DNA of 64,000 bases from Woeseiaceae bacterium. GTDB taxonomy: Bacteria > Pseudomonadota > Gammaproteobacteria > Steroidobacterales > Woeseiaceae. The position numbers and the translations under genes are program-made. The notes below the pieces were generated by a model. It saw only the letters and a list, made by a program, of their open reading frames with translations, had not been told where the DNA came from and did no database searches. Positions 1 through 64,000 of the stretch are shown here, one piece after another. The DNA lies in NCBI GenBank assembly GCA_037968975.1, contig JBBKWL010000018.1, forward strand, positions 13,303-77,302. Direction: 5' to 3'. How positions within the stretch are numbered: position 1 is the first letter of the stretch; each line of letters begins with the position of its first letter.

Positions 1-758
1 AAGGGTGCATCGCAGGCGATTCCGGTCAGCCTGCGCGATAGAAGCGCATCGTCCTTGTATGTCGCCAGCTTCTCGCCCAGTGTGTTTGAGCCGCGAACAT
101 TTACCTCGTGGACCTTGTCGAGATTGTCGTAGATTCCGTCCAAGCTGCCAAAGCGCTCGAGCAACACGGTTGCCGTCTTTTTACCGATGCCCGGCACACC
201 CTTGATGTTGTCGACCGCATCTCCGGCGAGCGCAAGAAAATCTGCGATCTGTTCGGGATGTACTCCAAATACGCCGCGAACTTCGTCATAACGGATTTTT
301 CCTTTGCCAGCGAAATCCCAGAAAATATCATTCTGAGAAACGAGCTGGGCGAGATCCTTGTCGCGCGTAACCACGGTCGACGGTCGCTGCACAGTGCGCC
401 CGTGTTCCACCAGAGTACCGATCAGATCGTCCGCTTCATAACGAGGGCTGCTGCTGTTCATGATGCCCAGTGCATTGGTAAAACGACGGCATTGGCCGAA
501 CTGGCGCTTCAGATCTTCCGGTGCCGGATCCCGATTTGCTTTATAGAGAGGATAAATCTCGCTGCGAAACGACTCCGTCATGCTTTCGTCAAACAGCACA
601 GCAATGTGCTCAGGATTCACTTGCTCAATAAAGTCCCCAAGAAATCGGCAAAACCCGTACAGGGCGTTGACCGGATGACCATCCTTACCAACCATGTCAT
701 CAGGCATCGAGTAGTAAGCCCGAAATACGTAAACACTGGCATCAATCAAATACTGCAT
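1..758 (-). CDS. 5'-3' exonuclease (FEN / DNA polymerase I N-terminal family); C-terminus runs off the window
   Basis: Not in the ORF track because it is open at the window edge. Hand translation from the ATG (rc of 756-758) gives MQYLIDASVYVFRAYYSMPDDMVGKDGHPVNALYGF...IYPLYKANRDPAPEDL...YEADDLIGTL...TRDKDLAQL...GVPGIGKKTATVLLERFGSLDGIY. This shows the PIN-like 5'-nuclease motifs plus an H3TH motif. The + strand ORF 108-842 is its antisense shadow. Confidence 0.85.
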   Translation of the reverse strand, partial: MQYLIDASVYVFRAYYSMPDDMVGKDGHPVNALYGFCRFLGDFIEQVNPEHIAVLFDESMTESFRSEIYPLYKANRDPAPEDLKRQFGQCRRFTNALGIMNSSSPRYEADDLIGTLVEHGRTVQRPSTVVTRDKDLAQLVSQNDIFWDFAGKGKIRYDEVRGVFGVHPEQIADFLALAGDAVDNIKGVPGIGKKTATVLLERFGSLDGIYDNLDKVHEVNVRGSNTLGEKLATYKDDALLSRRLTGIACDAP

Positions 759-759
759 A

Positions 760-856
760 AAACCAGGGACAGTTTACTCAAACCCCTTTTCCGGCAGCGC
801 AAAGCATCTGACCTGGCCGCGAATAAATTGGGGTTTGAGTAAACTGTCCCTGGTTT
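760..856. repeat. Palindromic repeat element, copy A: perfect 27-bp inverted arms around a 43-nt spacer
   Basis: Left arm 760-786 is aaaccagggacagtttactcaaacccc. Right arm 830-856 is its exact reverse complement. The 24-nt core aaaccagggacagtttactcaaac is shared with the element at 30833-30898. It lies between the HNH gene stop and the exonuclease start. Confidence 0.9.
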
Positions 857-1541
857 ATTCATGGAAGTGGACTTCTATTATTTCTTCGCCGTCCGCCAGA
901 TGACCTGACAGTCGTGCGTGTAGTGGGCTCGAGCGGGGAATGTGCGCCAGCAGGTATTGCATTTGATCAGCCAGGACGCGCCGACCTTTGAGGTATATGT
1001 ACTCTGCGTACGTGGGTGTAAACGGCACTGCAATCAGTTGCATTGCCGCCTGTTCCGGTGTGCGTCCACCCTTGTAGTTATTGCAGCGCCGACAGGCGGT
1101 CGCAACATTGCTCCACTTATCCGCGCCGCCCTGAGAAATTGGCGTAATGTGGTCGCGGGTCAGATCGCGCGTTGGATAGCGCATCGCGCAGTACAGGCAC
1201 AAGTTCGCATCGCGTTTGAACAGCGTACGATTGTTGAGCGGCGGAACGTATTGATCGCGATTGCGTGCGAGGCCGCGGCTGGTGCCATGCGTCGCAATTA
1301 TCGAGTTGACATCGATCTTGCTGCGCTCACCATCAAAGCTGCTAAAGCCGCCAAAAACGGTATACAAAAGAGTGCCGCAGTCGTACGCCACCTGATCGGC
1401 GTGGTACAACCGCACTGCCTCCCGGTAGTCGATCCACTCGAGCGGCATTCCGGCAACATCTGTTCGCAGCACTTGCTGCGAGATATCTGTGGCGATTCCT
1501 GCAAGCATTTGGCAAACCCCATCGCGCCTGACGCGATTCAA
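855..1541 (-). CDS. HNH endonuclease family protein
   Basis: 228 aa. The HNH/zinc-ribbon motif reads CLYCAMRY...TRDHITPISQGGADKWSNVATACRRCNNYKGGRTPEQA. Confidence 0.8.
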   Translation of the reverse strand: MNRVRRDGVCQMLAGIATDISQQVLRTDVAGMPLEWIDYREAVRLYHADQVAYDCGTLLYTVFGGFSSFDGERSKIDVNSIIATHGTSRGLARNRDQYVPPLNNRTLFKRDANLCLYCAMRYPTRDLTRDHITPISQGGADKWSNVATACRRCNNYKGGRTPEQAAMQLIAVPFTPTYAEYIYLKGRRVLADQMQYLLAHIPRSSPLHARLSGHLADGEEIIEVHFHE

Positions 1542-1552
1542 GGGTTTTGAGT

Positions 1553-2950
1553 TTAAAGTGCTTTCAGTACCGCGTCGAGGGTCTCTTTCGCATCACCGAA
1601 AAGCATGCGCGTATTCTCTTTGAAGAACAGCGGATTCTGTACGCCTGCATAGCCGGTCGCCATGCTGCGCTTGAGCACGATGGTCGTGTCTCCCTTCCAG
1701 CATTCGAGAACCGGCATACCCGCGATCGGACTGTCCGGAACTTCGAGCGCCGACGGGTTTACAATATCATTTGCACCGATCACAACGGAGACATCAACTT
1801 TCGGAAAGTCGTCATTGATCTCGTCCATCTCGAACACGATGTCGTACGGCACCTTCGCTTCCGCCAGCAGGACGTTCATATGTCCTGGCATGCGACCCGC
1901 AACCGGGTGAATACCGAAACGCACATTGATTTTCTTAGCCCGCAAGACTTTCGTAATCTCATATACCGTGTGCTGTGCCTGTGCTACGGCCATACCGTAG
2001 CCCGGAATGATCATTACTTCTTTGGCGCCCGCCAAAAGCGCGGCCACGTCCTGCGCATCTATGGGGACAACTTCGCCCTGCTCTTCGCCTTCGCCGCTCG
2101 ACGTTGCACCACCGCCGGTGCCGAAACCACCCGCGATCACAGCAAAGAATTTGCGATTCATTGCCCGACACATTATGTAACTCAGAATGGCGCCACTGGA
2201 GCCAACTAACGCGCCAGTCACGATCAGCAGATCGTTCTCAAGCATGAAGCCCGTCGCCGACGCCGCCCAACCCGAATAACTGTTAAGCATCGACACAACG
2301 ACCGGCATGTCGGCACCACCGATCGCCATCACCATGTGAATCCCGAACACCAAAGCGATAACCGTCATAATGATCAGAGGCTCAAGACCACCACCGGCAG
2401 CTGATTGAATAACGAACTCGCGACCGAACCAGATGGCTGCGACCAGCAGGCCGAGGTTGAAAATATGCCGACCAGGCAGTGTCAGTGGCTTACCGCCGAT
2501 GCGGCCGCTCAATTTGCCGAACGCGATGATCGATCCTGAGAACGTGACTGCACCGATCAAGATACCGAGATAGGTTTCGATGTCATGAATCGTTAATTCC
2601 ACGCCCGTGTGGTGCACGACCGGGTCCATGAAGTTTGCAAAACCGACTGTTACAGCGGCGAGACCGACCAGGCTGTGCAAACTCGCCACCAGCTCCGGCA
2701 TCTGCGTCATCTGCACGCGACGCGCCAAAATGATGCCTATGCTGCCGCCGATGACCAGCGCACCGAGCAGGATCTCGTAGTGCTGTGTTACGACACCGAA
2801 GATCGTTGCCAGCAACGCGATGGTCATTCCGACGATGCCGTACCAGTTGCCGCGGCGCGCAGTTTCCTGATTTGAAAGCCCGCCGAGGGCGAGAATGAAA
2901 AGTACCGTCGCAGCGATGTACGACACAGTTACTATGCCTGCGCTAATCAT
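1553..2950 (-). CDS. pntB: NAD(P) transhydrogenase subunit beta
   Basis: 465 aa. Multi-TM N-terminal half and a soluble dIII domain with [12 protein letters not shown]. It sits immediately downstream of pntA. Confidence 0.95.
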
Positions 2951-2957
2951 GCCGACC

Positions 2958-4493
2958 TCACTTGCGGAACATTTCGAGCATACGTCGCGTGACGGCGAAG
3001 CCGCCCGCGATGTTGATACTCGTTAATAAGACAGTGAATGCAGCGATCCACATGATGACTTCGTTCGCCGAACTGATCTGTAGCAACGCGCCGATAATGA
3101 TGATGCTGGAAATTGCGTTGGTCACACTCATCAAGGGTGTATGCAAAGCCGGCGATACGTTCCAGATCACCATATAGCCTACGAAACACGCGAGTACGAA
3201 AACCGTGAAATGCGCCATGAACGATTCGGGCGCAACGGCTCCAAGGCCGAGCAACGCAAGGCCGGCGACCAGCGTCGCTATGATCGGGCCGGCGACTGAT
3301 GACTTCTCTTCGGCAATGACCGGCATCGGAGCCGGCTCGGTCGCTTGCTTCGGCGCTGCTGACAGCTTCGGCACAGGCGGCGGCCAGGTCGTTTCGCCAC
3401 CTTTGCAGACCGTTACCCCGCGGATGACTTCATCGTCAAAATTGACATCGATCTCGCCGTTCTTTTCCGGGCTGAGCTCTGTCAGAAGGTGGCGCAGATT
3501 CGTGCCGTAGAGCTGGCTGGCTTGCGCCGCCAAGCGGCTTGGCAAATCTGTATAACCAATTATCGACACTCCGTTGCGTACGACGACCTGATCTTTTTCC
3601 GTCAGCTCGCAATTGCCACCTTGTTCCGCCGCCAGATCGACAATCACACTGCCGTCCTGCATCGACTCGACCATCGCGGCCGTAATCAATCGCGGTGCAG
3701 GCTTGCCCGGGATCAATGCCGTCGTAATGATGATGTCGACCTCTTTCGCCTGTTCAGCAAACAGGGCCATCTCGGCTTCGATGAACTCGGGGCTCATCGT
3801 TTTGGCGTAGCCGCCTTCGCCGGAACCGTCCTCATCATCGAACTCGAGCATCAGAAACTCTGCGTCCATGCTCTCGACTTGCTCTTTGACTTCCGGTCGT
3901 GTGTCAAAGGCACGAACAATCGCGCCCATGCTCTTGGCCGCGCCGATTGCGGCGAGACCGGCGACTCCAGCGCCGATGACCATGACTTTTGCAGGCGGCA
4001 CCTTGCCGGCCGCAGTTATCTGACCGGTGAAGAAACGGCCGAAATGCTGTGCAGCTTCCACCACTGCACGATAGCCAGCGATGTTCGCCATCGAGCTCAG
4101 TGCATCCATTTTTTGCGAGCGCGAGATGCGCGGCACGCTGTCCATGGCCATAACGGTAGCGCCGCTCTCTGTGAGCTGTTTGAGCAGCTCCGGATTTTGC
4201 GCCGGCCACAGGAAACTGATCAGTGTTTTATTCTTGTTCAGCAGTACCGCTTCAACGGTCTCCGGAGCGCGAACCTTGAGGATAATGTCTGCGCCGGCCC
4301 ACAACTCTTCACTGGTCGCGACGACCTCGCAACCTGCTGCCGCAAACGCCGCGTCGGAATAGCTGGCTGCCGCGCCAGCATCCTTTTCGATGGTGACGGA
4401 AAAGCCCAGTTTCATGAGTTGAGACGCCACATCCGGCGTCGTCGCAACGCGTCGCTCGCCCGTATGTATTTCTCTCGGTACACCGATTCGCAT
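2958..4493 (-). CDS. pntA: NAD(P) transhydrogenase subunit alpha
   Basis: 511 aa. Alanine-dehydrogenase/PNT N-terminal domain ([17 protein letters not shown]), Rossmann motif [22 protein letters not shown], and C-terminal TM helices. Confidence 0.95.
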
Positions 4494-4528
4494 ACAAGTA
4501 TCTCCGCTTGGAATCGGCGTACTCTACC

Positions 4529-4558
4529 AAAAAAAAGGACGCCGGCAGGCGTCCTTTT
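4529..4558 (-). terminator. Rho-independent terminator after the DUF3106-like gene
   Basis: On the minus strand: aaggacgcc-tgcc-ggcgtcctt followed by a T8 run (A-run 4529-4536 on the + strand). Confidence 0.7.
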
Positions 4559-4561
4559 CGA

Positions 4562-5035
4562 TTAATCGCGAGACGCTGGCTGCGGCCGTCTGTCCGTCAT
4601 GCGGTCCCGCAACCGCTTCCGTTGCTCCGGCGTCAGGTCCCGAAAGCGTTCGCGCAGCTTTCTGCGACGATCTGGCGGCATCTCCTTGAAGCGGCGGAAA
4701 TTTTCCTTAACGCGCCGTTGGTCGGCCGGCGACATGTCACGAAACTCACCGTAACGCTTGCGAATTTGTTCGCGTTGCGTGTCCGTCAGTTTGCGCCAGC
4801 TATTAAAGCGCTGCTGCGCATCTTCGCGCTCCGCGCCGGACATTTGTGTCCAGCGATCTGCGCCAATGGCTAGTTGCTCTTGTCGCTGCGGCTCAAGCTG
4901 ATCCCAACCTTCAGAGTAGGTACTCAGCACCTTCTTCTGATCGTCACTCAGTCCGTCCCAGTGCACGCCATCGTCAGCATTCACCGTGCTCCAGGCCAGC
5001 AGCGCTGCAATAGCGATTATGTGTTTAGCTTTCAT
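4562..5035 (-). CDS. Exported repeat protein, DUF3106-like (last gene of an ECF sigma module)
   Basis: I start it at MKAKHIIAIAALLAWSTVNA (signal peptide; ATG is rc of 5033-5035). It has repeated W..L....R / ...QR..R helical units (RWTQMSGAEREDAQQRFNSWRKLTDTQREQIRKRYGEFRDMSPADQRRVKENFRRFKEM). The family name is from memory. Confidence 0.7.
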   Translation of the reverse strand: MKAKHIIAIAALLAWSTVNADDGVHWDGLSDDQKKVLSTYSEGWDQLEPQRQEQLAIGADRWTQMSGAEREDAQQRFNSWRKLTDTQREQIRKRYGEFRDMSPADQRRVKENFRRFKEMPPDRRRKLRERFRDLTPEQRKRLRDRMTDRRPQPASRD

Positions 5036-5270
5036 CACGTTTCTCCGTCGACTCTTCACCTTCCGGCGCGGGTTCGCTCCGCTGCTGGTCCTGGTTGTCG
5101 GCATTGAGCGGGTCATTGAACATCACCCAATCTTCATCCGATTCTTCCCAAAGTCCCAGGTACTCCAAAAATTCGATTTCCGGCAGTTCTTCATCGGCTA
5201 CGACCACAACACTGCAGGCAAGCAATAAGAAGACCGTCATTGGTCGGCTAGCCAACATTGCCACCCGCAT
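5025..5270 (-). CDS. Small acidic exported protein (hypothetical)
   Basis: Hydrophobic leader MTVFLLLACSVVVVA, then a very acidic tail (EELPEIEFLEYLGLWEESDEDW...EGEESTEKRDES). The start is ambiguous (ATG at 5270, 5258 or 5240). It overlaps the next gene's start by 11 nt. Confidence 0.45.
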   Translation of the reverse strand: MRVAMLASRPMTVFLLLACSVVVVADEELPEIEFLEYLGLWEESDEDWVMFNDPLNADNQDQQRSEPAPEGEESTEKRDES

Positions 5271-5691
5271 CCAGGTCGGCGGCATCCATCCAACTGTAAA
5301 ACTCGAGATCCTCCAGCATCTCCAGACTCTCGCCTTGCAGAAGAATTTCGAAATCGGAAACCACTTCAACCGGCATGCTTTCGAGTTCCGGTCCGCGCAT
5401 CACGATTATGCTGACCAAAGCTGCCGCAGCGATGCCGCCTGCCGGCACCCAACGAACCCAGGCAGCCCTGTGCCTGCCACCGGCCAACTGCTCCAATGCT
5501 GCATGCCGGCCCTGGTTGAGACGCGATAATGCGGCGGCATCGAGACGCTCGACGCTAGCGTCGAAGACGCTTTTTGCCTGCGCCGCAAAATCGTCGCTAT
5601 CGATTGCCTTGTTGCCGCCCGGTGTGTTGCCACCTGGTTTGTTAGCACCTGGTTTGTTATCACCTGGTTTGTTATCAATAGGCTCGTTCAT
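5248..5691 (-). CDS. Putative membrane-anchored anti-sigma partner (DUF3619-like)
   Basis: 147 aa. Its ATG overlaps the sigma gene stop (5688-5691). One central TM helix (WVRWVPAGGIAAAALVSIIVM). The N-terminus has NKPG-type pentapeptide repeats. Assignment rests on position and topology only. Confidence 0.55.
   Translation of the reverse strand: MNEPIDNKPGDNKPGANKPGGNTPGGNKAIDSDDFAAQAKSVFDASVERLDAAALSRLNQGRHAALEQLAGGRHRAAWVRWVPAGGIAAAALVSIIVMRGPELESMPVEVVSDFEILLQGESLEMLEDLEFYSWMDAADLDAGGNVG
5616..5675. repeat. 15-bp tandem repeat (about 4 units) encoding the NKPG(D/A/G) pentapeptide repeats
   Basis: cacctggtttgttag / cacctggtttgttat / cacctggtttgttat, preceded by the degenerate unit cgcccggtgtgttgc. 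Confidence 0.8.
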
Positions 5692-6305
5692 TGCCAGTGT
5701 TCTCCTAACTTGTCCCGCAAGGTGTGAACCGCACGGGAATAGTGTGTCTTGACGCTGCCTTCAGAACAGCCCATTGCAACTGCTGTTCCGGCAACATCCA
5801 GCCCTTCAAATGTACGTAACATGAATGCTTCACGTTGTCGGCCAGGCAGTGCATGTACGGAACTTTCAAGTTTTCGCATTGCCTGCCCGGTTTGCAATTC
5901 CTGCTCCGGCGACCGGCCTGCGAGATCAGGAGCAGAGGCAACCACGTCGTATTCGTCGTCGCCCGATTTACCGCGTCCAAACCACACCATGACGCGGTTC
6001 TTAACCTTCTGACGGCGATGCCAGTCGCGAATTCCGTTTTGCAAGATGCGATAGAACAGTGGCGTCCATTCTGCTTCCGGGCGGCTGGCGTAATTGTTCA
6101 CCAGTTTGATCATGGCATTTTGCACCAGGTCCAGCGCCTCATCGCGATCACGAACCGCGATCTGTGCGATACGCAACGCTCGCCGCTCAACTTCGGCAAG
6201 GAACTGATTTAGTTGGCGTTCGCGTTGCAGCGTACCTGCCCCTGTTGATGGCTCGCGCATGCACGATACCGCAAAATAACCTGTATTGGCTTCGATCAGC
6301 TCCAT
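5688..6305 (-). CDS. ECF-type RNA polymerase sigma-70 factor
   Basis: Region 2 (ALDLVQNAMIKLV...LFYRILQNGIRDWHRR) and region 4 HTH (REAFMLRTFEGLDVAGTAVAMGCSEGSVKTHYSRAVHTLR). Start chosen at ATG 6305 because AGGAGG lies 9 nt upstream. An alternative ATG is at 6260. Confidence 0.85.
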   Translation of the reverse strand: MELIEANTGYFAVSCMREPSTGAGTLQRERQLNQFLAEVERRALRIAQIAVRDRDEALDLVQNAMIKLVNNYASRPEAEWTPLFYRILQNGIRDWHRRQKVKNRVMVWFGRGKSGDDEYDVVASAPDLAGRSPEQELQTGQAMRKLESSVHALPGRQREAFMLRTFEGLDVAGTAVAMGCSEGSVKTHYSRAVHTLRDKLGEHWQ

Positions 6306-6482
6306 CTGGCCCGTCCTCCTGTCTGCAATCACGGCTCCACGACACGGTCCAATCTGTGTCACTCTTATATAACGCCGGATTGAGCAAGCGGTTGACAGCC
6401 AGATCAAGCCGGATTTGGCAGCGCATTATGTAAAATACATTCGGTTTTGTTTATCGTAACTTATTGATTATATTAACTATCT

Positions 6483-8690
6483 GTGGCTAACCCGACAATC
6501 CTCAAGGTTGCTGTCAGCGTGCCGCTGTCGCGACTCTTCGACTACTTGCCGCCAGCGGGCACAGAGCCAGCGTTACCTGGCTCGCGGGTCGCTGTGCCCT
6601 TCGGTCGGCAGAAGCTTGTCGGCATGGTCATGGCTCACGACGACTCGAGTGAGCTGCCAGGCAACAAGATTCGGCATTGCACCGCCGTCCTGGACCGCGT
6701 GCCGCTACTGTCGGCCGACGATCTGCGACTGATCGCATTCACCAGCAGTTACTACCACCACCCGATCGGCGAAGTCGTCGCTGCCGCACTGCCTGGACTG
6801 CTGCGTGCGGGCAAAGCACTGCTGCCAATGCTGCAGTTTGTCGCTGTCAGTGACGCCGGTGCCGCAGCGGACATCGACGTCCTCGCCAAGCGCGCTCCGC
6901 GCCAGGCAGAGCTCGTAGAACATTTGCTGGACGCCGGTGGCGACGGCATCCAGGTCGACCTGCTCACCGAGCAACTGCCGAACTGGCGCAGGGCCGCAAA
7001 AGGTCTCTTTGAGAAAGGCCTGATTGTGCGTTTCGAAGCCAAAGCCGAGCCTGACTCGCTCGAATGCGATGTCGCCGCGTCACCGGGGCCGATACTCAAT
7101 GAGGATCAGCAACGCGCACTGGAGGTGTTGCGGGCGCGTGCCGGGTTCGGCGCGTTCGTGCTCGACGGAGTCACCGGCAGTGGTAAGACCGAGGTCTATC
7201 TGTCACTGATTCGCGAGGTGCTGGACGCTGCACAACAAGTACTCATTCTCGTACCGGAAATTGGCCTCACGCCGCAGTTAGTGAATCGCCTGCGGCAACG
7301 TCTTGGTGTCGAGCCCGCTGTACTGCATTCCGGCCTTGGCGACCTCGAGCGCCTGAATGCCTGGCGCAATGCGCAGCAGGGGCGAGCCGGACTTGTCGTG
7401 GGTACCCGCTCGGCCGTATTCACGCCACTGCCAAACCTCGGGCTGATCGTGGTCGATGAAGAACACGATCACTCGCTAAAGCAACAGGAAGGTCTGCGCT
7501 ACTCGGCGCGCGATCTTGCGATCGTACGTGCGAGGAACAATGCTGTGCGCGTCATCCTGGGCTCGGCAACACCCACGCTGGAAACCTTGCAACACTGTCG
7601 CGATGGCAATTTCACCCATATTGAATTGCCGTTCCGCGCCGGCGGTGCGAAACCGCCAACGCTCCGGCTGGTCGATCTCAGCAGGTCTGCCAGTACCGAT
7701 GGCCTGAGCGACGTACTCGTCACGGCGATCGAAAAACACCTGCAGGCAAATGGGCAGGTGCTGTTGTTCCTTAACCGGCGTGGCTTTGCGCCGACACTGA
7801 TCTGTGCACACTGTGGCCACATGGCCGAATGCACACGTTGCGATTCGCGGATGACGGTGCACGCACGCGCGCAGGCGCTGCGTTGCCATCATTGCGGCTC
7901 GCAGGCACCGCTGCCCGCAGCATGCTCAGAGTGCGGTGCCGAGGTGCGGCCACTGGGAGAGGGCACTGAGCGACTTGAAGATGCGCTGATTCCGAAATTT
8001 CCCAGGCACCGCGTGCAACGCATTGACAGTGACAGCACGCAGGCGCGTGGTGCGATCGAAGCGGCACTGGCGAGTGCAGAACAAGGCGATGCCGATATCC
8101 TGGTGGGAACCCAGATGTTGTCCAAAGGGCACCACTTTCCGAAGCTGACCCTGGTTGGCATTATCAATGCGGACCAGGGACTGTTCGGCGCCGATTTTCG
8201 ATCGGCGGAACGACTCGCACAGTCCATTGTGCAGGTCGCCGGGCGCGCCGGCAGGGAATCGCGGCAAGGCGAAGTGCTCATACAAACGGCGTTCCCTGAG
8301 CATCCGTTCTGGCAGTCCCTGATCGAAGGCGGTTATCCGCGCGTTGCGGATGAGTCACTCGCGGAGCGGGCGGAATCACGCTGGCCTCCGTTCACGCGGC
8401 TCGCATTGCTGCGTTCCGCCGCTCATCGTCAGGAGGATGCGCTGTCGTTTCTGCAACGTGCCGCCGAACTCATCGCGCTCGAAAAATCTGAATATTTGCG
8501 AGTTCTGGGCCCGGTAAATGCACCGATGGCGAAGAAAGCAGGGCGCTACCGTGCCCAGCTGCTGGTGCAAAGCAGCGACCGCAAAACGCTGCACGCTCGA
8601 CTCGCGACGCTGCGGCCCGCCTTAGAGGCGGAGCCGTCGGCACGCAAAGTGCGCTGGTCAATCGACGTCGATCCGATCGAGCTGTTTTGA
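6483..8690 (+). CDS. priA: Primosomal protein N' (replication restart helicase)
   Basis: 735 aa. Walker A GVTGSGKTEVY, DEAH-like VVDEEHD, and Cys-rich zinc region CAHCGH..CTRCDS..CHHCG..CSECG. Confidence 0.95.
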   Translation: MANPTILKVAVSVPLSRLFDYLPPAGTEPALPGSRVAVPFGRQKLVGMVMAHDDSSELPGNKIRHCTAVLDRVPLLSADDLRLIAFTSSYYHHPIGEVVAAALPGLLRAGKALLPMLQFVAVSDAGAAADIDVLAKRAPRQAELVEHLLDAGGDGIQVDLLTEQLPNWRRAAKGLFEKGLIVRFEAKAEPDSLECDVAASPGPILNEDQQRALEVLRARAGFGAFVLDGVTGSGKTEVYLSLIREVLDAAQQVLILVPEIGLTPQLVNRLRQRLGVEPAVLHSGLGDLERLNAWRNAQQGRAGLVVGTRSAVFTPLPNLGLIVVDEEHDHSLKQQEGLRYSARDLAIVRARNNAVRVILGSATPTLETLQHCRDGNFTHIELPFRAGGAKPPTLRLVDLSRSASTDGLSDVLVTAIEKHLQANGQVLLFLNRRGFAPTLICAHCGHMAECTRCDSRMTVHARAQALRCHHCGSQAPLPAACSECGAEVRPLGEGTERLEDALIPKFPRHRVQRIDSDSTQARGAIEAALASAEQGDADILVGTQMLSKGHHFPKLTLVGIINADQGLFGADFRSAERLAQSIVQVAGRAGRESRQGEVLIQTAFPEHPFWQSLIEGGYPRVADESLAERAESRWPPFTRLALLRSAAHRQEDALSFLQRAAELIALEKSEYLRVLGPVNAPMAKKAGRYRAQLLVQSSDRKTLHARLATLRPALEAEPSARKVRWSIDVDPIELF

Positions 8691-8708
8691 TGTAGAATCG
8701 CCACCCCG

Positions 8709-10460
8709 ATGAAGACCTTAGTCGCAAAACTTGTCCAGGATGCTCTCGCAACGTTGCCGGAGCTGGCCGCTGCCGTCGCCGATCTCGCACTGGAGACGAC
8801 AGTTGAGCGGACCCGTGATCCCAGCCACGGTGATTTCGCGACCAACGTTGCGATGCGCCTGGCGAAACCGGCGGGCATGAATCCACGCGAGCTGGCAGCG
8901 ACAATCGTCGCTGCGATGCCCGCCAGCGCGGACGTCGAAAAAATGGAAATCGCCGGCCCGGGCTTCATAAACATTCACTTGAGTGCTGCCGCTGTTCACG
9001 CGGAAGTCGCGGCAATTCTCGAACAGAAATCCGACTACGGCCGGAAGCCCGTGCAACCGCGGCCGCGAATACTTCTCGAATTTGTCTCCGCCAATCCCAC
9101 CGGACCGCTGCACGTTGGCCATGGACGGCACGCCGCTTACGGCGCAACGGTTGGCAACCTGCTGCAGGCCGCTGGCTACACTGTCGAGCGGGAGTACTAC
9201 GTAAACGACGCCGGCCGGCAAATGGATATTCTGGGCCTCAGCGTCTGGTTGCGTTGGCTGGATGCACAAGGAACGCAGATCGAATTCCCGAACGCTGGCT
9301 ACCGCGGTGAGTACATCCGGGATATTGCCGCGGCAATAGATACGCAAAATGTTGCTGTGGTCGACGCGGCTACAGTACTTGCCGGTATCCCGGCGGACGA
9401 ACCCGAGGGCGACAAGGAAACGCACATCGGTGCACTCATTGAGAGGGCGAAGGAAGTACTCGGTAGCGATAGTTTCAACCATATTCGGCAGCAGTCTCTG
9501 GAGTCTATTCGCCAGGGCATTGAAGAGGATCTCTCGGAATTCGGCGTCGTGTTCGACCGCTGGTATTCGGAGCAAAGCCTGACCACATCCGATCGCATCG
9601 ACGCCGCTTTAGCGGTGCTGCAAGAGCGCGACATGTTGTACCAGAAAGACGGCGCCACCTGGTTTCGTGCCGAGCAGTTTGGTGACGAAAAAGATCGCGT
9701 CGTTATTCGCGACAATGGCGTGAAAACCTATTTCGCCTCCGACATTGCGTATCACTTCGACAAACGCGAACGCGACTACGATCACCTGATTGATATTCTG
9801 GGATCGGATCATCATGGTTACGTTGCTCGCGTGCGCGCCGGACTGGCGGCTATGGGCTATGAGCCAGAGAGCCTTGAAGTTGAATTGATGCAATTCGTCG
9901 CCCTCTATCGCGGCGGCGAAAAAGCGCAAATGTCGACCCGTTCCGGCGAGTTTGTCACCTTGCGCGAACTGCGCGAGGAAGTGGGCAATGATGCAGCACG
10001 CTTTTTCTACGTCATGCGCTCCCACGACCAGCATCTTGAGTTCGATCTTGAGTTGGCGAAAAGTCGCTCAAACGACAATCCGGTGTATTACATCCAGTAC
10101 GCGCACGCGCGTATCTCAAGTGTGTTCCGACAACTGGCAGAGAAATCATTCAGCTACGACCCTGAAAACGGTCGCAGCAACTTGTCGGCGCTGGTCGAGC
10201 CGCAAGAGAAAGCATTGATGACTACGCTGAGTCGCTACCCTGAAATTATTGAACTTGCAGCGAACAATCGGGCTCCGCAGCACCTGGTGCATTACTTGCG
10301 CGATCTTGCGAACGATTTCCATAGCTACTACAACGCGCACGCGTTCATCGTCGACGCCGCAAATATTCGCGACGCGCGTCTGTCGCTTATCAGCGCGACG
10401 CGCTATGTCCTCGTTAGTGGTCTCGACATTCTTGGCGTCTCTGCGCCAGAGAAAATGTAA
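8709..10460 (+). CDS. argS: Arginine--tRNA ligase
   Basis: 583 aa. HIGH-type motif PTGPLHVGHGRHA, MSTRSG (KMSK-like), and the C-terminal anticodon-binding domain ending in M. Confidence 0.97.
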   Translation: MKTLVAKLVQDALATLPELAAAVADLALETTVERTRDPSHGDFATNVAMRLAKPAGMNPRELAATIVAAMPASADVEKMEIAGPGFINIHLSAAAVHAEVAAILEQKSDYGRKPVQPRPRILLEFVSANPTGPLHVGHGRHAAYGATVGNLLQAAGYTVEREYYVNDAGRQMDILGLSVWLRWLDAQGTQIEFPNAGYRGEYIRDIAAAIDTQNVAVVDAATVLAGIPADEPEGDKETHIGALIERAKEVLGSDSFNHIRQQSLESIRQGIEEDLSEFGVVFDRWYSEQSLTTSDRIDAALAVLQERDMLYQKDGATWFRAEQFGDEKDRVVIRDNGVKTYFASDIAYHFDKRERDYDHLIDILGSDHHGYVARVRAGLAAMGYEPESLEVELMQFVALYRGGEKAQMSTRSGEFVTLRELREEVGNDAARFFYVMRSHDQHLEFDLELAKSRSNDNPVYYIQYAHARISSVFRQLAEKSFSYDPENGRSNLSALVEPQEKALMTTLSRYPEIIELAANNRAPQHLVHYLRDLANDFHSYYNAHAFIVDAANIRDARLSLISATRYVLVSGLDILGVSAPEKM

Positions 10461-11047
10461 TGGCGCAACGCAAGAAACGCCGCTCCACGCGCAAGCGCAG
10501 CACTGCACAACAGCAGAGTTATCCTGGCTGGCTGTGGATGTTATTTGGCCTGGCAATTGGTTTGTCGGTCGCGTTCGCGATCTACGTGAAGGACGACGAA
10601 CCTGCGCCGCCGCTGGCCGCCAACGTACCGAGTGCAATTGACAAGAATGGCGAGGCCATGATCCCGGCAAGTGCAACGCCGGAACCCAAAGTTGAAAAGA
10701 AGGAGCGGCGCTTCACCTTCTACGATCTGTTACCGGCGGCTGAGTTTGTAGTGCCTGAAAAAGCGCCAACCGCTGAGGAAGAGGACGTACAACCTGCGGC
10801 CATCGTCGAGCCCGGGGTCTATGTTCTGCAGGCCGGGTCATTCTCGACCAACACGGACGCCGATCGACGCCGTGCCGAGCTCGCATTGCAGGGCATCGAG
10901 TCGCACATTCAGCGGGTCACGGTAAATGACCGCGACTATCATCGCGTCTATGTTGGGCCAACCGACGACCTCGACGAACTCAATCTGCTACGCAGCAGAT
11001 TGCGGGCCGCAAAAATCGACGTCCTGAGAATTCGGCTTAGTGATTAG
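10460..11047 (+). CDS. SPOR domain-containing (septal peptidoglycan-binding) protein
   Basis: Basic N-terminus, one TM helix, low-complexity linker, and a C-terminal SPOR-like domain (YVLQAGSFSTNTDADRRRAELALQGIESHIQRV...YHRVYVGP). Confidence 0.8.
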   Translation: MAQRKKRRSTRKRSTAQQQSYPGWLWMLFGLAIGLSVAFAIYVKDDEPAPPLAANVPSAIDKNGEAMIPASATPEPKVEKKERRFTFYDLLPAAEFVVPEKAPTAEEEDVQPAAIVEPGVYVLQAGSFSTNTDADRRRAELALQGIESHIQRVTVNDRDYHRVYVGPTDDLDELNLLRSRLRAAKIDVLRIRLSD

Positions 11048-12098
11048 ACGTCGTCAACTGACAACCTGTGTGGCTGTGTTCACATTGGTCGTATGCGCTG
11101 ATACTTCGGCTGAGGAATCGACCCACATCAGTATCGCCGCTGTTGGCGACATGATGATTGGCACCGACTATCCGCGCAATCATTTACCGGACGACGATGG
11201 TGTTGGCTATTTCAGCGCCGTAACGCCGATTCTGTCGGCGGCCGACATTACTTTCGGCAACCTCGAAGGCACGCTGGTAGACGGTGGCGAACCGGCAAGC
11301 AAGTGCAAGAATATGAGCGCTTGCTACCTGTTTCGTTCGCCGACACGGTATGCGCGGCACTACCGAAAAGCCGGGTTCGATGTGTTGAGTCTGGCAAATA
11401 ACCACGCCCGGGATTTTGGGGAGGACGGTCGCACTGCAACGATGCAGGCACTGGATGCAGCTGGCATTCACCATTCCGGCCGCGTCGGGGAGTTTGCGAG
11501 CTTCGAGAAGAAGGGGCTTTCTATCGCTGTTCTCTCCTATGCGGTTACACAGAAATCCAACCTGCTGCATGACTATGAACTTGCCGAGCGAACGGTTGCT
11601 TCTTTTGCGGCATCGCACGACATTGTCATCGTGACGTTTCACGGCGGCGCCGAAGGTGCGTCGATGATGCATGTACCCTTCGCGGAGGAAGAGTATTACG
11701 GTGAACCTCGCGGCGATGTCGCACGATTTTCGCGTAGCGTGGTCGACGCTGGCGCTGACCTGGTGCTTGGACATGGCCCGCACGTAGTGCGCGGTATGGA
11801 GCTCTACAAGGGCCGGCTAATCGCCTACAGCCTGGGCAACTTTGCAACCTATTACGGCATCAGCGTAGAGGGCGTGAAAGGCGTCGCGCCAATATTGACC
11901 GCAACGCTCGACCAACACGGCCGCTTTGTGGCGGGCAAAATCACCTCTACTGTGCAGCTGCGCCCTCACGGCCCGAGCATTGATGCTCAGGACAGGGCAC
12001 TGAACCTGATCCGCGATTTAAGTCTTGAAGATTTCAAGGACCCTGGCCTGACCTTCTCTCCCGAAGGTGACCTGCTGCCCATCACTCATCTGCGTTGA
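11040..12098 (+). CDS. CapA/PGA_cap family metallophosphatase-like exported protein
   Basis: Signal peptide, then AAVGDMMIGTDYP...FGNLEG...LSLANNHARDFG...HGGAE...GHGPHV motifs. Confidence 0.75.
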   Translation: MIRRRQLTTCVAVFTLVVCADTSAEESTHISIAAVGDMMIGTDYPRNHLPDDDGVGYFSAVTPILSAADITFGNLEGTLVDGGEPASKCKNMSACYLFRSPTRYARHYRKAGFDVLSLANNHARDFGEDGRTATMQALDAAGIHHSGRVGEFASFEKKGLSIAVLSYAVTQKSNLLHDYELAERTVASFAASHDIVIVTFHGGAEGASMMHVPFAEEEYYGEPRGDVARFSRSVVDAGADLVLGHGPHVVRGMELYKGRLIAYSLGNFATYYGISVEGVKGVAPILTATLDQHGRFVAGKITSTVQLRPHGPSIDAQDRALNLIRDLSLEDFKDPGLTFSPEGDLLPITHLR

Positions 12099-13449
12099 CG
12101 GCTTTAAAATTTACGCCGAGCGTGCGTAATTTCCGATACAGGTGAGTTCGCTCCATGCCAACGCGTTTCGCCAGCTGCCCGACCTTGCCATCGCAGAGCA
12201 CCAGTTGTTGTTGCAAATAGGCGCGCTCGAACTGCTCGCGTGCTTCGCGTAGCGGTAGCGACAACAAGTCCTGCTTCACCAGCGGCTCATCAACCTGCTC
12301 GCCGGCGTTGATGTCCGCCTCAACTTCTTCGAGTGAAATGTCGCCTTCGCCTTGTGCAAGCAACAGGCGGCGCACCAGGTTCTTGAGCTCGCGAACGTTA
12401 TTCGGCCACGGGTAGTTACGCAGCCGGTTTTGCGCCGCGACACTGAAGCGCCGAAACGTCAAAGCCTCGGAGTCGACGAGTTTGTCAACGTAATAGGCCA
12501 GCAATTCGGGAACGTCTTCGGAGTATTCACGCAACGGCGGTACTCGCAAGGACAATGCATTCAGATGCGAAACGACGTCGCGGCGCAACTCGCCACTGTC
12601 CATCTTCGCGTCGTAGTCTGTCCCGGCAGTGGCAACGATACGCGCATTGAGTCGTAAGTCCTCACTACCGCCCACACGTCGGATACTGCGGTTTTCCATG
12701 ACCGCAATCAGGATTTTTTGTGCCGCATCATTCAGGTCGGTCAGCTCGTCGATTAACAAGGTACCGCCCGCGGCGCGCTCGAATGCACCGGCATGAATCT
12801 CACCGCCGGATTCACTGCCCAGCAGCTGTTCCTCGACGTTGCTGTCGGTCAGCGATGCGCCAGTAACACTTACCAAAGGCTCATCTGTACGACTGCTCAA
12901 TGCGTGCAAATAGCGCGCGAATGCGCTGCGACCTGTGCCGGGCTCGCCGGTAAGCAGGACCGGGGCATCGTGCCGCGCGTACTGCTGCACTTTGTCGCGC
13001 AAAAGTTGCATTAGTTTGCTGCGACCGACCGGTGCCAGAAGTGACGGCAGCAATGCGTGTGCGGTCCTGGATTGTTTGTCAGCCGAGCTTAACGCGGCCT
13101 CAACGGTGCGTAACAATTTGGCAAGCGAGAGCGGCTTTTCGACGAAATCGAACGCGCCAAGGCGCGTCGCTTCGACTGCTGTGTCCACGCTGCCATGCCC
13201 GGACATGATGACAACCGGACAGTTCAGGTCGCCTCCCTCAGACCATTCGCGTAGCAGGGTAATGCCGTCGGTATCGGGCATCCAGATATCCAGCAGGATC
13301 AGGTCGAATTTTTTATCCGCACGCGCGGCGCGCGCCGCCTCTGCGTCAGCGGCTACTGTGACTCCATAGCCTTCATCGGTCAGAATGTCCTGAATCAAGG
13401 CACGGATGTCCTCTTCATCATCGACCACCAGCACATGAGATGTACTCAT
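12082..13449 (-). CDS. NtrX-like response regulator (receiver + AAA+ + Fis-type HTH)
   Basis: Receiver VLVVDDEEDIR...DLILLDIWMPDTDG; AAA+ core GEPGTGRS ... GAFERAAGGTLLIDE; C-terminal HTH QLAKRVGMERTHLYRKLRTLG. Translationally coupled to the kinase upstream. Confidence 0.85.
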   Translation of the reverse strand: MSTSHVLVVDDEEDIRALIQDILTDEGYGVTVAADAEAARAARADKKFDLILLDIWMPDTDGITLLREWSEGGDLNCPVVIMSGHGSVDTAVEATRLGAFDFVEKPLSLAKLLRTVEAALSSADKQSRTAHALLPSLLAPVGRSKLMQLLRDKVQQYARHDAPVLLTGEPGTGRSAFARYLHALSSRTDEPLVSVTGASLTDSNVEEQLLGSESGGEIHAGAFERAAGGTLLIDELTDLNDAAQKILIAVMENRSIRRVGGSEDLRLNARIVATAGTDYDAKMDSGELRRDVVSHLNALSLRVPPLREYSEDVPELLAYYVDKLVDSEALTFRRFSVAAQNRLRNYPWPNNVRELKNLVRRLLLAQGEGDISLEEVEADINAGEQVDEPLVKQDLLSLPLREAREQFERAYLQQQLVLCDGKVGQLAKRVGMERTHLYRKLRTLGVNFKAVNADE

Positions 13450-15668
13450 GCTTGTTCCCTCCTTTTCTCGGCACGTTTAGGTGCCTGTGTAATTATCGCC
13501 TCGCGTGCTGCCTCGGTCAGGGGCAGTCTGATACTGATAACCGCCCCTCCAGCTCTGCTGTTATATGCGCGGATTGATCCGATGTGTTCTTCGACCAGTT
13601 TTTTCACAATGGCAAGACCAAGGCCGGTGCCTTTCGGTTTCGTCGTGACGTAAGGATCAAACACCTGACTTAGCGAACTTTCTTCGAAACCAGGTCCGTT
13701 GTCCTCGACTTTGATTTGCATGATGTCGATATGGTCGATTTCAGCAACACTCACATGGACGTCGATCTGACCGTCGCTGGTGCTTTCGAGGGCTTCGATC
13801 GCATTGCGTATGAGGTTGTGCAGAATCTGCCGTACCCGACCAATGTCGGCATTGATCATTGGCATGCTCGGGTCTGAGGTTAGAACGATATCGATACCAC
13901 TCTCCTGCGCGCGATACAGGTCGACGACTTCAGACACCAGCTTGTCCATACTGAACATTCCGATATCCATGTCCGGTGCTCGTGCATAGTCACTGAACGC
14001 GTTGACCATCTCCTTCATCGCCTCTACCTGTTGCACGATGGTATGGGTCGCGCGGTCGAGAACCTGCGCATCCTCTGCGTTCATTGTGCCGAGGTATTTA
14101 CGTCGCATTCGCTCGGCGGACAGCTGGATCGGCGTCAATGGATTCTTGATCTCATGCGCCAGTCGGCGGGCGACTTCACCCCACGCAGCGTCTCGCTGCG
14201 CCTGTAACAGAGCCGTGATGTCATCGAACACGATGACATAACCGGCAGCGTTGTCTTCATCACCGGGCAGCGTGGTACAGGCACAGGTCAGCACGCGTCG
14301 ACCGGTTTCACCACGCAGCACCAGTTGTTCGCGCCACTCGGTTTCGCCGGCACTAAGGTGCACTTTCGCGACATCGACAAACTGTTCGAGTAACGGCTCA
14401 CCTTTTGCAATGTCTAACAGGAACTCCCCTGTATGGGCGCCGAGGTCGAAATTCAAAATCGCCCCTGACGCTTCGTTGGCAGTGCGAATACGCATGTCCG
14501 ACTCCAACGCCACCACACCGGTCGATAGTCGCGCCAGTATCACTTCGAGATTGGTGCGCTCTGCCTCAACCAGCGCAGCAGACAGGCTCGCTTCGCGCCT
14601 CGCAGAAGCCAGCCGTTGCGTCATGTCGTTGAAAGAGTTGATCAGAAAGCCGATTTCGTCGCGCGACGGTTTCGGTAGCCGTGTATCGAAGTCTCCCTCA
14701 GCGACTGCGCGCGTGCCGGCAACCAGGTCCTGAATCGGCGCGACCATCCGCCGTGCCAATACAAACGCGCCATAGACGGCAGCCAGCAGACTCAACATGA
14801 AGATAATGGTTAGCGTTAGAGACAGTGTTTCCTTGAGCGGCTGCCGCAAATACAACATGCGCTGATAGCCAAGGTAAGACGAATCAACGCTCTCGGCCAT
14901 GCGCGCCAGCCTTTCCGTCACCGGAAACTGTGCTTGCAGGACGCCAATTGGTTCTGCCCGCCCACTGATGCGAAACAGGACTGCCGTTCTAACAATGTAA
15001 CCTTCCGGATCCAGCGCAACGTACGGCCTTCCCTGCTGCAATTGCAGCAGTACTTCTTCTGTCAGGGCACGCGGTAGTTCTGCTTCAGAGCTGTCTGAAC
15101 TGGTTGCCAGAATACGGTTATTGCTACCGTAGATTGTTATCTCGCTGGCGCCGCTTTCGCGCCGCAACATGCTGAGTTCGAACACCAGTTGACGCTCGTT
15201 ACCGTGCCCGAGCTGTTGCGCGATTTTCTGTGTCGTATTGAGATGCTGGCGCACCTGCATCGATAATGCTGCCTGGCTCAGCTTCAACGCATTCTCCATG
15301 CCTTCTTCCACTTCGATGTTGAACCAGGAATCGATGCCACGATTAATGAATTGCAGCGAGAAATAGAACACGATGATCAGCGGCAACGCGGCCAGACCGA
15401 CAAACATGCCGACCATGCGTGCTTTTAGCCGGGCTCCGGGAACATGGGTCCGGTAATCGCGCCACAGCCTTGCAAGATTTCCGACCAGTAAAATAAACAG
15501 CAGAATGATGCCGGCAATATTGATTGCAAAAATCACGTTGTGCAGACGATCAAAGTCATTCGAGTTCTGCGCGGTGAGGCTGAGCAGGAACACAGCAACC
15601 AGGACCGTGCCGACCCCGAGCGCGGCCAGCGACGTGTAGAAACCGCGTTTTATCGCTCGAGTATCCAT
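13446..15668 (-). CDS. NtrY-like sensor histidine kinase (multi-TM, HAMP, PAS, HisKA, HATPase)
   Basis: 740 aa. H-box HEIKNPLTPIQLSAERM, N-box HNLIRNAIEA, DNGPGF, GTGLGLAIVKK. Confidence 0.85.
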   Translation of the reverse strand: MDTRAIKRGFYTSLAALGVGTVLVAVFLLSLTAQNSNDFDRLHNVIFAINIAGIILLFILLVGNLARLWRDYRTHVPGARLKARMVGMFVGLAALPLIIVFYFSLQFINRGIDSWFNIEVEEGMENALKLSQAALSMQVRQHLNTTQKIAQQLGHGNERQLVFELSMLRRESGASEITIYGSNNRILATSSDSSEAELPRALTEEVLLQLQQGRPYVALDPEGYIVRTAVLFRISGRAEPIGVLQAQFPVTERLARMAESVDSSYLGYQRMLYLRQPLKETLSLTLTIIFMLSLLAAVYGAFVLARRMVAPIQDLVAGTRAVAEGDFDTRLPKPSRDEIGFLINSFNDMTQRLASARREASLSAALVEAERTNLEVILARLSTGVVALESDMRIRTANEASGAILNFDLGAHTGEFLLDIAKGEPLLEQFVDVAKVHLSAGETEWREQLVLRGETGRRVLTCACTTLPGDEDNAAGYVIVFDDITALLQAQRDAAWGEVARRLAHEIKNPLTPIQLSAERMRRKYLGTMNAEDAQVLDRATHTIVQQVEAMKEMVNAFSDYARAPDMDIGMFSMDKLVSEVVDLYRAQESGIDIVLTSDPSMPMINADIGRVRQILHNLIRNAIEALESTSDGQIDVHVSVAEIDHIDIMQIKVEDNGPGFEESSLSQVFDPYVTTKPKGTGLGLAIVKKLVEEHIGSIRAYNSRAGGAVISIRLPLTEAAREAIITQAPKRAEKRREQA

Positions 15669-16252
15669 TCAGACCATTCACTTTCGAGTTGCCACTGGCC
15701 ACGCCAGAAGAAGAGCATCCGGATTGGCGCGGAATACTGCCGCGTCTGCAGCAACGCCCGCACCCGTATTCGATATTCACTTGCCGTTTCGAGTACCGCG
15801 TCATCAATCAGTGGCAGACCCTGAATCCGGCCGAGGTTGTTCAATGCAGAGTAGAGTGTTGAGAACGAATCCTGCTCACCACTGTTCAGGTTGCGCACGA
15901 TGTAGCGCTGCGTCAGCGGGTGATATTCCAGTTCGTAGCGGATAGCCAGCTCCGCCTCAAGATTGTCGAGATACCAGCGACGAACGCGGATTAGCTCGGC
16001 CTGCAATTCGATGCTGAGGGTAAAGCCGCTGGCAAGCGCCCGCAGCGCCTCGCTACTGAGTACCAGCTGCATCCGTGCGTCGAGTACGTGAACCCCGTCC
16101 CGGAGCTCCGCTTCGGCAGACCGAATCTCAAAGTAGCCTTCCCGATCCTCTTCGTCGTCCTGGGCAACAGCGACACCCGTGCCTGCCACCAGCAACCCCA
16201 GCAACAGCGCAGGCAGCAGGCGAAAGCGTCGATTTTTTGCTACAGATGACAT
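15650..16252 (-). CDS. Exported protein, DUF4390-like
   Basis: Signal peptide MSSVAKNRRFRLLPALLLGLLVAGTGVAVA. It holds the conserved position between rsmB and the NtrY-like kinase. The family name is from memory. Confidence 0.6.
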   Translation of the reverse strand: MSSVAKNRRFRLLPALLLGLLVAGTGVAVAQDDEEDREGYFEIRSAEAELRDGVHVLDARMQLVLSSEALRALASGFTLSIELQAELIRVRRWYLDNLEAELAIRYELEYHPLTQRYIVRNLNSGEQDSFSTLYSALNNLGRIQGLPLIDDAVLETASEYRIRVRALLQTRQYSAPIRMLFFWRGQWQLESEWSEWILER

Positions 16253-16261
16253 TCGTGTTCT

Positions 16262-17590
16262 TCAGGAAACCTTTTCGAGACAGGCAAAATAGAAGCCGTC
16301 CAGACCCGCTGTTCCGGGCAGAATCTGCTGGCCGCAGGCCTTGCCCTGCATTAAATCGTGGATGTTGTTATTTTGCAACACGGTGGCTTGCTGCAGGTCA
16401 CTGTGCGCGCCCAGAAAGCGTGTCACGACCGCATCATTTTCCGCCGCAAACACAGAACAAGTCACGTACAGCAGGCGTCCACCAGGCTTCAGCGTTTGCC
16501 AAAGACCCGTGAGCATCGCCAACTGCAGTTTGGCAAGCGCGGCGATATCCGCTGCGCGTCGCAGATGTTTTATGTCCGGATGGCGGCGAATTACACCACT
16601 GGCCGAGCATGCCGCGTCGAGCAAAATCCCGTCGAAAGGCTGCTGGTCCCACCACGCATCGGGAGTCGCCACGTCGCCGCACAGTATTGTCGCACCCAGG
16701 CCAAGCCGCTCGAGATTCTGGCTGACGGCCTCCAGCCGCCTGGCGTCGTTATCGACACTGGTTAATTCGATTTCTGCACCGCCAATCTCCAGCAAATGGG
16801 CGCTTTTTCCGCCCGGGGCCGCGCAGGCGTCGAGAATTCGTCCCCGTACTCCTGCCAGCAACCATGGCGCCGCCAACTGCGCCGCGGCGTCTTGTACTGA
16901 CACATGCCCGTCAGCGAACCCGGGCAATCGGTCGATCGCCTGCGGCTCAGTGAGACGCACGGCCTGCGGCAACCCCGCGACTGTCTCGGACTCGATTTCG
17001 ACCTCACGCAAGCGCCTGACGTAGTCGGCAGCGCTGCCATGCGCGGGGTTCACACGCAGCCACATTGGTGCGCGGTCATTATTGGCGGTCAGTATCGACT
17101 GCCAGTCGTCAGGCCAATCGCTGCGCAACATCTCGATCATCCAACGCGGGTGATCGTATTCAGCTTCTTCGTTGGACGGCGCCTGCTCGCTAATTCGGTC
17201 GCGCAAAAACCGCCGCAATATGGCGTTTACCAATGGCGCCAGCTTCGGACGACGCAGGTGCCGCGCGGCCTCGACCGTTTCCGACACCACCGCGTGGTCG
17301 GGAATGCGCGTATCGCTGAGCTGAAACAGACCCACCGCAAGTAGCGCATTCACACAGCTATCGCGCGCCTTGAGCGGTCGCGACAGTAGAGTGTCCAGCC
17401 ACCCTTGCAAGTGCCAGTGATTGCGCAACGTGCCGTAACTCAACATGCGCAACAGAGCCAGATCGCGTTCCGCAACCTGCGATTCGCAATCTGCCAGCGC
17501 CCGGTCCAGCGACTGCCCCTGAGATATCACATTGTCGACAACCTGCGCTGCGGTGGCTCGCAGCTTCGCGCCCGAGGTGTTCTCGCTCAT
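16262..17590 (-). CDS. rsmB: 16S rRNA (cytosine967-C5)-methyltransferase
   Basis: NusB-like N-terminal domain, SAM motif ILDACAAPGGKS, catalytic DAACSASGVIRRHPDIK. fmt-rsmB synteny supports the call. Confidence 0.92.
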   Translation of the reverse strand: MSENTSGAKLRATAAQVVDNVISQGQSLDRALADCESQVAERDLALLRMLSYGTLRNHWHLQGWLDTLLSRPLKARDSCVNALLAVGLFQLSDTRIPDHAVVSETVEAARHLRRPKLAPLVNAILRRFLRDRISEQAPSNEEAEYDHPRWMIEMLRSDWPDDWQSILTANNDRAPMWLRVNPAHGSAADYVRRLREVEIESETVAGLPQAVRLTEPQAIDRLPGFADGHVSVQDAAAQLAAPWLLAGVRGRILDACAAPGGKSAHLLEIGGAEIELTSVDNDARRLEAVSQNLERLGLGATILCGDVATPDAWWDQQPFDGILLDAACSASGVIRRHPDIKHLRRAADIAALAKLQLAMLTGLWQTLKPGGRLLYVTCSVFAAENDAVVTRFLGAHSDLQQATVLQNNNIHDLMQGKACGQQILPGTAGLDGFYFACLEKVS

Positions 17591-18516
17591 AGCTGCTGGC
17601 CAACGATGTCGACGTTCGAGATGAATTGTTTGGCACTAACGGGACGTTTACCGGGACGCTGTAATTCAATCAGGCGTAACGCCCCCTGCCCGCACGCAAC
17701 CACAATGCCGTCGGGGCCCGCGTCGACAACGGTTCCCGCAGGCGCATCCTCCGCAACAGCTTCTGCAGCCCGCCAACATTTAATGCGCTCATCAGCGAAC
17801 ATAAAAAACGCGCCCGGCACGGGATTGAATGCCCTGACCAAACGTGCAAGTTCCGCGGCCGAACATTGCCAGTCGATCTCGGCATCACTGGTTTTTATCT
17901 TGTGCGCATAGGTCGCAGCGGCATCATTCTGTTCCACGGCGCTGATCCTGGAGTCGATAATATCTGCGAGGTGCTCTACCAGGAGCGTGCCGCCAACCGC
18001 AGCCAACCTGTCGTGCAGCTCACCGGCGGTTTCATCAGGACTGATCTGCAAAGTTTCGCTAACAAAGACCGGCCCGCAATCCAGCCCGGCAGTCATCGAC
18101 ATCAGGCACACGCCGGTTTCTTCGTCGCCGGCAAGAATTGCTGCCTGAATCGGTGCCGCGCCACGCCAGCGCGGCAACAATGACGCGTGTACGTTGAGGC
18201 AACCTGCTCGCGGAATATCCAGCACTCGTTGTGGCAGCAGCAAACCATACGCAGCGACGATCATGATGTCTGCTTGCAGCGCCGTTAGCTGCGCGGCAAT
18301 GTCGTCGCCACGTAGTGATTCTGGCTGCAGCACATTCAGGTCATGCGCCAGCGCGAACTCCTTCACCGGACTTGCCTTAAGATGCTTACCGCGCCCCGCC
18401 GGTCGGTCTGGCTGGGTAAGCACTGCAACCGGAACGCTGCCTGCCTGCAGCAGCGCACGCAGCGAGGCAAGAGCGAACTCAGGCGTACCTGCAAAAATGA
18501 CTCGAGGATTGTTCAA
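17587..18516 (-). CDS. fmt: Methionyl-tRNA formyltransferase
   Basis: RVIFAGTPEFA..., NVHASLLPRWRGAAPIQ. It overlaps the rsmB start by 4 nt. Confidence 0.95.
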   Translation of the reverse strand: MNNPRVIFAGTPEFALASLRALLQAGSVPVAVLTQPDRPAGRGKHLKASPVKEFALAHDLNVLQPESLRGDDIAAQLTALQADIMIVAAYGLLLPQRVLDIPRAGCLNVHASLLPRWRGAAPIQAAILAGDEETGVCLMSMTAGLDCGPVFVSETLQISPDETAGELHDRLAAVGGTLLVEHLADIIDSRISAVEQNDAAATYAHKIKTSDAEIDWQCSAAELARLVRAFNPVPGAFFMFADERIKCWRAAEAVAEDAPAGTVVDAGPDGIVVACGQGALRLIELQRPGKRPVSAKQFISNVDIVGQQL

Positions 18517-18525
18517 GGGATGATC

Positions 18526-19047
18526 CTACGGCGACCCGGCGTCTGCGCTGCGGTGACGCTGGTCGCGAACCAGGCGCTTGCGAATGCGCGAGCGTTTCGC
18601 CTCAGACAGATAGTCGACAAACAACTTGCCATCGAGGTGATCGATTTCGTGCTGCACGACCACGGCCAGTAAGCCTTCAAATTCTGCCTCGACTTCATCG
18701 CCATTGCGGTCCTGATATTGCACCCGAATATGGTCGGCGCGTTCTACCTCTTCGTAGTAGCCGGGTACCGACAGACAGCCTTCCTCACTGACCTGCACAC
18801 CATCTTTCTCAAGAATGACAGGATTGATGAACACGTGCGGCGCAGAGTTGTCCGGGGAGACATCCGCGACCAGGAAGCGGCGGTGCACGTCAACCTGCGT
18901 CGCCGCCAGACCAATTCCCGGTGCCGCATACATGGTTTCAAACATGCTATCGAGCAGTTCTCGCAGGGCGTCATCCACCTCTGCAACCGGCGTAGCGGTC
19001 TTGCGCAGCCGCGGGTCCGGAAATTCCAAAATCGTAAGTTTTGCCAT
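18526..19047 (-). CDS. def: Peptide deformylase
   Basis: [17 protein letters not shown] and QHEIDHLDG motifs. Confidence 0.95.
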
Positions 19048-19280
19048 AATTTCTATACTGCAGAAAGTTAGTTATTCGCGTAAATTGCGACCAAACGAGT
19101 CTAAATGATTGACTTTACTTAATAAAATGTCAGACAATTGCCGCCAGACGAACTCATCCCGGTAGCAGATTACGCCCGGAAATGTGACGTAATTGGCAGC
19201 TTCGACGGCACCGGAACGACATATTATAGCAACGCCAAAAAGCTAAAGGTCTCAACACCGTGCATGGAGTATTGAGCAAC

Positions 19281-20339
19281 ATGTCCCTCCGAAAAATCAG
19301 CCTGAACTATCGCCTCCGAATCGCGTTCGCAGCATTTGCCGCAGCCTTGCTATTTGGATCCCTGAATGCGTTTTCGCAAAGCAGTTCACCGCTGGCCGAC
19401 GATCATCCGGACGAATATACCGTCCAGGTGGGCGACACACTGTGGGACATCGCTGCAACCTTCCTCAAAGACCCATGGTATTGGCCCGAAATCTGGTACA
19501 TCAACCCGGAAATCGCGAATCCACACCTTATATATCCCGGCGATGTGCTCGGATTGGTCTATGTCGAAGGCCGCCAGATGGTAGCGCCGATACGCGCATC
19601 CTCGTACCGCCTGTCGCCTGAGGCCCGCGCTACGCCTCTGACTGAGGCGGTTACGAGCGTCGCTTATGAAGACATCGCCGCATTTCTTTCAACCGGCGCT
19701 GTGTTGCAGAAGGATCAGATCGACCAACTTCCGTACCTGCTCGCTTCTCGTGGCGATCACCTCATCGCTGCCGCTGGCAACACCGTTTACATTCGCCGCA
19801 ACACCAGCGACGAACTCGGACAGCGATTCAATATCGTCAAGGTTGGTGATGAACTGATCGACCCCGACTCCGACAAAGTTATCGGTTATCAGGCGGCTGT
19901 GGTCGCTTCAGGTACATTGCGTCGCGGCGGTGATCCGGCAACGATGGCGATTACTGAATCCACGATGGAAGCGAAACAGGGTGATCTCCTGATTCCGATT
20001 GATAACGCCCTGCCGCTGAACTTCTTCCCGAAAGCCCCTTCGAGCCAAATCGATGGCCGCATTATCGCGGTGGTCGGTGGCGTCAGCCAGATCGGCCAGT
20101 ACATGGTCGTTGTCATGAACCGCGGTACCAGCGACGGCCTGAGCATCGGCGACGTTCTGACTGTATTCCAGGACGGGCCTGAAGTGGCGGACCATGTCGA
20201 AGGCGGCACGGTCAAGCTCCCGGACGAATCCGCCGGCACCGTAATGGTCTTCAAGACGTTTGGCGACATCAGCTATGGCCTGGTAATGGAAGCAACCACA
20301 GCGATTCATAACTACGATCACGTGCGCAATCCGATCTAG
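19281..20339 (+). CDS. LysM peptidoglycan-binding protein (TsaP-like, conserved divergent neighbour of def)
   Basis: Start moved to ATG 19281 (MSLRKISLN..., signal peptide). LysM motif YTVQVGDTLWDIAATFLKDPWYWPEIW. Same position as the LysM gene next to def/dprA in Pseudomonas. Confidence 0.75.
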   Translation: MSLRKISLNYRLRIAFAAFAAALLFGSLNAFSQSSSPLADDHPDEYTVQVGDTLWDIAATFLKDPWYWPEIWYINPEIANPHLIYPGDVLGLVYVEGRQMVAPIRASSYRLSPEARATPLTEAVTSVAYEDIAAFLSTGAVLQKDQIDQLPYLLASRGDHLIAAAGNTVYIRRNTSDELGQRFNIVKVGDELIDPDSDKVIGYQAAVVASGTLRRGGDPATMAITESTMEAKQGDLLIPIDNALPLNFFPKAPSSQIDGRIIAVVGGVSQIGQYMVVVMNRGTSDGLSIGDVLTVFQDGPEVADHVEGGTVKLPDESAGTVMVFKTFGDISYGLVMEATTAIHNYDHVRNPI

Positions 20340-20362
20340 TCGAGAATCGATCTGCTTTAGAG

Positions 20363-20390
20363 AACGGCGCCTGCGGGCGCCGTTTTTATT
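20363..20390 (+). terminator. Rho-independent terminator after the LysM gene
   Basis: aacggcgcc-tgcg-ggcgccgtt followed by ttttatt. Confidence 0.75.
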
Positions 20391-20465
20391 GGCCTGACCG
20401 AATTACTGGGCACCGGTTGAAGGCACACCGCTGTATCATTCGTACTCAACTCTGCGAGCACAGCG

Positions 20466-21398
20466 ATGAGCACAGTGACAGGCGCAACCGACGACGACCT
20501 TTGGCAGGCAGGCCCGCGGCATCGGATCATTCCGCACGGCGATGCAGACTTCCCGCAGTTGCTCGGCGAGATCAGCAATCCACCACACTTATTATATGTA
20601 GACGGCGACCCGGAGATTTTGCATCTGCCCGCGCTGGCAATCGTTGGCAGCCGCAACCCCACCAAGGGCGGCGAACGCAATGCCTACGAGTTTGCGCGCC
20701 ACCTCGCTAGCGTCGGCTTTACGATTGTTAGCGGTCTCGCCCAGGGCATCGATACGGCTGCACATCGCGGCGCGCTCGCGGCCGGCGGCAAGACCATCGC
20801 CTTCCTCGGCCATGGTATCGACCGCATCTACCCGGCCAGCAACCACGGACTCGCGAAGGAAATTGCCGCGAGCGGCGCGCTGGTCAGCGAGTTTCCGCTC
20901 GGCACTCATCCGGGCAAGGAGCATTTTCCACAACGGAATCGCCTGATTAGCGGGTTGAGCCTCGGTACGCTGGTCGTTGAGGCCGCCCGGCGCAGCGGTT
21001 CGCTGATCACGGCACGGCTTGCGGCGGAACAGGGTCGGGAAGTCTTTGCGTTGCCGGGTTCTATCCATAATCCACTCGCGCGCGGCTGCCACGAGTTAAT
21101 TCGGCAAGGCGCCAAGCTGGTGGAAACCAGCGATGACATCGTCAACGAACTGGCACCGCTCGCCGGGCAACTCCTGCAAAACACAATGGAATCAACGAGC
21201 AAGGAAACCGCGGTGGAATCGCTCGACAAAGAATATGTTCAACTGCGCAATTCCATGGGTCACGACCCTGTGAGCATCGATCAGCTGGCAGAAAATTCCG
21301 GATTGACGATCGACCAGGTTTCCTCCATGCTTCTGATTCTGGAGCTCCATGGGGAGATTGAATCCTTGTCCGGCGGACGATACTCGCTGTTGAGTTAG
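20466..21398 (+). CDS. dprA: DNA-processing protein DprA/Smf
   Basis: Rossmann-like core IVGSRNPT..GGE.A...A..L...G.TIVSGLAQGIDTAAHRGAL. An in-frame TGA at 20418-20420 limits any N-terminal extension, so this is a short (310 aa) form. Confidence 0.9.
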   Translation: MSTVTGATDDDLWQAGPRHRIIPHGDADFPQLLGEISNPPHLLYVDGDPEILHLPALAIVGSRNPTKGGERNAYEFARHLASVGFTIVSGLAQGIDTAAHRGALAAGGKTIAFLGHGIDRIYPASNHGLAKEIAASGALVSEFPLGTHPGKEHFPQRNRLISGLSLGTLVVEAARRSGSLITARLAAEQGREVFALPGSIHNPLARGCHELIRQGAKLVETSDDIVNELAPLAGQLLQNTMESTSKETAVESLDKEYVQLRNSMGHDPVSIDQLAENSGLTIDQVSSMLLILELHGEIESLSGGRYSLLS

Positions 21399-21438
21399 GC
21401 ACTTCACGGAACCAGAAACTGAAGGAGCAGCTCCAGGC

Positions 21439-21915
21439 ATGAAAGAAAATGTACTCGACGTACTAATGTACCTGTTCGAAACTTACGTCGACACCGAAGA
21501 AGAACCCGAAGCCGATCACAATGAACTGCGCGACGAACTCGCGCGAGCAGGTTTTGGCGACCCTGAAATAGACCGGGCGCTCGAATGGCTGGACGGTCTT
21601 ACCGAACATCAGGACAACTTCCCATACCACGCTCAGACGGCGCACGGGACTCGCATTTACAGCGACTTCGAGCACGAACGTCTGGATTCAGCCTGTCGCG
21701 GATATATCACCTATCTCGAGCAGATCGGCATCCTGACACCGCCAGGACGGGAGATTCTCGTCGATCGATTATTGGCGCTGGAGTCGGCTGATATCGACGT
21801 TGAACAGATCAAATGGGTGGTACTCATGGTGCTCTTCAGCCAACCCGGCCAAGAGCTTGCCTATGCCAGAATGGAAGACCTGGTGTTCGAAGAAAGTACC
21901 GGCTCAATTCATTGA
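21439..21915 (+). CDS. smg: Smg protein (DUF494)
   Basis: MKENVLDVLMYLFETY...; conserved dprA-smg adjacency. Confidence 0.85.
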   Translation: MKENVLDVLMYLFETYVDTEEEPEADHNELRDELARAGFGDPEIDRALEWLDGLTEHQDNFPYHAQTAHGTRIYSDFEHERLDSACRGYITYLEQIGILTPPGREILVDRLLALESADIDVEQIKWVVLMVLFSQPGQELAYARMEDLVFEESTGSIH

Positions 21916-21947
21916 CAACTTGACACGCTGCTGTGAAGCACGTAATT

Positions 21948-21980
21948 AAACCGCGGCATCGTCCGCGGTTTTTCATTTTT
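21948..21980 (+). terminator. Hairpin plus T-tract after smg
   Basis: aaccgcgg-catcgt-ccgcggtt followed by tttcattttt. Confidence 0.65.
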
Positions 21981-21994
21981 GGGTAACGCTCTCT

Positions 21995-24421
21995 ATGGCT
22001 AAGAATCTCGTCATCGTCGAATCGCCTGCCAAGGCGAAGACCATCGAGAAGTATCTGGGTAAAGACTTCGAGGTCCTTGCGTCGTATGGACACGTCCGCG
22101 ACCTGGTGCCAAAAGAAGGTGCTGTCGATACTGAAAACGGTTTCGGCATGAAGTACCAGATCATCGAGCGCAACGAGAAACACGTTAAGGCGATTATGCG
22201 CTCGCTGAAAAAAGCCGATGCTTTGTACCTCGCAACTGACCCCGATCGCGAAGGCGAGGCCATATCCTGGCATCTGGTTGAGCTACTCAAAGAAAAGAAA
22301 GCTCTGGACAACAAGGACGTACACCGCGTCGTCTTTCACGAAATCACCAAGACGGCCGTAAAAGACGCAGTCGCGAACCCTCGCGGCATTTCCTCAGATC
22401 TGGTCGGCGCGCAACAAGCTCGCCGGGCACTCGACTACCTGGTCGGATTTAATCTTTCGCCATTGTTGTGGAAGAAGGTGCAGCGCGGTTTGTCAGCGGG
22501 TCGCGTGCAAAGTCCGGCATTGCGCATGATAGTTGAACGTGAGCTTGAGATCGAAGCGTTCAAGCCGCGTGAATACTGGAGTATCGAGGCTGACGTCAGC
22601 AAACAGGAACAGCCTTTCCTCTCGCGCCTGGTCTCTTACAAAGGCGAGAAAGTTGAGCAATTTAGTTTCGAAAACGAAACGACAGCCCGCGAGGTCGAAA
22701 AGACTGTTGTCGAGGCCGCCGACGGTGAACTCACCGCGGTAAGCATCAGCAAGAAACAGCGCCGTCGCAACCCTACAGCACCGTTTACGACCTCGACTTT
22801 GCAACAGGAGTCGTCGCGCAAACTTGGATTTAACACGCAGTGGACCATGCGCGTTGCTCAGAAATTGTACGAAGGCATCGAGATCCCGGGCGAAGGCCAG
22901 GTCGGACTGATTACCTACATGCGTACTGACTCGGTGACCCTGGCAGACGTCGCAGTTGCCGAGATTCGCGAGTTAATCGCCGAACGGTATGGCGCGGACA
23001 ACGTTCCTGAGGAACCGCGGACCTTCAAAACCAAGGCCAAGAACGCACAAGAGGCCCACGAGGCGATTCGACCAACGTCGGTTCGGCATACCCCCGAGTC
23101 GTTGAAAGATTCGCTGGACGAAGATCAGTTTCGCCTCTATTCGCTCATTTGGAAGCGCACCATGGCCTGCCAGATGGTGCCAGCGGTGTTTGACACCGTT
23201 GCGATTGAACTGGCGGCAGGTGACCCTGACGCCGGGCATCGCTTTCGTGCCAACGGTTCCGTCATGGTCGAGCCCGGCTTTATGGCCGTTTATAAAGAGG
23301 GTCAGGACGACGGAGCGAAAGACGATGATGGCGACCGGCTGCTGCCGGAAGTCCTCGAGGGCGATGTCATCAAACTTGATGAATTGCGCGCCGACCAGCA
23401 TTTCACTGACCCGCCGCCGCGATTTACAGAAGCCAGCCTCGTCAAGACGCTGGAAGAGTATGGCATCGGTCGTCCGTCGACCTATGCGAGCATTATCGCC
23501 ACGCTGAAAAATCGCGAGTACGTCGAGATCGAGAGCAAGCGTTTCTATCCAACGGACATTGCACGTATCGTGATCGGTTTTTTGACTGAACATTTTCTTC
23601 AGTATGTCGACTACGACTTCACGGCCAATCTCGAAGACGAGTTGGATGCCGTCTCGCTCGGCGAGAAGGACTGGGTGCCGGTGCTCGAAAACTTCTGGAC
23701 GCCATTCAAGGAACTGTGTGTCGACAAGGAAGAGTCGGTCAGTCGCGAGCAGGTCGCACAGGCCCGCGAGCTTGGTGTACACCCCAAGAGTGGCAAACCG
23801 ATGACCGTACGCATGGGACGCTATGGCCCGTTCGTACAAATCGGCACCAAAGACGACGAAGAAAAGCCGAAGTTCGCCGGCTTGCGTCCGGGTCAGAAGA
23901 TGAACGACATCACCATGGAAGATGCGCTCGAACTCTTCAAGCTGCCGCGCAAGCTGGGCGAAACAGACGATGGTCTGGCAGTGTCTGCCAGCGTCGGTCG
24001 CTTTGGTCCATATGTTCGCTACGGCGACAAGTATGTATCGATGAAGGAAGACGATCCGTATACCGTCGAGTTGCCGCGGGCACTCGAGCTCATCGAAGCC
24101 AAAAAGATTGAAGACGCGGCTCGCCTCATCCTCGACTTTGAGGAGCAGGGCATTCAGGTTCTGAATGGCCGTTATGGTCCGTACATCACCAACAAAGAGA
24201 AAAACGCCCGTGTGCCGAAAGATCGCGAGCCGAAAACTCTAACGCTCGAAGAATGCATCGAGTTACTTGCTGCTGCACCAGTGCGCGGCAAACGCGGCAA
24301 GAAGAAAGCCAAAAAGAAGACGGCAGAGAAAAAGCCCGCCAAGAAGAAAGCTAAAAAGAAGGCCAGGAAAAAGGCTAAGAAAAAAGCCAAGAAAAAGACC
24401 ACGAAGAAAACCGAGGAATAA
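21995..24421 (+). CDS. topA: DNA topoisomerase I (zinc-ribbon-free C-terminal repeats and a Lys-rich tail)
   Basis: Toprim LVIVESPAKAKTIEKYLG, active-site Tyr in GLITYMRTDS, three G(R)(Y/F)GP(F/Y) C-terminal repeats, and the tail KRGKKKAKKKTAEKKPAKKKAKKKARKKAKKKAKKKTTKK. Confidence 0.95.
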   Translation: MAKNLVIVESPAKAKTIEKYLGKDFEVLASYGHVRDLVPKEGAVDTENGFGMKYQIIERNEKHVKAIMRSLKKADALYLATDPDREGEAISWHLVELLKEKKALDNKDVHRVVFHEITKTAVKDAVANPRGISSDLVGAQQARRALDYLVGFNLSPLLWKKVQRGLSAGRVQSPALRMIVERELEIEAFKPREYWSIEADVSKQEQPFLSRLVSYKGEKVEQFSFENETTAREVEKTVVEAADGELTAVSISKKQRRRNPTAPFTTSTLQQESSRKLGFNTQWTMRVAQKLYEGIEIPGEGQVGLITYMRTDSVTLADVAVAEIRELIAERYGADNVPEEPRTFKTKAKNAQEAHEAIRPTSVRHTPESLKDSLDEDQFRLYSLIWKRTMACQMVPAVFDTVAIELAAGDPDAGHRFRANGSVMVEPGFMAVYKEGQDDGAKDDDGDRLLPEVLEGDVIKLDELRADQHFTDPPPRFTEASLVKTLEEYGIGRPSTYASIIATLKNREYVEIESKRFYPTDIARIVIGFLTEHFLQYVDYDFTANLEDELDAVSLGEKDWVPVLENFWTPFKELCVDKEESVSREQVAQARELGVHPKSGKPMTVRMGRYGPFVQIGTKDDEEKPKFAGLRPGQKMNDITMEDALELFKLPRKLGETDDGLAVSASVGRFGPYVRYGDKYVSMKEDDPYTVELPRALELIEAKKIEDAARLILDFEEQGIQVLNGRYGPYITNKEKNARVPKDREPKTLTLEECIELLAAAPVRGKRGKKKAKKKTAEKKPAKKKAKKKARKKAKKKAKKKTTKKTEE

Positions 24422-24430
24422 GTCGCCGGC

Positions 24431-24970
24431 ATGAATCAATTCATCTCCCGAGCTTCTGATGTCCTGCTCGCCGGAGGTGTAATTACCTGCCCCACGGAGG
24501 GCGTTTTCGGCCTTAGCTGTATGCCGGACAACTCGGCGGCGGTACTTCGACTGCTTGAGATCAAACAAAGAGATGCCGCGAAAGGCTTGATCCTGATTGC
24601 GGCATCGAAACAGCAGCTGCGCGAGTGGATAGGGGTATCGCCGGACCACATCCCGGACCCGCGAACAGAGCAGGTCATCACCTGGATCGTTCCTGCCGCA
24701 GAGGGAATATCGGAACTGGTACGCGGTGACCATGCCGGCATCGCCGTGCGTATTACGATCAACCCAACTGCGCGCGCGCTTTGCGAAGCCGTGGGTTCTC
24801 CATTGATTTCAACCAGCGCCAACACTGCGGGGGAGGCAAGCATTACTGACAGCGATGTCCTTCGCCGCAAGTTTGTCGGGAGTGTAGACTATATCCTCCC
24901 CGGCGAATGCGGGCCTGCACATGGTCCTTCCGAAATAATCGACCTGGCATCAGGCAAGCGGCTGCGATAA
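24431..24970 (+). CDS. tsaC: L-threonylcarbamoyladenylate synthase, YrdC/TsaC type
   Basis: 179 aa. [14 protein letters not shown]...[17 protein letters not shown]...; conserved position next to hemF/aroE/dprA. Confidence 0.85.
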
Positions 24971-24974
24971 CACG

Positions 24975-25895
24975 ATGAATGAACTCGATCAGGTAAAGGA
25001 CTATCTGCAGTCGTTGCAGAGCCGCATTGTCGCGAAGCTGGAACAACTGGACGGCAAGCAGACGTTTGGCCGCGATGCATGGCAACGACCTGCGGGCGGT
25101 GGTGGTCTCAGTTGTATTCTGAGTGACGGCGACGTCTTCGAGCAGGCCGGCGTCGGTTACTCGCATGTGTTTGGCAACGAATTGCCACCATCCGCGACTA
25201 AAGCAAGGCCGGACCTGGCCGGGCAAAGTTTTCAGGCATTGGGCGTGTCACTGGTGATTCATCCGCAGAATCCCTACGTACCGACCACGCATGCCAACTT
25301 ACGCTACTTCTCAGCAGGTGACCCGGATGCCGGGCCCGTAGCCTGGTGGTTTGGCGGCGGCTTTGACCTGACTCCGTATTACGCATTTCCGGAAGATGTG
25401 GTGCATTGGCACCAGGTCGCCAAGAGCGCCTGCGACCCGTTCGGTGACGAAGTGTATGCGCGCTACAAGAAATGGTGCGATGAATATTTTTATTTGCGAC
25501 ACCGTGATGAGACGCGTGGCGTTGGCGGCTTGTTCTTCGATGATGTGAATAAGGGCGGCTTTGAGAAGAGCTTTGATTTTTTGCGCTCCGTTGGCGATAG
25601 CTTCCTGCCCGCGTACACCCCTATCGTCAAAAAACGAAGCAGTCACCCTTACGGAGAGCGCCAGCGTGAGTTTCAACTTTACCGTCGTGGCCGCTACGTT
25701 GAGTTCAATCTCATTTATGATCGCGGCACAATTTTCGGTTTGCAGTCCGGCGGGCGCACCGAGTCGATCCTGATGTCGCTGCCGCCACGAGTCCGCTGGG
25801 AGTACGGCTGGCAGCCGGACCCAGGCTCCGCGGAAGAAAAATTGTATACCGATTATCTCCACCCCAGAGACTGGCTCGGGGAGAGCTCCCAGTGA
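24975..25895 (+). CDS. hemF: Oxygen-dependent coproporphyrinogen-III oxidase
   Basis: [45 protein letters not shown]. Confidence 0.95.
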
Positions 25896-25960
25896 GGAAT
25901 GACCCGGTCACAGATCTTGCTGCGGTTCTCTTTTTCAGGCACGAATGGTAACGTCGAACG

Positions 25961-26521
25961 ATGTCATGGATCGAGGAAATAGAGGTAAGCGAAGCCGACG
26001 GTAAGCTGGCGCAGATTTATGCGGAGCTAATCAAGAAGCGCGGCAAAGTCGCCAACATCCTGCAGGTTCATAGTCTGAATCCGGAAGCGATGTCGAATCA
26101 TGTCGATTTGTACATGACGCTTATGTTTGGCAAGTCCGGGTTGAGTCGCGCCGAGCGCGAAGCGATCGCAGTCGTCGTTTCTGCAACGAACGAGTGCCCT
26201 TACTGTGTCAGTCATCATGCCGAAGCGCTGCAACGCTACGTAAAAGGTGACGTTCTCAAAATGCTGGTGGAGGCTGACGGGCTGGAAACTCTGGAACCGC
26301 GGCTCAGCAATATCGTTCGTCACGCGGAGAAATTAACCTCGGCGCCCGGCGCGATGACTGATATCGACCTGGGTGAGCTGCGCGCTGTCGAGCTTAGCGA
26401 CCGCGACATACTCGATATCACCTTGATTGTCTCGTACTTCAATTTCGTCAATCGGATCGCTCTGGGTCTTGGCGTCACGTATTCTGCCGACGAGATCGCT
26501 GGCTACAAAAACGACGAATGA
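25961..26521 (+). CDS. Carboxymuconolactone decarboxylase / AhpD-like peroxidase-related protein
   Basis: CMD-family CxxC motif NECPYCVSHH. 186 aa. Confidence 0.75.
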   Translation: MSWIEEIEVSEADGKLAQIYAELIKKRGKVANILQVHSLNPEAMSNHVDLYMTLMFGKSGLSRAEREAIAVVVSATNECPYCVSHHAEALQRYVKGDVLKMLVEADGLETLEPRLSNIVRHAEKLTSAPGAMTDIDLGELRAVELSDRDILDITLIVSYFNFVNRIALGLGVTYSADEIAGYKNDE

Positions 26522-29500
26522 AACTTATGCCACTAGCGACGTTCCTCCTGCTGCTCGCCGGCACGGCAGGTGCTGCTGGAGAGTCGGACCTGCGTCATGC
26601 GGGTAGTCTTGGTGGCATCAGGCTGGCAGAAAGCGAAGAACCCGCCGCACGCAAGGTTTATATCGTGCAACTCAGCGCGCCGTCTGCTGCCGACTTTGAT
26701 GCAAAGATGCGACCGCTCGCGTACAAGACCGGCCCCGGACGCAAACGCTTTGATAAGTCCAGTGCAACGGTTCAGGCGTATGCCGCACGCCTCGCTGCTG
26801 ACCAGGACGAAACCCTGCTAAAAGCCGGTCCCGGGGCAGAATTGGTATATCGCTACCAGTACGGTCTGAACGGATTCGCAGCGAGCATGCATCCATCGCA
26901 GGCACATAAGCTTGCGAGTCTTCCTGAAGTTTTGCAGGTTTGGGAGGATGAAATCCGACCTTTGACCACGGATCAAAGCCTCCGGTTTCTCGATCTTTTC
27001 GAGCCTGAAACCGGTTTGCGCGGTGCGCCCGGGCTCGACGGCGACGGTATTGTCATTGCAATGATCGACAGCGGTATCGCACCGGAGCACCCGGCGCTGC
27101 AGGACACCCGCGAAGCCGACCGCCCGAGCATGTGCCAGAGCGACTGGGCGGAGAATACGTTGCTTGGCAAGTGGCTGTGTCATCGCTTTGAGAAACGCGA
27201 AGACGAGGTCGTCTTCACACCACTCGAAGGTTGGACCGGCGAGTGCCAGGTTGGTGAAGAATTCGAAGCAAGCGACTGCAACAACAAGATAATTGGCGCG
27301 CGCTTTTTCTCGGCTGGTGCCGAAGCGACCGGTCCGATTGATCCAGGCGAGATCATGTCCGCACGGGACGTTGACGGGCACGGCACACACACGGCAACCA
27401 CAGCCGCGGGTAATCGCGTCAGAGCGTCGATCTTCAATACCTTCATCGGCCGTATTGAGGGTGTCGCTCCCGCTGCGCGAATCTCGGTTTACAAGGCCTG
27501 CTGGCTGCGCCCTGGAGACACTCGCGCCAGCTGCAACACTTCCGACCTGGCCAATGCAATTGATGCCGCAGTCGCTGACGGTGTGGACATCATCAACTAC
27601 TCGGTTGGCAGTTCGATGACCCGGATCACCGCGCCGGATGACATTGCCTTGATGGCCGCCACCAAGGCCGGCGTGTTTACCGTCGTCGCTGCCGGCAATG
27701 ATGGTCCCGATTTCGACACCATCGGCTCACCCGCAGGCGGGCCTTGGGTTATTACGGCTGCAGCATCAACGCGCGACGGAAAGTCGTCGTCTGAAGCGCT
27801 GGAAATCAAGACACCGGCCAGCATTGCTGGCCTGTACGTGGCGCGCGAAGCCAATTTCACGCCCGAGCTGCAAACAGCCGGGCCGATTGAAGGCAGCCTC
27901 GTGCTCGCTGACGATGACACCGGTACAACATCTGACGCGTGTGAAGAGTTAGTTAATGGCAACGAGATCTCCGGCAAGATCGCGTTCGTACAACGCGGCA
28001 ACTGCGAGTTCGAAATCAAGATCGCAAACGCAGATGCTGCCGGTGCGATAGCCGTTGTTGTGTACAACATCGCCGGCGACCCGATCGTCATGACGGGCGA
28101 CGAAGGCAGTGCCGACATTCCCGCGGTGATGATCGGTCAGGCCGACGGCAATCTGATACTCGCTGAGCTCGACAATGGTGTCGACGTCACTGTTTTGTTG
28201 GACAAGAGCCTGTTCCTGGATGAGAACGACACCGGCAACCGCATGGCGTCGTTTTCTTCGCGTGGCCTGGGTCCGGTGCCGGATCTGCTAAAGCCCGACG
28301 TGACAGCGCCAGGTGTCAACATACTCGCCGGCTTTACACCCGATGCGGTTAACGCAACCCGGGGCGAAAACTTCGCTTACCTTTCGGGCACGTCGATGTC
28401 CACGCCGCACGTTGCCGGTGTTGCGGCATTACTATTGCAGGCCAATCCGGACTGGAGTCCGTCGGCACTGAAATCCTCCCTGATGACCACAGCACGTCAG
28501 AATTTGACGTTGGATGACGGCGAGACAGACGCCACGCCGTTCAACTTCGGCGCCGGGCACATCGTACCCAATGACGCGATCGACCCGGGCCTTGTCTATG
28601 ACGTAAGCGACGATGAGTTCGATGCCTTCGGCTGTGGCATCGCCTCGCCCGCCGTTTCTCCAGAGCGCTGCGACGAACTGGAGCAGGCGGGATTTTCGTT
28701 TGCCGCTGAGGACCTCAACCAGCCGTCGATTGCCATTGCGAACCTGGCCGGCGAACAAACCGTCCGGCGTCATGTGACCAACGTAAGCGATGCATCGACC
28801 ACGTATACAGCAGAAGTCTCTGCGCCATCCGGAGTGAGCGTCAGCGTGGTGCCGCCCAGTATCACGGTCGCACCTGGCGCTACCGCAAGCTTCGATGTTG
28901 TATTTCAATTCGAATCGGGCCCGATCGACTTGTGGCGCTTCGGCTCTCTGACCTGGACCAGCAACGACCGTGATGTGTATAGCGCGTTAGCTGTGCGGCC
29001 TGCGTCCGTTACGGCGCCAGGAGAAATAACTGCGCTGGGGACCAGTGGCTCCTTGTCGTTCGAAGCGGAGTTTGGCTACACCGGTGCGTATTCGCCCGGC
29101 GTACATGGTTTACGACTGCCCGTTGTCATCGGCGACAACGTCAACGACACCGCGGATAACAATTTCAGCTTCGTTGACAACGACCCAAGCAAGACCTTCT
29201 CGTTTCGATTCGACAACGGCGTAACCGCACATCTGGTGGATCTGGCGGCCAATCAGATTTTTCTGCGCTTGGCGTTGTTCGACACTCTGACGGATGGGGA
29301 TGACGACCTGGACATGTACGTCTACTACTGTGCCGACCTCATCAACTGTGTTTTGATCGGCGAAAGCGGTGAGCCAACCTCACAGGAAGAATTTAATCTG
29401 TTCAATCCTGACGCCGGGCGCTACCTGGTTCTCGTGCATGGCTTTGAGACTGACGAGATCAGCGGCGGACCTGGTTCGATCTATCGACTTCTTGGTTGGT

Positions 29501-29688
29501 CGCTCGGGCGCGTCGATGACCCCGGCAACATGACTGTAAGTGGTCCTTCATTCGTCAACCCCGCTACGACCGGGACAATTACAGTTGACTGGAACGGATT
29601 GCTGACAGAGACCATTTACCTGGGCGGGATCTCCCACAATACACCGCAGGGTATTTCCGCATTCACGCTGATTCGGATCGCTAACTAG
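26518..29688 (+). CDS. Secreted S8 subtilisin-family serine protease with I9 propeptide and inserted PA domain
   Basis: 1056 aa. Signal peptide, then triad motifs AMIDSGI (D), HGTHTATTAAG (H) and GTSMSTPHVAGVAALL (S). A PA-like insert lies between the H and S motifs, followed by a long C-terminal beta-rich extension. The ATG overlaps the upstream stop (ATGA). Confidence 0.9.
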   Translation: MKLMPLATFLLLLAGTAGAAGESDLRHAGSLGGIRLAESEEPAARKVYIVQLSAPSAADFDAKMRPLAYKTGPGRKRFDKSSATVQAYAARLAADQDETLLKAGPGAELVYRYQYGLNGFAASMHPSQAHKLASLPEVLQVWEDEIRPLTTDQSLRFLDLFEPETGLRGAPGLDGDGIVIAMIDSGIAPEHPALQDTREADRPSMCQSDWAENTLLGKWLCHRFEKREDEVVFTPLEGWTGECQVGEEFEASDCNNKIIGARFFSAGAEATGPIDPGEIMSARDVDGHGTHTATTAAGNRVRASIFNTFIGRIEGVAPAARISVYKACWLRPGDTRASCNTSDLANAIDAAVADGVDIINYSVGSSMTRITAPDDIALMAATKAGVFTVVAAGNDGPDFDTIGSPAGGPWVITAAASTRDGKSSSEALEIKTPASIAGLYVAREANFTPELQTAGPIEGSLVLADDDTGTTSDACEELVNGNEISGKIAFVQRGNCEFEIKIANADAAGAIAVVVYNIAGDPIVMTGDEGSADIPAVMIGQADGNLILAELDNGVDVTVLLDKSLFLDENDTGNRMASFSSRGLGPVPDLLKPDVTAPGVNILAGFTPDAVNATRGENFAYLSGTSMSTPHVAGVAALLLQANPDWSPSALKSSLMTTARQNLTLDDGETDATPFNFGAGHIVPNDAIDPGLVYDVSDDEFDAFGCGIASPAVSPERCDELEQAGFSFAAEDLNQPSIAIANLAGEQTVRRHVTNVSDASTTYTAEVSAPSGVSVSVVPPSITVAPGATASFDVVFQFESGPIDLWRFGSLTWTSNDRDVYSALAVRPASVTAPGEITALGTSGSLSFEAEFGYTGAYSPGVHGLRLPVVIGDNVNDTADNNFSFVDNDPSKTFSFRFDNGVTAHLVDLAANQIFLRLALFDTLTDGDDDLDMYVYYCADLINCVLIGESGEPTSQEEFNLFNPDAGRYLVLVHGFETDEISGGPGSIYRLLGWSLGRVDDPGNMTVSGPSFVNPATTGTITVDWNGLLTETIYLGGISHNTPQGISAFTLIRIAN

Positions 29689-29697
29689 TCCGGGAAA

Positions 29698-30135
29698 TCA
29701 ACTTAGCCAGCCGCGATTCTTCGTTACGCGTGCGTACAACAGCAGCGCGATGCCGATAACAAATACCATCGACGGAATGATCAGGCTGCTGACACCCACA
29801 ATACCGTATGCATCTCTAAGAACGAACGCGTCGACATCCTGCGCGACAATTGCCAGCAGCGAAATTATGAACATGGGTATGGCCCAGGTCTTGCGCAACA
29901 GCAGGAACAGACTACCCAGCACGCCCGCGTTGACCGCAATCGCGAAAGCAGCGGTCGCCCAGGTCGGGGTGCCAATGAAAAATTCTTGTTGCGCCTCGGT
30001 CAGCGCCGCAAGCGCCTCAGGTGTAATCGTCACCTGTCCGATATAGAAAACCAGTCCGATCAGGTTCCAGACCAGCGCCGCGGCACTGATAATCCAGAAA
30101 TTGGTGCTCGGCTTGCCATTGATAATGTCCGACAT
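29698..30135 (-). CDS. Four-TM membrane protein (hypothetical)
   Basis: I start it at MSDIINGKPSTNFWIISAAALVW (ATG is rc of 30133-30135). The 241-aa version in the track would overlap tag. Confidence 0.6.
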   Translation of the reverse strand: MSDIINGKPSTNFWIISAAALVWNLIGLVFYIGQVTITPEALAALTEAQQEFFIGTPTWATAAFAIAVNAGVLGSLFLLLRKTWAIPMFIISLLAIVAQDVDAFVLRDAYGIVGVSSLIIPSMVFVIGIALLLYARVTKNRGWLS

Positions 30136-30181
30136 CGTGACCCCCTTTGTTGTTGGCCCTGTCTGCCGGGCCCAAACGAGG

Positions 30182-30763
30182 CTATAAAGTAGCGCAGGGT
30201 TTGTGTCGGAAGCAACTGGTGACATGGTCGTTGACCAGGCCGGTCGCCTGCATGTGCGCATACATGATGGTGCTGCCAACGAATTTGAAGCCACGTTTCT
30301 TGAGGTCATTGCTGAGCGCATCCGACTCTGCTGATGTGGCCGGAATATCACTGTCTTTCTTGAAGCGGTTTTGAATCGGCTTGCCGTCGACAAAACCCCA
30401 TATGTACTTGCTGAAGCTGCCAAACTCCTGTTGCACTGCGATGAACGCCTTGGCGTTGCTCACGGCAGACTCCACCTTCAGGCGATTACGAACGACCGCC
30501 GGGTCCAGCAGGATCTTTGCGATGCGCTTTGGCGTGAAACGAGCCACTTTCTCCACATCGAAGTCGGCGAAAAGTTTTCGATAACCCTCGCGCTTGTTCA
30601 GTATTGTCGACCAGCTTAGTCCGGCCTGTGCGCCTTCAAGAATCAGAAATTCAAACTGCACACGGTCGTCGAAAACCGGCACGCCCCATTCGGTGTCGTG
30701 ATACTCGATGTACTTCAGGCTGGTGTCTTGCGCCCATTGACAGCGCTTAGTCTTTTTAGTCAT
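30182..30763 (-). CDS. tag: DNA-3-methyladenine glycosylase I
   Basis: MTKKTKRCQWA....YHDTEWGVP..DD...FE.L.LEG.QAGLSW; C-terminal H..ATG..NDH...C zinc-site residues. Confidence 0.9.
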   Translation of the reverse strand: MTKKTKRCQWAQDTSLKYIEYHDTEWGVPVFDDRVQFEFLILEGAQAGLSWSTILNKREGYRKLFADFDVEKVARFTPKRIAKILLDPAVVRNRLKVESAVSNAKAFIAVQQEFGSFSKYIWGFVDGKPIQNRFKKDSDIPATSAESDALSNDLKKRGFKFVGSTIMYAHMQATGLVNDHVTSCFRHKPCATL

Positions 30764-30832
30764 AGCACTAAATCTAGCAGCTGCCGCCGGTTTCTGCTCA
30801 CGCAATAATTCGCCACAACACCACCTTTCCCC

Positions 30833-30898
30833 AAAACCAGGGACAGTTTACTCAAACACCATTTTAAATTGGTGTTTGAGTAAACTGTCCCTGGTTTT
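30833..30898. repeat. Palindromic repeat element, copy B: perfect 28-bp inverted arms around a 10-nt loop
   Basis: Left arm 30833-30860 is aaaaccagggacagtttactcaaacacc. Right arm 30871-30898 is its exact reverse complement. Same 24-nt core as 760-856. Confidence 0.9.
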
Positions 30899-30904
30899 TT
30901 TGGG

Positions 30905-30934
30905 CACAAAAAAGCCCGCGCGGTGCGCGGGCTT
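30905..30934 (-). terminator. Rho-independent terminator after the Cys-repeat peptide gene
   Basis: On the minus strand: aagcccgcgc-acc-gcgcgggctt followed by ttttgtgccc. Confidence 0.75.
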
Positions 30935-30963
30935 GGTCTTGCTTACTACTGGTTGCGTCAGTC

Positions 30964-31374
30964 TTACTTCTTGTCGCCGCCACAAGAACCTTCAGCTTCT
31001 TTCTCGCCACCACAAGAACCTTCAGCATCTTTCTCACCGCCACAAGATCCTTCAGCATCTTTCTCGCCGCCGCAAGAACCTTCAGCGTCCTTGTCGCCGC
31101 CACAGGAACCTTCAGCGCCTTTATCTTTGCCTTCGCCTTCCTTGTCGCCGCCGCAGCTACCTTCGCCGCATGAGCCTTCTGTTTCTTGCTTGCCTTCTTT
31201 GTCGCCACCACAAGCGCCTTCTTCGCCCAGCAGGAAGCCGGAACTCAGGGAGGTCATTGCGAATGGGCTTTGTACAACTTCGGCAGTTGCGATGCTTGAA
31301 CCAAGCGCAAACGATCCAGCTAATGCTGCGCCAACAGCCAACGCAATAGGTTTAATCACTTTCTTATCCGACAT
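30964..31374 (-). CDS. Signal-peptide EG(S/A)CGG-repeat cysteine-rich peptide (HvfA-like RiPP precursor / metallophore-type low-complexity protein)
   Basis: 136 aa. Sec leader MSDKKVIKPIALAVGAALAGSFALGSSIATA, conserved-looking SPFAMTSLSSGFLLG, then 8 Cys, all in EGxCG(G/E) units (5 consecutive EGSCGG(D/E)K(D/E)A decapeptides). AGGAG RBS. The + strand ORFs 30876-31349 and 30923-31396 are shadows. Confidence 0.75.
   Translation of the reverse strand: MSDKKVIKPIALAVGAALAGSFALGSSIATAEVVQSPFAMTSLSSGFLLGEEGACGGDKEGKQETEGSCGEGSCGGDKEGEGKDKGAEGSCGGDKDAEGSCGGEKDAEGSCGGEKDAEGSCGGEKEAEGSCGGDKK
30971..31120. repeat. Five tandem 30-bp units (coding decapeptide repeats)
   Basis: Units start at 30971, 31001, 31031, 31061 and 31091, e.g. 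ttctcgccaccacaagaaccttcagcatct. They differ at only a few positions. More degenerate copies continue to about 31215. Confidence 0.9.
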
Positions 31375-31410
31375 CTTCTTTCTCCTACAGGGTTAATGGG
31401 TATGGTGGGA

Positions 31411-32124
31411 TTAGGTCTCCCACGTCACCGATTGCAAAATTTGCTTTTGTACATCTTCCAGCTCTTCTTCCCGAGAACCAATGATGGCAATACTGCCGTC
31501 GCCTACAGGCAATATGACACCGTGAGAATTCTCATCGTTCAATGTAATTGCCTCGGAAATCTTTTCGTTCGGCAACAACATAATCGTAATTGGACCGTGC
31601 TGACCCTGGATAACCAGGTGCGGTACTTCGTAGCCGCTGATCGGACAGGTCTCTGCAAAGGTAATCAGCCCGACGTTGTGATCCATGTTCGCAATATTCT
31701 GCGGCACGACTTCGTGCAGATGGTCGGCCGGTACTGTCTTGTCAGTTATCTGTAAAGCTTTCGGCTCGTGCGTCACATGCGCCAACACTTCCTGGGCCAG
31801 TGAATCGTAGTTGCTGCTGGTGTCGGCACTAAAACGAAAACCGATGAACACCGCCAGCGCGACGGTCGCGGCCACCGCAAACCAGCTTTTTACAGCAACC
31901 CGGCGGCGCGGCTCAAGTGCTACGACATTGCCGGTATCGATTGCGTCCAGCGATGGCATGACGAGTTCCGGAACGTCAAGCGCGAGCGCCCGACCGATCT
32001 TCAGATCCAGCGCCAGCATCTCGCGACGATACTCCTGGCACGACGCGCACTCACTGACGTGTCCTGCTCCGCCATCGAAGCTGGGGTCTGCGCCTAGTGC
32101 CTGTTTGTAGTCGTCGCAATTCAT
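31411..32124 (-). CDS. Anti-sigma factor: N-terminal zf-HC2, one TM helix, periplasmic DUF3379-like domain
   Basis: MNCDDYKQALGADPSFDGGAGHVSECASCQEYRREM (H-x3-C-x2-C), TM WFAVAATVALAVFIGF. The ATG overlaps the sigma stop by 4 nt. Confidence 0.75.
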   Translation of the reverse strand: MNCDDYKQALGADPSFDGGAGHVSECASCQEYRREMLALDLKIGRALALDVPELVMPSLDAIDTGNVVALEPRRRVAVKSWFAVAATVALAVFIGFRFSADTSSNYDSLAQEVLAHVTHEPKALQITDKTVPADHLHEVVPQNIANMDHNVGLITFAETCPISGYEVPHLVIQGQHGPITIMLLPNEKISEAITLNDENSHGVILPVGDGSIAIIGSREEELEDVQKQILQSVTWET

Positions 32125-32636
32125 AGTGTTGCCTGCTGTTCCATTACGTCCCTGAGCTTTGCCCTTGCTCTGTGTAACCGCGTTAATACCGCGCCTTGTT
32201 TCAAATTCATTTGTTCTGCGATCTCGTTGGTGCTGAATCCCATCATGACCTGTAGTACCAGCGGTTCGCGATAATCATCTTCCAGTGCATAAATAGCCGC
32301 ACGCATATCACCAAGATCATCATCCGGCTGTTCGGCCAGCAAAGCAGCTTGTGAGGCGGTCAGATTGTCGATATCGACTGTCTCGAGCCTTTTTCGCTCG
32401 AAGTACCTGGCGTTTTCCCGACGTACGATCGTCAACAGCCAGGGTTTGGCCGCCGAGTCATCGCGTAGTGCCTCCAGCGATTTCCACGCCCTCAGCATCG
32501 ACTCTTGTACTACGTCTTCAGCGATCGCTTTGTCCCTGCATAACCAGGCGGCATAGCGATACATATCCTGATGGAATACAGCCACTATCTGATCAAATCT
32601 CTTGCGCCGAACAATGTCGGCATTGTTGCTTTGCAT
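32121..32636 (-). CDS. ECF-type RNA polymerase sigma-70 factor
   Basis: 171 aa. Region 2 YRYAAWLCRDKAIAEDVVQESMLRAWKS; region 4 YREPLVLQVMMGFSTNEIAEQMNLKQGAVLTRLHRARAKLR. Confidence 0.88.
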   Translation of the reverse strand: MQSNNADIVRRKRFDQIVAVFHQDMYRYAAWLCRDKAIAEDVVQESMLRAWKSLEALRDDSAAKPWLLTIVRRENARYFERKRLETVDIDNLTASQAALLAEQPDDDLGDMRAAIYALEDDYREPLVLQVMMGFSTNEIAEQMNLKQGAVLTRLHRARAKLRDVMEQQATL

Positions 32637-32744
32637 ACGAGAAGACCCGCCTGTTCTTGGTTTTATTACGGAATGCAGCGAAAACTGTGATTCAGGCGTG
32701 GAATCCCACCCTAAATACAGGGAAAATCACAGCTTATAAGGTAA

Positions 32745-33764
<1,020 letters not shown>

Positions 33765-33779
33765 GGTTATACTGGCGGC

Positions 33780-34619
33780 GTGGAAGCAGAGACCGTGACA
33801 ATCGATCGGTACGGCGTCATGGGTTATCCCGTGTCGCATAGTCGTTCGCCGGTGATTCACCGCCTGTTCGCCCTGCAGACTGGACAGCAGCTGCAGTACG
33901 AATTGTTGCAGGTCACACCGGAGAAGCTCGAAAGAGCGACCCGGCAGTTCCACCACACCGGCGGCAAAGGTCTGAATGTGACGGCTCCGCATAAACAGAC
34001 TGTAGCCAAACTATGCGATCACGTATCGGAGCGCGCCCGCCTCGCCGGCGCGGTGAATACGCTGTCGTTCGTCAACGAGGAAATCCACGGTGACAATACC
34101 GACGGAATCGGCCTGCTACGCGATCTCGTCGTCAACCTTGGCGTCAATCTTGACGGTGCGAGCATTTTGATCCTTGGTGCCGGAGGCGCGACTCGCGGCA
34201 TCGTTGGCCCGTTGCTCGAAATGGAGCCGTCAACCTTGCGCATTGCCAATCGAACCCTGGATCGGGCGCAAGCGATCGCTAATGAGTTCAGCCATCTGGG
34301 TGAGGTGTCGGTCTGTCGCTTCGATTCTGTTCCTGCCACCGAGCAATATGACCTGATCATCAATGCGACGTCTGCTGGCGTGAAGGGCGAAGCGCCGCCG
34401 TACCCGGTCAGCGCAGTCAGCGAAAATACGTTTTGCTATGACCTTTCCTACGGGTTGCATCCCACACCGTTCAGTGTGTGGGCACGGCAACACAACGCTG
34501 CAAAATCGGTGATGGGCTGGGGGATGCTGGTCGAACAGGCCGCTGAGTCATTCAGTATCTGGCGTGGGGTCATGCCGGATACGGCACCTGTCTTGAAGCA
34601 AATAGTGATCAATGCCTAG
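33780..34619 (+). CDS. aroE: Shikimate dehydrogenase
   Basis: DRYGVMGYPVSHSRSPVIH, NVTAPHK, ILGAGGATRG. The start is GTG 33780 or GTG 33795. Confidence 0.92.
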   Translation: MEAETVTIDRYGVMGYPVSHSRSPVIHRLFALQTGQQLQYELLQVTPEKLERATRQFHHTGGKGLNVTAPHKQTVAKLCDHVSERARLAGAVNTLSFVNEEIHGDNTDGIGLLRDLVVNLGVNLDGASILILGAGGATRGIVGPLLEMEPSTLRIANRTLDRAQAIANEFSHLGEVSVCRFDSVPATEQYDLIINATSAGVKGEAPPYPVSAVSENTFCYDLSYGLHPTPFSVWARQHNAAKSVMGWGMLVEQAAESFSIWRGVMPDTAPVLKQIVINA

Positions 34620-34648
34620 GCTATTCTGCTTTTAGGAGCGTTGGTCCG

Positions 34649-35221
34649 ATGAAAAGAGCAGGCAGAAGCGGCGTCATAAAGATCATGTCGGTCGCCACAA
34701 CACTGACCTTTTGTCTGTCAGCAGCATTTGCCAATCCAGGCGATGAGGCCAACGGCTTTCGAGGCTGGGTCCTGACGTACTGCGACGGCAACCAGCCTAT
34801 CGAGCCAGCAATTGTCGACTACGCTTCCTGCAGCACAGAAGATGCCTTTTACCAGGTCGCCGCGCCTGGTGTTCGGTACAAGAGCTTGCGCCAGGGAACG
34901 GGCCGGGCTGCCAGGGACGGTGATGTAGTTGTTGTGGAGTACCTTGGTTGGGTTTACGACAAGGAGTCCGCTTACGCAAGAGGTGCGATCGTCGCTACCT
35001 CGTATACTTTCGAAAATCAGTCTTTCGAGTTTACTCTTGGTGACGAAAAAGTCATTTCAGGGTGGGAGCACGGCATCCGCGGTATGCAGCGTGGTGAAGT
35101 TCGTGAGCTCATTATTGCTCCGGACATGGCGTATGGTGATCGCGAATTGGGAGATCGAATTCCGCCTGGTTCGACCCTGGTATTCGAGATTGAGTTGTTG
35201 GGATTTAAACTCGTCGAGTAA
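34649..35221 (+). CDS. FKBP-type peptidyl-prolyl cis-trans isomerase (exported)
   Basis: Signal-like N-terminus. FKBP core GDVVVVEYLGW...FEFTLGDEKVISGWEHGIRGMQRGEVRELIIAPDMAYG...IPPGSTLVFEIELL. Confidence 0.88.
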   Translation: MKRAGRSGVIKIMSVATTLTFCLSAAFANPGDEANGFRGWVLTYCDGNQPIEPAIVDYASCSTEDAFYQVAAPGVRYKSLRQGTGRAARDGDVVVVEYLGWVYDKESAYARGAIVATSYTFENQSFEFTLGDEKVISGWEHGIRGMQRGEVRELIIAPDMAYGDRELGDRIPPGSTLVFEIELLGFKLVE

Positions 35222-35262
35222 GTATCGAGGTCAAAGCAGTTGCACCAACTAACTTTGTAAAT

Positions 35263-35700
35263 ATGAACATTGAATTGCTTGCCGACCATTCCCAATCGAT
35301 TCCGATGCTGGCGGATTGGTACCTATCGGAGTGGGAACCGTATTACGGAGTCAACGGGCCAGGCAATGCACAAGCTGATCTGGAGTCGCGCTGCAATCGT
35401 GACGAGATTCCCATTGGTTTCGTAGCCGCCGAAGGCGGGGAGATATTTGGAACAGCGGCGCTGGACCTTGATGCGGCGACCTGCTTGTTCGAATGGGCTG
35501 GCGTGCAGTCGGAGAAACCGAGTTTCTCGACGGGGAGCAGGGATCAATTTATGTACGTGATCTGTGAACAGCCTGCAGCGAACTGCGGCTTCTGGCTGAT
35601 TGCAGAAGTTCGCAAGGATCGCGTTAAGATTTCTGCTTGTGACTCGAGGCGGTCGTTGCCAACAGACCCTCGCCAAAAGGGATGGTGCGCAGTTGTAAGC
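35263..35700 (+). pseudogene. Degraded GNAT-family N-acetyltransferase remnant (multiple frameshifts)
   Basis: The first ~70 aa (MNIELLADHSQSIPMLADWYLSEWEPYYG...RDEIPIGFVAAEGGEIFGTAAL) look like a known gammaproteobacterial GNAT type. The expected R-G-x-G-I motif appears only in another frame (RRGAGINL, 35531-35551, stop at 35558). LRFLLVT and QKGW pieces appear in different frames again. The 295-aa ORF in the track reads on into the antisense of the next gene. Confidence 0.5.
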
Positions 35701-35796
35701 AGGTCGACATTGGATTCAATCTCCGGGCTGGAAAAGAAACGGTGCAGACTTCGCTTGGAAGCCGGCTCCGGTTTATTGATCTGCAATCGAGAAGGA

Positions 35797-36732
35797 CTAG
35801 AAGCTCGGCCCGTCAGTATCAGCGGCCTCGAATGTCACGAGGCGATCACCGGATACTGGGTCGAGGAAGAAGATCGTCGGGTCAAGCCCGTCATCACCGT
35901 CTGTATCATTGCTTCCCTGACAGGTCGCCGCGATCGTGTACGTGCCAGGCATAAGCGCTGCTCGATATTCGTAATCGCCGTCATTGTCCACGTCTTTCGC
36001 TTCCACGGTCGTGTAGACGTCATCGACAACGCCGATTTCTCCGGTATCAACGTCACCCTCGAACACATAGATCACATTGCCTATAGCGTAGTTCATGGCA
36101 GTGGCACTATCGGCGTTACAGTCGTTTTCGGCTTTCATTACCGTCGCTGAGGAAATTTCCCCGACGACGGAACCGAATTCCTCGACATCCAGCACTCGAA
36201 TAACCGGCTTCAGTATATAGAGATTCCGACCGACAGCTTCGGTCAGACCCTTACGCACATCCCAGTCGAAAAGCAGACGCACGGAGTCGTTGGGTTCGAC
36301 GTCAAAGTGATTTATCAGGCGGACTCGGTCGCTTGGCACATCGATATCCACCACTACCATCGAGCCGTCGTCGGTCATGGCATGGGCCGCGGACGAGGTA
36401 GAGTCATCGACCTTCATTTCGAGCCAATTGTAAGTCCCTGCAGGAATATTCGCCCGCTCGACAAAAATCGCAGGGTTGTCGACAGTAAGCTCGAGCAGAT
36501 TCACAGTAACCGGCGTATCGATCATGTCGAGTTGGAATGCCGGCCCATTGCCCTGAGGTTTGATCCAGAATTCCGTCACGGTGATATTCAATGCCACTAC
36601 GCCATCAACAGGGCGATCCATCAGGGATACACTGATAGTCCCGTCGTTGGAGTCGCTTCCGCCAGAGCAGGCCCCTATAACGGAGGCGAGCGCTGCGATC
36701 GTCGTTACCCGGATTCCTTTTCGAGTATTCAT
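35797..36732 (-). CDS. DUF4382-like lipoprotein
   Basis: Start at MNTRKGIRVTTIAALASVIGAC (lipobox), then ISVSLMDRPVDG..ALNITVTEFWIKP......VNLLEL......IPAGTYNWLEMKV. The family name is from memory. Confidence 0.7.
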   Translation of the reverse strand: MNTRKGIRVTTIAALASVIGACSGGSDSNDGTISVSLMDRPVDGVVALNITVTEFWIKPQGNGPAFQLDMIDTPVTVNLLELTVDNPAIFVERANIPAGTYNWLEMKVDDSTSSAAHAMTDDGSMVVVDIDVPSDRVRLINHFDVEPNDSVRLLFDWDVRKGLTEAVGRNLYILKPVIRVLDVEEFGSVVGEISSATVMKAENDCNADSATAMNYAIGNVIYVFEGDVDTGEIGVVDDVYTTVEAKDVDNDGDYEYRAALMPGTYTIAATCQGSNDTDGDDGLDPTIFFLDPVSGDRLVTFEAADTDGPSF

Positions 36733-36955
36733 GATTTCGATACCTTGAGCTAGATTTGTCTCGCGTAGCATGTTGAATCGACCGAGCCACTACTGTGAAC
36801 TCGGTCACAGTTTGGATCTGATCGAGCATTTCAACATCGGATAGTCGAATAGGCAAAATGCTTCAACATTGAACTCAGTAAACGATGCCTCCTATTGGCC
36901 GTTTTAGAAGGTTGCTTGGATCTTTATTCTTATTGGTGTCGCTTATGATTGGTTT

Positions 36956-37132
36956 ATGCGCCGGTCTGTTCATGCGGTGTACTGGATCGGTCTTGTTGCC
37001 ATGTTTGTCGTCGAGGTCTCGCTGTTACCGCAGGTCAGCGAGACCAACGTCGCCTGGGTCAATCAGTGGCTCGCAGCCATTGGGGAGCAGCTCGGCTTTC
37101 TATATAGTCCCGAGCCTACCGTAGAGTTTTAA
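36956..37132 (+). CDS. Possible 58-aa membrane peptide or C-terminal fragment of a disrupted gene
   Basis: Hand translation (too short for the track): MRRSVHAVYWIGLVAMFVVEVSLLPQVSETNVAWVNQWLAAIGEQLGFLYSPEPTVEF. This frame is open from 36908 (KVAWIFILIGVAYDWF...) and reads more protein-like than the overlapping track ORF 36885-37124. Confidence 0.25.
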   Translation: MRRSVHAVYWIGLVAMFVVEVSLLPQVSETNVAWVNQWLAAIGEQLGFLYSPEPTVEF

Positions 37133-37261
37133 CTACCTTGCGGTTTAGTTCGGAGCTGCAATTGACTGGCTGGTCGTGGACGAAAGGAGACGGTCGAGTG
37201 TTAAACTGCCAGCAGGCCGCGGTGAATATCACACAAGCAAGCGCACGAATGGAGAGGCTCC

Positions 37262-37486
37262 ATGTACAAGATTAGCTTGCCCAAGGCACTCCTGGTGTTT
37301 GGGATCGTCGGACTTGTTGCCGGGGTGTTTGCTGCAGTATTAAAGCAAAGCCTGAGCATCGATCCAGCATCGACATTCGACAAAGTAGTGGGCCCGGCGA
37401 CGTTCGTGGCAATCGCTTTGCCAGTCCTGATTTGGGTGCAGCGTCGCGTGAGCGCAGGGCACTTCGTTTGGCTTCGGAAAAAGTAG
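37262..37486 (+). CDS. Small two-TM membrane protein (hypothetical)
   Basis: 74 aa. GGAGAGG RBS just upstream. Two hydrophobic helices. No family recognised. Confidence 0.45.
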   Translation: MYKISLPKALLVFGIVGLVAGVFAAVLKQSLSIDPASTFDKVVGPATFVAIALPVLIWVQRRVSAGHFVWLRKK

Positions 37487-37507
37487 GCTTCATAGCAGCG
37501 CAAACGA

Positions 37508-37855
37508 ATGGTCGCACTATTCCTGATATTAATAGTCATTGCCGGAATTTTGATTCTTCCGGGATGGTATTGGTCGAATAAAGCTCAGCCCCGGAATCTC
37601 TGGATATGCCTTTTGCCAGCGGCAGGCCTGGCGTTCTGGTTGCTGCTAATGTGGCTTGGTTTCGGAGCGCAGAGCCTGGCTAACCTGGTCGAGGCACCGA
37701 TCATCGCGGGCGTTGCAGTGTGTGCGGCGTATTTGCGGTTGTTTGTCTTTGTTAAGAGCCCGACACTCAATCCCTACGGGACTTTTATCGCTGTTGCCGC
37801 AGTAATTTTGGTAACCATTGCTATAAGAGCCTTTATGCCGGTACTACCCGAGTAG
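37508..37855 (+). CDS. Four-TM membrane protein (hypothetical)
   Basis: 115 aa with a clear hydrophobic periodicity. No family recognised. Confidence 0.5.
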   Translation: MVALFLILIVIAGILILPGWYWSNKAQPRNLWICLLPAAGLAFWLLLMWLGFGAQSLANLVEAPIIAGVAVCAAYLRLFVFVKSPTLNPYGTFIAVAAVILVTIAIRAFMPVLPE

Positions 37856-37946
37856 CAAAAGGAAAGTAAGGCGAGGACAGCTAGTGTTGACGTATAGCTT
37901 GCAGACTCAATCATCGTTCCCACCTACTTGGAGTTGATAACAGTCG

Positions 37947-38285
37947 ATGACAGAGGTAATTGAAATTGCTGCGGCGTTCGCTCGAGCGCTGTTTTCTGGA
38001 GATGCAAAAAGCGCACATGCATTGTTGTCTGATGACTTGCGCGGTGAGGTCGAAGCAGTAGATCTTGCTTCACAATTCGCGTTGTTGTCGGAAGACATGG
38101 GTGGCGTCACGGGAACCGGCCAGCCAATGGTGATTCTGGAGGAATGGCCGGACATGTCGGCAGAAGATCGGGCGATGGTCTATGTGCCACTGGAAGGTGA
38201 CGACTTCTCCGAAGCGATCACTGTAAGAGTTTCTGTCATCAACGATGTGGTACGGATCTCGAACATCGAGTGGGGACGACCTTGA
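37947..38285 (+). CDS. Small acidic cytoplasmic protein (hypothetical)
   Basis: 112 aa with no TM helix or signal peptide. MTEVIEIAAAFARALFSGDAKSAHALLSDDLR... No family recognised. Confidence 0.5.
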   Translation: MTEVIEIAAAFARALFSGDAKSAHALLSDDLRGEVEAVDLASQFALLSEDMGGVTGTGQPMVILEEWPDMSAEDRAMVYVPLEGDDFSEAITVRVSVINDVVRISNIEWGRP

Positions 38286-38292
38286 CCGGCTG

Positions 38293-38766
38293 CTACTGAC
38301 CCGATAACGATATCGAGCCGCTTTCCGCTATTCGAATTTTCCGTTTGTATGCGCCGGGGTCGAGTTTGGCTGTGAAGGAAAAGTCGAAGTTATCGCTGTC
38401 CTTGGCCATCAAGGAGCGCAGTAGCCGGATTCCGGCAATGACGTTGACGCCTGCGGTAACCGTAAAAGTCCCTTCGCCGTAGCCTTCTATAGTGGGAAGC
38501 TCGTTGCCAACGCCTTTTATGACATCTTTGCCGTCCAGGCCAATTGCATACGAAATGCCAGCAATTTCAAGCGGTTCGAGGTTCGGGTTGATCACGTGCA
38601 GGCGGATCTCAAACGTCGGCAATCCGCCGCCGGTCTCGGACGGGATTGGACGAAACGACTGTAAGCTCACCGTTGGTGCCTCGTATCCCGAGCCCATGCC
38701 GGTGCAGCCAGTTAGCATCGCAGCGGTCATGAAAAGTATTGCCAGTGTTGTTGTGGAGCGGATCAT
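38293..38766 (-). CDS. LEA type-2 (LEA14/NDR1-HIN1-like) family lipoprotein
   Basis: Lipobox [16 protein letters not shown]......[32 protein letters not shown] is typical of bacterial LEA_2 lipoproteins. Confidence 0.75.
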
Positions 38767-40121
38767 CGCATCGTCACCAATTCTTCTGCACTCGTGGGAT
38801 GGATCGCAACGGTATCATCAAAATCTGCTTTCGTCGCACCCATCCGAATCGCAACGGCAAAGCCCTGCAGCATTTCGTCCGCGCCGTCACCGATAATATG
38901 GCAGCCAACAACTTTCTCTTCCGCGCCAATCGTCACCAGCTTCATTGCTGATCGTTGTTTCTTGTCGCCGAGCGCGTAATACATGTTTGTAAAGCCGGTT
39001 GAGTATATTTTTACAGCATCGCCATACTCGGTGCGGGCCTCTGCCTCGGTGAGCCCAACGGTGCCCATCGGCGGATGACTGAAAATCACGGTCGGGATGA
39101 TTTTGTAATCAAGGTGTCGGCCCTCCATACCACCGTAAAGCCGGTCCGCCAGCCGGCGGCCGGCGGCGATCGCAACCGGTGTCAACGCGGGCCGGCCGGT
39201 AACGTCTCCAAGAGCGAATATGTGTTCGACGTTCGTCTGTTGGTAGTCATCTACCGGGATCGTGCCCGATTTCCCCGTTTCGACGCCGGATTTCTCCAGC
39301 TCCAGGCCTTCAGTATTCGGTTCGCGGCCGATCGCCCACAACACGCAATCGACCGGACCGAAAGTGCGGCCGTCCTCTGCATGCAGCACAACACCGTCGT
39401 CCGTTTTTTGCAGAGACTCAGGCACGACGCCCGTTTCCAGACTGATACCATCCTCACGCATTGCAGTCATTAGCTCGGCACCCAGCATCGCATCGAAGCT
39501 ACGTACGATCCCGTTCTTACGGACCAGCATCTGCGTATCACTGCCTAAACCATTGAAAACTCCGGACAATTCCACTGCAATGTAGCCGCTGCCCAGGACT
39601 ATGACTCTTTGCGGGCGATCCTTAAGCTCAAAGAACCCGTCGGAGGTAATGCCAAGCTCCGCACCAGGAATGTCCGGCATGCTAGGCCGTCCACCGGTTG
39701 CAATCACGATTCGGTCGGCCGTGTATTCCGTGTCGCCGATTGCAATGGTGTGTGCATCGACGAAGCGCGCGCTGCCTGCAATATAGTCCACCTTGCTTTT
39801 GTCGAGCAGCTTTTCGTAGATGGCATTGAGTCGCGCGACATAGGCATCGCGGCGCGTTTTAACCGCGCCCCAGTCGTGGCCGTTGACCGCTACGTCGAAC
39901 CCGTAGTCGGCAGCGTGCTCGAAATGATGCGCATGACTGGCGGTATGCCACATGACCTTTTTCGGCACACAACCCACATTGACGCAGGTGCCGCCCAGCG
40001 GTCCGTGCTCCGCGATCGCTACTTTCGCTCCGTACTCGGCTGCTCGACGCGCGTGTGCGACACCGCCGCTACCGCCGCCGATAACAAAAAGATCGTATTT
40101 CTGGCTCAAAGTTTTCTCCAT
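38763..40121 (-). CDS. gor: Glutathione-disulfide reductase
   Basis: [12 protein letters not shown], redox-active [14 protein letters not shown]-terminal [12 protein letters not shown]. Confidence 0.93.
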
Positions 40122-40138
40122 CTGCTAAAGTCAGCGCG

Positions 40139-42160
40139 ATGACCAATCCCCTTCTGGACACCTCGTCGCTTCCGCGATTCACCGAGATTTCACCTGAGCA
40201 CGTTATGCCAGCGCTCAGCGAGCTTATCGCAGCGCATCGGCAAAAGCTCGACGACCTGCTCGACAACACACCGCAGCCGGAATTCGACTCGCTGATTGCG
40301 CCACTCGAAGAGATGGACCACGAACTTTCGAGGGTGTGGTCACCTGTCAGCCATCTGCAGGCAGTACTCGGATCCGGCGAATGGCGAGAGGCGTACAACA
40401 ATGCTCTACCTCTGTTGACCGAGTATGCGACGGAATTGTCACATAACCTGCGCTTGCAGCAGGCCTACACCGCGGTAGATCAGACGCTGCCCGAAGCAGC
40501 CACAGAGGCACAAAGAAGTGTCGTCGACCAGGCCCTGCGCGATTTTCGCCTGGCAGGCGTGGACCTTCCCGAAGCCGACAAGGAGCGCTTCAAGGAAATA
40601 ATGCAGGCGCTGGCCACTGCGCAAGCCGAGTTTGAGCACAACGTGCAGGATGCGTCGGACGCCTGGAGCCTGCATATTGAAGACGAGCGTGATCTCGACG
40701 GCCTGCCATCGCAAACGATCGAACGTGCTGCAGCCGAGGCTCGCAAGCGTGATCGACAGGGCTTGCTGCTCACGCTCGACTACCCAACCTACGATGCCGT
40801 TATGCGGCATGCGGAGAAGCCGAAACTCCGCGAACTAATGTACCGCGCGTGGGTTACGCGCGGCTCGGACCAGGGGGACAACCCGGAGTTGGACAACAGC
40901 GCGCTCATCGAGAGCATCATGGCCCTACGCCACGAAGCAGCGCAGCTGGTTGGGTTCGACAGCTATGCCGATTACTCGCTGGCAACCAAAATGGCGGATT
41001 CCAGTGAAGAGGTCGTTGGCTTTTTGCGTAAGCTCGCCGCGCGATCGCGAGCAGCTGCAGAGAAAGAGCTATCGCGACTAAGCGAGTTTGCACAACAGGC
41101 CCTTGCACCGTGGGACATAAACTTCTGGCTCGAAAAGTACAAGCAGACGAAATTCTCTATCTCGAATGAGGAGTTGCGCAGTTACTTCCCAGCGCAAACA
41201 GCAGTCAACGGCTTGTTCGCATTGGCCGAGCGCTTATACGGAATTCGGCTTGAGGCGCAGGACGATGTCTCCGCCTGGCATGAAGACGTGCGCTACTACA
41301 GCGTGCGGGATGAAAAAGGTGCATTGATTGGTGGCTTTTATACTGACCTGCATGCACGCACCGGCAAACGCACCGGCGCCTGGATTGCCGAGTGCGTGAG
41401 CCGCAAGAACCTGGACGGTCACGCGACGCTGCCGGTTGGTTATCTGGTCTGTAATTTTCCGCCTTTCGATGACCTCGGCCGCTCGTTGCTCTCACACGAT
41501 GATGTTGTGACATTGTTCCACGAATTTGGCCATATGCTGCACCACCTGCTGACCCGAATTGACTTCCCGAGCATCTCCGGCATCAACGGCGTTGCCTGGG
41601 ATGCCGTCGAATTGCCGAGCCAATTCATGGAAAATTTCGCGTGGAACTTCGAAGTATTGAAAAATTGTTCCGGACACATCGAGACCGGCGCACCTTTGGA
41701 CAAACAGCTGTTCGACAAGCTTGAGAACAGCCGCAACGCCGGCGCCGCGCTGGCGATGTTGCGGCAGCTCGAGTTCGCGTTGTTCGACTTCCGGCTGCAC
41801 GCGGAGTACGACCCTAAACTGGGATCGCGTGTGCTGGAAATCAACAAACAGGTACGCGACGAGATTTCACTCATCGAACACCCCGACTTCAATCGAATGT
41901 CACATAGCTTTTCGCACATTTTTGCTGGCGGCTACGCTGCAGGCTACTACAGCTACAAGTGGGCGGAGGTTCTGGCCGCCGACGCATTCAGTGCTTTTCA
42001 GAACGCCGGCGTGTTTGACCAGGAGACCGCGCGGCGCTTCCGGGCCGAAATCCTCGAAGTGGGCGGTAGTCGCGACATCATGGAGGCATACATTGCTTTT
42101 CGCGGCCGCAGGCCCGAAATCGACGCACTGCTCGCGCAAATCGGCATAGCGAGCCCATGA
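40139..42160 (+). CDS. prlC: Oligopeptidase A (M3 family)
   Basis: 673 aa. Zinc motif TLFHEFGHMLHH. M3 architecture throughout. Confidence 0.93.
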   Translation: MTNPLLDTSSLPRFTEISPEHVMPALSELIAAHRQKLDDLLDNTPQPEFDSLIAPLEEMDHELSRVWSPVSHLQAVLGSGEWREAYNNALPLLTEYATELSHNLRLQQAYTAVDQTLPEAATEAQRSVVDQALRDFRLAGVDLPEADKERFKEIMQALATAQAEFEHNVQDASDAWSLHIEDERDLDGLPSQTIERAAAEARKRDRQGLLLTLDYPTYDAVMRHAEKPKLRELMYRAWVTRGSDQGDNPELDNSALIESIMALRHEAAQLVGFDSYADYSLATKMADSSEEVVGFLRKLAARSRAAAEKELSRLSEFAQQALAPWDINFWLEKYKQTKFSISNEELRSYFPAQTAVNGLFALAERLYGIRLEAQDDVSAWHEDVRYYSVRDEKGALIGGFYTDLHARTGKRTGAWIAECVSRKNLDGHATLPVGYLVCNFPPFDDLGRSLLSHDDVVTLFHEFGHMLHHLLTRIDFPSISGINGVAWDAVELPSQFMENFAWNFEVLKNCSGHIETGAPLDKQLFDKLENSRNAGAALAMLRQLEFALFDFRLHAEYDPKLGSRVLEINKQVRDEISLIEHPDFNRMSHSFSHIFAGGYAAGYYSYKWAEVLAADAFSAFQNAGVFDQETARRFRAEILEVGGSRDIMEAYIAFRGRRPEIDALLAQIGIASP

Positions 42161-42924
42161 AAATCGCTACCTGGAACGTCAATTCGATGAAGGTGCGTTT
42201 GCCGCACGTACTCGAGTGGCTGGCAGCGAACGAACCCGACGTTTTGGTGTTGCAGGAAATCAAGCAGCAAACGGAGGCTTTCCCCGGTGAAGAACTCACA
42301 GCGGCCGGGTATCAGTCCATCGCCAATGGACAAAAGACCTATAACGGCGTTGCGATAATCAGCCGCAATCAGGCCTCTGATAGCGTGCTTGAATTACCCA
42401 GCTTCGACGACTCGCAGCGGCGCGTACTGGCTGCCACGATTGACGGCGTTCGTGTGGTCGATTTGTACATCCCGAACGGTTCCGAAGTTGGCTCCGACAA
42501 GTACACCTATAAACTGAAATGGTTGACCGCGCTGCATACCTTCCTCAGCGATGAACTCGCGCGCCATGAAAAACTCGTGGTGCTTGGGGACTTCAATATT
42601 GCTCCGGCCGATGCGGACATTCATGACCCGGTGAAATGGGGCGATGCCATTCTTGCCAGCCCGGCCGAGCGGGCAGCTCTGCAAAGCATACTGCAACTCG
42701 GACTGACGGATGTCTTCCGCAACTTCGAACAACCCGAGAAAACGTTTAGCTGGTGGGACTATCGTGCCGCCGGTTTCCGTCGTAACGCCGGTTTGCGGAT
42801 TGACTTAATACTGACATCAGACGTTATGACCGCCGCATGTACTGCCAGTTATGTTGACAAGGAACCGCGCACCTGGGAACGACCGTCAGACCACGCACCG
42901 GTTGTCGCAGAGTTCAAAGTTTGA
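42157..42924 (+). CDS. xthA: Exodeoxyribonuclease III
   Basis: MKIATWNVNS...LQEIK...GDFNIAP...DY...PSDHAPV. 4-nt overlap with the prlC stop. Confidence 0.93.
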   Translation: MKIATWNVNSMKVRLPHVLEWLAANEPDVLVLQEIKQQTEAFPGEELTAAGYQSIANGQKTYNGVAIISRNQASDSVLELPSFDDSQRRVLAATIDGVRVVDLYIPNGSEVGSDKYTYKLKWLTALHTFLSDELARHEKLVVLGDFNIAPADADIHDPVKWGDAILASPAERAALQSILQLGLTDVFRNFEQPEKTFSWWDYRAAGFRRNAGLRIDLILTSDVMTAACTASYVDKEPRTWERPSDHAPVVAEFKV

Positions 42925-43012
42925 TTTTTACGGATATAACATATTGCTCGATTTCATGGCATAGCTCGATTTGTTCGCGTGTATCATTTGCGGACATTGG
43001 CTCGTGACACAA

Positions 43013-44062
43013 ATGAAAAGAATAATGAACCACGACCGTCGTAACGACTATGACGTAACCAACAAAGTTCAGGTCAGCAATCCAACATCCGTTCGCGATG
43101 CTGTGCATGAACTCTTTAGCGAAGCATTCCCGGGCGCGTCGTTCGATAAACTGTGGCTCGCTTTTTACGATTTCGAACGCCTGTTCACTGGCCGTTTTCC
43201 GGGCTACCGCGGTTGCGACACGACCTACCATGATGTCCAGCACACACTTGATATGACGTTGACTTTGGCACGCCTGGTCGTCGGCTATGAACGCAGTGTC
43301 GACCCTGCCGACAGACTCGGTCCGGGCCGCGCACAGATGGCGATCGTTACCTCGCTGTTTCACGATTCGGGTTACATCCGGCACGAAGAGCGGGATAAGG
43401 ACTTCAGCAACGGCGCGCAGTTCACGCTATACCACGTATCACGCAGCGCGGACTTTTTGCGTCGATATTTGCCCGAGCTGGGCATGAGCAAAGACGTCGG
43501 CGTGGCTAGCATGATTGTGCACTTCACCGGCTACGAACTCGATCTGGACTCGATAGAGCTGGACGACCCGCGCGACATTATTTGTGGCCACCTGATTGGC
43601 ACCGCGGACCTGGTGGCCCAGATGGCCGATCGCTGTTATCTCGAAAAATGCCGTGATCGGCTCTACAAAGAGTTTGTCGTTGGCGGCGTGGCCGTGGAGA
43701 ATGCTTCGCCAGGTCAGTTTCAGGTGCGCTACAAGTCAGGCAAAGATCTGTTGGCGAAGACACCGCAGTTTTACCAACAGGTTATGCGTGATCGGCTGCA
43801 TCGCAAGTTTAATCGTGCCTACCGCTACATTGAGGTTTTGTATGGCGGCCAGAACCCATACATCGATGCGATCCGCATGAACATTGCACACCTGGTCCGG
43901 GTAATCGAAACTAACGACTGGTCATTGCTGCGTCGCGAACCGCCGTATTTCCTTGGCATTGTGAATGCGGTGAATGAGATTGAAAAACTGGTTAGCAATC
44001 AGCTCAGCGCGATGTCCGGCATGAAAGTAGATTTTGAGACTTCTGCATTAATGCCGGTTTAA
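43013..44062 (+). CDS. HD-domain protein (uncharacterised metal-dependent phosphohydrolase family)
   Basis: H..HD pattern (YHDVQHTLD ... SLFHDSGYIRHE ... HLIGTADL). Start set at ATG 43013; the track ORF starts at TTG 42971. Confidence 0.7.
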   Translation: MKRIMNHDRRNDYDVTNKVQVSNPTSVRDAVHELFSEAFPGASFDKLWLAFYDFERLFTGRFPGYRGCDTTYHDVQHTLDMTLTLARLVVGYERSVDPADRLGPGRAQMAIVTSLFHDSGYIRHEERDKDFSNGAQFTLYHVSRSADFLRRYLPELGMSKDVGVASMIVHFTGYELDLDSIELDDPRDIICGHLIGTADLVAQMADRCYLEKCRDRLYKEFVVGGVAVENASPGQFQVRYKSGKDLLAKTPQFYQQVMRDRLHRKFNRAYRYIEVLYGGQNPYIDAIRMNIAHLVRVIETNDWSLLRREPPYFLGIVNAVNEIEKLVSNQLSAMSGMKVDFETSALMPV

Positions 44063-44665
44063 CATCGGCACGAAGCCGGGTTGTTGCTCCACCCGCTTTA
44101 GCCACTCCCTGACTTTTTTATACTTGGCAAGATCAAAGCCGCCCTCATGCGCTTTGTGCGTATACGCGTACAAAGCAATATCGGCGATGCTGTAGCGGTC
44201 ATTGGCAAAGAAGTCGTGCGCTGTCAGCTGCTTCTCCATCACCTTCAACGCTTTGTAGCCGCCTGGTCGTTTGCTCTCCAGGTTGGCCTGTTCTTCGGGC
44301 GGGTTGCCGAGGTACACGACGATGAAGCGCGCCACGGCGATATACGGTTCGTGACTGTATTGTTCAAAAAACATCCAGTTCAGGATGTTCGCCATTTCGT
44401 ACGCGTCTTCGGCAATTAAGGGCGAGCCGTGAGCGAGGAAGTAGAGAATCGCATTCGACTCTGGCAGAAACCGGCCATCGGCGAGTTTTAGCAGTGGCAT
44501 TTTGCCGTTTGGATTCATGGCGCGGAATTCATCCGTGCGTGCCGCACCACTGAGCAGATCAAGTTCATGAAAGACGTGGTCGATACCGAGCTGGGCACAC
44601 AGCAATTGCAGCTTGTAGCAATTTCCCGATATCGAATCGCCATAAATTTCGATCTTATTGGTCAT
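44048..44665 (-). CDS. Glutathione S-transferase
   Basis: 205 aa. N-terminal thioredoxin-like domain (IYGDSISGNCYK...NPNGKMPLL) and an alpha-helical C-terminal domain. Confidence 0.88.
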   Translation of the reverse strand: MTNKIEIYGDSISGNCYKLQLLCAQLGIDHVFHELDLLSGAARTDEFRAMNPNGKMPLLKLADGRFLPESNAILYFLAHGSPLIAEDAYEMANILNWMFFEQYSHEPYIAVARFIVVYLGNPPEEQANLESKRPGGYKALKVMEKQLTAHDFFANDRYSIADIALYAYTHKAHEGGFDLAKYKKVREWLKRVEQQPGFVPMLNRH

Positions 44666-45209
44666 GGTTTTGCTCCCAGGTGCGGATCGCGAGATTCTGA
44701 GCGCGAGTCAGGCGACGATTCGCATAAAACGCCGCCAATCCGGCAGCGAACAGCGCGAAGACCAGGTCGGCTGGCGTCATGACTTCGTCAAAAAATACCG
44801 GCCAGGTTAATACCGTCAGGTTGCGCAGCACGGTAAGCGTATCTGTACCAAGTTGCGGTGCCGTAAAAGCCGCAGCGACAACAATATTGCCAATCAGCGC
44901 GCCCGCCGCGGCAAAGACGGCTGCCAGAAGTGGAAATCGCCAGTCGAGACCCTGTCCGGTGCGTCGCACAGCGAGCCCGATCAGGATACCGAGCAGTAAA
45001 GTCATCCACGGGTAAATGCTGCCAAGCAGTGTCGATAACATTGCCCAGACGATGCTGAACATCACGATGGTAATCAGGCTGGCCATGACGGCATTGCGCA
45101 CCGATTGTGCCGCCAGCAGACGCATGGCATCTTCCGGCGTCGGTTCCTGACTGACTTTGGGCAGATGTTTTTTGCGGAGGCGTAAAACATCTGTTTTCTC
45201 GGAGCTCAT
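44655..45209 (-). CDS. Multi-TM membrane protein (hypothetical)
   Basis: Start at MSSEKTDVLRLRKKH (ATG is rc of 45207-45209). Five predicted hydrophobic helices. No family recognised. Confidence 0.55.
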   Translation of the reverse strand: MSSEKTDVLRLRKKHLPKVSQEPTPEDAMRLLAAQSVRNAVMASLITIVMFSIVWAMLSTLLGSIYPWMTLLLGILIGLAVRRTGQGLDWRFPLLAAVFAAAGALIGNIVVAAAFTAPQLGTDTLTVLRNLTVLTWPVFFDEVMTPADLVFALFAAGLAAFYANRRLTRAQNLAIRTWEQNHDQ

Positions 45210-46944
45210 GATGAGCAACAATACGCGAATGCGCCTATCTATTTCTATACTACTGATCACCTCATCAGTTCTCGCCGCCTGCGCAAGACAACCGCAACAC
45301 GATCCCGCTGACCTCGTCTTGTTAAACGGTGGCATCTATACAGTGGACGCGACGCGTAGCTGGGCTGAAGCCGCCGCGATAGATGCTGGCATTATCGTCG
45401 CTGTCGGCAGCAATGATGACATGCAGCGCTATGTCGGTGCGAAAACCGAGGTAGTCGATCTCAGCGGTCGCATGGCCATGCCTGGCATTCATGACTCGCA
45501 CATACATCCGCTTGAAGGCGGCTACGAGGGCGTATTCTGCAATCTGTGGGGGGTGAGTGGAGTCGATTCAATCATTGGTGCGCTGAAGACCTGCGAGAAA
45601 GACCATGAGGGTGAGTGGTTTGAAGCGGTCGGGCTGGATCTCGGCTCGTTTGGTCTTGCAGGACCTGACAAGTCAATTCTGGATGGCCTGTCGCAGGACA
45701 GGTATATTTTTGTCGACGCGTCCGATGGGCACGCAGCCTTGGTTAATGACAAGGTCCTTGAGCTGGTCGGCATTGACGAGCACTTTATAGCGCCGCCTGA
45801 CGGTGTGGTCGAGCGCCGCGAGGATAGCCTTGAGCCGAACGGGACTGTACGCGAAACCTCCAGAGACCTGGTGGACAAGGTACGCCCCAAGCGCGATCTC
45901 GACACTAGTGTGCACGCGATGCGCAGCGCGTTGCAGCGGATGAACGCTTTCGGCATTACGTCGGTGTACGACGTGTGGCTGGGCGAGCATGAGATGCAGG
46001 TATACAAATATTTGGACGACGCTGGCGAACTGAGTGTGCGTGTGTTGGGCGCAATTGTTGACGAAGGGGTTTATGAGAAGCATGTCGGCGAAGACTTCGA
46101 GCGGGTACTGCGCGAGCGTGGCAAATACGAAACGGCGAACATCAGTCACAACAGCGTCAAGATGAACGTCGACGGTGTGTTTGAGGGCGAAACCGGCGCG
46201 GTACTGGAGCCCTACCTGACTAGCGGCGACCTCGGCCCACTGTATCGCGAGCCTGACGACCTGCAGGCACGGGTTAAACGCTACTACGACATGGGAATGC
46301 AGCTGCATTTTCATGCGATGGGCGATCGCGCTGTCCGCGAATCGCTGAACGCACTCGAGTACGCACGCAACAATGGTGACGACGCATTGAAGAAGATGCG
46401 GCACACCATTTCGCACCTCGGTCTCGTCCACCCGAGCGACTATCCACGTTTCGCCGAACTCAACACCGGCGCCAGCGTGACTATGGTCTGGGCGCGAACC
46501 GATCAATGGACATACAATCTCGAAATTCCTGCGCTTGGACTTGAGCGCGTCAAAAAGCTCTACCCTGTTCGTTCGATTCAAGCCGCTGGCGGTACGATTC
46601 TGGGCGGAAGCGACTGGATCTATGGTGAGCTGGATCCGCTGTTGTCGATCGAGACCGCAATTACTCGTGATGATCCCTGGGGCCCGGTCGCGGAATCCGA
46701 ATACGAGATTCTTGGCGACGAGCTCGTGGACCTGGAAACCATGATTGACGCTTATACGATCAACGGCGCGTGGCAACTGCACAAAGAAGACATTTCCGGT
46801 TCGATTGAAACGGGCAAACGCGCCGACATCGCAATCTACGACCGCAACCTGTTCGAGATCGATCCCTATGAGATCAGCGAAGCAAACGTCGACCTGACAA
46901 TATTCGATGGCCGGGTCGTGTATCGTCGCTCTAATGAGCAATAA
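45208..46944 (+). CDS. Amidohydrolase-3 family metal-dependent hydrolase, predicted lipoprotein
   Basis: Start at MMSNNTRMRLSISILLITSSVLAAC (lipobox). GGIYTVD..., PGIHDSHIHP metal ligands, HAMGDRA, long Amidohydro_3 architecture. Confidence 0.8.
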   Translation: MMSNNTRMRLSISILLITSSVLAACARQPQHDPADLVLLNGGIYTVDATRSWAEAAAIDAGIIVAVGSNDDMQRYVGAKTEVVDLSGRMAMPGIHDSHIHPLEGGYEGVFCNLWGVSGVDSIIGALKTCEKDHEGEWFEAVGLDLGSFGLAGPDKSILDGLSQDRYIFVDASDGHAALVNDKVLELVGIDEHFIAPPDGVVERREDSLEPNGTVRETSRDLVDKVRPKRDLDTSVHAMRSALQRMNAFGITSVYDVWLGEHEMQVYKYLDDAGELSVRVLGAIVDEGVYEKHVGEDFERVLRERGKYETANISHNSVKMNVDGVFEGETGAVLEPYLTSGDLGPLYREPDDLQARVKRYYDMGMQLHFHAMGDRAVRESLNALEYARNNGDDALKKMRHTISHLGLVHPSDYPRFAELNTGASVTMVWARTDQWTYNLEIPALGLERVKKLYPVRSIQAAGGTILGGSDWIYGELDPLLSIETAITRDDPWGPVAESEYEILGDELVDLETMIDAYTINGAWQLHKEDISGSIETGKRADIAIYDRNLFEIDPYEISEANVDLTIFDGRVVYRRSNEQ

Positions 46945-47698
46945 GAGAGTTCTCATTTCCGGCGCTGCTTCCGGGATTGGCCGGACGATCGCGGAAGCGT
47001 TTATCGGCGCCGGTGCCGATGTACATATTTGCGACTCATCGGCTGCAGCGATCACTGACTTCAGTGCGGCCAACCCGACTGCCACGGCGACCGAGGTCGA
47101 TGTCTCGAAGGCCGCGGATGTCGAGCGCCTGTTCAGCGGGATTAGCTCGCTCGACCTACTCATTAACAATGCTGGTATTTCCGGGCCGTCTGCCGGCGTC
47201 GAAGATGTCCCGACTGACGATTGGGATAACTGCATCGCGGTAAACCTGAGCGGTGCGTTCTACATGACGCGACGCGCGGTTCCGTTGCTGAAAAAGGCCG
47301 GCGGTGGCAGCATCATCAACATGTCATCGTCCTCAGGATTATTCGGCACCCCGATGCGCTCACCGTACGCCGCCAGCAAGTGGGGCTTGATCGGGCTCAC
47401 GAAAACCTGGGCGATGGAACTTGGCCCTCACAATATCCGCGTCAACGCCGTATGTCCCGGCTGCGTCAGCGGGCCGCGGATCGAGGGCGTTATTGAAAGA
47501 GACGCAAAAGAACGCGGCGTGAGGCCAGCGGAGATCCGCGAGGTCTATGAGCGTCAAAGCTCTATGCGAAGCTTTGTATCGGCCGAAGAAATTGCAGACA
47601 CCGTTTTGTTTCTGGCTTCAGACAAAGCCGGGAAAATTTCCGGTCAAGCTATCGCGGTCGATGGCCACACTGAAACACTCGCGAACTGGCTCGACTGA
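46934..47698 (+). CDS. SDR-family oxidoreductase
   Basis: VLISGAASGIGR (TGxxxGxG), NNAG, YAASK catalytic motif. Overlaps the upstream stop. Confidence 0.88.
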   Translation: MSNKRVLISGAASGIGRTIAEAFIGAGADVHICDSSAAAITDFSAANPTATATEVDVSKAADVERLFSGISSLDLLINNAGISGPSAGVEDVPTDDWDNCIAVNLSGAFYMTRRAVPLLKKAGGGSIINMSSSSGLFGTPMRSPYAASKWGLIGLTKTWAMELGPHNIRVNAVCPGCVSGPRIEGVIERDAKERGVRPAEIREVYERQSSMRSFVSAEEIADTVLFLASDKAGKISGQAIAVDGHTETLANWLD

Positions 47699-48684
47699 TG
47701 CGCGCTGCCTGGTTTGACAAGTTTGGTTCCGCTGCTGACGCGCTGCAGGTTGGCGAGCTCGATACACCCGTGGCGGGACCGAGCGAAGTTCTCGTCCGCC
47801 TGTACACCAGCGGCGTGAATCCTTCCGATGTAAAGAAGCGTGCCGGATCATTTCCGAATCTGCTGGATGACGGCCTTGTCATTCCGAATAGTGATGGTGC
47901 CGGAATTATCGAAGCGGTCGGCGCCGGCGTGGACGCATCCCGTGTGGGCGAGCGCGTCTGGGTTTACCAGGCACAATTCGCACGCCGCTTTGGCACGGCC
48001 GCCGAGTATGTCGCGCTCGACAGCGTGCGAGCAGTAGCCTTACCCGATAACACAGACTTCGGCGTGGGTGCCTGCCTCGGCATTCCCGCAATGACAGCGC
48101 ATCGTTGCGTTTTTGCCGACGGCGATGTGCAGGGGCATACCGTCGTCATCACTGGAGCGGCCGGACGGGTTGGTAATTACGCCGTGCAATGGGCAAGCCA
48201 GGCAGGAGCGACCGTCATCGCCACCGCCAGCAATGCTGAAGACGCGGCCGCCTGCAGCGCAGCCGGCGCGGCGTATGTAGTTAATCATCGCAACGATACG
48301 TTTGCTGAAGACATACTCACGGCCAATGGTGGCGAACGCGTAGATCGCGCGATTGATCTGGAGTTCGGGGCGAATCTCGCAACCTGGATAGCCGTTATGA
48401 AAACGTCGGGAACGATCGCGACCTATGGTTCTGTTGCGGTTCCGGAGCCGACGCTGCCGTTCTTTCAGTTGCTGTACATGGATATGACAATTCGCTTCGT
48501 TATCGTTTATGCGATGCCCGAAGCAGCAAAACAACACGCGCTCGACGCCATTACAACAGCGCTCACGAGCGCTACCCTGCAACACCGCATTGCAGCGACG
48601 TTTCCTTTGCAGGACATCGCAGCCGCCAACGAACTCATAGAAAAAGGTACTATTCGGGGCGCAGTAATCCTCAACATCGAATAA
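47698..48684 (+). CDS. Quinone oxidoreductase-like medium-chain reductase (zeta-crystallin type)
   Basis: NPSD...PNSDGAG..., nucleotide site ITGAAGRVGNYAVQ. TGATG overlap with the SDR stop. Confidence 0.85.
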   Translation: MRAAWFDKFGSAADALQVGELDTPVAGPSEVLVRLYTSGVNPSDVKKRAGSFPNLLDDGLVIPNSDGAGIIEAVGAGVDASRVGERVWVYQAQFARRFGTAAEYVALDSVRAVALPDNTDFGVGACLGIPAMTAHRCVFADGDVQGHTVVITGAAGRVGNYAVQWASQAGATVIATASNAEDAAACSAAGAAYVVNHRNDTFAEDILTANGGERVDRAIDLEFGANLATWIAVMKTSGTIATYGSVAVPEPTLPFFQLLYMDMTIRFVIVYAMPEAAKQHALDAITTALTSATLQHRIAATFPLQDIAAANELIEKGTIRGAVILNIE

Positions 48685-48696
48685 CAACAAGAAGGG

Positions 48697-50205
48697 GTGC
48701 GAATGGACCAAAGCAAGATCGACTGGCCAAGCTTCATCGCCACGATCGCGATGATACTCATTGTTTGCATCCCGCTCGCGCTCGCAGGTGACAGTGGCGC
48801 TGAATTTCTGCAACAAATTTACGACTTCATCGCCAGTCAATTCGGAATTCTTTATCTGCTCGCGGCTGTTGGCGCTGTTGGTTTCCTTTTGTGGCTGGCC
48901 TGCAGTCGATTCGGCAATGTTCGTCTCGGTGACGACGAGGTTGAGTTCAGTCAGATGAGCTGGATAGCCATGCTGTTTTGCGCCGGCATTGGCGCGGGCC
49001 TCATGTACTGGTGTGTCATCGAGTGGACCTACTATTTCGACGCGCCACCGTTCGGTGTCGAGCCGCAAAGTACGGCGGCCGCTGAGTGGGCCTCTACCTA
49101 CGGCATGTTTCACTGGGGCGTCACGGCATGGGCGTTCTACTGCCTGCCCGCTTTGGCGATTGCCTATCCCTACTACAACCGCAAGCTGGACGTGCTGCGT
49201 TTCAGCGTAAGTTGTCACTGGTTCCTGAAAGGCAGAGAACATGGTCCTGTTGCTCGCATGATCGACTTCCTGTTCATGATCGCAATGATTGCGGGCGCGG
49301 CGACCGGCCTCGGCTTCTCCACTCCCATGATTGCCGAATGCCTGACCTGGCTGTTTGGCGTCGAACATACATTCCAGCTTGAAGTCATCGTTATGGCGAT
49401 CTGCGTAAGTTTGTTCGTGTTCAGCGTCTGGCTTGGCCTGCAAAATGGCATCCGGCGCTTGAGCGACATCAACCTGATACTTGCGATCGGTTTGCTGCTA
49501 TTTCTCCTGTTTGCCGGTCCCACCGTGTTCCTGGTCAAGACCAGCCTGAACGGGCTGGGTCTGATGACACAAAACTTTATACGCATGAACTTCTGGACTG
49601 ACCCGTTTACTGACTCCGGGTTTGTCGAATCGTGGACGGTTTTCTATTGGGCCTGGTGGGTTGCCTTCGCTCCTTATGTCGGCTTGTTCATTACCCGAAT
49701 TTCGCGTGGGCGAACCATTCGCCAGGTCATCAAGGGCATGCTCATCTACGGTTCGCTCGGATGCTGGGTGTTCTATATGATCATTGGCAACTACAGCATG
49801 TTCCTGCAGATGAACGATGTTGTTGATGTGCTCGGCGCTATGAAGTCCGCCGGAAGTGGCGCCGCCGCAATTGTTGCAACGCTCGAAGCAATGCCGATTG
49901 CACCGGCCGTAATCACTGTGTTCACGCTGATGTCGATCATCTTTGCGGCAACCACGTACGATTCGGCATCCTATACGCTGGCATCCAGCGCGACCCTGCA
50001 TTTGTCCGCGGGTGAAGATCCGGCCCGCTGGCATCGCGTTTTCTGGGCTTTTGCCCTGGCCGTCATGCCAATTACGTTGCTGTTTATCGGTGGATTGAAG
50101 TCTATTCAGGTAATGCTGTTGATCACGTCGACACCGATCCTGATCGTTGGCGTCTGCATGTCCTATGCGCTGGTGAAAAGCCTGCAACACGACCTCCCGG
50201 CTTAA
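48697..50205 (+). CDS. BCCT-family (betaine/carnitine/choline) transporter
   Basis: 12-TM profile and the BCCT signature WTVFYWAWWVAFAPYVGLFITRISRGRTIRQ. The start is GTG 48697 or ATG 48703. Confidence 0.9.
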   Translation: MRMDQSKIDWPSFIATIAMILIVCIPLALAGDSGAEFLQQIYDFIASQFGILYLLAAVGAVGFLLWLACSRFGNVRLGDDEVEFSQMSWIAMLFCAGIGAGLMYWCVIEWTYYFDAPPFGVEPQSTAAAEWASTYGMFHWGVTAWAFYCLPALAIAYPYYNRKLDVLRFSVSCHWFLKGREHGPVARMIDFLFMIAMIAGAATGLGFSTPMIAECLTWLFGVEHTFQLEVIVMAICVSLFVFSVWLGLQNGIRRLSDINLILAIGLLLFLLFAGPTVFLVKTSLNGLGLMTQNFIRMNFWTDPFTDSGFVESWTVFYWAWWVAFAPYVGLFITRISRGRTIRQVIKGMLIYGSLGCWVFYMIIGNYSMFLQMNDVVDVLGAMKSAGSGAAAIVATLEAMPIAPAVITVFTLMSIIFAATTYDSASYTLASSATLHLSAGEDPARWHRVFWAFALAVMPITLLFIGGLKSIQVMLLITSTPILIVGVCMSYALVKSLQHDLPA

Positions 50206-50208
50206 CTG

Positions 50209-51756
50209 ATGATAAGGCCCATTGTTGTTGCCAGCATGCTCGCGCTCACCGCCTGCGATGGCGCGCCGGAAGTGTCTGTCGATGGCGAACTGCTGATCGG
50301 CAAGTACGTCGAGGACAGGAAAGTCGCCACGTTTCTCGGCGTGCCTTTCGCGGACCCCCCGGTCGGTGATCTTCGTTGGCGCGCGCCGCAACCCTTAAGT
50401 CACAAGGTGGCGAAACGCGACGCTACCGAGTTCGAAGCTGCCTGTATGCAATCGCTGCGAATTCTGGATTGGTATCGCTGGATGGCGGTGCAGTTCGGTA
50501 GCACCGAAGACTACTATGACGACCTTGAGGTCAGCGAAGACTGCCTCTACCTGAACGTTTGGACGCCGACACTGGAAAATGATGCCAAACTGCCGGTAAT
50601 GGTTTGGGTGCACGGCGGCAGTAACAAGAGCGGCTGGGCGTACGAACTGAACTATCATGGTCACAAACTCGCGCAGGAAGATGTGGTTGTGGTGTCCGTT
50701 GCCTACCGCCATGGTGTCTTTGGTTTTCTTTCACATCCGGAGATGCCACCCGATGCGCCTGTGGCGAACTTTGCGTATTGGGATCTCGTTGCGTCTCTGG
50801 AGTGGATCCGGGACAACATCGAGAAATTCGGCGGTGACCCCGAACGCGTCACCTTGTTTGGTGAGTCTGCCGGTGCAACAAATATACTGGCGTTGATGTT
50901 CGCCGAACCGGCGAATGGCCTTTTCCATCGGGGTGTTTTGCAAAGTACCGCCGGGTTTGGCCGCGACCGCATGTCTACGCTGGCGGCAGAACAGGCGCGC
51001 GGTTCGCAGCTGGCGCAGGCGTTCAACTTACCGCGAGAAGGGAGTCTGCAAGCGCTGCGCCAGATTCCCGCAGACGAATTGTTTGCGACGTACGACGAGA
51101 AATTCAGCGATCAGCGCCACTCACCGGCTGTTGATGAGCAGATGTTTCGCCAAAACACCTGGATCGCAATGCACGAGCGTGGTTTCGGCGAGCGCCAGAT
51201 GATCATTGGCACAAATCGGAATGAGTGGTACAGCAGTATTGCCGAGGATACGAACTGGGACGACGTCGAGGACAAGGCGGCCGAGGTGTTCAGCGCCGAC
51301 AATGTGGCCGCGGCTCTCGCGATTGTTCGCAGCGAGACGGATCCTCGTCACGCGCTTGATCGTCTGCATACAGCCACGCTGATGCTATGCGCGGCACAGC
51401 AGGTCGCTGCCAGCATGAGCGCCTCTGGCAGCGATGCCTGGATGTATCACTTTACGCGCGTGCGCGAAGGTGACGCTGGTGCAGCGCTCGGCGCCTACCA
51501 TGGTGCCGAGTACCCCTATGTATTTGCTGTGCATGATGATTACATGCCCAGCAGTGATATTGACTATGCGTTGGAGGAAGTCATGCAGAGCTACTGGGTT
51601 CAGTTTGCGAAGAGTGGCAATCCAAACAGTGCTGGGACGAGCTACTGGCCGCGGTTCGAGGCGCCTGAACATCTGGTTCAGGAATTGGGCGATACTGTGA
51701 TGACAATGCCAGCGCCTGAACCTGAGCTATGCGCGCTTTTCGAAAGCGAGTTATAG
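50209..51756 (+). CDS. Type-B carboxylesterase/cholinesterase-family hydrolase, predicted lipoprotein
   Basis: Lipobox MLALTAC. EDCLYLNVWTP, VMVWVHGGS (oxyanion hole), nucleophile elbow FGESAGA. Confidence 0.88.
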   Translation: MIRPIVVASMLALTACDGAPEVSVDGELLIGKYVEDRKVATFLGVPFADPPVGDLRWRAPQPLSHKVAKRDATEFEAACMQSLRILDWYRWMAVQFGSTEDYYDDLEVSEDCLYLNVWTPTLENDAKLPVMVWVHGGSNKSGWAYELNYHGHKLAQEDVVVVSVAYRHGVFGFLSHPEMPPDAPVANFAYWDLVASLEWIRDNIEKFGGDPERVTLFGESAGATNILALMFAEPANGLFHRGVLQSTAGFGRDRMSTLAAEQARGSQLAQAFNLPREGSLQALRQIPADELFATYDEKFSDQRHSPAVDEQMFRQNTWIAMHERGFGERQMIIGTNRNEWYSSIAEDTNWDDVEDKAAEVFSADNVAAALAIVRSETDPRHALDRLHTATLMLCAAQQVAASMSASGSDAWMYHFTRVREGDAGAALGAYHGAEYPYVFAVHDDYMPSSDIDYALEEVMQSYWVQFAKSGNPNSAGTSYWPRFEAPEHLVQELGDTVMTMPAPEPELCALFESEL

Positions 51757-52308
51757 CTTGCGGGCGATGTCGCCGACGCTGATGTCACCTGACTGCACGA
51801 CCTTTGCACAAATGCCGCGAAAATTCTGGATTTTACCGCGGCCGGAGTTGACGAACACCATGGCATCGACGCCGAAACGCGCTGCGAATTTTTTGCAGCC
51901 TGTATGCGGTGGCTCGGTCACTTCCACTATGGCATCGCCCAGCGCGAGTTGCGTTCCTGGTGGCAGGTTTTCGCCACTCAGGTCCAGGTCGACGAATAAC
52001 TGGTCGCCTGCAAGCGGCCAGCGATCCTCCGAACCCGCTACGCGATCAACGACCCGAGCGTTCATGATATTGAGTTGCATTTTCGGATCTGCAACGCCGT
52101 CTGGCATGTGCCGGGAACCACGTGCTCGCCAATTATCGCCAACCAGGCCTTCATCGATATCCAGGTGAGCTTTTTGCGGCGTGTCGCGTGCGTCGACGTC
52201 GGGTCGCTTAACGATGAGTTTCAGCTTACCGTGGTCAGAAGGCGAAGCAAGTATATGGTCGACGCCCTGATTGAGTTCATCAGCAGAAAAGTGAATTGCC
52301 GTGGTCAT
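51751..52308 (-). CDS. MOSC domain-containing protein
   Basis: 185 aa. LVGD.......R.V.........PG..GENL...G....L..G..L.LG.A..EVT.P...C pattern. Confidence 0.8.
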   Translation of the reverse strand: MTTAIHFSADELNQGVDHILASPSDHGKLKLIVKRPDVDARDTPQKAHLDIDEGLVGDNWRARGSRHMPDGVADPKMQLNIMNARVVDRVAGSEDRWPLAGDQLFVDLDLSGENLPPGTQLALGDAIVEVTEPPHTGCKKFAARFGVDAMVFVNSGRGKIQNFRGICAKVVQSGDISVGDIARKL

Positions 52309-52312
52309 CGAG

Positions 52313-52789
52313 TTACTCCTCTAATAATTGCATCACCTGCACAGTATTGTTGTCGGGATCGCGAAGCTGCAAGACCAGCAAATTATTCACTTCGTCGAAA
52401 ATGATATTCGCTGGGGAAACGGCCGCAGGCAGCTTGGCCGCAAATCGCTCTATATCCTCCACCAGCATACCCACCTTGAAGGGCCCCTGCGTCTGCCCAC
52501 CCGGTCTTGCGCCCGCGTGAGGCAGTTGTAACAGCTCGACGAATATATTCGGACCGATGAGGTTGATGATGTCGTAACGCCCGGCCTCGGTGGACCGAGA
52601 CACGTGCTCGAGACCAAGAACCGCTTTATACCAGCCGCTGGAGCCATCGACATCACTGACAATCAGGGCGAAATAACTGCCGTTCACATCCTTTTCAAGG
52701 ACAACAGTTTCAGCGTCAGCTGTTTCGGCAGCGCTAGTTGTCACGAGCGGAAAAAATAGAATGGAAATGATCAGGAGCCGGATTTTCAT
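52313..52789 (-). CDS. Exported VOC (glyoxalase/bleomycin-resistance) family protein
   Basis: Signal peptide MKIRLLIISILFFPLVTTSAA. A VOC-like beta-alpha-beta pattern (FALIVSDVD.S..WY..VLGL). Moderate recognition only. Confidence 0.6.
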   Translation of the reverse strand: MKIRLLIISILFFPLVTTSAAETADAETVVLEKDVNGSYFALIVSDVDGSSGWYKAVLGLEHVSRSTEAGRYDIINLIGPNIFVELLQLPHAGARPGGQTQGPFKVGMLVEDIERFAAKLPAAVSPANIIFDEVNNLLVLQLRDPDNNTVQVMQLLEE

Positions 52790-52856
52790 AGCATCGCAAT
52801 ATGGTAGGTTAAGCAGGCTTCAAGTTTAACTACGCAGGTCAGCGGAGGAAACAATA

Positions 52857-53546
52857 ATGATAGGTGCGAACACCAAAAACTTCACTTTTTTTGTTACAGC
52901 AATTCTTATTTCTGCCTTTGTTGCGCCACACACTGCAACGGCGCAGGCGGAGGCTGAAGATCCGATGGAAATGGGCTTTTTTGTGACCAGCGTTGGCGTT
53001 GGTGATGGCGGCAACCTGGGCGGGCTTGCCGGTGCCGATGCACATTGCCAGGCGTTGGCAAAGGATGCGGGGGCAGGCCACCGGACCTGGCGTGCATACC
53101 TGAGTACTCAGGCAACCGACTCGTCGCCTGCCGTCGATGCTCGTGATCGAATTGGCACTGGCCCATGGGCGAATGCCAAGGGTGTTGTGATGGCCGCAGA
53201 TCTCGATGACCTGATGTACAACAATGCCAACTTACACTTCGACAACTCTGTCGATGAGAACGGCGAGACGGTCAACTCGGGCGCCAATGGCGACACACCG
53301 AATCGACATGATCTGCTGACCGGAACCGAGCTCGACGGTACTGCGCCAGAGGGCGATGAGGACCTTACCTGCAGCAACTGGACCAGCAACAGTGACGGCA
53401 AGGCGGTGGTGGGGCATCACGATCGCTTCCGCAGGACCACGCCGGGAAGCCCATGGAACAACGCCCACCCATCGCGCGGCTGCAGCCAGGAAAACCTGCA
53501 GTCCAGCGGTGGCGACGGCTTGTTCTACTGTTTCGCCGCGAAATAA
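52857..53546 (+). CDS. Secreted DUF1554 / endostatin-like (C-type-lectin-fold) domain protein
   Basis: Signal peptide, then FFVTSVGVGDGGNLGGLAGADAHCQALAKDAG...WRAYLST...LTCSNWTS...LFYCFA. Four Cys with spacing like the collagen XV/XVIII endostatin domain. Recognised from memory. Confidence 0.6.
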   Translation: MIGANTKNFTFFVTAILISAFVAPHTATAQAEAEDPMEMGFFVTSVGVGDGGNLGGLAGADAHCQALAKDAGAGHRTWRAYLSTQATDSSPAVDARDRIGTGPWANAKGVVMAADLDDLMYNNANLHFDNSVDENGETVNSGANGDTPNRHDLLTGTELDGTAPEGDEDLTCSNWTSNSDGKAVVGHHDRFRRTTPGSPWNNAHPSRGCSQENLQSSGGDGLFYCFAAK

Positions 53547-53576
53547 CTATGCGGACTTAAGTCACTGTAATCGCTG

Positions 53577-53933
53577 TTACCCGCACGCTCGCATTTTTTG
53601 TGTGAGCGTGCGCAGTTTCGCTTTGAACTCCTCGCCCTCTTGCGGCGAAAAACCGCGCAGCATTTCTACTTCTATGGCGTCGATCGCGTCACGCAATGGG
53701 TCTTTGCACGCCTCGATCTCTGTGTCGGACCGATTGCTCACAACCGCTGCCTGAGGGGTCTCTTCAATGGCCTCAGCGACTTCCGGCGCCTCTGTTTCTG
53801 CTTTCTCGACCGGGCACGGGATTTGTTGATACGCGACGTTGCCGTCTGCGTCGATGCATTTATGGATTTCAACATCGGCGTTCGCCGCCGTTGCAGCGAA
53901 CACAAACAAGAGGAAAACTGATATCCGTGTCAT
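53577..53933 (-). CDS. DUF4124-like exported protein
   Basis: Signal peptide MTRISVFLLFVFAATAANA, then EIHKCIDADGNVAYQQIPCP, the typical N-terminal DUF4124 motif. Confidence 0.65.
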   Translation of the reverse strand: MTRISVFLLFVFAATAANADVEIHKCIDADGNVAYQQIPCPVEKAETEAPEVAEAIEETPQAAVVSNRSDTEIEACKDPLRDAIDAIEVEMLRGFSPQEGEEFKAKLRTLTQKMRACG

Positions 53934-54044
53934 TACGAGCCCGTCCAAAAATATCCGCGCTCATTGTCCCACTAAATCACGCACAGAAAAAATCGAATCA
54001 GCAGGGTGCGATTTGCGGTCTTCAAGACCGTATACTCGGCAGTT

Positions 54045-54467
54045 ATGAACAAAGAAGTTTACGGTGGGTGCCTGTGCGGAACAGTGCGATATGCGGCGGC
54101 GCCCAAACCGGAGTCGGCCTACTACTGTCATTGCCGCGATTGCCAGATTGGCAGCTCAAGCGCTTTTACGGTCGCTGTTTATTCCGACGCCAAGGCGTTT
54201 CGATTGACGTCGGGCGAGCTGGCAACGTATTCCAAAGTCGCAGACAGTGGACGCAAGCTCGATCGTATGTTTTGCTCAAACTGCGGCACGCCACTGGCGT
54301 GGACAGGCGAAGGATTTCCTGGGGTGGTACTGATATCACTCAGTAGCCTCGATGATCCGGAGGCTTTTACGCCAGTGCATGAGGGATGGACCGACAGCGC
54401 GGTTTCGTGGTGTCGGGTGCACGATTCAGTCACGAGCTTTCCGGGGCGGCCCGAAAGAGATTTTTGA
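54045..54467 (+). CDS. GFA (glutathione-dependent formaldehyde-activating / CENP-V) family protein
   Basis: GGCLCGTVRY...CHCRDCQ...FCSNCGTPL zinc-binding Cys pattern. Confidence 0.8.
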   Translation: MNKEVYGGCLCGTVRYAAAPKPESAYYCHCRDCQIGSSSAFTVAVYSDAKAFRLTSGELATYSKVADSGRKLDRMFCSNCGTPLAWTGEGFPGVVLISLSSLDDPEAFTPVHEGWTDSAVSWCRVHDSVTSFPGRPERDF

Positions 54468-54591
54468 AAATTTGGCGAATTCCAAGAGGTAGCAAGATGA
54501 AGCTAGATGAGATGGGGGTTCTTGTTCCGTCAACGACCTGGCCGAGTTTCCCGAACCTCCCTAAGCAACGACGCCCGGTTATGAGTAGCAC

Positions 54592-54978
54592 ATGTTTGAC
54601 CTGGCTTTAGTTACAATCGTTGCGGTCCTGGCCAGCGCCACGCTGCCGGATCCATTGGCGGCCGGCTGGAAAGGTGCGCCAGTCTGCGAACGTCTTCACG
54701 AAGATGCAACGCAAAGAATCCTGCGCTGCACGTTTGCGCCCGGCGTGGGTCACGAGCGGCATTGTCATGCAGCGAATTTCGGCTATGCCGTTGCGGGCGG
54801 TCGCATGCAGATAACTGACGCGAGCGGCACGCGCAACGTCGACCTGCCAACCGGGAGCAGTTTCACGAGTCCCGGCACAAAATGGCATGAAGTCCTGAAT
54901 ATTGGAGATACCACGGTTGTGTATCTGATATTCGAAGCTACCGCAAACAATGCAACTCTGTGCGGAGCAGGGGAATGA
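54592..54978 (+). CDS. Cupin-domain protein (exported?)
   Basis: G.HERHCH...G......G........G......PG..H.V.N.G cupin motifs. Hydrophobic N-terminus. Confidence 0.65.
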   Translation: MFDLALVTIVAVLASATLPDPLAAGWKGAPVCERLHEDATQRILRCTFAPGVGHERHCHAANFGYAVAGGRMQITDASGTRNVDLPTGSSFTSPGTKWHEVLNIGDTTVVYLIFEATANNATLCGAGE

Positions 54979-55406
54979 GCGGCGACAGCACTGTTACTAC
55001 CGGTGGCTGCCTGTGCGGACAAGTGCGCTTCGAAGTGCGCGGGCCCTTACGCGGTGTAGTGAATTGCCATTGCAGCATGTGCCAACGACTGCACGGCAAC
55101 TTCGGGCCGCACAGCAAGGCTCGCAAGGTCAATATATCGATCACGAAGAACGACGGCCTCGCGTGGTACAAGACGTCCGAAATCGCACGCCGCGGTTTTT
55201 GTTGTAATTGTGGTTCCAGCCTTTTTTGGGAGCCGTTTGATCTGGATGCCACGGGTATTATTGCCGGATCGCTCGACGGTCCTACCGGGTTGGAAACCAT
55301 AGGCCATATATTCGTCGGTGAGAAAGCGGACTTCTACGAAATCACGGATGCATTGCCACAGTTTGAAGCTTCGTCAAACGGCGAACTTGTAAACGACTAT
55401 AAGTAG
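54975..55406 (+). CDS. GFA family protein (second paralogue)
   Basis: GGCLCGQVRFEV...CHCSMCQRLHG...FCCNCGSSLF. ATGA overlap with the cupin stop. Confidence 0.8.
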   Translation: MSGDSTVTTGGCLCGQVRFEVRGPLRGVVNCHCSMCQRLHGNFGPHSKARKVNISITKNDGLAWYKTSEIARRGFCCNCGSSLFWEPFDLDATGIIAGSLDGPTGLETIGHIFVGEKADFYEITDALPQFEASSNGELVNDYK

Positions 55407-55477
55407 ACACACACTTCACGAAGAAAACTCGCAGTGCCCAGGAGATTCTGGATGGAGTAGCGAAACTGTGGCTCTAA

Positions 55478-56202
55478 CAAGCTCCGGGGATCGCCGCGAT
55501 CCTCACCTGTCTTTTTCTCAGGCGCCCTGTCGCGAGTTTGCCGTGGTCGTGGGGAGCGTGGAAATGGAATTGGTATGCCTGGGCATTACCCATTGCATAC
55601 GGACTCGTGATGTACCTTCCGGTTTGGCTGTTCGGTCTGGGTGGCAGTGGTTTTGGTAATCCCGAAACGCTCTCCAGCTGGACGAGCCAGATCACCGGGT
55701 CGGCCGACTTCAGTCTTCCTGCCGTCATCCTGTTTGTATTTCTGACCGGCACCATCGGGATCGTCAGTTCTGCTTCACGTGCACTGGGCGAAGAGAGCGG
55801 CTGGCGTGGCTTCATGATTTGGGAAATGCGAAAAGTCATGCCTTTCTGAGCGGTCGGGATTATGTCTGGTCTGATCTGGGGTCTGTGGCACTGGCCCGGG
55901 ATCCTGTTGACGGATTACAACGCAGGCGAAGGCAATCTGGTCCTGCAAATGGTCCTATTTACTCTCAGCATCACTCCCCAGGGTATTATCTACGTTATTT
56001 TTCCTTTAAATCCAACAGCTTGTGGCCTGCGGTAATTCTGCATGCCAGCCACAACCTTTTTATTCAAAGCGTGTACACGTCACTCACCATAAGGGGAGGT
56101 GGGACACATTTCTATTTTGACGAATTCGGCATACTTCTTCCTGTAGTCAGTTGCGCGGCTGCCATCTATTTTTATCGCCGCGCGAAAGCAGAGATTCTTT
56201 AG
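55478..56202 (+). pseudogene. CPBP (CAAX/Abi) family intramembrane metalloprotease, disrupted
   Basis: Motif 1 GEESGWRGF (55538-55849 frame). An in-frame TGA at 55847-55849 is followed in the same frame by AVGIMSGLIWGLWHWPGILL (motif 2). A frame change at the T5 run 55998-56002 leads to SLWPAVILHASHNLF (motif 3, 55819-56202 frame). The N-terminal frame is cut by TAA at 55475. Confidence 0.6.
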
Positions 56203-56214
56203 GAGGATAGTCAC

Positions 56215-56967
56215 ATGAGCTCGAGCTCTTCAGTCGGACGCACGCTTTTCCAGGGCGTTGTCGTCATCGCTTCAATCCTGCTCGCTTTCGGAGCCAACGC
56301 CTGGTGGGTTGATCGCACCACAGAGATTGAGTCTCTGGAATTGGTTTTACATGACCTGAGCGATACTGCCAGGCAGCTGCAGGCGTTCTCCGCCTACTCA
56401 GCCGGAGCCGGAGAATCTGCTCTCGCCGCTTATGGCGCCCTTTCAAAACGAGCACCTTACGATAAGAATGCAATTCGCAGCCATCTGCTGCGTGTTAATC
56501 GCGGTACGCTACAACTACCTATGGCCGGCTACAGCGACCTGATAAACAGCGGCGATTTAAGAACCATTGGCAATAGCAACCTGCGCAATGCGCTTGTTGA
56601 ATTCTACGAGTCGGCGGAACGCCGTCAGGCTATTATTGAAAACAACAACCGCGTGTACATCGACGGCCAATTAGTTCCGGCGCTGTTCGAAAAAGGGCTT
56701 ATCCTGCCGCACTCCAACGGCAATGCTGGCAGCGACGAGAGCAACATAGCGCACAGCTCTATCAACAACAAAATTGACCCAAGCTTTTCGCATCGCCCCG
56801 ATCCGATCTGGAATTTCCCTATCGATTCGCGGGAATGGCGCACACTACGTTCGACCTTGCTCACGTCTGCTCAGGTTCACGCCGTCGGTGAGAACTTTGC
56901 AAATGAAATGGTTTTGGAGGCACAGCGCCTTGAAGATGCTATCGTTATCTATCTGAACGACAGATAG
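56215..56967 (+). CDS. Membrane-anchored hypothetical protein
   Basis: 250 aa. N-terminal anchor LFQGVVVIASILLAFGANAWW, then a helical soluble domain. No family recognised with confidence. Confidence 0.5.
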   Translation: MSSSSSVGRTLFQGVVVIASILLAFGANAWWVDRTTEIESLELVLHDLSDTARQLQAFSAYSAGAGESALAAYGALSKRAPYDKNAIRSHLLRVNRGTLQLPMAGYSDLINSGDLRTIGNSNLRNALVEFYESAERRQAIIENNNRVYIDGQLVPALFEKGLILPHSNGNAGSDESNIAHSSINNKIDPSFSHRPDPIWNFPIDSREWRTLRSTLLTSAQVHAVGENFANEMVLEAQRLEDAIVIYLNDR

Positions 56968-57002
56968 TGCAAAGGTAGCTCTTTGGTTACATCAGCTAGC
57001 GG

Positions 57003-57353
57003 ATGAACAAACTAAAAACACTAAACTGGATCCTGCTCGCACTCCTTGGCATCGCTGCCGGTACCTCGAAGTTGCTGCAGGTGCCACAGGAGATGGCGTT
57101 CTTCCAAGGCGAAATGGGTTATAGCGCCGAGGTCATTATGGTGTTCGGGCTGCTGCAGTTTGTGGCGGGCGTCATGCTGGTTTTCAAGCAGACGCGCATG
57201 GTGGGCGGTGCGTTGCTCGGGCTTACCCTGCTGCTGTCCGCTATCGTCGTTTTCATGGCGGGCAAGATCGGCTTTGGCATCGTTTCTCTGGTGCCGGTAC
57301 TAATGGCCGACCTGTTAGTCTGGTTCGAAATCAAGGCGAAGAAGTCTCTGTAG
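57003..57353 (+). CDS. DoxX-like four-TM membrane protein
   Basis: 116 aa. WILLALLGIAAGTSKL...VFGLLQFVAGVMLVF is the DoxX-like pattern. Confidence 0.6.
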   Translation: MNKLKTLNWILLALLGIAAGTSKLLQVPQEMAFFQGEMGYSAEVIMVFGLLQFVAGVMLVFKQTRMVGGALLGLTLLLSAIVVFMAGKIGFGIVSLVPVLMADLLVWFEIKAKKSL

Positions 57354-57392
57354 TTCGGCTCTGGCGGGTGGCAAAAATGCTATTCTTCGCGC

Positions 57393-57515
57393 TTGAGCGC
57401 CAATAACAAAACCGTCTCGTTATTCGAGGAACTCAAGCGCCGCAGCGTGTACCGCGTTGGGCTTGCTTATGTTGTCCTTACCTGGCTGTTGCTGCAGGCG
57501 ATGAATGCGAATTGA
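57393..57515 (+). pseudogene. Orphan 5' fragment of a membrane-anchored signalling/TPR-type gene
   Basis: Hand translation: (L)SANNKTVSLFEELKRRSVYRVGLAYVVLTWLLLQAMNAN*. The F.ELKRR.V.RV...Y....W...Q motif is the usual N-terminal anchor of much larger proteins. Here it stops after ~40 codons and overlaps the TauD start. Confidence 0.3.
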
Positions 57516-58332
57516 GCCGTTAACCGCGGCGATCGGTGCTGAGGTCCATGACGTGGTTCTTTCCGGCACTCTTGACCCGGCAATTCTTGATGAAATCTAC
57601 GTTGCTTTGACGAAGTACCTGGTACTTTTTTTCCGCGATCAGGATCTGTCGCCGGAGGACCAGTTCGATTTCGCACAAACCTTCGGCACACCCGCGCAAC
57701 CACATCCGGTGTATCCACACTTACCAGGATTTGATCGCGTGGTGCTCCTGGAGAATGACGGTGACCGGCCACCCGATACCGACGACTGGCACACCGATCT
57801 GACGTTCCAGCCGAAAACCCCGTTTCTGTCTGTACTGCATGCGCGCGAAGTGCCGAAGGTCGGCGGCGATACCCTGTGGGCAAACATGTACGTCGCTTTT
57901 GACGAATTACCGGCAGAGATCCAAACGCTGGCGTCGCGTCTGTCCGCCGTGCACGATATGGGCGCATTCCGGAACGCCTATCTCGGTGAAACGAACGACG
58001 TTGAAGCACTGAATGCAGCAATGGCGGGCGTAGGGTCCGCAGTGCATCCCGTCGCGCCGAAACACCCGGTCACCGGCAAGCAGTTACTGTTCGTCAATCG
58101 TTCATTCACCCAACACATTGTCGGCATGCTCAAGACTGAAAGCGATCGCTTGCTCGAGTATCTCTTCGCGCACATCGAAACACCAAACAACCAGGTGCGG
58201 TTTCGCTGGAGCAACGGCGCCGTAGCCATGTGGGATAACCGTTGCACCCAGCACTTTGCGGTTGCCGATTACCTGCCCGCTTACCGACACATGCATCGCG
58301 TCATCATTGATACCGATCGCCGAGCTGGATGA
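57505..58332 (+). CDS. TauD/TfdA-family Fe(II)/2-oxoglutarate-dependent dioxygenase
   Basis: 275 aa. DDWHTDLTF (HxD), GGDTLWANM, HPV...HP.TG...LFVN, WDNRCTQH.A..DY. Confidence 0.88.
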   Translation: MRIEPLTAAIGAEVHDVVLSGTLDPAILDEIYVALTKYLVLFFRDQDLSPEDQFDFAQTFGTPAQPHPVYPHLPGFDRVVLLENDGDRPPDTDDWHTDLTFQPKTPFLSVLHAREVPKVGGDTLWANMYVAFDELPAEIQTLASRLSAVHDMGAFRNAYLGETNDVEALNAAMAGVGSAVHPVAPKHPVTGKQLLFVNRSFTQHIVGMLKTESDRLLEYLFAHIETPNNQVRFRWSNGAVAMWDNRCTQHFAVADYLPAYRHMHRVIIDTDRRAG

Positions 58333-58781
58333 TCGAAACAGGCGAACTTCCAAGCACTGCGTTGTTGCAGAAGTACGTCCAGTCCGGTGCGTACACCGAT
58401 TGCTTTTCAACAGCGATGCCGACCGATGTAACGATTAGCGAATTTGTCACGGCCTTTTACACCAGCTGGCTGTTCAAGCTGGAGCGCGTCATTCTTCGGG
58501 TATTGGTTTCGAAGCCGTCTACTGACGAAGAAGTGCGACTTCTTAGTGATGGCGAACTCGAGAAATTCGCGGCATGGTACGTCGAAGATCGGGCTGAGAA
58601 CCAGTTGTTGATGTGTGATTTTCGGGACCAGACGCGATCGTGGTTTATGGTTGCTCCCGGGCGCATCTACTTCGGCTCTGCGGTGATTCCGGTACAGAAG
58701 CGGTCCTATCGTTTATTGCTCGGGTTGCATCGCCTGTATTCAAGAGCATTACTCGCTGCGGCCAGGTCTCGACTACAATAG
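58329..58781 (+). CDS. Hypothetical protein (possibly DUF2867-like)
   Basis: 150 aa. 4-nt overlap with the TauD stop. YTDCFS...FVTAFYTSWLFKLERVIL. Weak recognition. Confidence 0.55.
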   Translation: MIETGELPSTALLQKYVQSGAYTDCFSTAMPTDVTISEFVTAFYTSWLFKLERVILRVLVSKPSTDEEVRLLSDGELEKFAAWYVEDRAENQLLMCDFRDQTRSWFMVAPGRIYFGSAVIPVQKRSYRLLLGLHRLYSRALLAAARSRLQ

Positions 58782-58804
58782 ACGCAAGTAATTGGAGGTC
58801 CAGA

Positions 58805-59170
58805 ATGAGAAAGCTTGCCGATTTTTTAGTGGGTTTCGTTGCCCTCGAACACGTCGGATTTTTGGTACTGGAAATGTTTTTCTGGACCAAACCGTACGGA
58901 CTCGAGACATTTGGTACCACGCTTGAGTTTGCGCAGCAGTCTGCGTCGCTGGCCGCTAACCAGGGTCTGTATAACGGCTTTCTTGCTGCGGGTCTCGTTT
59001 GGAGCCTGCTGCGAAAAACCGATGCCTATGCGCTGAAGGTGTTTTTTCTCAGCTGTGTAGTGGTCGCCGGTGTATTCGGTGCTGTGACCGCAAAGGCTTC
59101 GATACTTTATGTGCAGGGCGCGCCAGCACTGCTGGCTTTGGCGCTGCTTGTAATTTCAAATCGAAAATGA
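58805..59170 (+). CDS. DUF1304-family membrane protein
   Basis: Start at MRKLADFLVGFVALEHVGFLVLEMFFW (typical DUF1304 N-terminus). 4 TM helices. Confidence 0.7.
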   Translation: MRKLADFLVGFVALEHVGFLVLEMFFWTKPYGLETFGTTLEFAQQSASLAANQGLYNGFLAAGLVWSLLRKTDAYALKVFFLSCVVVAGVFGAVTAKASILYVQGAPALLALALLVISNRK

Positions 59171-59628
59171 AGCACCGTAGCGAACGCAGCAGCAGTTTTC
59201 AGCCGACCCTGCTTATCGCCGGTGTTTTGCTGGTTTTGATCCTGTTTATCACGGGCGGCTATTTCTTCTTTCTGAATCAGCCGGGTTTGTCTGTCGAACA
59301 GGAAGCGGCATTAGCGGAACTGAGCGAGCGTCGTGCCGAGTGGGAAAGCGAACGTCCGCCAGCCTTTCGGTACGAGGTCGAGCGGCAATGCGAATGCCCT
59401 CTCGACTACACTGAGCCATTCACGGTCGTCGAGTATCTGGATGAGCCGGATAATCAAGCCTGGATTGAGGGGTTCTTTGATCGCATCGAGATGACGTTGC
59501 GAGCCGGGGAGCCTGTGTCCGTTTCTTACGACGCCCGCTTTGGTTTTCCCAACGATTTCACCATTGCGAACGAAGATACGTTCGTCCGTGATTTTGAGGT
59601 GCTCCGCTACGCAGATGAAAGCCCGTAG
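59167..59628 (+). CDS. Membrane-anchored hypothetical protein (DUF6174-like?)
   Basis: Start at MKHRSERSSSFQPTLLIAGVLLVLILFITGG. Soluble domain with YEVERQCECP. ATGA overlap with the upstream stop. Confidence 0.55.
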   Translation: MKHRSERSSSFQPTLLIAGVLLVLILFITGGYFFFLNQPGLSVEQEAALAELSERRAEWESERPPAFRYEVERQCECPLDYTEPFTVVEYLDEPDNQAWIEGFFDRIEMTLRAGEPVSVSYDARFGFPNDFTIANEDTFVRDFEVLRYADESP

Positions 59629-60035
59629 TGAAACTCAGTAACAGCGACGTGGCGCTGGCCTTGATCGCTATTGCGTGCGGCGGATTTACTTTGCTCGTCG
59701 CGTCCGGCGTGTTGCCCGCGCAATCCGCCGGCAATACGCCGATATGGGTGGTTGCGGTGGCCGGCCTGGTGTTTGTTATTGGCGGCGTCATGATCCTCTT
59801 GCGACACCATTCGCGAGCCCTGGACCTGTTTGCTGCAGTCATTCTTGCGGGCTTCACGTCGATAGGCGTATGGGTCGCATTTTACAGCCCAGCTGACGGC
59901 ATTTCCGGCGGTATTCCGTTTTTGCCGGAAAGCATGAATGTCGGCCTGGGAAGAATCATGTTTGGTCTCGGCGCATTAATATGTTTCGGTTGTTTTTTGT
60001 ACGCGTTAAAGCGATTTTTTGGATCGCATAAATAG
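59628..60035 (+). CDS. Four-TM membrane protein (hypothetical)
   Basis: 135 aa. GTG start overlapping the upstream stop. Hydrophobic throughout. Confidence 0.5.
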   Translation: MKLSNSDVALALIAIACGGFTLLVASGVLPAQSAGNTPIWVVAVAGLVFVIGGVMILLRHHSRALDLFAAVILAGFTSIGVWVAFYSPADGISGGIPFLPESMNVGLGRIMFGLGALICFGCFLYALKRFFGSHK

Positions 60036-60087
60036 GAGCCCGAGTGCCCCATTTTATATTTGCGTATCACAGTAACGGCATATGTTG

Positions 60088-62133
60088 TTAAAAAATCCAG
60101 CGGATTCCCGCGTGCAGTGCACGGCCCGGCAGGGGCAACGTATCTTTGAGCGGCGACGTATGTTGCCGTGCATCTTCGTCGGTCAGATTGGTGCCCTTCA
60201 GGAATAGAAATATGCCGGCGTCGTCGATTGCGTAGGAGATATCAGCACTGAGTAGTACGTAAGATGCCGTAGGTAACTCATTTTCAGCAGTGCGGGTCTG
60301 CTCATCGAACCAGGTAGCCTCAACGGAGGTCTCAACAGTGTTAATCACGTGATGCAGACCAATCCCGAGTCGCAGTGGCGGGAGGCGCGGCAGGTTGGCG
60401 CCGGTTTTCCTGTCCGTGCCACGAACCATGTCGGCGAACAGGCGAGTATGAATATGTCCTGCCCCGGTATCCGCGAGCTCGAAGCGGGCCTCTGCTTCGA
60501 ATCCTGTAAGACGCGCGTTTGTCTGCCGGTACTCGAAAAGCTGGAATTCGTCGATCACGGTCGCGGTCGGTGCTAACAGGATGTAGTCATTAATCTGGTT
60601 CAGGAATGCGGTGACTGCCCACTCGCGTTTTCCGGTGTCGCCGCGCCAGGTCAGATCGAGGTTGGTCGATTGTTCCTTACGCAAAATACCCGCGTCCTGT
60701 GTAATAGCACCGCGTTCATAGCGCTGTACCGCGACGTGTGGGCCGTCGGCATAGAGTTCGGTCGAGTTGGGATGTCGCTCGGTAAGCGCAAGGTTCGCTG
60801 CAATGCGCTGCTTCTCCTTGAAGCTGTGGATGAAGCCGAGCGATGCCCCATAAGCAGTCCCCGAGTAGTTCCTCAGATCGACCTCGGGCGCGATTGTCTG
60901 GTGCTCCACCCGCGCACTGGCCTGGAGCACCGAGTCGTCAGACATAGCCCATTCTTCGAACGCAAACACGCTCGTTTCCGTTGTGTCCGAGGGGGGAACA
61001 TAGGCTTCATCACCCACCGCATTGAAGTCGATGTTGCGATACTGCATGCCAAAAGCTCCCACGAAGTCGCCGATCGCGGCGTGCTTGAATTCCAGGCGCG
61101 CATCGGTGCCACGGGTTTCAAAAATGGTACCGACCTCTGTACCCTCAAACTCCGTGTGCATATAGTCGGTTGCGGCGATCAAAAACCGGGCAGACTCAAC
61201 TGCGCCATCGAAGTCATAGCTCGACCGCAGCTCGTAGCGGGTCTGATCGAGGTCAATTCTGACGTCGATCTCTTCCTCACCGGCGTGTGCGTGTCCGCCT
61301 GCAACCCCGTAGTTGCTGTCAAAATCGCTCACGCTGACGCCAATAAACCCGCGCTCGCCTGTCGCCGACAAACCAACTCCGCTGGTCTTAGTTTCACTGT
61401 CAGAATTTTCTACGTGACCAAACGGAGCATTCGCATCGTCGTGGTTGTCCTCCTGCTTGCGCAAAATCGCGGACTCGGCAAACCCCGGTATGGAAAAGTC
61501 GGCCGTGTCACGTTGCATGTGGTCCAAGTGAAAAGCGATCTGGTCACTACCAACGTTGACCTGGGCCGCCAGGTCTCTTCGACCAACTGCGGTGTCGCCG
61601 CTGGCCGCGAGACCGCCGCTGACAAAGGTATCTAACGGCGCCTCGGCAATGCGCGAATCGACCACGTTGACGATACCCCCGGCTGCGCCACTGCCGTAGA
61701 GCAATGTTGCAGGCCCCCTGACGATCTCCACGCTACTTGCGAGAAAGCTGTCGACACTGGTTTGATGATCCTCACTGAGGGCGGATGCATCCAGTGAGTC
61801 GAGTCCGTTCGAGAGTATCCTCACCCGCTCTCCAAATTGTCCGCGAATGACCGGTCGCGACGCAACGGGCCCAAAAAACGTTGAGCTCATTCCCAGCTCC
61901 TGGGAAACCGTTTCTCCGAGGCTGCTCGACTGTTTTTTGATGAGCTGCTCACCACTCAGTACGGCTGTCGGTTGTGCCAGCTGTTCAACCGTGCGCTGCA
62001 GTGGCGTGGCGTTGACGACGATTTCATCAAACACGTGATGTTCGTCTTCGTGATTTTCCTGGGCATGCGCCGCGGCGGTTCCTGCGAGGGAAGTCGCCAC
62101 GAATACCCACAGGCGGGAGTAGTACATTTGCAT
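60088..62133 (-). CDS. TonB-dependent outer-membrane receptor with His/Asp-rich segments (metal-type, ZnuD/OprC-like)
   Basis: 681 aa. Signal peptide, ENHEDEHH just before the TonB box DEIVVNAT, plug domain, loops QEDNHDDANAPFGHVENSD and GGHAHAGEEE, and C-terminal ...HAGIRWIF. Confidence 0.92.
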   Translation of the reverse strand: MQMYYSRLWVFVATSLAGTAAAHAQENHEDEHHVFDEIVVNATPLQRTVEQLAQPTAVLSGEQLIKKQSSSLGETVSQELGMSSTFFGPVASRPVIRGQFGERVRILSNGLDSLDASALSEDHQTSVDSFLASSVEIVRGPATLLYGSGAAGGIVNVVDSRIAEAPLDTFVSGGLAASGDTAVGRRDLAAQVNVGSDQIAFHLDHMQRDTADFSIPGFAESAILRKQEDNHDDANAPFGHVENSDSETKTSGVGLSATGERGFIGVSVSDFDSNYGVAGGHAHAGEEEIDVRIDLDQTRYELRSSYDFDGAVESARFLIAATDYMHTEFEGTEVGTIFETRGTDARLEFKHAAIGDFVGAFGMQYRNIDFNAVGDEAYVPPSDTTETSVFAFEEWAMSDDSVLQASARVEHQTIAPEVDLRNYSGTAYGASLGFIHSFKEKQRIAANLALTERHPNSTELYADGPHVAVQRYERGAITQDAGILRKEQSTNLDLTWRGDTGKREWAVTAFLNQINDYILLAPTATVIDEFQLFEYRQTNARLTGFEAEARFELADTGAGHIHTRLFADMVRGTDRKTGANLPRLPPLRLGIGLHHVINTVETSVEATWFDEQTRTAENELPTASYVLLSADISYAIDDAGIFLFLKGTNLTDEDARQHTSPLKDTLPLPGRALHAGIRWIF

Positions 62134-62176
62134 TGCTTTTCCTGATCGGTGTTATTGGGCGGACGGGCGTTTCTGA

Positions 62177-62485
62177 TCAGGAAAGAGGGGGTGCTCGCGG
62201 CTGCGGCAGGATCTGCCGCCGGGCATCCAGTTGGACTGGTGCAAGAACTATGTCGCTCGAAGCACCTTTGGACGCCGCGAATTCAAAGTCATTCCTCGTA
62301 TCGAGGTCGTCCAGCTTGTCGAGTTGCAGGCAAAACGAGCACACATCGCCAATCTCGTTGGCGGTGTGATTGAACTGGTGCGTAGCAATGGTGAACTGCA
62401 GCGCAGCAAGCAGCAGAGCCACGAAAACCACCGCGGGTTTGGCGCGCAAAGCCTGCATATTTGGAGTTGTTTGAGCTGCCGGCAT
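62177..62485 (-). CDS. Small exported CxxC protein (DUF2946-like?)
   Basis: Hydrophobic leader AVVFVALLLAALQF, then HQFNHTANEIGDVCSFC. It lies immediately upstream of the TonB-dependent receptor. Start at ATG 62485 or 62458. Confidence 0.5.
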   Translation of the reverse strand: MPAAQTTPNMQALRAKPAVVFVALLLAALQFTIATHQFNHTANEIGDVCSFCLQLDKLDDLDTRNDFEFAASKGASSDIVLAPVQLDARRQILPQPRAPPLS

Positions 62486-62563
62486 AGTTTCCCTTTATAG
62501 GTGGCTATGACCGGCAGATCAATAGAAAGGTTCACGCCGGGCATGAACCTTTGGCATTCTCAA

Positions 62564-62785
62564 TCAGCAGTCAACATCGCTATCGGTAGCGTCGCCAACT
62601 TCGTCGCAAGCGTCTTGTGCTGCTTCGGACAAGGAGTCACCGGCATCGTCGACTGCATCTTTCACTGAGTCCGCTGCATCATCCATAGCTTCGCCTGCTT
62701 TCTCAGCCGGACCCTCATTGGAGTCACATCCGTACATTCCCAGGAAGCTGGCTGTAACCAGTGCTAACAAAAAGGTTCTTAACAT
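62564..62785 (-). CDS. Small Asp-rich lipoprotein (hypothetical)
   Basis: 73 aa. Lipobox FLGMYGC. The mature part is extremely acidic (AMDDAADSVKDAVDDAGDSLSEAAQDACDEVGDATDSDVDC) and has two further Cys. Confidence 0.55.
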   Translation of the reverse strand: MLRTFLLALVTASFLGMYGCDSNEGPAEKAGEAMDDAADSVKDAVDDAGDSLSEAAQDACDEVGDATDSDVDC

Positions 62786-62846
62786 TTCAAATTCTCCATT
62801 GCGCAGTGCGAAAATCTTCGTCTATTCGAAGCAATTCCGCATTAAC

Positions 62847-64000
62847 TTATGTTGTGGTCGGTGGCGAAACGAAGGAAGTTACTGTCCAGCCGGGCTTTGG
62901 TTCGAGTTTCTTGTCTGTCACGGGAAAGTGTACACGCTTATCGTCATCCATCACGTATATCGGCAAGCTTGTCGGATGTTGTAATTGATACTTTTCGAAA
63001 TCGAATTCGTCAGTCAGGGGTGTGGACTTGAGCTCATCGCCAGCCGAAATTCGTCCAATCAGGTCCTCCAGCGACAATTCGCCGGCAAACAAAACCCGCC
63101 CCCGGCTCTCGCCTGCGACCCGATGTTTCTCGTGCTCGTTGTCTTCCTGGGAGCTCATCGTGTACACGTTGTCGCGACCGAATTCATCTGCGAAGCGGAG
63201 GCAGGCTAATTCATTCAGGCCAGGGCGCCGGGATATAGCCAGTAGCAGACCCAGGCCGGTCAGCTCCATGTTTCGGTCGGCGTAGCTGGACACCGCGCTG
63301 CCATAGAATGTGGGCACATCCGCCATGCGCGCCGCTTGGATACTCGGCCAGTGTGAGTCAGCGACGAGAACGGCTTGATCGTTTTTCTTCAGCGAGCTTG
63401 CGATAGCCAGCGCCAGCGGGTTGGAACCGATCAGGAGAACGCCGTTGGGATCGGGCTCCGCCACACCCAGCCATTTTGCGACGAGACTGGCTGACAGGCT
63501 TTGCATGATGACCGTGCCGAGGATGACGCTGAAAACCAATGGCACCAGGCTACCGGCCCCGGGATACCCGCTGGCTTCCAGTCGCAGCGCAAATAGTGCC
63601 GAAATTGCGGCCGCTACAATGCCACGTGGAAAAATCCAGCCGAGATACAGGCGCTCTTTGCCGGAAAGCGAACTTCCTAGCGCACAGATAAACGCTCGCA
63701 AAGGCCCCAGAATGAACTGCAGGAACAGGACAATGACGATGGCGCCGAGTCCGATTGCTTGCAACTCGTCGAAGTTGACCCGAGCGGCCAATACGATGAA
63801 TAACCCGGCGACCAATAACAGTGTCAGGCTTTCTTTGAAATCCAAAACGTCATCGAGATCCACATGCCGCATGTTGGCAAGCCAGACACCCATTACGGTT
63901 ACTGCTAACAGGCCGGATTCACCGTGCACGGACTCTGCCGCGGCAAAAATAGTCAGAACTGCAGCCAGTGCAGCGAAATCCCGAAGAAAGTCCGGTATCA
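62847..64000 (-). CDS. Cation:proton antiporter (CPA1/NhaP-type) with C-terminal cytoplasmic regulatory domain; N-terminus off the window
   Basis: The frame stays open to the window end (...IPDFLRDFAALAAVLTIFAAAESVHGESGLLAVTVMGVWLAN...). TM core, then an Rossmann-like LLIGSNPLALAIA domain. Confidence 0.85.
   Translation of the reverse strand, partial: IPDFLRDFAALAAVLTIFAAAESVHGESGLLAVTVMGVWLANMRHVDLDDVLDFKESLTLLLVAGLFIVLAARVNFDELQAIGLGAIVIVLFLQFILGPLRAFICALGSSLSGKERLYLGWIFPRGIVAAAISALFALRLEASGYPGAGSLVPLVFSVILGTVIMQSLSASLVAKWLGVAEPDPNGVLLIGSNPLALAIASSLKKNDQAVLVADSHWPSIQAARMADVPTFYGSAVSSYADRNMELTGLGLLLAISRRPGLNELACLRFADEFGRDNVYTMSSQEDNEHEKHRVAGESRGRVLFAGELSLEDLIGRISAGDELKSTPLTDEFDFEKYQLQHPTSLPIYVMDDDKRVHFPVTDKKLEPKPGWTVTSFVSPPTTT

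Follow-up and report, generated by a model that had tools for sequence, protein, structure and literature searches.

The fon cluster of Fontimonas thermophila, with the gene order DoxX-FonA-FonB-FonC, yields fontiphorin, a captophorin that binds Cu(I) (PMC13097082). Its precursor, FonA, is an experimentally proven MNIO-PME1 substrate, and the rules for modification by FonBC have been described: the cysteine is essential, only Gly or Ala may follow it, the preceding position accepts Ala, Arg or Thr, and modification requires two repeats. The modified captophorin cysteines are 5-thiooxazoles, each of which lowers the mass by 4 Da, and they show 305-nm absorbance and Cu(I) binding. Precursors of the HvfA/EGKCG family start with a Sec signal peptide where a classical RiPP has its leader, carry E-G-K-C-G 5-mers that typically come in doublets, and are encoded beside MNIO (PF05114) and PME1/HvfC (PF09836) genes, mostly together with DoxX. 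The modification of HvfA is now also assigned as 5-thiooxazole (PMC13097082), which replaces the oxazolone/thioamide pairs that the preliminary description of the locus analysed here had named. For MNIO modification, neither HvfA nor FonA requires the segment that precedes the core.

HvfA is encoded in the hvf operon of non-typeable Haemophilus influenzae (HvfX-HvfA-HvfB-HvfC, product oxazolin), which is under the control of the ECF sigma factor RpoE2 and its anti-sigma factor HrsE. The ngo system of Neisseria is controlled by SigE, and the hvf and ngo genes are induced by hypochlorite or oxidative stress. In Caulobacter, the buf1 and buf2 clusters are controlled by SigF/NrsF and induced by copper. 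ECF control of hvf and buf systems is therefore already published, and the same is true of stand-alone precursor genes: in a survey of the MNIO landscape, precursor genes unlinked to MNIO made up a sizeable fraction, and sigma genes were reported only for Buf1 clusters with NrsF (PMC12452194).

Here we describe an operon of an ECF sigma factor, a DUF3379 anti-sigma factor and an exported cysteine-repeat peptide in a 64-kb window (the whole stretch of Woeseiaceae DNA that was analysed). Like the stand-alone bufferin and oxazolin precursors of the survey, the peptide gene is unlinked to MNIO; on the other hand, a conserved sigma/DUF3379/precursor operon does not appear there, and DUF3379 is mentioned neither in the paper nor in its supplements (PMC12452194). 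The earlier interpretation is partly supported, and neither ECF control nor stand-alone precursors as such are new.

The three open reading frames are co-directional on the minus strand, as the preliminary description had stated. The sigma gene (32121..32636) and the anti-sigma gene (31411..32124) overlap by 4 nt (ATGA), and a 36-nt spacer separates the latter from the peptide gene (30964..31374). This spacer contains the Shine-Dalgarno sequence TAGGAG (31382..31387, minus strand); GTAGGAGA, 6 nt 5' of the peptide ATG, is kept in 81 relatives. Neither a promoter nor a terminator separates the peptide gene from the anti-sigma gene. The preliminary description had suggested looking for a -35/-10 site within 31375-31700; the motif scan gave no match in this interval and no separate sigma-type promoter for the peptide inside the anti-sigma gene of the window. 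The sigma-70 promoter scan was likewise negative for the region, and Rfam returned nothing above threshold on 30000-33500, only hairpin artefacts on the palindrome. A strong intrinsic terminator closes the unit, as had been proposed, and its stem could be placed at 30912..30934 on the minus strand (10 pairs, 8 of them G-C, with a 3-nt loop, followed by TTTTTTG). Conservation extends to both the Shine-Dalgarno sequence and the terminator. These data confirm that the sigma factor, the DUF3379 anti-sigma factor and the peptide are encoded in one three-gene operon.

The product of the third gene is an exported precursor of 136 aa that belongs to the HvfA/EGKCG (captophorin) family as an EGSCG variant. 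Residues 1-31 (31282..31374, minus strand), MSDKKVIKPIALAVGAALAGSFALGSSIATA followed by E, form a Sec signal peptide that we read by eye from the sequence and that is present in all orthologs; it has an n-region (KK), an h-region and an A-x-A site of the ATA/E cleavage type, and it aligns with the signal peptide of FonA. The mature peptide begins with the box SPFAMTSLSSGF (31234..31269, minus strand), for which the family pattern is PF-x-[MIL]-x3-[LM]-x2-G[YF]. This box occurs in 70 of 70 unique orthologs, and no other part of the mature peptide is as well conserved. It aligns with the corresponding box of FonA (SVFQASDLGAGYM in FonA versus SPFAMTSLSSGFL here) and also with Solimonas and Fontimonas precursors that adjoin MNIO genes. 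The peptide gene also contains a tandem array (30974..31116, minus strand) of 4.8 copies of a 30-nt repeat encoding AEGSCGG(D/E)K(D/E) units (Tandem Repeats Finder: period 30, 88% matches, score 223).

All eight cysteines of the peptide lie in EG[AS]CG[GE], five of them in the array and the others upstream in EGACGG and EGSCGEGSCGG. There are accordingly eight E-G-[AS]-C-G units, including one doublet (EGSCGEGSCG), with Ser or Ala in place of Lys. The earlier account of a Sec leader, a box and eight cysteines all in EGxCG units is borne out in the window. Across the 70 orthologs, 564 of 567 cysteines occur in [ED][GA]xCG, with Gly after the cysteine in 99% of cases and S, A, K or T in front of it; an EGxCGEGxCG doublet is present in 69 of the 70 peptides. 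In 83% of these units the Lys at position 3 is replaced by Ser, a departure from the canonical EGKCG.

Profile searches placed the ortholog group in the HvfA family more firmly than the window copy itself. Against the NCBIfam HvfA family domain (NF050137) the window peptide scored 16.0 bits with a cutoff of 19.5, so this copy, with its single doublet, fell short of the cutoff for the proposed HvfA class; 7 of 10 orthologs were above the cutoff (21.6-58.8 bits), as were the peptides of the more distant loci L091 and L133 (44.6 and 46.7 bits). The window peptide showed neither the DUF2282 domain of BufA1 nor the 6-Cys BufA2 signature (no match to PF10048 or NF050166), and phmmer with BufA1 was likewise negative. 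At the level of the ortholog group, the sequence data support a divergent HvfA/EGKCG (captophorin) precursor.

One possibility is that the peptide frame is spurious low-complexity sequence and that the locus consists only of the sigma/anti-sigma pair. The coding region is repetitive, and the stretch has further long open reading frames, both in other frames and antisense. However, the signal peptide, box and cysteine context are conserved in the 70 unique orthologs while length and spacers vary, and the Shine-Dalgarno sequence and terminator are conserved with them. There are also 1554 homologs of the peptide in databases, some annotated as "HvfA family" (PGAP) and some as "uncharacterized low-complexity protein" (JGI); one database protein is 100% identical to it, and the family has experimentally characterised members. 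The conservation data effectively refute a spurious frame, to which we assign next to no probability.

Compared to the known precursors, the peptide is most readily set beside FonA: both have a Sec signal peptide and the N-terminal box, and in both E-[GA]-x-C-G units recur, with doublets among them. FonA has Lys before the cysteine where the window peptide has Ser or Ala. FonA also directly adjoins its MNIO, PME1 and DoxX genes, unlike the peptide of the trio, and it has neither an adjacent sigma/DUF3379 pair nor a GTAAT-N16-CGGTC motif. NgoA, a proven substrate peptide, has AEGSCG units as the window peptide does; the N-terminal box is absent from HvfA and NgoA but present here.

The sigma factor (171 aa) belongs to the PRK12517 subfamily. 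It scored 210 bits against NCBIfam PRK12517 (NF009170; curated cutoff 197), with the next family at 84 bits, and Pfam detected Sigma70_r2 and r4_2 and no regions beyond sigma-2/sigma-4. The ECF assignment made earlier is correct and can now be narrowed to this type. Immediately 5' of the gene is a conserved block, GTAATAAAACCAAGAACAGGCGGGTCTTCT (32640..32669, minus strand), with a -35-like GTAAT at 32665-32669 and a -10-like CGGGTC at 32644-32649, which we interpret as a putative sigma-dependent, autoregulated promoter. With its end 7 nt 5' of the sigma ATG, this promoter-like element probably gives a leaderless sigma mRNA. The block is conserved in 84 loci, and in 77 of them the distance between GTAATAA and the ATG is exactly 33 nt. 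Turned into a position matrix, the block identified a single site in the window; a looser match upstream of def (~19173, minus strand) was at chance level and was discarded. The same motif, GTAA[TCG]-N16/17-[CG]GGTC[TA] in its general form, was found 5' of sigma, BufA1, BufA2 and EGKCG precursor genes in unrelated lineages (31 matches versus 6.6 expected). For the loci L133/L135 and L061/L064, motif matches within the anti-sigma gene could be fortuitous hits in coding DNA.

The anti-sigma protein (237 aa) matched DUF3379 (Pfam PF11859, E = 3e-30). Its N-terminal region has a ZAS-like cytoplasmic motif, H-x3-C-x2-C (H22, C26, C29), together with C3, and these four residues are conserved in 89-95% of 117 diverse DUF3379 representatives. 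The earlier call of a zf-HC2 anti-sigma factor is thus right as to the motif, which is conserved family-wide, although Pfam called no separate zf-HC2 domain. One transmembrane helix at about residues 79-98 is followed by a periplasmic domain in which H116, E120, C160 and H169 are conserved among the 117 representatives. In an AF2 model, helices span residues 19-46 and 80-97, and the periplasmic domain is alpha/beta (pLDDT about 75-87). A fold search with the model gave no significant match, the best being MucB/RseB (E = 0.08), so any sensing mechanism is a guess from the conserved residues. Given the family match, the ATGA overlap with an ECF sigma gene and the ZAS-like motif, we propose that the DUF3379 protein acts as the anti-sigma partner of the PRK12517-type sigma factor.

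The resulting arrangement resembles the Haemophilus hvf and Neisseria ngo/SigE systems, in which an ECF sigma factor with a ZAS-type anti-sigma factor controls an exported EGxCG-repeat peptide. In those systems, however, the anti-sigma factor is a small (67 aa) soluble ZAS peptide and not a membrane protein, the regulator genes lie apart from the precursor, and the maturase and DoxX genes share the precursor's operon. The resemblance to Caulobacter lies in an ECF sigma/anti-sigma pair beside a system with a signal-peptide cysteine peptide and in the autoregulated promoter, whose -35 half GTAACC resembles GTAAT; the -10 halves differ (CGAA versus GGTC here). NrsF, on the other hand, is a DUF1109 protein with 6 transmembrane helices, and the Caulobacter precursors are of DUF2282 or 6-Cys types with MNIO, DUF2063 and DoxX genes adjacent.

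The trio is conserved in relatives, as the neighbourhood comparison made clear. In 80 Woeseiaceae genome loci it occupies a fixed site between hemB and tag, and it also occurs in deeper lineages, including L090/L091 and L133, where DUF3379 is ~33-35% identical. The association extends to other precursors. A metagenome scan with a 6-sequence DUF3379 alignment gave 24 well-flanked loci, 7 of which carry an orthologous sigma/DUF3379 pair beside BufA1-MNIO-HvfC-DoxX. Orthologous pairs are placed in this way in L092/L093 too, and the L092 sigma factor is 64% identical to that of the window over 139 aligned residues. Such loci from soil and freshwater metagenomes (L092, L127, L131, L140, L155, L157 and L169) share with the window the sigma subfamily, the anti-sigma family and the promoter motif. 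They differ in having the maturase and DoxX genes adjacent and in their precursors, which are of BufA1 or BufA2 types and often divergently transcribed. Because the pairs adjoin BufA-MNIO-HvfC-DoxX clusters and one promoter motif lies 5' of both sigma and precursor genes, sigma/DUF3379 looks like a dedicated regulator of captophorin/bufferin metallophore systems.

It could be speculated that the peptide is itself mainly regulatory, with the apo-peptide docking by its N-terminal box on the DUF3379 periplasmic domain and metal binding or oxidation of its cysteine repeats altering this contact and so setting sigma activity, as a feedback sensor. In essentially every Woeseiaceae locus, as well as in L091, L133 and L148, the next gene after the anti-sigma gene is that of the peptide; the box is the best conserved part of the mature peptide although the equivalent pre-core region is dispensable for modification; and MucB/RseB, the top fold matches (not significant), are anti-sigma partners. 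This is nevertheless improbable, as the partners of DUF3379/sigma pairs include BufA1 and BufA2 precursors that have no box, the L089 lineage lacks the peptide, and Nevskiales FonA-type precursors have the same box with no adjacent sigma/DUF3379.

No maturase was found near the trio. A Pfam scan of every window ORF of at least 70 aa returned no PF05114, PF09836 or PF07681 at E <= 1e-4, and phmmer with real MNIO, PME1 and DoxX sequences had no match in the 64 kb, so the earlier statement that the window contains no MNIO or DUF2063 gene holds. Our first MNIO probe, an MbnB-only profile, reached 3BWW at only 2e-9 and was replaced by the real 3BWW, L092, FonB, HvfB and NgoB sequences, which had no matches in the Woeseiaceae DNA examined (the window and the trio flanks). 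In about 88 relatives, no MNIO, HvfC/DUF2063 or DoxX gene lies within 10 kb of the trio. A protein search with FonB was uninformative on Woeseiaceae, the matches listed being from Nevskiales only (65-96% identity). Nor do Woeseiales figure in a RefSeq-wide table that lists about 20,000 MNIO-PME1 clusters for which a precursor was identified; this table includes orders with as few as one cluster but is blind to a maturase pair that has no adjacent precursor and draws on a RefSeq with few Woeseiales.

These results leave room for the possibility that Woeseiaceae have no MNIO or PME1 at all and export the EGSCG peptide unmodified, as an inducible periplasmic thiol/disulfide sink for Cu(I), other soft metals or oxidants. 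The census leans this way, pointing away from an MNIO substrate. Even without the modification, HvfA binds about 2-3 Cu(I) (PMC11252979), the Lys-to-Ser replacement affects most units, BufA2-like precursors stand beside sigma/DUF3379 with no nearby MNIO in L118 and L119, and the conserved cysteine context could also stem from recent repeat duplication. On the other hand, MNIO-PME1 substrates show just these traits, a strict E-[GA]-x-C-G context, doublets and a FonA-type box, for which a thiol sponge has no obvious need. The ortholog cysteine pattern matches the FonBC substrate rules, and these features fit an MNIO substrate. Moreover, free cysteines in an oxidising periplasm would tend toward disulfides, and flanks of 10-30 kb say nothing of the remaining 3-4 Mb of the genome. 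We regard an unmodified peptide as possible but unlikely. The same tentative standing applies to the bolder proposal that MNIO-PME1 is missing throughout Woeseiales, that an HvfA/FonA-type precursor was turned into an unmodified sigma-induced periplasmic thiol peptide built into the sigma/DUF3379 operon, and that the invariant His/Glu/Cys/His site in the DUF3379 periplasmic domain is a metal or oxidant sensor.

The best explanation of the gene order, family assignments, conservation, common promoter motif and lack of a nearby maturase observed here is, in our view, a self-amplifying envelope-stress operon whose peptide is matured in trans, and as a whole we put its chances at about even. The PRK12517-type sigma factor would be held at the membrane by the DUF3379 protein, bound through the Zn/Cys ZAS-like cytoplasmic domain. 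A periplasmic signal, perhaps perceived through the four invariant residues of metal-ligand type (His, Glu, Cys, His), would free it; the likeliest candidates are copper or a different thiophilic metal, and oxidants such as hypochlorite. The freed sigma factor would transcribe its own operon from GTAAT-N16-CGGTC abutting its start codon, and the strong ribosome-binding site of the third gene would yield much Sec-exported peptide. The published ECF control and the copper or HOCl induction of hvf and buf systems argue for this part of the model. In the periplasm the eight E-G-S-C-G units may sequester Cu(I) or absorb oxidant. In the most tentative step, which we prefer over an unmodified peptide, an unlinked MNIO-PME1 pair under the same sigma factor might turn the cysteines into 5-thiooxazoles before export.

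Woeseiaceae are cosmopolitan core members of marine sediments, where they are abundant. As the trio belongs to their core genome at a fixed locus, it probably helps them withstand stress from metals or oxidants at redox interfaces. For DUF3379, which comprises >1300 clusters at 50% identity and has no literature, there is now a testable proposed function, and the defined promoter motif can be used for mapping regulons. For the MNIO field the operon poses the question of whether stand-alone precursors are matured in trans or whether EGxCG peptides can work unmodified. If Woeseiales have no MNIO-PME1 and use the peptide unmodified, the captophorin precursor family would gain its first functional branch that is independent of MNIO, in a clade that ranks among the most abundant bacteria of marine sediments.

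The three genes form a compact minus-strand operon, and their positions are exactly as given in the preliminary description: an ECF sigma gene (32121-32636, 171 aa), an anti-sigma gene (31411-32124, 237 aa) and a peptide gene (30964-31374, 136 aa). The sigma and anti-sigma genes overlap in an ATGA that holds the stop of the former and the start of the latter, and the anti-sigma and peptide genes are separated by a 36-nt spacer containing GTAGGAGA. The terminator claimed downstream of the peptide gene is also there; it is intrinsic, with a 10-pair stem (30912-30934, minus strand) and a T-run, and it ends the operon. We looked for a second promoter or terminator between the anti-sigma and peptide genes of the window and found none; the simplest reading is therefore that the peptide gene forms the last of three cistrons in an autoregulated operon. 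Rfam and sigma-70 promoter scans of the region returned nothing informative. In most Woeseiaceae relatives this spacer is longer and carries a short hairpin (GCCCGGTCTTGGGC; e.g., loci L011 10705-10773 and L003 9934-10001), which might set the peptide-to-regulator ratio through processing, stabilisation or attenuation. The hairpin is absent from the window's own clade (the window copy, L001, L005-L008, L010, L019 and L040).

Two further features of the window were recorded. A REP-like palindrome (30833-30898) is situated between the operon's terminator and tag; the complementarity of its 33-nt arms is 97%. A second copy with 1-2 mismatches (763-853) adjoins an ORF (855-1541, minus) whose product carries an HNH endonuclease domain; against Rfam the palindrome gave sub-threshold hairpin matches only. 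A second, unrelated ECF sigma module (4562-6407, minus) comprises a sigma gene with a Sigma70_r4_2 domain (5688-6407), a small ORF (5248-5691) and a gene for a DUF3106 protein (4562-5116), all on the minus strand.

The sigma factor of the operon matched NCBIfam PRK12517 at 210 bits, above the curated cutoff of 197 and with the next family far lower; PRK12517 was the best NCBIfam match of all the sigmas compared. The anti-sigma is a Pfam DUF3379 protein (E = 3e-30). To assess conservation within this family we searched 1.8 billion cluster representatives, which gave 1343 matching clusters, and took 117 diverse representatives from the result. Cytoplasmic C3, H22, C26 and C29, which make a ZAS-like C...H-x3-C-x2-C motif, are 89-95% conserved, and periplasmic H116, E120, C160 and H169 are 93-100% conserved. 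An AlphaFold model (pLDDT 68 overall, about 75-87 for the periplasmic domain) predicts a helical domain at the N-terminus, a single transmembrane helix and a periplasmic domain of alpha/beta type. Compared with the PDB, the modelled periplasmic domain had no significant match, the best being MucB/RseB-like (E = 0.08).

One genome per GTDB species was scanned with an alignment of DUF3379 proteins, which yielded 80 loci, all from Woeseiaceae or unclassified gammaproteobacterial MAGs, and in nearly all of them the DUF3379 gene is directly followed by a peptide gene of the same type. Gene maps with precomputed Pfam annotation showed a fixed neighbourhood across the Woeseiaceae loci: hemB, the divergent sigma-DUF3379-peptide operon, then tag and an S8 peptidase gene. 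The association of sigma, DUF3379 and peptide is real and well conserved. In L090/L091 and L133 the DUF3379 protein is only about 33-35% identical, yet the synteny and an EGKCG peptide are the same. One locus (L089 9474-10801) has the hemB/tag synteny and keeps sigma and DUF3379 (34% identity) with the peptide gene absent, only 93 nt separating DUF3379 from tag. Some Woeseiaceae carry a second, paralogous trio (L060, L074, L078 and L080; genome pairs L012/L060 and L050/L083), whose peptides of 196-232 aa have 15-16 Cys and a canonical EGKCGEGKCG C-terminal end. We give little weight to the idea that the peptide is a regulatory ligand or an artefact.

In 84 loci the spacer between hemB and the sigma gene contains a conserved block ending in ...GTAATAAA-N15-CGGGTCAtCTCGtATG. 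In 77 of the 84 the distance between GTAATAA and the sigma ATG is exactly 33 nt; over the whole set the final 16 nt through the start codon are almost invariant, and none has a Shine-Dalgarno sequence ahead of the sigma gene. We read the block as an ECF promoter with GTAAT as -35 and GGTC as -10; in the window (sigma start region 32634-32669, minus) the -10-like GGTC ends 7 nt 5' of the ATG. This reading would put the transcription start on the AUG or immediately 5' of it, so that the sigma message is probably leaderless. The -35 half resembles that of the Caulobacter SigF site, GTAACC-N16-CGAA. A motif scan found one meaningful site in the window (32640-32669, minus); loose matches were at chance level (7 observed, 9.4 in shuffles), among them an intergenic GTAAT-N19-GTC 5' of def-fmt-rsmB (19143-19173, minus). 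Outside Woeseiaceae the motif occurred 31 times against 6.6 expected: 15 sites lie ahead of sigma genes, 7 ahead of BufA2-like genes (bufferin precursors) and 1 ahead of an EGxCG gene. It stands 5' of sigma in L091 and L092, 5' of bufA1 in L092, and 5' of BufA2-like genes in L115, L118, L119, L140, L142 and L157 (strict pattern) and L169 (looser pattern).

The peptide has a Sec-type signal with cleavage after ATA, followed by SPFAMTSLSSGF. All 8 of its Cys lie inside EG[AS]CG[GE] units, five of which are comprised in a 30-nt tandem array. The preliminary description had assigned it to the HvfA class. The window copy itself falls just under the cutoff of the HvfA-family domain model NF050137 (16.0 versus 19.5 bits); the assignment holds for the ortholog group, 7 of 10 orthologs scoring 21.6-58.8 bits and more distant counterparts 44.6 and 46.7 bits. 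PGAP names some orthologs "HvfA family ... RiPP metallophore", and JGI "uncharacterized low-complexity protein". The signal peptide and mature N-terminal box align with those of Fontimonas thermophila FonA, which experiments have proven to be a substrate of the MNIO-PME1 maturase pair, and with those of Solimonas/Fontimonas precursors adjoining MNIO genes. On these scores and alignments we file the peptide, at ortholog-group level, as a putative divergent (EGSCG) precursor of the HvfA/FonA type; this class is now named captophorins and its MNIO-PME1 modification assigned as 5-thiooxazole (PMC13097082). Across 70 unique orthologs, the pattern [ED][GA]xCG accounts for 564 of 567 Cys, the following residue is Gly in 99%, and the preceding residue is S in 83% and otherwise A, K or T; the EGxCGEGxCG doublet occurs in 69 and the N-terminal box in all 70. 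FonBC depends on the Cys and on the presence of two repeats; the position after the Cys must be Gly or Ala, and Ala, Arg and Thr are tolerated at the position before it. NgoA from Neisseria has AEGSCG units, which makes the EGSCG units plausible MNIO-PME1 substrates.

No maturase is encoded nearby, as had been noted for the 64-kb window, and this extends clade-wide around the trio. Among all window ORFs of at least 70 aa, Pfam detected no MbnB_TglH_ChrH (DUF692), HvfC_N (DUF2063) or DoxX. Probes for MNIO, HvfC, DoxX and BufA1 (3BWW from a PDB search; BufB-type MNIO, HvfC, DoxX and BufA1 from L092; FonB/C, HvfB/C and NgoB/C taken from the supplement of a publication) gave zero matches in the window ORFs and in about 1.5 Mb around the trio from about 88 relatives, while positive-control loci were matched strongly. 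Downstream of tag (29698-30150, minus) is a gene for a 4-TM membrane protein, about 150 aa long, to which Pfam assigns no family; its place is conserved in relatives (L001 11225-11662, L003 13672-14118, L085 11230-11670). Pfam and phmmer ruled it out as a DoxX. Among the matches listed, a FonB query of a large protein collection returned Nevskiales only. Woeseiales is not among the orders in Table S3 of PMC13097082, which covers about 20,000 RefSeq MNIO-PME1 clusters with identified precursors, down to orders with one cluster. This counts only weakly against a Woeseiales maturase, because Woeseiales are scarce in RefSeq and a maturase pair that lacks a neighbouring precursor goes uncounted. 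Precursor genes standing alone are acknowledged in the literature (PMC12452194). That the Woeseiaceae peptide is an unmodified thiol peptide is possible but rather doubtful.

The regulatory pair also accompanies captophorin clusters in other lineages. In L092/L093 a distant DUF3379 (29% identity) and its sigma divergently adjoin BufA1-MNIO-HvfC-DoxX, the MNIO being of the NCBIfam "bufferin maturase" type. The window and L092 sigmas are 64% identical, their anti-sigmas only about 30%, and the sigma factors across these lineages are close orthologs. Scanning metagenomes with a DUF3379 alignment added 80 loci from soil, freshwater and wetland. MNIO and HvfC were present in 7 of the 24 with at least 4 kb on each side, mostly with DoxX and BufA1, some loci being near-duplicates. 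Many of the metagenome loci have BufA2-type 6-Cys peptides just 5' of the pair, and the order sigma, DUF3379, EGKCG peptide recurs on two short contigs (L133, L148). These associations suggest that the sigma/DUF3379 pair regulates captophorin systems. In L112, L118, L119 and L158 a BufA2-type 6-Cys precursor lies just 5' of sigma/DUF3379 with no MNIO at the locus (full 10-kb flanks in L119 only; L112 and L158 are short contigs), and in L118/L119 the precursor is preceded by a sigma-type promoter, a weak DoxX-like gene being present as well. A precursor and regulator without a linked maturase are therefore not confined to Woeseiaceae.

ECF control of hvf/buf-type systems is already established. 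The Haemophilus doxX-hvfABC operon is induced by RpoE2/HrsE after hypochlorite, SigE plays the same inducing role in Neisseria, and in Caulobacter buf1 and buf2 are governed by SigF/NrsF in the presence of copper. In contrast to these, the window system has an anti-sigma of a different family (DUF3379), its precursor is fused into the regulator operon, and a linked maturase and DoxX are absent clade-wide. In the literature searched, DUF3379 appears in a single, unrelated paper, and in none of the MNIO surveys or their supplements. The regulatory half of our model is well supported by comparison, through the structure of the operon, the identities of sigma and anti-sigma, the shared promoter and the captophorin link. 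For the full model, with the peptide matured in trans, we judge the case to be evenly balanced. With the general theme already in print, a promoter motif is defined here and DUF3379 gains a testable function.
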